A stretch of DNA of 20,000 nt from Peribolospora baueri. Its lineage: Eukaryota. The DNA is taken from assembly GCA_029717555.1 (NCBI GenBank), contig JAMDHS010000100.1, positions 51,024 to 71,023 on the forward strand, in the 5' to 3' direction. Made by a program: the position numbers and the translations under genes. Below are positions 1 to 20,000 of this stretch, one piece after another. The notes beneath the pieces were generated by a model. It was not told where the DNA came from. It ran no database searches and saw only the letters and a program-made list of their open reading frames with translations. Positions within the stretch are counted from its first letter, which is position 1. Every line of letters starts with the position of its first letter.

Positions 1-183
1 GATGGATGGCGAGAGGAAGGCGAGAAGAAAGGCGAGCGCGGGCCGCGATGGGAGACGAGGCGGGCGGCGTTAGGCGGAGATGACCCCGCGCGCTCCGCTC
101 TAACCCCACACCTCGTGCTGAGAACGCCGAGAAGAGGCCGACCAGAGACGGTCGTCAAACGACCAAGGCGGATAGGTACGTCG

Positions 184-3100
184 ATGGATGGACAAATGTC
201 GTCGACAATGGGCCCCTACCCCGCACCTTCTCACTCTCATCAACGCCACCACCATCCGCGCGACCCTGGCCCGTCGTCCATTCCGCCTCCGGCTCACGGC
301 TCGGTGCATGCCTGGCCAACGGGGCCGGGTGTCGCAGCTCGCGATCCAGGAGAGAGCGGCGTTGCCCCGGACATGAAGGGGGCATGTCTTTCATGTCGAA
401 AAGCCAAGGTGAGTATTGGCCGCCTAGGGAGGGGTAGGGGGCTAGGGGTAGCTATGGTTGCTATCTATGGTCCTCACTCAGCTTGCCGTGGCAACTTGTC
501 CAGGTGAAATGCCTCCTCATCGACCAAAGTCCTTGTGAGAGGTGCGAGAGGATGGAGAAGGACTGCGTTTTTCAACGGCACAAGCGAGGTCGCAAGCCGG
601 GGAAAATGTAAGATTTTCTGTTGTGAGGGCTTTTTTGCTCGCTCCCATTACTTTGTTGACCATAACTCTTACCCTTCTTCCCCGATCCGATGTCGCACAG
701 AATCGACCGACAGGTCGAGACGCGCATCAAGGCTCTCGTGGGCATCCTTGAAGAACTCAACAATCTTACCGCTAAAATGCACAAGTCCGATCCAGCTCTA
801 TCGCGCCTAGTCCACGGCATGGCCATGCAGATGGCAGCCTCCGATCGCTTTGCTGACTACTTGCCGTCATCTCTCGGCTCTCAAGTCGCATATTCTCCTT
901 CTACGTCTTCAACCCTGCCGTTGCTTGGACAGGCTTCCTCCCCATATAGACGCTCTCAGCCTGCTATCCTTGCACAAAGTCTACTCGAGATCGAGGACTC
1001 CCAGGCATCGTCGACAATACCTCACGCTGTTCAGACCTATTCAAATCCGCTGAAGCTTCTCGCACACGCCAGCGAGACAATGGATCGTGAGGGTTCCGAG
1101 GCCGTGGAGACCGTTGATTGGCTTGGAGGCGGAACAGATTGTGGACGTGGGACGGAGCACGACTTTGTCGGTGGCTCGTCTTCGTCAGGGCCGCGGGGGC
1201 GAGCACGAGGGGGAACGAAGACGAGTTACTTCAATCGTGGCGTGCTTTTTCCCGTGAGTGTCACCTTTCTTGACCGAAAATGGACATACCTGCCTGACAA
1301 TTACTGTTGCGGTTGAAAGGTTTATGACAACAACCCAGAACTTGATCCAATATCAAAGGGCCTCGTGACGGCGGAAAAAGCGGAGGAGCTATTGGAACTG
1401 TGAGTAGAGCTGGCATCAAACTCAACGCACATGTTCCGTCGCTAGGTCTTAGTCTCTTCTCAATCACATTTTATCTCAGCTTCTACAACCGCTTTCAACC
1501 ACACCTCCACATTTTCGACCGTCATCTATCCACTCTGACTTACATCCGACGGCGCTCGAACCTCCTCCTCACCGTGATCTGCGCTGTGACTACTCGCTTC
1601 AGCGATTCTCCGGAATCGGCAAAGTTCTCCGACAAGCTTTACGCCTATATGCATGATGTCCTTCTTCCGGATATATTCGCCGGATCGTACAGAAATGTGG
1701 AGGTCGCTCAGGCATTCATCATCCTGTGAGTATTTTTGAGCGTCAGCACTGGCCTTTGCCACCCTTAAGCCTCTCCGTTTGCTATGATCTTCCTTCCCTG
1801 TGATCCAGAACCGCCTATCATCCCATGGTAGACACCGCCATGGCTGACCAGACGTGGAGTTATCTGGGAGTTGCCAGTGAGCGATCCTTAGGGCGCGTTC
1901 TTTGCGGCTCTTTTCGTCCTGAATCTCATTCCCCTCTTCCTGCCCAGTGCGCATGTGCACCGAACTGGGATACAATCATAACTTGCACTCGTACACTGTG
2001 CCTTCCCATCAGAGGACAGATATCCACATGCGTCAGGTGCGAAATCAAGAGCGACTCTGGATCAGTCTGTTTGTGATTGAGAAAGAGTGAGTATGACTGT
2101 CCGAGCGCAGCGTTTTGGATGGAACAATTTGATTTAACAAGTGCGCAGACCTGTTCTGACCTTCTCTTTCGTCCGTAAATTTTTATTTGTCTTGAACAGC
2201 CTTTCCTCACAAAGAGGTCAACGTTTCATTATGGGCGAGGACGGGGTCATTGCGACATGCTCTTCTTGGCACAAGCAGCCGTATGCCCTTCCTGAGGACG
2301 AGTTTCTGATCGCGTCCTTGGAGTTGCGTCGTATCATGGTAAGACAAAGGCATTGATTGTCTCTATTTTGTCGCTCCGAGCTCGAAACATCTTGCTTCTT
2401 GTGAAATTTTGATGACACCCCCGGTGTTGCCAGACTCGACATTCCGATTACTTCAATGCGCACATCTTGCATTCTCTCGCTCTGCGCATCGATCGCGAAG
2501 CACCAGCGGAGGGCTCGTCCATGGGAGGAGCGACTGAACGTACGAAGCAGCTCGGGCTCCAGCTCGACTTTTTTCGCTCCGTCGTACATGCCGATCTGCA
2601 GCGGTGGAAGGAGGTTTGGCTTTTTGGGGCTGGGCAGCCCACGTACTCTGGTGAGAGGCCCCACTAATTTTTTGGACGGTCTGTCTGGCCAGTTTGGGAT
2701 GTTTACCAAATGCTTTTTTTAATCAGGCGACACCTTCCCGTATCAAGCGAAGGGCGAACTGTCATTTTGTTACGCCACTCTCCTGGCCCTAGCGCTACCT
2801 CTCCGGTCCCGCATGGACGATTCGTCGGACCACCTTACCCCAATCTATACTGGCTGCTACGTCGCTGTGGTTGAGTATTTGGCCGTCTTTCTTGACCGAC
2901 TCGACGGAGACGCTCTTCTGTATGCCCCGGGTGCACAAGTAGTCACCGCAGCGTATTGTGCCGTTTTCGCTTTAAAGGCGAGTTCCACTTTATCTCGCTT
3001 AAAGCAACCGCCATCCTTGACTCACTTTACCTTCGTCTTTGTATCCACAGTTCTGTTCGCTTCCCCAGGAGAAACGTACCTTCGTCTCGCCGGAGCAAGT

Positions 3101-3689
3101 GATATCTCTCGTATGCCGACTTGCACAAACCCTGACGGCCTGGAGCAACTACTTATGTCATCCAAGTGCTGCATCGACCTCGGGCAGTTTTGCTGAGCAT
3201 CTCCTTTCCGCCCTCGACGCGGTAATGACTTCAAAGGATCTCTCACCTTCGGGCAACCGTAGGGGTATATTTGCCCACCCGACGCAGATGACCTTTCAAG
3301 CCGAAGTCCTCCCATCCTCGGCTAGTAACCGTGCGAACGAGGCCCCTACCGTGGACATCGCGACGGGGACACGCTCGTCTTCGCCTTTGAAACAAGTCCC
3401 TGGGCCTCCGAAATTCGGTGCTACAACGTTTGGGTTGGCAGAATTAGGCCAACCGAATCCCGATGTTTGGGACTTCTCTCAAATAGGTCAGTCGGTTGTT
3501 TCGCGTGCTCTCTGTCTCGTCATGTCTAGGATTTACTCAAACCCATTGCTGCCCCCTTTCCATTCGTACCATATAGAGGTGGGAGAGGCACTCTTCGACC
3601 AGATGGCTGCTCTTTTCCCTTCGCTTGAGAGTAGTGTCAACGAAAGCAGTGCAGATTTTGTGCCCACGTTTAGAAGAGATGGGTTGTAG
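184..3689 (+). CDS. Fungal Zn(II)2Cys6 transcription factor with fungal TF middle-homology region (12 exons)
   Basis: Exons 184-408, 504-607, 701-1253, 1320-1399, 1480-1725, 1809-1876, 1948-2086, 2200-2338, 2434-2650, 2727-2977, 3051-3486, 3577-3689 join in frame. Splicing rebuilds the binuclear cluster CLSCRKAKVKCLLIDQSPCERCERMEKDC followed by KRGRKP. Middle-homology-like segments: DPISKGLV, LLLTVICAV, WSYLGVAMRMCTELG, RNQERLWISLFVIEK. The start ATG (184 vs 196/208) is not certain. Confidence 0.93.
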
Positions 3690-4066
3690 TTATATATCAT
3701 TCTGGTGTCCCTTCGGTCGGAGGGCCTGGTAGTCGTTCGATCATATAGCCGCATCGGAGGTTGGGCCTTCATGTGTTTTTTCAATGAACCTGGTTAACGC
3801 TTGATGGGCCATTGAAGTCAAAGTGAACGGACAACGCCGGCGTCCGACTCGAGAGAGGACCAGAGGGAAGATGGCACACATCCATTACGAAGTTCGTCGC
3901 CCCCCGTCGTGCTCGCCAGGCCTGACAGCCCCTCTCGCGCGTACCTTGCAATGCAGTCCGCAAGTGATCGGCGTTCATCTTAACCGCAGCAACGAACAAC
4001 ATCATTCGCAAGCAATGCCGTACGTGATACGAGACATTCACTACTAGGGTATCGTCTACAGTGTCC

Positions 4067-5763
4067 ATGGACGGCAACGACAAGACATCGGCGCCCCAGG
4101 CCATACCCATCACCGTCTTCACGTAAGGTTCCCTTCTCCTCTCTTGCCCTCGGGGAGCCGCAGTTGGAGGCTCACCTCCGCGACACCGCCGTACGTCGAC
4201 AACAGAGGATTCGTCGGCGCTGGCAAGACGACCCTCATCCTCAATCTCCTTCCTCAGTTGCCGTCTGACTATAGAGTGAACTGGTCTAGCTTTCAGACGT
4301 GGTGGCGTACATCAATTAACTTCTGGAATTGTCTGCGTTTCCCCTCACAGGTCTGCATTCTCAAGAATGAGCTTGGCGACGTTGAAATCGACAGCAAGCT
4401 CGCTCAACAGTCGTCAGTGGCCGGTGTCAGCGAGATTCTCAATGGCTGTCAGTACGCGTGTCTCTCGGCTTGGACAGCACTTTGTCTGTTGCCCTCCCTC
4501 ACATTTTGCATCATTCAATGAAGGTCTTTGCTGCACCCTAACTGGTCAGATGCGAGCTGGGATAGTAGGTATTACTTTTCTCCTTGATGGTTCCATGACG
4601 AGTTAATGAGCTGATTTCTCCGTGTGAAGATGGAAATCAAGGGGAAATATGCGCCAGATCGTATCCTTGTGGAAGCTTCCGGCTCGGCCTTTCCAGCGAC
4701 TTTGGCGCTGCAGATTAAGGAGCTGGAAAGGGACACGGCAGGCGCATTGCGGTTAGATGGAGTCATCACTGTCATTGACTGTGAGGTGAGACGTTTCCGC
4801 TAATCTCAGGAATAGGTTTTTTCTTCAAGCACATTTGACCGACATCTGTGCCAATCCAGAATTTTCGAGGTTACGAGGACACTTCGCCTACCGCCAAGAT
4901 GCAAGCGCGGTATACTGACCTCCTGCTTCTGAACAAGCACGAGAATGTGAGTGGATCGCGCTCGTCTCGGTCGCGGCCGTCCGGAATACTGATAGCAGAC
5001 GTCATCGCTTGGAAGCTTTCCGAACGCGCTCTAGATGTGGTGCTAGATCACGTCTTCGAACTCAACGAAGACACACCGAAACTGAAGACGAAGGCGGGCT
5101 CTGTCGAGCCGTCCGTCGTTTTTGGGCTCGACAGTGCGCTTCTTGACAAACTGAAAGGCGCTAGCAGCGAGGAAAGAGCCAAATTCGGTGTCGATGCTGG
5201 CACGCACAGCGATGAGATCGAGACAGTCAGCGTGTGGAAAGGAGGCTCAGCACCCGGACGCTCTAACCACCACCATGACCATGGATCGCTGGTTGATTGC
5301 TCGCAAGACGGAAAATGTGTAGACGGAGACCAACAAGGCGGCGAGCGTGGGGAATCCCTCTCATTCTCACCCGAACAGCTCATTGCGGCTTTGGACGCGC
5401 TCTCGACAGAGAGCGTATGGAGAGTGAAGGGCTTTGTCCGGTTATCTTCACCTCCGGCCATTGATGGCTATAACGCATCGTCTGCAACACCACTACCCTC
5501 AAATGTTGCTCTCTACAGTGAGTAAACGTGCCCCGTGGTGTCCCGCCTGTTATCCTTTTCCTGGCTCATCCCACTGACGGACTTATCTTTCCTCAGTCTG
5601 CAATTGGGCGTTCGGCCGACACAGCTTCACGCCTGTCGGTCAAGGTGTCCAGGCGGACATCCAGGACATCGGCCTGCGTCTGACGATGATGGGAGCGCGG
5701 GGAGAGCTCAAGTCCAAGGCGCGCAAATTCGCTCTGGCGCTGGGCGCCAATGTCAACTTCTAG
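4067..5763 (+). CDS. COG0523 / CobW-HypB-UreG (G3E) family P-loop GTPase, putative Zn metallochaperone (Zng1/CobW-like, 8 exons)
   Basis: Exons 4067-4122, 4206-4275, 4351-4447, 4524-4564, 4630-4785, 4860-4946, 5016-5517, 5597-5763. Motifs: IPITVFTGFVGAGKTT (Walker A), KNELGD, NGCLCC (CxCC metal site, formed across a splice), ILVEASG (Walker B/ExxG), LLLNKHE, His cluster HHHDH, and VWRVKGFV (CobW_C-like). Confidence 0.93.
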
Positions 5764-7335
5764 ATCCAAATCATTCCCGCTGTGGACGGGTACCTTAGAT
5801 AGAGAAATAGAAATAAAGGCGGAACTGTCGGGGCGGCCGTGCTCCTCTCGACCGCCTTCTTTGGACAATTACCATGGCTTCCCGATTGTGCGGGAGCATG
5901 CTCCTATCCTGTATGTGCGCATGGAGCCGGGAGAGATAATGAACTGAGCGCTGCACGTCTCACAAGTCTCCTTCCGGCTGTTGGTCCTTTCCGCTTCTTC
6001 CTCCGTGGTCTTTGCCGTTTCCCTCGCCGCTTCTCCAACTTCGACGTCGTCAACGCCACCTGGGAAAGCTCTGGACGATGGCGGTGTGGTTTTGGACTCA
6101 CCTGCTCAGGACGACAAGCGTGCAGCCAACGCACCTTTAATTTCGTCGTCATCAGAGCGATTTTCAATAGCGAAGGGAGGTCCTCAGGAGCCGGCATCCC
6201 GCTGGTCTCCAACGGGAGAACGTAGGGAGCCTGTCAATCACCGCCTCAGCATCTCCTGATACCCTCTCTCCGCTATCTCCTTTCCAGCGTCGTCATAAGC
6301 ATCGACCAACGCTACCAACGAGAGGGCTATGGGATCGGCGCACTTTGCCAACGGAGACGATGTCTATCGTGCTATTAAACATCGGGTCATGACGGGTATT
6401 GCTTTCTCACGTTTCCTAGAAGACAGGAGCCGTGTCTTCTTCTCCCCTCCTTTCTTCTTCCCGCCACACATCTCCCCTTCCTCCTGCTCTTGTCTCATCT
6501 CATGCCCTACCACTCATTCACCTTCATCTTTCCATGTCTTTGTCTTCTTCCACAGAAAAACAAATTGTATGGAATTAACAGGAAGACCGGCATGATGCCA
6601 TTCAGCACCACGTAGCGGTGCTGCGCACGCACGGGCAGCTTGACGCATTTTCAAGGCACCCAGTGAGTCTTGTGCAGCTTCATTTAGACCGGTACCCAAC
6701 CATTCATTCTGCTCACCGACGACCTTCTTTTTACCCTTCCAGGACTGTATGAGCTACAGAGATGACACCCGGGGGAGGAAGTGTATCGTCTTGAGGGAAA
6801 GAGGAAGACAGACAGTAAGTGCAGCCCCTTCTCCCCACTACGTGGTTACCCGTTATCTTCCGATATGGACAACACATTCATGACGTTGTCCACTTGCAAC
6901 TTTGTCTTACAGACTGGCATTGGTCCTATTCAAGACGGTACTTGTACCTTCCTTCCAATTACTTAAAGGGTTAACTAAGCATCGAGTCACGGTAAAATTG
7001 GAAGATGGGCGGGAACCGCGTTCAGTCGTGAGCGGCTTGAATTGGACAACAGGCCAGGGGGCCACCTGGTTTCTGGCTAAACTGGACCATGCTGTGCTTG
7101 ATCTGTAACCCCAGTCATGTGTGCTGAACCGTTGTTTAGTCCAGACGTCCTGCTCCTACGATTGTGACCTCAAGCGAAACTTGTACACGTGCGCGGAGGA
7201 AGGGTCGTCCCGGCAACGAATGCATCCTGTCACCGATTTTACAGAAAGTCTATTATGACCTTGTCGGGGTTGCAAAGGCCATCAAACGGGTGGTTATACT
7301 CGTATCTAACAGTCAACTCGACCCATTCCCCCATC

Positions 7336-10211
7336 CTATTCGTCCGCGAGTACGGCGAACGCGTTCGAGCCTCCCTGGGCGTCCAGCGCGACCTTGCCGC
7401 TGGTCCCGCCGCTTATCTTCTGGTTCTTCCTTTGTCGCTTCTTTTCCGACTTGCTCTCTCCCACGAAGATGGCCGATTCCAGATCCTCCTCCACCGCGCT
7501 GAGCACTTGCGCGTACTCCTCCTCGTCCACACCCACGTCGTACTGGCCAAACGGAGGCCGAGAGGCGCTACCCTGGCGTACGGCCGCTTCAAGAATAGAG
7601 TGAAAGATGCTGCCCTCATAGAAGACGTGAGAGGCAGGTAAGGGCGCAGGAGTGAGGAGGAGGCTTTCGGCGAGCTGGTGGGACGCATCAAGGACAAACT
7701 GAAAGGTCGTGGAGAGGTGGATCGCCCTTGACGTCGGCCCGGAGACGTTCGGAGATTCGGACGGAGAGAACATTGCCTGTCCGCGGGTTGCCTGTTTGCG
7801 CCAACGACACGCCACCAGGCCCGCCCTGACGGCAGCTCTCACTTCCTCGCGCCTCCACAAACGTGAACGCTTGACGCCCGCATTGATCATCTCTCCGCGA
7901 ATGATGTGTCGTAGAGAGGCGACCAGTGGAAGCAGAAAGGGTGAGACCGTCTCGAGGGCGACACGGGAGGATAAGGCGTGAAGGTAAATGGCGATCCGCG
8001 TAGACTCTGGCAGCGACGGCGCAGGCAAGCGTGTCGGTTGCATGAGAGCGAGGAGTTCTTCAGGAAGTTTTCCATATCCAGCCTCGGCAGCGCTGGCTGA
8101 TAGCATGTGCTCGAGAGGCACGATTAGCACCGGCTCAGACCGGAGTCGTTCGCCTTTTCTCACATACTCCACGACCATAGCGTCTGGCTTGTCCTCCTTC
8201 TCCTCCGCCTCGTCCTCGTGCACCGAAGATTCCGGCGTCGTGATGTCGGTAAGAGCGTCCAGGTCTTCGTCCACAGACGTCTGGCCATTCGGATCCTCTC
8301 CGTCGGAATCCTGCTCCCTGCAAGCATCTGGGCCGCGGGCCCAGCTCAGACCCCAGGCCGAAAAGACGACAGCGTACCACCACCGCCGAATATCCCTTGC
8401 CAGGGTGACGTTGTTGCTCTGTCTGTCGGGATCTTCGGGGAACACTTTGGGTAAGAAGATCCGATGAGCCATGACCTCGAGAAGGGTGGGATTCAGGCGT
8501 CCGCTCTTGTATGCTTCGAGGTAGAGTGCGAGAGCCTGGCGACGAGCGCAGAGCAATTCGGCCGGCGCCAAGACGATGACGCCGTTGCTCGACGACGAAC
8601 TGCTATTGATCTCGGTCTCCCAGGCAGCAAGGTCACCCTCGACCCCAGAGTCATTATGCGCTCCATCCGTCGCCATGCCCTCCACCCCTCCTTCTCCGAT
8701 CCAGAACTCGTCAAGTTCCTCGGTGCCCGAGAACGCCATGACGCGACTGTACGTGCAGACGCTATCGATGATATCCTGCACCACCTTGTCACGCTCTCCT
8801 GACACGATAAAGTCATGGTCACTCCCACCTCGCCCGTCCCCTCTTCGTCGTCCAGCAGAACGAGCGTTCGCAAGAAGAGCGTCCACAGAAAACTCGACCA
8901 TCTGCCGGACAGGGTCGAGTGCAGGCATGCCGGAGGCGGCGCTCCCCGCAACCGAATCACCGCGTGCAAACTTGCGCCACTCGTTTTGGATCGCGCGCGC
9001 GGCTTCATAGATCCTCTCACTGCTGGACATACCCTGGAAGTAGAGGTGGCCAAAGTCGAAATAGTCGTTGCCGACCAACGCCGCCAGCAGCGGAAGCAGG
9101 GATGCAGGGATGGAAAGATGGACGGCGAGGGCGTGGGCAGAGTATGCAGCGAGTCGGACACCAGACAGGCGAACCTCTGAGGAGAGCCTCGGCGGCGGCG
9201 TGCGCGAAGGGCGTGAAGAGAGTTGTGGGTCACGGCGTGGGTCCCATCGAGTCTTGCCCTTCTTTACCGTCTGAAACCCATCATCGTCGGCAGACGCCTC
9301 CGTGCCACCGTCCACGCCTGTCTCTTCGATCTCCCAGGCCAGCTCGTCAAGAGGGACGTACCCTTTTCCGTTCCTCCCTCTGGCGCAGAGAACGAAATAA
9401 TCTGAATCTTGGCTCACAGCGTACCCTCCTAAAGCTTCAGCAAGCGCTGCAACGCTCGAGTCGGCTTCGGTGGCGGCGAAGCGCACTTCCACGTTCGCAG
9501 ATGAATTTCGGGAGCAGGCGGCGGAACCGCAGTGATCCTCCACGGGCCCGTACAAAGAGTCGATGGGAGCATAGCAAGGTCGAAAATCGTCAAGCGCGGC
9601 CAGCGTCGCTTGATAAATCATGGGAGCGAGGAGGCCGATGTCGCGCTGAAACTTGCGCGAGGAGCGAAGTGAAGGCGAAGCGCGCATGAATGATGAGTTA
9701 TTGCCGACGAGGCGAGAGAGACGGGAGATGACGGTGGCATGCTTGAGAGGCGGAGTTGGACCGTCAAAGATAAAGATGGGGCGCAGACCGACAGCGCTGC
9801 AAGCATCGGTGGGTTAGAAGGAGAGAACTGACGTGAGCGGGTCGATGAAGCGGCCACGTATGTACTCACATCCATGAGGCCACGATGTCTTTCACGAGCT
9901 CCTCATATCGAGCGTAATCGCCTCCTTTGTGCCATTCACTGCAGAAGCCCATATAGACCTTCCGGTTCAAAGAAAGCCAAGACAGGCGATTATCAGCGAG
10001 GCCCGACAGACATTGGTCTCCTGTCAAAGGTCTATATGCCCACCCAAAAAATGAACGCCCATCCGTCGATCACCAGCGCCGTCCGTTGTCGCCCATCGCC
10101 GCCGGTCGCTCCCGTCACGCCGTCTTCGTTTGTCCAGAATGGAAGCAAGATATCAGTGGCGACGGTGCGCCTGATTCTGGTGGCGAAACCGCCCAGGCCC
10201 TTGACGCCCAT
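7336..10211 (-). CDS. PIN/XPG-like nuclease-fold protein of the Asteroid/FAM120-like family (3 exons, ~905 aa)
   Basis: Exons 10211-10044, 9958-9870, 9796-7336 are frame-consistent. N-terminal MGVKGL...LVIDG, then GGDY, IFIFDG, EADSSVA, QDSDYF and LLAALVGNDY are the acidic XPG-N/XPG-I/H3TH-like motifs. The C-terminus is basic (KKRQRK). Confidence 0.88.
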
Positions 10212-10520
10212 AGTCAGTGACAATGAGGAGCTTGGATTGCGATGCGACCAACGGCGTCAATCGGACGATCGACGAACGCCAAGCCCGCGTGAAGCCGTCT
10301 CTGGCCGCCGACAGGGCGAGAACGAACTCAGAGCCCGATCAGCGAAAACTCATCGGGAGTTCTTTATAAATGGGGGGACCTACGGCACATGACATGCGAG
10401 CCCTCTGGCCGGCAGCCAATGTCGAAGTTGGAATCGCAGTTGGACTTGGGTCTTTCAGCCACCAGCCAAGTTGAACAAAGAGATAGGCGGAAATTCCAGT
10501 CGAGATGGTTTCGTACATGT

Positions 10521-11625
10521 TCAAGCTTCGGAGCCACTCGCGCCACCTAAGAAATATCGTGTGCATGTCCATCTGCTCTTCTCGCCTCCTTCCACCATCT
10601 TGGCCGCCGACCGAATTGAGCCCTTGGCCAGTCTCTCGGCCCTCCTCTTCTCGAACAGCGCCCTGTACTTGTCGTATCCTTCCCTGAACGACTTGTCGAC
10701 GCGCCCTGAAAAGATGATCTCGCCCCTGGGGTTCGAGCTCGGCGGAGGGGGGGCGAGCGGTGCTCGTCGCGTGCCTGTTGGTGAGGAGCCTCGCGAGGAG
10801 GAGGGGTCCGACTGGGCTGGCGAGCGAGGCGGTGAAGCTGCGAGAGGCGACTGAGGTTGCGCAGAACGCGGATAGAAAAAGTGCCACAGTCGGGAGAGTC
10901 GAGAGGGTGGAGGGAGGACGCGAGTGTTGAGATGCATGTTGAACGGCCGTAATGCTCGATTGGCCTGGGGGACAAACCTGGAGCCCAACGAACAGGACGG
11001 AAGGTGAATCGGAGCGTCTTCCTCCGACGATGCATCGGGCTACTCACTTGTTTGCATAGACGACGCGTTCCGAGTACATGCCACTTGCAAAGAAGAGGAG
11101 CAAGCTGGTGACGCAGACGAGCAAGAGGCCAAGGTCGAGGTATTGCAAGTAGATGTACTTGGGTTAGATTGGATTGGGAAGGAGGTGGGTGTCATACATT
11201 GTCAGCGGCTATCTTCATATGGCGTTAGAGGGAGAAACTCACTTGGCTCCTGGCCATCAGCACCTTCCACGCAAACCAGACGATCGCAGCGCAAAGGCCC
11301 GCCAGGAAGACTTGGGAGTGGCGAGAAGAACCAACGAAAGAGAGAAGGGAACGAGATAGGAGAGATGACGGAAGGAATATCAGAAACGTCAGCTCGAGTC
11401 GAACCCCTCCAGAAAGACGCCGAGGAATATGGCGCAGGGAGCCCCAGACTTACGCTCATACTTCCTCTTCCTCTTCTGCAGCCTCTGGGCATTCTGCTTG
11501 AGCCGCTCCTCGAAGATGAGCAAGTCCCGGTATGTCTGCTGGTCCGCTGGGGGAGAGAAGGATTCTCCGGAAGAGGAGGAGCGATGGGAGAAGGGCGAGT
11601 GACCTCGCTTGGAACGAGGCGGCAT
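10521..11625 (-). CDS. SPO7: Spo7, regulatory subunit of the Nem1-Spo7 phosphatase (4 exons)
   Basis: Exons 11625-11454, 11310-11243, 11157-11048, 10977-10521. Signature TYRDLLIFEERLKQNAQRLQKRKRKYE, two hydrophobic segments, LFFASGMYSERVVYANKFVPQANRALRPFNM and FREGYDKYR. Confidence 0.92.
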
Positions 11626-11681
11626 TCGTGCGAGATGGAGGAGGGGATGGAGGACGGTCCGCGTGAGTCTATGGATTGCCG

Positions 11682-11731
11682 TGGCGATTAGCAGCCTTGT
11701 TATTGGCGATTAGCCCAGCTTGTTAATGGCG
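11682..11731. promoter_or_regulatory. Imperfect tandem repeat (22-23 bp, ~2.2 copies) in the divergent SPO7/RCY1 intergenic region
   Basis: TGGCGATTAGCAGCCTTGTTAT / TGGCGATTAGCCCAGCTTGTTAA / TGGCG lies within the ~300 bp between the two head-to-head start codons. The regulatory role is inferred. Confidence 0.45.
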
Positions 11732-11780
11732 CCGAGCCGCTGTCCGCACCCGCCGATCACGCCAAATACGCGGCGGCTAT

Positions 11781-11874
11781 GACGGACGACGGGCGACGGC
11801 GACAACAACAACAAGGACGACGACGACGGCGACGACGACGACCACGGCCACGACTACGACCACGACCGGCCGAC
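11781..11874 (+). repeat. Degenerate (GAC/CGA)n and (CAA)n trinucleotide microsatellite
   Basis: gacggacgacgggcgacggcgacaacaacaacaaggacgacgacgacggcgacgacgacgaccacggccacgactacgaccacgac. Confidence 0.85.
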
Positions 11875-11928
11875 AGATGCCTTCCCTCTTCCCGCCTTCC
11901 TAGTCAGGGCCCCTTCTTCGACGCCAGC

Positions 11929-14900
11929 ATGGAGCGCTGGTCCACTCTCGTGCCCACCAAGCTCCATGGCTCGAGTCTGCACAAACCAACCGCCGTCTCC
12001 TCGGTCGACAATTCGTACGAAGCCATCGGCCAACTGCCTCTCGCCGTCGTCCTCCGCATCCTCCAGTACACGTCCATACCCGACCTCCCCAACGTAGCCC
12101 GATGTTGCAGGCGCTTGGCCGCCTTTGTTAAAGATGAACGTTTGTGGGCATTCAAGCTTGCCGTACTCGACTGGGCCGAGGACGAGACAGACCGAGGTGC
12201 TGCAGGGCGGGGACAGGCGCAGACGGCAGGCCCTCCAGGGCCGGCTGAACGCTTCTCTCTGTCGTCTCCGAAGAGAGCGATCAAGCCTCCATTACTGGCG
12301 GCAGCGACGGACGATGACTTTGGCGTCTTTACCGCTGGCCGCACATCTGGCGCGAGCGGTGTTGAAAGGGAGGAGGAGGACGATTTTGGGGATTTCACTG
12401 GCAGTGCCGACCGTCCCCCATCGTCGACAGCGGCGAATACGGGAAACTTGCTCTCTTTTGACGACGTCGATGGCCTCGACTCTCTCGCTCCCATCACTTC
12501 AGCGACCGTCGCTGCGCCAGTCTCCCATCCCTCTCGTCCGCCAACCAATGGTTCGGCCGCACCCGGCGGCCTCCCCCGCTCATCACTCTACGTCTTCCGC
12601 TCCCACCATGCTGCCCTCCTTCCCACACTGTTGTCCCTCCGAACATCCCCCCCCTCTGCCCTTCTCTCGCATCCTAGCGCACCCAAAGAGTCGACTCTGA
12701 TAGATCAAGCCGCTTTCCTCAGCCGACTCGCGCGGTTCATTCACCCTCTATTGGAGCCGACCCGTGATATCAGAGGCGTAAATGGTCTCGAGGCTAGGCT
12801 GGCCGAGGGCATGGACTACTTCGAGGGAATGTGCCTCGCCACATTCGAAAGCGCCGACGAGCGCTTCTCCGCATCCTCGCAACAATCCGCCTCTTCGACG
12901 ACGCACGGGAGCGAGGAGACGATGAGGACGGCCGCATATGCGCTTTGGGAGCTGGGAAGGCCCTCGACGGCGGTGTGTAATGAAGAAGAGGAGATTGTCA
13001 GACGAATGCAGAGGATGGAAGGCGCTGTTGGCGTGTGGTTGGAGCGGAGGGAGATTTGGTACGAGAAAGGGTGGGACCCTCTAGCAAATGTCGTGTGAGT
13101 GCCATTCCATGCCTTGGTGCAGCGGCTCGTCTTGTGGCCCTCGTCGAGACTTGCACTGCTGATCGTATAGCTCATATTCTTGTCTTTGCACGCTCGTTCT
13201 CTAGGAAGGTTTCTGGAGCGGCCCCACAGCAAGGAGCTACCCTCGAAACGCTCGACTTTGCACCAATGGATCGTTTCATGTCAGCGGTGTTGTCCGCCGT
13301 TTCTGCGCAGGGCGGCATTATCAACCGGGTCTTTCCGACCCAAGCGGATGTTTTGGTCACGTTCGGGGAGCGGATAGCAAACGAAGTGGTACGTATCATA
13401 CCGGACACCACTTCGTGCATGTCCTCTTACGCTGCCTCACTTCGTCTCATGTCCATGCAGATCGGCGACTACGTATCGAGTTTGCTCTCCCACACGCGTT
13501 CTCTTTCCACTCGACTATACCTGCAATGTGTGGCGGCTGTCTTCGTCCAGTCCCTCCGTCTTGCCGACGCATTGCTATCAGTCGAGCCCAAGACCGAGCG
13601 CTTGACAAAGACCAAGGCCGAGGACATCGTGTACCGAATGTTCGAGCCGTACATGGACGAGTATCTGGGAGAGGAGAGGGAGTTGGTGAAGGAGCGATGC
13701 GAGGATGTGGTTACGCGCTGGGACGAGGAGGTGAGTGGTTCTCTTTGCCTCGCTTAGTCGGCCACCTGACCCTCGTCACAGCGTCTCATCGAAGCATCCA
13801 TGACCGTTATCATTATGCGTCCAGTTTGAGCATTCAACAGCTCCGACCGCTGCGCACTTCCTCACATCAGAGAACCCCACCGCGGTGAAGCGCAACGTCC
13901 TCCACTCCTTTCGCGATGCCCTTCTCCTACCCGTTACCGTGGTCCCCCGCACAGTTACCTATGCAGTCAAGTCGACGGCCGACACGATCAGCTCTCTCAA
14001 CCCGGTGCGTTGGCCGACGTCGTTGGCCGCGGAAGCCGTGCCGCCTACGTATGAGCGGGGTGGAGGAGAGGGCCGGGCCCTTGGGCGCGGGAGCATACTG
14101 GATGAGCTCGAGGAGGTCAACGTGACCGGCAAGCCGTCTCAGCCTTCCTCTGAGCGTGACAGTGCTCCGTCAGCTTCGTCCTCTCGGCCGTCAACCCCTT
14201 CGGTAGCATCTTTGAGCGTCCAACCCGCCAAAAGGTTCTCCACGCTCTCCGCTACTACGACGGCCACGACGCGAGCCAGTGCCAAGTCTACCTTCGAAGG
14301 ATTACAGCTATTTCTCAGCCTTGACGTCGCATTGCAGCTCATTCAGATCGACCGGGATTGCATAAAACGGATTGAGACGTTCCAGGGATATCCGGCCGCA
14401 TATGGCCACCGGGTGAGGGAGGAGATCGAGGAAGTTTTCATTGCCTTTCTACAAGTTCTTGGCGACAAACACATCGGGCCGGGCTTCACAAAGCGAGTAG
14501 CTTTCGTCGGTTTACGGTTGCGAGTTCTCGATTAGTCCATCTGACCTTGAGATCAAAATCTAACCAACAGAGCGACGCAAAAGATCGCCGCCTATGTTCC
14601 CGCCGAGCACGATCCCGTTACACCACGGCCGTCACAGGCCGAAATTGAGCACGCCGAAAGTGGCGACACAAAGCGACACGAGACCGTCGTGGCTCCCCTT
14701 GTGCACTTCTTTGAGCTCGTGCACATCGGAGACACTATCCAACAGATGGTACAGGTTTATTTCGATGAGGAAATGGTGAGTGCTCCGTTCCTCATTGCGG
14801 GCTTGCCTTTTCAGCTAACTGGGGTTTTTCATTAGGCCAAGCACATCGACCGCACCGACTTTCTCAACTCTGCGGTCCGAGAGAAGAAGCGCTTTGAGTC

Positions 14901-15738
14901 GATGCTAGATGAGGCCGTAGCCAAAGGTCTCAACGCCGGCGTCGACCTCCTCATGGGTCAGGCGGAGCACATTATCTCTACGAGGCAAGATCCGAGGGAT
15001 TTCTATCCAGAACAAGGCCAAAGCTTGGACCTGCGTCCGACGCGCGCGTGTAGAGACACAGTGGAGTGCCTCAAAGCCCACTGTCGTATGCTCGTCGGAA
15101 GCACGGACCGACAAGTACTAGAGGTGTTCTATCAGGAGGTCGGCATACGCTTGCACGGGTGAGGCAGGCGACTCTCTCTGATCTTGTATTTGCTCGTATT
15201 TGCTCTGGCGATTAAACTTAGGTTACAATTCTTCGCCTCATAGCATCATCTGCAAACACCTCAAACGCCAAATAATTTCCCTCGACGGCGGTTTTCAGGT
15301 CATCTCCGACCTCAACTACTACTATGCCTTTGTCGCCTCCTTGCGACAATCCAACATCACTGCCTACTTCGAGGCACTCAAAAAACTCGGAAACGTGTTC
15401 ATCATTGATTCGGCCAAAGACCTCGGACAGGTGGTACGGGATGCAAGCATGTATGGTGGTATGTTCAGTCCAGAAGAGGTGTATGAGTTTCTACGAGTGA
15501 GTCGACCAGGTCTTCCGTCGTGGTTTCGCGTGCGCGACTGATGCGACTCCGACTCTTGGAACAACTTGGCGGGCAGGCCCGTTGCGACTTTAAGGCTATC
15601 GAGAAGGCGGTCGACAAAGAAATGTGAGTGTGACGAAGGGAACGAGGTCAGGGTCCCCAAAGGTGTGCGTCAGTCGGCTCAAAGCTTCGACCATGCAGGT
15701 ACGGCTTCAAAGCCTCGGAGGACTGCATCGTATGCTAG
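11929..15738 (+). CDS. RCY1: Recyclin-1: F-box plus Sec10-like domain protein with C-terminal CaaX box (9 exons)
   Basis: Exons 11929-13094, 13205-13388, 13461-13730, 13825-14492, 14571-14775, 14836-15158, 15244-15496, 15577-15623, 15699-15738. F-box LPLAVVLRILQYTSIPDLPNVARCCRRL; Sec10-like motifs FEPYMDEYL, FFELVHIGDTIQQM, EKKRFESMLDEAVAKGLNAG and GGFQVISDLNYY; ends DCIVC-stop (CaaX). Confidence 0.92.
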
Positions 15739-16661
15739 GAGTGCACTGTACTCTCGACCGCCAGCTTCCGAAAGGTGATTAATCATTATAGGCCGTGGTG
15801 GCGGCGGTGGATTGTGGAGGTTAGAGTTAGAAAGGCGGACCTATGAGCATGGATCGGGCAGGGCATGTACACATGTAGTTACCGCATACCTGGACGGCAA
15901 CGTCGGCCACAGCAAGCCTTCAGCTTATCTGTCGCAGAAGGAACGAGATCTCCCTGCTCTCCATGGCAGCCGTCAAATCGCACTCTTCCAAGACTGACTG
16001 GCGTGAAGCGATTCACTTGTCGTCCATGATTACGCTCCACTTTGCCCGGTCCCGACACGGGGAGGTAGGGACAATCAATAACAATATAGTGGCTTTAGCG
16101 AGTCCTGTCGTTGGGATGGGGAGCGATAGCAGCGACGGGGGAGGAGGAGGAGGAAGAGGAGATGGGAGACATGGACGCCACCGTTTTTCTTTTCCGGGGG
16201 CGCTGGCGATGGCGCGGACGGACGGACGAGTTGTTCATCTTACCGCAGCATCCACGTGCTTCCGTTGCCGCAGCCAGCCGCTGGTCGACGAGAGGGGGAA
16301 GCTAGCAGTGCGATTTTCATCACGCACACGATCGTCCGTTCGTCCACGATGATGACCCCTCCAACGCAGCGCGCGCCGCGACCCTCCTTTTGTTCTCGCC
16401 AAGGTTGGTCGCCGCTCGTCTGTCGCACTTAGTCTTCTCAGCCGGCCCATGCGCATGGCATAGCTTCAAAGGCAAGTAGGATCTGATGGCATTACATTCG
16501 GCTGGCATTTGACCGTCCTCTTGGTGTTCGACCATCCTCGCGCACACCCTCGCGCTCTGTCACCATCTCTCGTTAGCACCGGCCGGGAAAATCTTAAGAA
16601 AAACACAAGTTTGCTAACTGCGCATCATATGCGCCGAGCCTCCTTTCATAAACTGATACGA

Positions 16662-16829
16662 TCATACGCCCTCCGTGAGACCGGCACGAGTTTGCAGAGC
16701 GTTTTACAGGTCGCTGACGTGCTTGGACCGATTGGGATATGTCAGGTTGACCGCCTGCCGCAGGCTCGAGATAGAGGCCTCGAGGTCGTCCAGATCGCCG
16801 AGGCACTGATATCGCGTGTCCAGCTGTGA
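16662..16829 (-). pseudogene. Relic fragment (~1.3 units) of a fungal TPR repeat of the type found in TPR-CHAT proteins
   Basis: A minus frame absent from the ORF track reads SQLDTRYQCLGDLDDLEASISSLRQAVNLTYPNRSKHVSDL*NALQTRAGLTEGV*. This matches the repeat consensus as I recall it (R...G.L.DLE.AI...RQAV.LTP..HP.R...L.NLGNAL..R), with an in-frame TAA at 16704-16706 and a short deletion. Confidence 0.7.
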
Positions 16830-17151
16830 TGTGACCGGCCACTGTGTGACGGTTTTGCACTCATTCAGCTAGTTGGCACCATTACATGGCGACACCAGCA
16901 GGGTTCTCGGACTCCCTTTGTGCTTTATAACCTCGTAAAGGCACCACTCTGTTACCCGCCATAGTGACGGAGACTGAGCTCCGCTAGGCGGCCGCCCTTA
17001 CCGTTCACCGGGACGAAAGAGGTCACCAGAGCCCCGTTTCCCCCGAATACACGAGCCAGCTTCTCGTGACGAACTACGACGACCAGTAACGATCCAGCCA
17101 CGAACTGTGACGACCGAACCACAAAGCAGCCGAGCGTTCATAGCGACGTTG

Positions 17152-17192
17152 TTTTTTCTTTGTTTTTCTTTTTCTTTTTCTTTTTAATTTTT
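17152..17192. repeat. T-rich tract (A-rich on the minus strand)
   Basis: ttttttctttgtttttcttttctttttctttttaattttt. Confidence 0.8.
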
Positions 17193-17317
17193 CGATGTTG
17201 GCTCCTCAAACAAGATCTACCCGTAAGAGGCCCGCGAGTTCACCGAGTGACCTCTCGAACCACTCGGAGATGGAGACTCCCGCTCCTCACTAGTCTCACT
17301 GTGCTCCCTACGAAGGT

Positions 17318-17324
17318 ATATAAA
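17318..17324 (+). promoter_or_regulatory. TATA box followed by a long CT-rich leader
   Basis: gTATATAAAgg, then a pyrimidine-rich stretch ~17333-17500, the usual layout of a fungal core promoter. Confidence 0.55.
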
Positions 17325-17596
17325 GGGCTCGCATTCTCCTCTCAGCTGTAGTTAAATCCCTCATTCGTGAATTCCTTCCCCGATCCTTATCCCCATCCTC
17401 GAATCCTTTCCCTCTCTACCCAACCCCGATCCTGATCTCCTTTAGCTTCCCTATCTCATTCTCATCTTGACTCTTACCTCGTTCCCATCTGGACCTCGTT
17501 CCCATGAGGACCGACCCGATCCAACCTGCTCAAAAGCCTTCGCATTTCTCTCCGAGCACACTTCCAGGGCCTCAAATACAAGGTTGGCACCCTGAT

Positions 17597-17647
17597 GGCT
17601 GCCTGACGGGCCCTCGGGCGAAACAGCAAAAGCTTTCTGTCGCAGCT
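17597..17647 (+). ncRNA. Type I hammerhead ribozyme (A9G core variant)
   Basis: Stem I 5' GGCUGC (17597-17602); core CUGACGG (17603-17609); stem II GCC-CUCG-GGC (17610-17619); GAAA (17620-17623); stem III CAG-CAAAAGCUUU-CUG; UC with predicted cleavage after C17641 (GUC triplet); stem I 3' GCAGCU (17642-17647). Confidence 0.8.
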
Positions 17648-17693
17648 TGCTCTTTCTTCTCGTGGGGCTTCGTTTTTTGTCCACAGCAACTTC

Positions 17694-17781
17694 ATGGCCA
17701 CCTCCAGTTGACGACAAAAATCTTAACCCTCGATAAAAGCCGACCTCCGGCTCTCTCCCACCCCTTCGGCGCCCAATGACC

Positions 17782-17817
<36 letters not shown>

Positions 17818-18272
17818 CCGTCCAACGCCATAATAAGCGTCTCGCAGTCGACCCCCTAGGGGAGGAAGACCTGGTGAACAGCCTAGCTGTATCCCACTTA
17901 GAGACACCCCCCTCTTTCCTTGAAATCTACAAGGAGCACGTTGCTGCCTACACCAGCAACGTGTCGAGGGTCCTTCGCGCACAGGCTGGCATCGCCGAGC
18001 TGGAAACAGCGAAAGCCACCGGGGTTTATCCTCCAGCGATCGCCAACGCAGTCAAACTGCCTCCTATCCAAGTTTCAGGCTTTGCTCGACCCCATATCAG
18101 GGAAGACATTGCCTCTGAAAGCTCTGATATGGAGATAGCGGCCCACGCATGCCGAACTACTTTTCTGGATAAACTCATTTGGGTCAGGCGAAAGGAGGTC
18201 GAGCTCCTCACCTGTCTACAAACGGAGGAGAAAGTCGTACAGCAGCCTCCCCTGGATAGATCTCTTGTTTGA
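17694..18272 (+). pseudogene. Disrupted ORF downstream of the hammerhead; probable N-terminal part of a Penelope-like retroelement ORF
   Basis: ATG 17694 is in frame with ORF 17874-18272. Stops occur at 17709 (TGA) and 17721 (TAA); the frame is then open through the poly(C) (poly-Pro) into ELETAKATGVYPPAIANAVKLPPIQVS...FLDKLIWVRRKEVELL. No RT motifs are visible. The family call is inferred from the hammerhead context and recalled similarity. Confidence 0.5.
17783..17815 (+). repeat. Poly(C) homopolymer, 33 nt (poly-G on the minus strand)
   Basis: Direct count of consecutive C residues. Confidence 0.95.
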
Positions 18273-18750
18273 CGCGTTGAAGAAGTCACCGAGGCTACGC
18301 GTCTGTCAGGGAGGACTTCCCTACTCAGGTCGGGTCACGAGCGAGGGACGGAGGGCGGAATGGAGGTCCACCGGAAGTCGACGCAAAGCAAGGAGCAGGC
18401 AAGTCGGGGACAAGGACGAGCACAGGAACGAGGATGGGGCGGAGGCTGGGACGGAGGTACTGATGCTGGACGGGGAACTCTGGAGGAAACCTGAGCGGTG
18501 ACAAAAGTATTCTTAGCTTGGGGAGGAAAGATGCGGACGACACACACACACACATGCGAAGAGCTCGATCACCCACCGTTGAAAGCCAACATTTTAAGGA
18601 GGCACTTTGAATGCATATAAAGTACATAGATTGGTAGAGGAATAATAGAAGACCATGAAAGCGAAATCCGAAGCAAAAGCAAGAGAGAAAAAGCAGAGTT
18701 ATAAGCGTTTGAAGTTTGGGCGGATAAATTTTGTTTTTGTAATGGCTGCG

Positions 18751-19008
18751 TGTAACACGCGGATCGTTTCGGCACTGTGATGAACGTCCGCCGATTGACG
18801 TCGTGTACGAAGTAGGTCGACAAGGGCAAGGTTGCAAGGTCAAGGAAGATCAAGGCAACAAGGTATCAAGGTGAACAAGGCTAGGAACATGGACAAAGGG
18901 ACAAGGACGGGGAGCTAGAGCTAGGTACCAGAACACGGGAGCTAGGAACTATGGAGCACGCGGGTCTTGGACGGGCTTCAGGAGTGTGCGACGACGCGAC
19001 GCGTTACA
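18751..19008 (-). mobile_element. LTR-like element, 258 bp, termini TGTAAC...GTTACA
   Basis: Terminal inverted repeat TGTAACACG vs TGTAACGCG (8/9 match), TG...CA ends, and internal short repeats (CAAGG, GAGCTAG). A purine tract GAGGAGGG lies just upstream on the minus strand. The flanks (CTGCG / GACGC) are not a target-site duplication. Confidence 0.6.
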
Positions 19009-19022
19009 GACGCGCACCCTCC

Positions 19023-20000
19023 TCAGGACCGGTTAGGGAGATGCCCAATACGCTGCACCGCTTGGTCGTAAATTTTTTGAGCCTCTTCGTCGGTGAGCAG
19101 TCGTGACGGCAGCGCCCATGTCAGCGCCATCGCAGCCTCCATCTCGGGGCACCTCGGCATTCTTTCCGCCAACATCCTGACCCAATCCGGCGGCCCGTCG
19201 CCCACAGTAGTGATCAGTTTACAGCGCTCCCACCAAGCAGGCAGGAACCCGCTAGTTTCCCAGTCCAGGATGCAAGAAATCGATTTGGACTCCTGGTCGA
19301 ACTGAATGTTGTACGGCCCGAGATCGCCGTGCGTCATGACGAAGCGCGTACGATCCTCCGGGTTCTTGTCCAGATGCCTAGCGTGCAGCTCCCTCACAAC
19401 CGCAGCAGTAACCGCATCGACGCCGGCATAGACAATCATCTGGTTCAGAAGTTGATCCGCCTGATTGTCGCCAGTGAAGCGAAGAAATCGGCCTTGTTTT
19501 GTGAGGTACCCCTCTTGAAGCGGGCTGTCGTCGGGACTGCAGATCTTTCCTGACGTCAACTGCCTCACTTCGCGCAGATGCTTCCATGTTTCGTCGACAA
19601 CGGCCCTCTTGCATCTCTCGTCCATGGATATCCACGGGTTTGGGTCGATAAGCTTGACGCCCTCCACTATTCCACTCGGATAAAGCTTGACGCCCTTGGC
19701 CTGCTTCATCAGAATGAAATGTCTCTTGGCCTTGTCGCTGTGCCATCTCAGAAGGGTGTCTGGCACGGGAACAGACGTCTTCGCCTTGATGTACTCGATG
19801 ATCCCTTGCTCGGCGGGTGCCACCGTCCTTGAGGACGACCTGGCCATGGATTGAAATTACACACCGCGACGATGTACGATGGACGCACTCGACGTGGCCC
19901 GCGAGCGGGTCGTACGCGTCGAGCTCGCGGATGAACGCTCGACTCTCGGCCGGGTCTTTTGGGAAGAGATCCAAGATGGACGGATCCGGGCCAGAGATGG
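19023..20000 (-). pseudogene. Intronless APH/choline-kinase-like phosphotransferase, frameshifted near 19812-19830; 5' end outside the window
   Basis: ORF 19847-19023 carries E..IEYIKAKTSVPVP, FILM, FVMTHGDLGPYNI (Brenner motif) and ILDWETSGFLPAWWE. The N-lobe strand RCVISIHGQVVLKDG is in a different frame, which stays open to the window edge. No room for an intron between the two frames. Confidence 0.8.

Follow-up and report, generated by a model that had tools for sequence, protein, structure and literature searches.

Results

A patchwork of repeat pieces at the end of a contig

The window, by which we mean the whole 20,000-nucleotide stretch of Peribolospora baueri DNA that was analysed, is the last 20 kb of contig C1 in an assembly of 22.7 Mb and 668 contigs. 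When the genome was searched with 17200-18700, the resulting matches (50 among the best 40 of 62 candidates) sorted into blocks with sharp ends, and homology broke sharply at 17506, 17592, 18246, 18304 and 18539. Between the second and third of these breaks, at 17593-18246, lies what is very probably an inactive, rearranged fragment of an endonuclease-less Coprina-type Penelope-like retroelement (PLE), and the PLE material in the window amounts to about 710 bp out of a unit of ~3.27 kb. The stretch had been described, in an earlier note made from the letters alone, as one promoter-ribozyme-ORF unit. What lies there is a dead scrap of an element among unrelated repeat pieces: neither the TATA box nor the leader belongs to it, the start codon was misassigned and the second reading frame is an artefact of a junction.

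On the left, the forward-strand block at 17283-17505 contains the TATA box that had been noticed, TATATAAA at 17317-17324, and the CT-rich stretch, which reaches 17505. Both lie outside the PLE: they are absent from all copies of the element, and the copies with sequence upstream of the ribozyme carry the end of the reverse transcriptase (RT) there. The sole other genome match of this block is 17421-17501 against C405:151422 (78%), which is followed some 130 nt further on by a remnant of weak gag-like character (Ty3_capsid, with an E of 0.035 that misses the cut-off). In two sequencing runs of a second organism, 17283-17498 and 17283-17487 occur as a separate piece on contigs that have neither neighbour. 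The block is probably a piece of the LTR or leader of an LTR retrotransposon.

The next block, 17506-17592 on the forward strand, is an 87-bp piece from the 5' part of a TPR-repeat gene family. It recurs with 92-98% identity and the same ends on six contigs (C117, C113, C104, C318, C131 and C57), where TPR repeats directly follow the match, and its orientation is sense with respect to its gene and matches that of the main PLE piece. A decayed TPR-repeat gene remnant, 77-78% like C656 and C241, is also found further left at 16326-16824 on the minus strand. We considered, and rejected, the idea that the TATA box and leader are an inverted promoter of this remnant: the 87-bp piece is 98% like the C117, C113 and C104 genes and the remnant ~76%, and those three genes are preceded by other DNA. 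Between the remnant and the TATA block, a further decayed repeat has left pieces at 16853-17035 and 17199-17282; they are collinear with C635:350628-351103 and also match C583.

To the right of the main PLE piece, 18247-18304 is an inverted (minus-strand) 58-bp piece from the C-terminus of the RT/thumb of the same PLE family, identical at 58/58 positions to C113 and at 57/58 to C95 and C77. It corresponds to positions 1944-1997 of the C12 copy, and its normal place is ~180 nt upstream of the ribozyme. It is followed at 18304-18539, again on the minus strand, by the 3' half of a Ty3/gypsy (chromovirus-like) LTR, found over 200 bp or more in at least 19 other places with the best 40 of 49 candidates scored. 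The full LTR in C45 comes after a chromodomain-like frame and a purine tract. In the window the LTR piece starts 23 nt behind the position of the LTR's TATA box, ends exactly at the LTR 3' end and is joined to a (CA)n run, a shape that is also seen at C21:30051 and C637:423. Such a shape would fit either captured strong-stop cDNA or a solo LTR cut by deletion.

The remainder, 18540-20000, is a repeat with an APH-family kinase ORF (Pfam APH E 1e-7). This phosphotransferase-like ORF spans 277 aa at 19023-19856 on the minus strand, and the repeat is also found on C383, C21 and C359 and, more diverged, on C96, with telomere arrays on two of these contigs.

The central piece very probably belongs to a Coprina-type PLE family

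The central piece, taken as 17598-18246, matches C12, C37, C472 and C77 at 78-94% DNA identity. The C-terminal part of the RT lies upstream of the ribozyme in C12, C641, C306, C95 and C113, and in C37 the ribozyme is followed by the window's peptide and then by the DKN motif and RT. The homologues could have turned out to be ordinary single-copy host genes with neither RT linkage nor a hammerhead, as the earlier note allowed; in this genome they are linked to both a PLE RT and a hammerhead. Summed from C12 and C37, the unit is ~3.27 kb long and has an ORF of ~1000 codons that runs through an N-terminal region, DKN, RT and thumb, with no GIY-YIG, and is followed by a short 3' region (the C12 frame ends about 60 nt ahead of the ribozyme). 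On the evidence of the profile match, DNA identity and reading frames, the window's 17776-18246 (forward strand) holds the first ~155 codons of this ORF, and the window copy is unable to encode an RT. The absence of the RT, for which an internal deletion or a retrozyme-like parasite had been suggested, follows from the fragment's end at 18246 and not from an internal loss that spared the 3' end.

Pieces of the family are found on 19 contigs (weakly on C273, C84 and C394), with a 35-bp tail on C383 besides. The proposed search for full-length copies thus gave homologues that do continue into a PLE RT, but none of the copies located in the assembly is intact and full-length. Each of them is broken or truncated, and C37 and C12 jointly cover profile positions 40-996 in order. 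Copy number was likewise split, with family pieces on about 20 contigs but the window's arrangement itself in one copy among the matches listed. Three loci, L116 (C61), L119 (C661) and L122 (C637), represent older subfamilies of the same PLE, 68-77% identical; in the C637 subfamily the hammerhead is still recognisable, with changed core and cleavage letters.

The C641 frame has RT motifs and gives RVT_1 alone in Pfam (E 1e-7). With the RT tail of C12 as query we obtained 42 protein matches, including proteins of Microbotryum and Phenoliferia, which are the closest named relatives of the retroelement protein; on this ground we take the host to be a basidiomycete. A midpoint-rooted tree of 44 rows, drawn without named Coprina, places the two copies from this genome in a clade of 31 rows (100/97), in which the 29 remaining proteins stop within 48 aa of the aligned tail, and groups them within it with the Microbotryum and Phenoliferia proteins (96/86). 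PF01541 marks two of the 42 matches as GIY-YIG-bearing, and both fall outside this clade. According to PMC8557442, Coprina is present in Microbotryum.

A profile was then built from 26 full-length PLE proteins (at least 930 aa) chosen by RT alone, with P0032, P0038 and P0040 omitted as likely endonuclease-bearing. The window frame matches its positions 41-153 with 44.6 bits (E 7e-15), and the remaining 17.5 kb of the window scores below zero. The suggestion that the peptide resembles the N-terminus of basidiomycete endonuclease-deficient Coprina-type PLEs is borne out by this match, and the segment it pointed to has a counterpart in the alignment consensus. Neither of the window's two frames gave anything significant in Pfam; the N-terminal peptide matched 0/756 candidates among longer proteins, and against 1.84 billion representatives it gave two matches near E 1e-3, both to repetitive proteins and taken as chance. 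The search of solved structures returned none for the single RT and weak RT matches for the profile (TERT, E 0.25).

A recognisable but probably crippled hammerhead

The ribozyme that had been reported is present. A type I hammerhead of the PLE occupies 17593-17647 on the forward strand, as judged from the fold, a descriptor and the alignment of copies; the fold itself runs from 17598 to 17646, with the GUC cleavage triplet at 17639-17641, so that the cleaved RNA would begin at 17642. Stem I pairs 17598-17602 with 17642-17646, the core continues at 17603-17609, stem II is formed by 17610-17619, stem III pairs 17623-17626 with 17637-17640, and cleavage would follow C17641. With a stem-checked descriptor run over both strands of the window, 17598-17646 was the single match; in dinucleotide shuffles an equally strong match arose in 0/200 and any match in 6/200, with the descriptor loosened post hoc to accept G at position 9. 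Since a loose hammerhead pattern matched at chance level (13 matches against 13.9 expected), we count only the stem-checked descriptor. An Rfam scan of the window gave no match up to E 1, minimum-energy folding did not yield the hammerhead fold, and folding z-scores were not significant (-0.4 to -1.1 for the core, +0.7 with flanks). A search for a second ribozyme or a tandem repeat in the window found none.

The window ribozyme has G at core position A9 (17609), where 8/8 other aligned copies have A, and it is without the upstream arm that lengthens stem I in other copies. A9 is a conserved base of the hammerhead core, and a change there strongly lowers cleavage. Judged on these letters, the window ribozyme is therefore probably crippled; a literature search on the cleavage effect of an A9 change gave no usable paper. 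The ribozymes of C12, C95, C113 and C306 bear other lesions, and the ribozyme-bearing copies were all copied through an intact cleavage site.

A donor-like site lies near the end of the RT ORF, kept in C12, C37 and C117 and altered in C104 and C113, and a candidate acceptor, a pyrimidine run with CAG ahead of the short upstream ORF, lies at 17684-17686 of the window. The two could bound a candidate intron of ~200 nt holding the ribozyme (L033:8685 to 8488 in C12); if an intron spanning the ribozyme were spliced, the mRNA would be spared cleavage. In Penelope and Chlamys, according to PMC8557442, an intron of the 5' UTR spans the pLTR border. Two metagenome relatives have a TATA-like box ~6-10 nt before the ribozyme core (L159:2247-2266 and L165:1040-1052), which would place the transcription start within the ribozyme.

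The start codon and the second frame

The ATG at 17694, proposed as the start of a long frame, exists and is accompanied by the two early stops that had been noted, at 17709 and 17724, but what it opens is a 5-codon upstream ORF (17694-17711, forward strand), as reading frames and the alignment indicate, and not the PLE ORF. The upstream ORF is 23 codons long in C37; in C12 and C472, as in the window, it has 5, and the letters of its stop codon show no variation in 9/9 aligned copies. The ATG equivalent to 17776 shares the frame of the ORF in C12 and C37 but not in the window or in C472, the closest relative of the window copy. In the window a run of C, 33 nt long (17783-17815), separates this start codon from the ORF frame, and the run may be mis-sized in the assembly. 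The stop-free frame itself spans 181 aa at 17727-18272.

A second frame of 120 aa does exist at 18139-18501, but there is no switch of coding character to it at 18240-18270, as had been thought: element homology stops at 18246. The frame is made up of out-of-frame PLE ORF, then the inverted RT tail at 18247-18304, then the LTR half, so that 18304-18539 is the source of most of it. Compared with the 42 PLE proteins it gave nothing better than E 0.099.

Telomeric junctions and chromosomal position

The host telomere consists of TTAGGG arrays. In this family a reverse telomeric motif, the priming site, lies about 115 nt after the ribozyme core, with the next unit starting beyond it; in the window the copy alignment places it at 17716-17730 on the forward strand, with two C-to-T changes. 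Six of nine aligned copies stop at the motif with CCCTAA followed by unrelated flank; four of them share one flank, and the six represent three independent CCCTAA junctions. C137 and the divergent C637 copy likewise finish in CCCTAA units. The window copy, like C12, C37 and C472, passes the motif into the start of the ORF and ends at an arbitrary site.

The 5' ends of C95 and C61 are directed at telomere arrays on the same contig. C37 lies 1.35 kb from a telomere array but reversed, C77, C472 and C33 are interior, and the window copy is near its contig end and reversed, with its 3' side pointing to that end. The right-hand repeat of the window has a 97% copy (C383:1133-2599) that lies 1.1 kb from a telomere (C383:1-104). 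As the window's own contig ends at a repeat, its position is judged from such paralogues: it is likely to be subtelomeric, and a chromosome end is probably near.

Two further observations concern telomere-near loci. At L046:379-413 (C383) a 35-bp element tail with three telomeric units is inverted with respect to the telomere 275 nt away and adjoins an LTR start. In L040, L042, L043 and L044 (C117, C104, C95 and C113) one PLE 3' junction occurs with four flanking variants; it has TPR-repeat genes on one side and WD40-repeat (NLR-like) genes on the other, on C95 its distance to a telomere is 5.5 kb, and we regard these flanks as duplicated chromosome ends rich in repeat-domain genes.

Related RTs were found at 11 metagenome loci, nine of which were scanned: a hammerhead core lies downstream of the RT in 5/9, and three of those five have a CCCTAA motif or array 106-120 nt further on. 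In the other 4/9 no ribozyme core was found within 1.6 kb of the RT end (one of these contigs ends after 176 nt).

Discussion

A new family of a known kind

The Coprina clade of endonuclease-deficient Penelope-like elements was reportedly described by Gladyshev and Arkhipova in 2007. Like Coprina, the present family combines DKN, RT and thumb without GIY-YIG, in an ORF that, pieced together from C12 and C37, is probably single; Athena has two ORFs. The family's hammerhead adjoins the reverse telomeric motif, its 5'-truncated copies join at CCCTAA and its host is probably a basidiomycete. The window copy itself differs from Coprina in being a fragment without RT, in the direction of its 3' side, which faces the nearer contig end, and in its tail-to-tail inverted piece, and at least three of the DNA-level matches (C77, C472 and C33) sit, unlike Coprina, 59-122 kb inside long contigs. 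The region from stop codon to ribozyme is ~60 nt here, against about 0.5-1.2 kb in four of the metagenome relatives. A hammerhead beside a reverse telomeric motif is documented for both Coprina and Athena in PMC8557442, PMC4209133 and PMC13159263. We regard the family as a new Coprina-type family, of a kind already known, and the supplements of PMC4209133 and PMC8557442 may already list it or a close one.

With the type I hammerheads of fungal PLEs, as presented in PMC4209133, the window ribozyme shares type I topology, a stable helix III and location in the pLTR region; it differs in its G at core position 9 and in the lost upstream extension of stem I. The same paper reports that the type I hammerhead of a Serpula lacrymans PLE is active as a monomer.

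How the mosaic may have arisen

In the mechanism taken from the literature, RNA of the family would anneal through its reverse telomeric motif to the TTAGGG overhang of a chromosome end that is eroded or broken; extension of that end by the RT would then leave 5'-truncated copies with a CCCTAA 3' junction. The window copy is not a clean terminal addition of this sort. Its left end lies a few bases ahead of the ribozyme and its right end at 18246, with short foreign pieces on both sides, 87 bp from a TPR gene and 58 bp of RT tail in inverted orientation. The most likely course is that break repair and ectopic exchange, in a repeat-rich and probably subtelomeric region, reduced a tandem or read-through copy to this remnant, and a single C113-like locus may have supplied both short pieces. 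C113 is the sole assembled locus with both, in the polarity seen in the window (a shared polarity being an event of 50% chance), and C113, C117 and C104 seem to have arisen from one another and from the C12 flank by deletion or exchange; for these two reasons we favour DNA templates. The five joints share 0-3 nt of sequence. The joint between the LTR half and the right-hand repeat is also found in C21 and C637 and therefore predates the PLE piece. A comparison of L044:936-2635 (C113) with L034:839-2103 (C12) reveals that the gene flanking the C12 copy on its 5' side is represented by four shuffled pieces, 96-98% identical, at the 5' end of the C113 copy.

In the main rival account the whole mosaic would be one integration, in which a break-primed PLE RT jumped among LTR strong-stop, PLE, TPR-gene and LTR-leader RNAs. 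Short pieces with so little sequence shared at their joints would suit such jumps, as would the TPR piece, which is sense to its gene and oriented like the main PLE piece; strand switches occur in four loci without a telomere-motif junction (C1, C77, C472 and C33), and template jumps, capture of host DNA and break priming have been proposed for PLEs in PMC3846280. We nevertheless hold a single integration to be rather unlikely: the joint of the LTR half with the (CA)n run predates the PLE piece, the 58-bp piece is antisense to PLE RNA, one DNA locus contains both short pieces, and reshuffling of this family at the DNA level is evident elsewhere. A broader and more speculative proposal, for which we see a small chance, makes the endonuclease-less PLE RT of this fungus a general break-patching enzyme, capable of non-telomeric priming, read-through of ribozyme junctions and template jumps, with the window as a multi-template patch. 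Uncleaved or circularised ribozyme junctions would then be read through to give circularly permuted copies of sub-unit length such as C12 and C37, and pieces of host TPR-gene and other transposon RNAs would be stitched into repeat-rich regions with NLR-like genes. In PMC3846280, priming at double-strand breaks is already stated to be possible for PLEs without an endonuclease, and PLE copies that are permuted, inverted or carry captured host DNA are described there, so neither DNA patching nor template jumping would be new in kind. Our literature search, thin on subscription journals, found no paper on circularly permuted hammerhead PLE copies, interstitial Coprina or strong-stop capture.

Short-read assembly of a repeat-rich region could also have manufactured the joints. 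The repeat at the contig end overlaps a 213-bp contig by 127 bp, among the matches listed from four public runs no contig piece spans the whole stretch, and the suspect length of the C run points the same way. Set against this, one public contig, from a run that may be that of the source sample, agrees with 15868-17535 at every position and extends 30 nt beyond the 17505/17506 joint, one short of what was counted as bridging. The window copy also carries substitutions of its own, and the 127-bp overlap exceeds the 58-bp piece in length. We hold an artefact to be very improbable. No empty site was seen in the public contigs, and no RNA run was listed with the sequence.

Least probable of all, to the point of being barely credible, is a functional non-autonomous unit or retrozyme-like parasite, as the earlier note had it, with a foreign promoter, ribozyme and short ORF mobilised in trans. 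A good TATA box, oriented like the ribozyme, does lie ~280 nt upstream of it, making transcription possible, and non-autonomous PLE derivatives are known from PMC8557442 and bioRxiv 10.64898/2026.07.22.740005. The non-LTR retrozymes and non-autonomous PLEs of these sources (MRC1 in PMC8557442) likewise have a PLE-derived type I hammerhead without a nearby RT. Unlike them, the window offers no tandem array, no second ribozyme and no family of equal-ended copies; the arrangement occurs once among the genome matches listed, its parts come from at least four unrelated sources, and it combines the core substitution with a degraded priming motif and the absence of an in-frame start.

Significance

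As it stands the meaning of the finding is modest: one more Coprina-type family, in a basidiomycete, and a window that shows how a patchwork of repeats can imitate a promoter-ribozyme-ORF cassette. Two questions raised in the literature, the role of the PLE ribozyme and the access of endonuclease-less elements to interior sites, could be addressed with this family as a compact natural data set. If template jumping proved true, break repair and the reshuffling of TPR/NACHT genes would both be linked to a telomerase-like RT.

Follow-up and report, generated by a model that had tools for sequence, protein, structure and literature searches.

The window, i.e. the whole stretch of 20,000 nucleotides that was analysed, is fungal nuclear DNA, in which Pfam searches found the families Fungal_trans, cobW, XPG_I_2, Spo7, F-box plus Sec10 (Rcy1-like) and APH. 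An intron-split F-box and Sec10-like gene for an Rcy1-type recycling protein (11779-14535, + strand) and a Spo7-like ORF (10524-11039, - strand) are ordinary fungal housekeeping neighbours of the locus discussed here. Further to the right lies a TATATAAAG box with a CT-rich tract behind it, probably the promoter of a transcript that runs rightwards and the leader of which would hold a compact hammerhead-shaped motif (Table 1). The leader would end at an ATG, behind which a run of 33 C is followed by an open frame that is one base out of register with this start codon. Other copies of the repeat family described below retain the ATG context, and they show mixed letters at the position of the C run. 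The run could be an effect of assembly or length variation, or it could be a phase-variable switch. The 151-codon frame belongs to no Pfam family and has no detectable relatives in homology searches; a single borderline match (P0001, E 9.7e-4 among 1.84 billion), which itself shows no more than a YmzC-like match, was uninformative and was discarded. We also rejected the reading of 17767-17776 as primer-binding site of an LTR element, because the segment does not start with TGG and there is no LTR.

Table 1. Features of the hammerhead-shaped motif and of the surrounding locus (positions within the window).
Feature	Position	Strand	Basis or remark
TATATAAAG box, then CT-rich tract	17317-17325	+	1 match vs 0.01 expected
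Second repeated segment	17506-17592	+	approximately 2.5 copies in X1, 6-8 in X3/X4
Type I hammerhead-shaped motif (stem I open, stems II and III capped)	17597-17647	+	sequence reading, descriptor, own covariance models
Stem I, GGCUGC / GCAGCU, 6 bp, outer pair G-U	17597-17602 / 17642-17647	+	
Core strand CUGACGG (C3 U4 G5 A6 C7 G8 and G9)	17603-17609	+	
Stem II hairpin GCC-CUCG-GGC with G10.1-C11.1 pair	17610-17619	+	sequence, covariance model alignment
GAAA	17620-17623	+	
Stem III CAG/CUG with A15.1-U16.1 and 10-nt loop CAAAAGCUUU	17624-17640	+	
C17, putative cut on its 3' side	17641	+	
Competing helix, GACGG (17605-17609) with CUGUC (17637-17641)	17605-17641	+	MFE fold
Invariant multi-copy core	17598-17660	+	87-nt contig, X1 depth 584 vs 114 for single copy, i.e. 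approximately 5 copies
Less conserved repeat continuation	17662-17767	+	variants at 17662, 17665 (two alleles), 17672/17673 (indels), 17681, 17700
ATG (17776), C33 run (17783-17815) and 151-codon open frame	17776-18272	+	

The motif was first described in a sequence-only reading as a self-cleaving type I hammerhead ribozyme, and all its letters, which we re-read on the + strand, agree with that description. Its stems comprise 6, 3 and 3+1 bp, and the order of the helices together with the G10.1-C11.1 pair is that of type I hammerheads. The GUC cleavage-site triplet is likewise present as described, and the sole departure from the core is indeed a G in place of A9 at position 17609, i.e. 12 of the 13 core positions counted in the original reading are kept. 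Measured against the full conserved type I core (C3 U4 G5 A6 G8 A9 G12 A13 A14 A15.1 U16.1 H17) the candidate is thus incomplete. To our knowledge, position 9 is an A in all hammerheads, and we know of no natural hammerhead with G9. The palindrome AAAGCUUU in the loop of stem III was also confirmed, and two bases, CA, separate the arm from a perfect palindrome of 16 nt. Two such stem III arms are predicted to pair with each other via the palindrome at -12.5 kcal/mol, with two 2-nt bulges in the duplex; the dimer predicted for the whole 51-mer is no double hammerhead.

How surprising such a motif is depends on what is counted. We used our own type I descriptor, which permits at most one core mismatch, requires stems of at least 4-6/3/3 bp and accepts hairpins of up to 36 nt, and in both strands of the 20 kb the candidate is the only site. 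In 705 Mb of random first-order Markov sequence with the composition of the window, this loose descriptor found 41, 95 and 275 sites when stem I had to comprise at least 6, 5 and 4 bp, respectively. With at least 6 bp, the chance rate corresponds to 2.3e-3 per 20-kb window or approximately 3 sites per genome of 25 Mb. With a perfect core, the same 705 Mb gave 2, 3 and 6 sites at these three lengths of stem I, and with hairpins capped at the lengths found in the candidate 0, 1 and 7. Hence, the motif is little surprising as any hammerhead-like shape and truly surprising if its compactness counts.

The candidate received no support from the curated covariance models, the search with which had been proposed as a test of the claim. 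With the five hammerhead families of Rfam 15 the window gave no match at gathering, and stretches of 351 nt and 69 nt around the motif gave no match to a hammerhead family at E<=10; the only rows at this threshold, RMST_10 (16.5 bits) and snoR118 (9.3 bits), are at chance level. As positive control we collected viral contigs that fit the textbook type I consensus, which comprise at least 124 loci. Of these listed phage loci, none of 20 passed the Rfam gathering threshold, and in E-value mode 4 of 4 matched a hammerhead family, with Hammerhead_1 scores of 22.7-30.2 bits vs a gathering threshold of 34. These controls indicate that Rfam does detect type I hammerheads but that the curated model is narrow, and the candidate lies more than 13 bits below the real hammerheads in the same search. 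On several of the phage contigs (L059:55-747, L042:55-864 with its duplicate L101, L013/L054 and L113), two to three type I hammerheads are spaced by a few hundred bases. Such clusters are already known from phages, and the curated Rfam type I model under-calls them.

We also report scores from two covariance models of our own. The first one, R1, was trained on an alignment (A1) of 14 phage hammerheads of equal length and gave 84 matches of 17.4-73.2 bits in a search of 100 of the 124 loci listed. The alignment of these 84 matches (A2) served to build the second model, R2. In A2, 97.4% of the cells are paired, 12 of the 15 pairs show changes on both sides, and the covariation score amounts to 0.827, which none of 500 shuffles reached, compared to 0.163 after shuffling. 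Pairing and covariation thus mark the phage training set as genuine. When the whole window was searched with filters switched off, the candidate came out on top with both models, with 20.9 bits and E 2e-5 for R1 (runner-up 8.1 bits) and 27.5 bits and E 3.1e-7 for R2 (runner-up 8.2 bits), and both models aligned it end to end with the boundaries originally given. It must be mentioned that these E-values are rough owing to a short calibration, and that the pattern used to fetch the loci fixed G10.1, C11.1, C15.2, G16.2 and C17, so that the models reward exactly those letters. Scaled up with the same rough calibration, the R2 value becomes approximately 4e-4 per 25 Mb and approximately 0.1 per 250,000 windows. 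Over this number of windows the expectation accordingly ranges from approximately 0.1 with the covariance model estimate to hundreds with the loose descriptor. Hence, the motif is unexpected within one genome, but not clearly so across approximately 250,000 windows. Among 24 loci outside A2, R2 gave 39.2-67.4 bits to 13 well-formed hammerheads and at most 26.5 bits to loci that have only the core, and the candidate falls between the two groups; some of these held-out loci duplicate training loci, and one of them, L121, was part of A1. Altogether, the hammerhead shape is genuine, and judged by a model of natural type I hammerheads it stands out statistically.

The predicted folding of the RNA is less favourable. 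The 51-mer has an MFE of -20.1 kcal/mol with a z-score of -1.4, and 19 of 200 shuffled sequences fold as well; within a context of 131 nt the z-score is 0.0. The hammerhead fold, at -13.5 kcal/mol, lies 6.6 kcal/mol above this value, and with its helices enforced it makes up approximately 1e-4 of the ensemble of the 51-mer. In contexts of 131 nt and 281 nt the penalty is approximately 9 kcal/mol. In the MFE fold, the competing helix (Table 1) buries core positions 5-9 as well as the cleavage site, i.e. the 3' strand of stem III, U16.1 and C17, and G9 and C7 each contribute one pair to it. Natural motifs behave differently. The 124 phage loci listed hold 88 perfect-core type I motifs, for 83 of which the gap to the MFE is at most 2 kcal/mol (median 0), and the three with a gap of at least 6.6 kcal/mol are long-looped ones, which the simple structure used may underrate. 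Random sequence (935 Mb) supplied 29 chance motifs, of which 25 show a gap of at least 6.6 kcal/mol (median 12.2) and one lies within 2 kcal/mol. By these energy calculations, most chance motifs would fold worse than the candidate, and nearly all real hammerheads would fold better.

Further copies were sought in four public DNA runs (X1-X4) from two organisms, the contigs of which were placed on 16900-17775 at 80% likeness; a search of public runs listed no RNA run with the locus. The search that had been proposed for homologous copies was successful, since approximately 5 were found in X1/X2, a relative with a nearly identical genome, and one in X3/X4, all of them with the three stems kept. 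Over 16900-17535, X1 has a single-copy contig (depth 114) that is identical to the window, and the depth of the run climbs from 17506 on. For X2, arithmetic on the depth table gives a copy number similar to that of X1. Summing the depths gives values of up to 1850, which exaggerate the copy number because adjacent contigs overlap by 30 letters. In the second organism (X3/X4), the segment 17598-17718 is found once, on a single-copy contig of 1933 nt, with five other letters and one gap, all at or beyond 17662. Hence, its copy shows no difference over 64 nt and five substitutions plus one indel in the next 57 nt (approximately 10%). Over 17598-17661, no difference is listed in any of the four runs; the 87-nt contig of X1 has one unlisted other letter, probably at the contig end. 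Two further points had been named for checking in the first description. An A at position 9 was found in none of the copies at 80% likeness or more in the four runs, every one of them having G9, and the absence of covariation speaks neither for nor against the helices, because the copies do not vary over 17598-17661. By sequence comparison the motif belongs to a small dispersed repeat family, and the homology of the other copies reaches the ATG.

The upstream border of this block is less regular. The second repeated segment (17506-17592) runs into different sequence in other copies, and the depth in the bin 17590-17619 is wholly explained by contigs that end at 17592 or start at 17598. No contig of X1 covers 17593-17597 and none of the four runs bridges the join between 17592 and 17598, which suggests that this join is private to the window or absent from those strains. 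At this junction, the copy in the window may have suffered a deletion compared with the rest of the family; a collapsed assembly is the alternative. G17597, one half of the outer pair of stem I, lies outside of the family core, and the first 24 letters of the 87-nt contig differ from the upstream sequence of the window. A drawing made by hand indicates that, in the other copies, the 24 nt directly upstream of 17598 have a purine-rich end that could pair over 10 bp (7 Watson-Crick, 3 G-U) with 17649-17658, separated by an internal loop of 8 x 2 nt from a stem I of 5 bp. One difference between the organisms, A to G, falls into the drawn helix and keeps the pair. Drawn in this way, the invariant 87-nt contig would nearly coincide with a self-closed three-way junction, and the extended helix would suit the interrupted stem I of a type I hammerhead and a long imperfect competing hairpin equally. 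Upstream of the block, the segments 16933-16984 and 17199-17282 are also multi-copy or have diverged relatives (depth approximately 2.6x; a 497-nt contig of 90% identity), and the repeat family may span approximately 850 nt including the TATA box. A T-rich, TTTTTC-like microsatellite occupies 17150-17195, where the contigs of the public runs seem to be cut. Scans with exact and degenerate motif patterns gave no match in viral contigs and none in metagenome contigs.

The original proposal that the motif is part of a retroelement RNA found no support in the window. Among 47 stop-to-stop ORFs of at least 120 aa there is no RT, no GIY-YIG or other endonuclease, no integrase and no transposase. Direct repeats of more than 21 nt are absent from 14000-20000, self-comparison of the window gave no second copy of 17480-17780, and neither a pseudo-LTR nor a second hammerhead is present. 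Hence, the simplest reading places the motif in the leader of a small orphan gene family or mobile unit rather than in a recognisable retroelement.

The evidence is divided. Shape, copy number and conservation speak for a hammerhead, core identity, the curated models, folding and the retroelement context speak against it, and the score with our own models lies in the twilight between. We lean, with modest confidence, towards a look-alike that would lack efficient self-cleavage and lie inside a conserved structured leader block. The 51 nt would be a section of the conserved core of approximately 87 nt of the small dispersed family, with approximately five copies in the closest available genome, and in the window the family would form the leader between the TATA box (17317) and the orphan ORF (ATG at 17776). 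The RNA would most likely take the stabler fold, in which GACGG pairs with CUGUC and stem I is extended, resulting in a single long, imperfect hairpin on which the small GCC/GGC hairpin sits. The leader structure or repeat element may act on translation, stability or protein processing, and not by own catalysis.

Several findings favour the look-alike. Natural hammerhead cores match the consensus "almost without exception", according to PMC3088659, and the candidate has G for A9, as the only state in all copies of the four runs. We do not assign it to the hammerhead family, because this defining A was tested and is replaced. Furthermore, the Rfam models remain silent on it while they do respond to the type I hammerheads of phages, the hammerhead fold lies 6.6 kcal/mol, and in longer contexts 9 kcal/mol, above the MFE, and the R2 score is below those of all 13 well-formed held-out hammerheads. 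Moreover, an RT, endonuclease or transposase ORF, a flanking repeat and a second motif are missing in the window, and a cut in the leader would presumably strip the cap from the message of the downstream ORF. Nevertheless, there are arguments against this reading. The R2 score is far above the background of the window (27.5 vs 8.2 bits), the descriptor finds 0-1 chance sites in 705 Mb at the loop sizes of the candidate, and 25 of 29 chance motifs have a larger energy gap. Eukaryotic hammerheads also usually reside in multi-copy elements, as the motif does, the invariant stretch covers the motif while the next 57 nt vary, and the hand-drawn stem I of the other copies, long and interrupted, would be typical of natural type I hammerheads. 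Under the look-alike explanation, there would be no true ribozyme of the kind first described.

It is rather unlikely that the motif represents a disabled descendant of a true hammerhead, derived from a retroelement or mobile RNA-processing unit, in which G9 would have arisen before the copies spread and which would have been kept for other reasons or would simply be young. Decayed hammerheads are common where hammerhead-bearing repeats exist, and G9 and the misfold would suit a dead copy as well as the model statistics and the repeat context would suit its origin. However, an A9 copy was absent at 80% likeness or more in the four runs, the 20 kb contain no retroelement gene, and invariance next to a sequence that varies 1-40 nt downstream is not what one would expect of a dead relic.

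Quite unlikely, in our judgement, is an active and probably slow type I hammerhead with native G9 in a small repeat family, which, either on its own or as a dimer formed via AAAGCUUU, would cleave the leader transcript behind C17641. The 12 core positions, the G10.1-C11.1 pair, the GUC site and the three helices argue for it, as do the R2 score and E-value, the approximately 5 + 1 copies with an invariant motif and variable flanks, the predicted pairing of two arms at -12.5 kcal/mol and the extended interrupted stem I of the hand drawing for the other copies. The fungus Yarrowia is already described as having hammerheads in interspersed repeats (PMC3088659). On the other hand, the natural core variants given in the consulted part of the same source (U3-A8, A6C, insertions, U15.1-A16.1 and U10.1-U11.1) include no G9 and none at position 9, and core substitutions generally cost activity according to the mutational work cited there. 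Our literature search for a hammerhead with A9G returned nothing on the ribozyme core; the size of the A9G defect goes back to older mutational work. The competing fold is favoured by 6.6 kcal/mol, with a pair added by G9 itself, there is neither an Rfam match nor covariation, and the dimer predicted for the whole 51-mer is not a double hammerhead.

We give very little credit to the reading that recent duplication or gene conversion alone spread a functionless block with a hammerhead shape by pure chance, for which the approximately 3 motifs per 25-Mb genome and hundreds in 250,000 windows expected with the loose descriptor and the mere handful of copies could be quoted, since the copies differ at 17662, 17665, 17672/3, 17681 and 17700 right after the invariant 64 nt and the second organism keeps the block letter for letter, and a variable flank beside an invariant block in two organisms argues for constraint over youth.

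The boldest version of the ribozyme claim would be a natural G9 hammerhead, conserved letter for letter in the repeats of a filamentous fungus approximately 130 nt before the start of an orphan ORF and cutting after C17641, which we regard as very unlikely. If G9 did permit cleavage, the downstream RNA would start uncapped with a 5'-OH. HDV-like ribozymes act likewise at the 5' ends of some non-LTR retrotransposons. Ribozymes of some RNA viruses are reported to work in this way, too (PMC13725137). It would also be the first tolerated natural substitution of A9, meaning that the most conserved part of the hammerhead accepts a G at this position, and a repeat family of a filamentous fungus with a role in leader processing would join the known homes of hammerheads as a novel fungal setting. 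If there is no cleavage, which we judge likelier, the locus would be a calibration case for hammerhead calling, i.e. 12 of 13 core positions, three helices, conserved copies and a strong home-made score, yet failure with curated models and in folding. The conserved 87-nt block would then still need an explanation of its own.

Compared to known systems, the candidate resembles each in part. With retrozymes it has in common that a hammerhead-like motif, apparently non-coding, occurs in several copies in a eukaryotic genome. Retrozymes have two direct repeats, each with a hammerhead, whereas the candidate is a single motif in 20 kb without flanking repeats; in the parts of the literature covered, retrozymes were not found described for fungi. 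Compact type I hammerheads with a palindromic stem III, which can cleave as dimers, are known from the pseudo-LTRs of Penelope-like elements (PLEs) and from retrozymes, and the dimeric PLE forms have very short stems. In PLEs, the hammerheads are situated in the pseudo-LTRs or beside terminal repeats, and in the EN-lacking Athena and Coprina clades they are combined with reverse-complement telomere repeats, as reported in PMC8557442. The candidate shares with PLE hammerheads, including those of the telomere-attached fungal Coprina elements, a type I motif in a repeat and a palindromic apex of stem III that could permit dimers to form. In contrast, the 20 kb hold no RT or GIY-YIG ORF and no tandem or pseudo-LTR layout, the candidate has the C33 run and no reverse-complement telomere repeats downstream, and its stem III of 4 bp with a 10-nt loop is unlike the dimeric PLE forms. 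The hammerheads of Yarrowia lipolytica, which occur in interspersed repeats (PMC3088659), have in common with the candidate a fungal genome and a multi-copy interspersed element; by their description they are set apart through a consensus core, from which the candidate deviates. From the type I hammerheads of RF00163 and the phage arrays it differs by G9, the missing Rfam match, the intermediate R2 score and a hammerhead fold that is not the MFE, and it shares with them the open stem I, the capped stems II and III, the compact size of 51 nt, C3 U4 G5 A6 N7 G8, G12 A13 A14, the A15.1-U16.1 and G10.1-C11.1 pairs and the GUC triplet.

What the first reader, a model, noticed from the sequence alone, without database searches (positions are those of the whole stretch)
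18751..20000. APH-family kinase ORF apparently carried inside an LTR retroelement
Seen, minus strand in order: intronless APH ORF, stop TGA (19025-19023), purine tract GAGGAGGG, 8 nt, then a 258-bp TGTAAC...GTTACA unit. The unit has no matching TSD on its two flanks and no TGG primer-binding site on either side. That is expected for a 3' LTR whose partner lies beyond the window. All five conserved genes here have introns, whereas this ORF has none in ~1 kb. Inference: a kinase gene captured or retroposed by an LTR element, i.e. a mobile phosphotransferase cargo.
Basis: partly seen in the sequence, partly recalled or inferred. Interest (0 to 1): 0.72.

Follow-up and report, generated by a model that had tools for sequence, protein, structure and literature searches.

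The report
Telomere-zone fungal kinase beside LTR stub
A broken copy of a fungal small-molecule-type kinase gene sits against the tail end of a jumping gene, in a patchwork block copied to several places in the genome; it was most likely spread by ordinary DNA duplication, not carried as jumping-gene cargo.

Summary
Observation largely confirmed; cargo reading only partly. Kinase and LTR are joined identically in 3 of 3 assembled near-identical loci (C1, C383, C21). But no partner LTR with the predicted TSD was found, three different upstream flanks show no 5' LTR-plus-PBS, and the closest paralogue (C96, dS 0.66, dN/dS 0.28) is also intronless and has no LTR at its 3' end. The window copy is frameshifted. 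All named homologues are fungal. APH-like genes cluster near telomeres here (6 of 24 loci within 5 kb). Best reading: subtelomere-type DNA duplication. Side result: a different APH-like gene lies inside a complete, TSD-flanked gypsy element (C13), so capture is not excluded.

The parts
17506..18303 (.). Fragment of a repeated Penelope-like retroelement end (includes the 181-codon frame 17727-18272)
   Evidence: 78-98% DNA matches on C12, C37, C95, C77 and others; on C12, C37 and C95 the matching DNA lies next to a Penelope-type RT frame (the RT label is my reading of its motifs, not a library hit); C37 and C95 carry telomere arrays
18304..18539 (-). 3' 236 nt of a second, high-copy gypsy LTR ('LTR-A', about 370-460 nt when whole), truncated and fused to block B
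   Evidence: More than 20 matches at 83-98%; 5-bp TSDs round solo copies on C69, C110, C638; flanks gag-pol on C13; the same fusion point on C21 and C637
18540..18750 (.). Block B: (AC)n microsatellite plus an AT-rich unit that occurs as a tandem repeat elsewhere; outer flank of the 258-bp LTR
   Evidence: 98-99% in C21, C383, C637; 82% and 73% tandem copies on C103 without any LTR
18751..19008 (-). 258-bp gypsy-family LTR ('LTR-U') in 3'-LTR orientation relative to the kinase; no TSD at this site
19009..19030 (-). PPT-like tract overlapping the kinase stop codon; the kinase's last codons differ from the C96 paralogue from about here
   Evidence: 13 matched letters with one 2-nt gap against the C373 tract; alignment of 3' ends
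19023..19826 (-). C-terminal 267 codons of the APH-like kinase K1, with HGD-x4-N and DWE motifs
19827..20000 (-). N-terminal part of K1 with the VVLK lysine motif, in another frame because of an 8-nt deletion; start codon beyond the contig end

Best explanation
K1 is a host gene of the fungal APH/choline-kinase-like family, natively without introns in this lineage and kept mostly near chromosome ends. The intact protein most likely uses ATP and Mg to phosphorylate a small-molecule hydroxyl, for example in detoxification (fold and motifs shown; substrate inferred). In one sub-lineage the gene's 3' end became fused to the stub (purine tract plus 3' LTR) of a decayed low-copy gypsy element. That kinase-LTR-repeat block was then copied as DNA, by ectopic recombination or break repair between chromosome ends and dispersed repeats and at least once through a circle-like intermediate (C21), to at least four copies. 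The window holds one of these, now frameshifted. Shown: copy structure, LTR identity, missing TSDs, ragged borders, purifying selection, telomere clustering. Inferred: the repair pathways, the order of events, and that the window's contig end is near a telomere.
For: Copies: C1, C383, C21, C359 differ pairwise at 11-18 of about 540 nt. Their borders differ: left LTR-A (C1, C21, C637) or a LINE-like piece (C383); upstream LTR-A then telomere at 965 nt (C383), LTR-A directly (C21), unique DNA (C316). No TSD round any copy; no partner LTR; none of the LTR-A ends inspected carries the TSD expected for the C1 or C637 sites. C21 reads LTR-U 88-258, kinase, LTR-A piece, B, LTR-U 1-65: one unit opened inside the LTR, 22 nt lost, no duplication of the flanks, like the circle-derived insertions in wine yeast (PMC3053389, passages). 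Paralogue C96: intact, intronless, 71-72% aa, dN/dS 0.28 (Fisher 3.5e-17), 1.5 kb from a telomere, with an LTR-U fragment upstream and in the other orientation and none at its 3' end. 6 of 24 APH loci over the Pfam cut-off lie within 5 kb of a telomere array against 0.09-0.13 expected for an assumed 17-25 ends. Homologues with names are fungal. Model pLDDT 82; best PDB matches APH(2'') enzymes, TM about 0.5, 12-16% identity.
Against: The kinase stop sits exactly in a PPT-like tract in the right orientation, and this junction is shared by 3 of 3 assembled loci, as expected of a captured gene. C21 does have LTR-U pieces on both sides and can be read as a two-LTR element trimmed at both ends. A different APH-like gene lies inside a complete gypsy element with a TSD (C13), so capture may occur in this genome. 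The window's upstream DNA is unassembled; C21, C637, C13 and C635 copies are not shown to be telomeric. Five of the 11 telomere ends scanned were fetched because of a kinase hit; among the 9 ends in the first 100 of 207 pattern matches, 3 have a kinase within 5 kb, and 3 of the 9 contigs are shorter than 5 kb.
Confidence: 0.62

Rival explanations
1. One reading: K1 was captured by a gypsy element of the LTR-U family through template switching, replacing pol up to the PPT, and moved as a non-autonomous element; the 5' half was later lost or is unassembled.
For: Correct orientation and PPT-like tract; one shared 3' junction in 3 of 3 loci; LTR-U pieces on both sides in C21; a second APH-like gene inside a TSD-flanked gypsy element on C13.
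Against: No partner LTR with the predicted TSD; no intact 5' LTR-U or TGG-type PBS in three upstream flanks; block B, which would have to be the leader, is a tandem repeat elsewhere; nearest paralogue already intronless; tract likeness is weak in two of three copies.
Confidence: 0.25
2. The C21, C1 and C637 copies come from a cDNA circle of a read-through RNA started in LTR-A and running through the kinase, LTR-U and B, closed by a faulty minus-strand transfer.
For: The LTR-A piece begins just downstream of the LTR's TATA box and the C21 unit is circularly permuted.
Against: The fusion lies 23 nt after the start of the TATA box, whereas the TSS in Cryptococcus lies 35-40 nt after it (bioRxiv 10.1101/2023.07.18.549460, passages), so the piece holds DNA upstream of the likely RNA start; no PBS follows LTR-A in C21; the fusion sits in a microsatellite with short similarity on both sides.
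Confidence: 0.06
3. The mosaic and the frameshift are partly assembly artefacts of a collapsed repeat.
For: C1 and C359 end at the same base; C620, C574, C316 are short repeat nodes; contigs of runs X1, X2 and X4 carry the 8 nt that the window lacks.
Against: Copies have their own sets of differences; contigs of X1 and X2 begin exactly at the C21 break point 18838 and bridge LTR to kinase (these runs may be the source of the assembly); contigs drop minority variants.
Confidence: 0.07

Closest known systems
LTR-mediated retrocopies and Bs1-type cargo elements (Tan et al. 2016, PMC5131818, passages read)
   Same: A host coding sequence directly abutting LTR-retrotransposon sequence, with one junction shared by all copies.
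   Different: There the retrocopy is flanked by the same element on both sides; here only a 3' stub is shown, no TSD, no intron-bearing parent.
Circle-mediated amplification of region B in wine yeast (Galeote et al. 2011, PMC3053389, passages read)
   Same: Circularly permuted copy inserted with little or no change at the junction and no TSD (C21).
   Different: Only one permuted copy here, 2.0 kb rather than 17 kb, opened inside an LTR; no replication origin tested.
Fungal 'phosphotransferase enzyme family' / APH-like kinases (Pfam PF01636) of Penicillium, Metarhizium, Hypsizygus, Aspergillus, Stereum
   Same: Pfam match, motifs and fold; K1 falls among them in a quick tree.
   Different: Only 24-33% identical to the best hits, on a long branch; no close relative outside this genome and the related organism B.
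Bacterial APH(2'') aminoglycoside kinases
   Same: Best structural matches (E 1e-10, TM about 0.5).
   Different: 12-16% identity, no sequence-level PDB match; nothing shows aminoglycoside activity or a bacterial origin.
'Complex' fungal LTR elements with extra domains from nested insertions (Muszewska et al. 2011, PMC3248453, passages read)
   Same: Fits the C13 element with kinase and CHAT pieces between LTR and gag.
   Different: The paper's main text does not mention APH or kinases; its supplements were not read.

Membership tests
LTR of a gypsy retrotransposon (258-bp unit) | TG..CA ends with short inverted repeat, sharp borders in different flanks | tested here: met
   C1, C383, C53, C373 full length; C96 left end
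LTR of a gypsy retrotransposon (258-bp unit) | TSD round a solo copy | tested here: met
   5-bp TSD at C53 (78% relative); 1 of 4 full-length copies
LTR of a gypsy retrotransposon (258-bp unit) | A family copy lies behind pol and a PPT | tested here: met
   C373, integrase match E 8e-18
LTR-captured gene / non-autonomous LTR element | Same-family LTR on both sides of the cargo | tested here: inconclusive
   Absent in C383 and C316; complementary fragments in C21; window upstream unassembled
LTR-captured gene / non-autonomous LTR element | TSD round the whole element | tested here: not met
LTR-captured gene / non-autonomous LTR element | tRNA primer-binding site after the 5' LTR | tested here: not met
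   No TGG-type site after LTR-U or LTR-A ends; self-priming could not be tested
LTR-captured gene / non-autonomous LTR element | PPT before the 3' LTR | tested here: inconclusive
   Present and like C373 in the window copy, weaker in C383 and C21; 8 nt from the LTR against 3 nt
LTR-captured gene / non-autonomous LTR element | Introns lost against a parent gene | tested here: not met
   Only paralogue found (C96) is a continuous frame too
LTR-captured gene / non-autonomous LTR element | Microsimilarity at the switch points | not testable with these tools
   No close internal sequence of the LTR-U sub-family is held for comparison
Fungal APH-like kinase (PF01636) | Pfam score over cut-off | tested here: met
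Fungal APH-like kinase (PF01636) | Lysine, HxD-x4-N and D motifs in one frame | tested here: not met
   Not met in the window copy or C21 (frameshifts); met in C96 and, with HSD for HGD, C383
Fungal APH-like kinase (PF01636) | APH/choline-kinase-like fold | tested here: met
   Model of the C96 protein
Aminoglycoside phosphotransferase (resistance enzyme) | Phosphorylates aminoglycosides | not testable with these tools
   Needs an enzyme assay
Circle-derived (eccDNA-type) insertion | Circular permutation, no TSD | tested here: met
   C21 only
Circle-derived (eccDNA-type) insertion | Several insertions opened at different points | tested here: inconclusive
   One permuted copy; C1 and C637 could be insertions through LTR-A but their far ends are unassembled

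The most novel reading that the evidence does not exclude
Gypsy chromoviruses of this fungus repeatedly pick up APH-like kinase genes and shuttle them between chromosome ends and interiors: lineage K1 on an LTR-U element (now in pieces or as a one-LTR circle) and the unrelated lineage K2 inside an LTR-A element that integrated with a TSD. That would make retroelements the engine of a telomere-zone kinase repertoire under purifying selection, a eukaryotic parallel to mobile phosphotransferase cargo in bacteria.
Probability: 0.18. Interest if true: 0.62.

Novelty: new member of a known kind. Interest (0 to 1): 0.3.

Why it matters
As most likely read, it is an ordinary but well-resolved case of a fast-turnover accessory gene family at fungal chromosome ends, with one clean circle-type insertion. 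If capture is real, it would link gypsy elements to the spread of an uncharacterised fungal kinase family, and the C13 element would be the place to test it. No paper on APH-like cargo in fungal LTR elements turned up in the listings of searches, or in the main text of two fungal TE surveys (supplements not read); the library lacks most subscription journals.

Tried and rejected
Partner LTR with TSD CTGCG: 41 matches at up to 1 mismatch against 44 in the control; the 2 exact matches have no LTR-U sequence; only 10 of 41 were fetched and 2 examined. Far ends for LTR-A at the C1 and C637 sites: not among the ends inspected; lists are lower bounds. Bacterial or viral origin: no support; named hits are fungal; no bacterial APH was put in the tree. 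Word-based homologue search with the C96 protein found nothing; PDB sequence search nothing. The careful tree did not finish; the quick tree (71 rows, hits under 200 aligned residues left out) has low support at deep forks and most rows are unnamed, so no donor is claimed. Strong-stop cDNA model for the LTR-A piece: position does not fit. The C96 341-bp TGTAAC..GTTACA stretch: only its first 136 nt are LTR-U, no TSD. Gene at the C21 insertion site: flanks stay in frame for 10 codons up to a splice-donor-like site, but no homologue was found, so it is not confirmed as a gene. Runs: no RNA holder listed. In organism B (X3, X4) contigs cover the kinase but none was laid on block B or LTR-U at 88% or more; a part without cover proves nothing. 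Contig depth over the kinase was about three times that of the flank in X1 and X2, but the tool says depth is no copy number. tRNA scan: 0 genes in 7 loci. Earlier-findings look-ups by sequence and by words: nothing. A Pfam scan of six side ORFs and one paper look-up did not run, so those labels stay unconfirmed.

Full report
Setting. The window is the last 20 kb of contig C1 of a 22.7-Mb, 668-contig genome with TTAGGG telomeres. Earlier scan notes call it a basidiomycete (e1-7835955; not tested here).

The observation. The frame is not an intact gene: 3 of 3 sister copies that cover the site have 8 nt that the window lacks after 19826, so the VVLK lysine lies in another frame, and the start codon is about 64 nt past the contig end. 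Contigs of runs X1, X2 and X4 also carry those 8 nt; contigs drop minority forms, so the deletion is either a true allele of one copy or an assembly error. Lack of introns says little: two host genes in the window have stop-free frames of 825 and 468 codons.

The unit is an LTR. It has 8 matches on 6 contigs and relatives on 5 more. The C53 relative is a solo LTR with a 5-bp TSD. The C373 relative follows gypsy integrase remnants and a purine tract 3 nt before the LTR. This fixes the family's sense as the window's minus strand, the same as the kinase. The window's tract resembles that of C373 (score reached by 29 of 3392 control 40-mers), the C383 and C21 variants much less (528 and 1730 of 3392). 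A purine run of 8 or more arises near 287 of 4850 random sites.

The copies. DNA and protein searches give near-identical kinase copies on C1, C383, C21, C359 and C620 and a paralogue on C96. C1, C383, C21 and C359 differ pairwise at 11-18 of about 540 nt. Kinase and LTR are joined at one point in 3 of 3 loci where the 3' end is assembled. Upstream the flanks differ: on C383 an LTR of another family and then the telomere, 965 nt from the start codon; on C316 unique DNA; on C21 the other LTR directly. None holds an intact 5' LTR-U with a primer site. A pattern search for the predicted partner gave chance numbers (41 against 44) and its 2 exact hits are not LTRs.

Left of the LTR lie block B (18540-18750), a tandem repeat elsewhere, then 236 nt of a second LTR, LTR-A, with more than 20 copies and clear TSDs on three solo copies, then a Penelope-like fragment. 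The LTR-A/B fusion recurs on C21 and C637, while C383 has a LINE-like piece there. The right end of the window is thus a mosaic of four repeat types and a kinase.

C21. This copy reads LTR-U 88-258, kinase, upstream DNA, LTR-A piece, B, LTR-U 1-65: one unit opened inside the LTR, 22 nt lost, no duplication of the flanks. Integrase does not make such ends (established knowledge). It matches circle-derived insertions described in wine yeast (PMC3053389, passages). It can also be read as a two-LTR element trimmed at both ends, which keeps the capture model alive. An RNA-circle model failed its test: the LTR-A fusion is 23 nt after the TATA start, upstream of a TSS expected at 35-40 nt by the Cryptococcus figure (bioRxiv 10.1101/2023.07.18.549460, passages).

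The kinase. The C96 paralogue is intact, intronless, 1.5 kb from a telomere, has no LTR at its 3' end, and gives dS 0.66, dN/dS 0.28 against C383. The intronless state and selection on the protein therefore most likely predate the LTR junction. The window's 3' part gives dN/dS 0.37 against C383 (Fisher 0.045), the C21 part 1.35 (0.77). Of the four full-length loci C96 is intact, C383 is open with HSD for HGD, C1 and C21 are frameshifted. The best of 298 library hits reach E 2e-15 at 24-33% identity; 4 of the top 10 clusters carry names, all fungal, as do the 6 hits with species names among 18 (5 species-named fungi and one unnamed kinase label) and the Atlas clusters. A quick tree places K1 and the second lineage K2 on separate long branches among these proteins. 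The model (pLDDT 82) matches APH(2'') enzymes best, at TM about 0.5 and 12-16% identity. I infer a small-molecule kinase; the substrate is not known and no resistance function is shown.

Genome context. Pfam APH gives 29 matches, 24 loci over the cut-off by my count. Six lie within 5 kb of a telomere array (C383, C96, C45, C284, two on C53) against 0.09-0.13 expected for an assumed 17-25 ends. Five of 11 ends scanned carry one, but these five were fetched for their kinase; among the 9 ends listed first by the pattern search, 3 do. That the window itself lies near a telomere is inferred from the block shared with C383 and from the Penelope-like piece, not shown.

Against my reading. On C13 a complete LTR-A gypsy element with a 5-bp TSD holds a frameshifted K2 kinase and a CHAT fragment between its 5' LTR and gag. 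Its LTRs differ at 16 of 325 sites, about as much as K2 copies differ from each other (91-95% identity), so K2 may have been inside when it integrated. It is a single case, its interior is scrambled, and the other K2 copies have no LTR-A beside them. An earlier scan note describes a dead RFX gene before a PPT and LTR in this genome (e1-7835670, not checked here).

Known kinds. LTR-made retrocopies are flanked by the element on both sides (PMC5131818, passages); this test is not met or open here. Fungal LTR elements with extra nested domains are known (PMC3248453, passages). Searches (listings only) and word searches of two surveys (supplements not read) showed no report of APH-like cargo.

Verdict. 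A real LTR stub fused to a real, here broken, fungal kinase, most likely spread by DNA-level duplication (0.62); LTR capture remains possible (0.25). New member of a known kind; interest 0.30.

Noticed in passing
G000:C13:36213-44776 (L054:1214-9777): Complete gypsy chromovirus with LTR-A at both ends (16 mismatches in 325 aligned nt) and a 5-bp TSD; between 5' LTR and gag lie a frameshifted APH-like gene (K2, unrelated lineage), a CHAT fragment and inverted pieces; pol is broken by several frameshifts. Best candidate in this genome for a kinase inside an LTR element.
   Followed up: partly
C76, C284, C241, C635, C209, C514, C656, C45: K2 family: copies 91-95% identical with ragged borders and no LTR-A beside them, one 78% copy 1.2 kb from a telomere; dN/dS 0.28.
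   Followed up: partly
L018:1729-2571 and 5105-6534 (C53); L073:4870-6090 (C61): Two more APH-like lineages near telomeres; the one at C53 5105 appears to have an intron, with remnants on C96, C241, C656, C21.
   Followed up: partly
window 18304-18539: High-copy LTR-A; several copies are 3' LTRs with only a short internal stub (C45, C98, C197, C661, C3), one followed by two telomere repeats (C197).
   Followed up: yes
Endonuclease-less elements of this kind attach to telomeres (PMC8557442, passages).
   Followed up: partly
L015:3961-4539 and 6564 onward (C21): The permuted kinase block interrupts an open frame that continues in frame after it; TPR remnants lie 1.2 kb to the left. No homologue found.
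   Followed up: partly
window 7336-9813 (-) and 11692-15541 (+): XPG/PIN-like frame of 825 codons without a stop; an F-box plus Sec10-domain gene (Rcy1-like, label recalled).
   Followed up: no
L017:721-4262 (C96); L016:2704-3252 (C383): LINE-like elements or fragments next to the kinase blocks; C96 has an inverted duplication of part of the RT.
   Followed up: no
L063 (C98) and L064 (C45): Two copies of an intronless NmrA-like reductase frame (label recalled) and TPR/CHAT-type frames beside LTR-A stubs.
   Followed up: no
L056:3989-7371 (C39): 1.7-kb tandem duplication at 96% that shares scrambled pieces with the DNA upstream of the C96 kinase.
   Followed up: no
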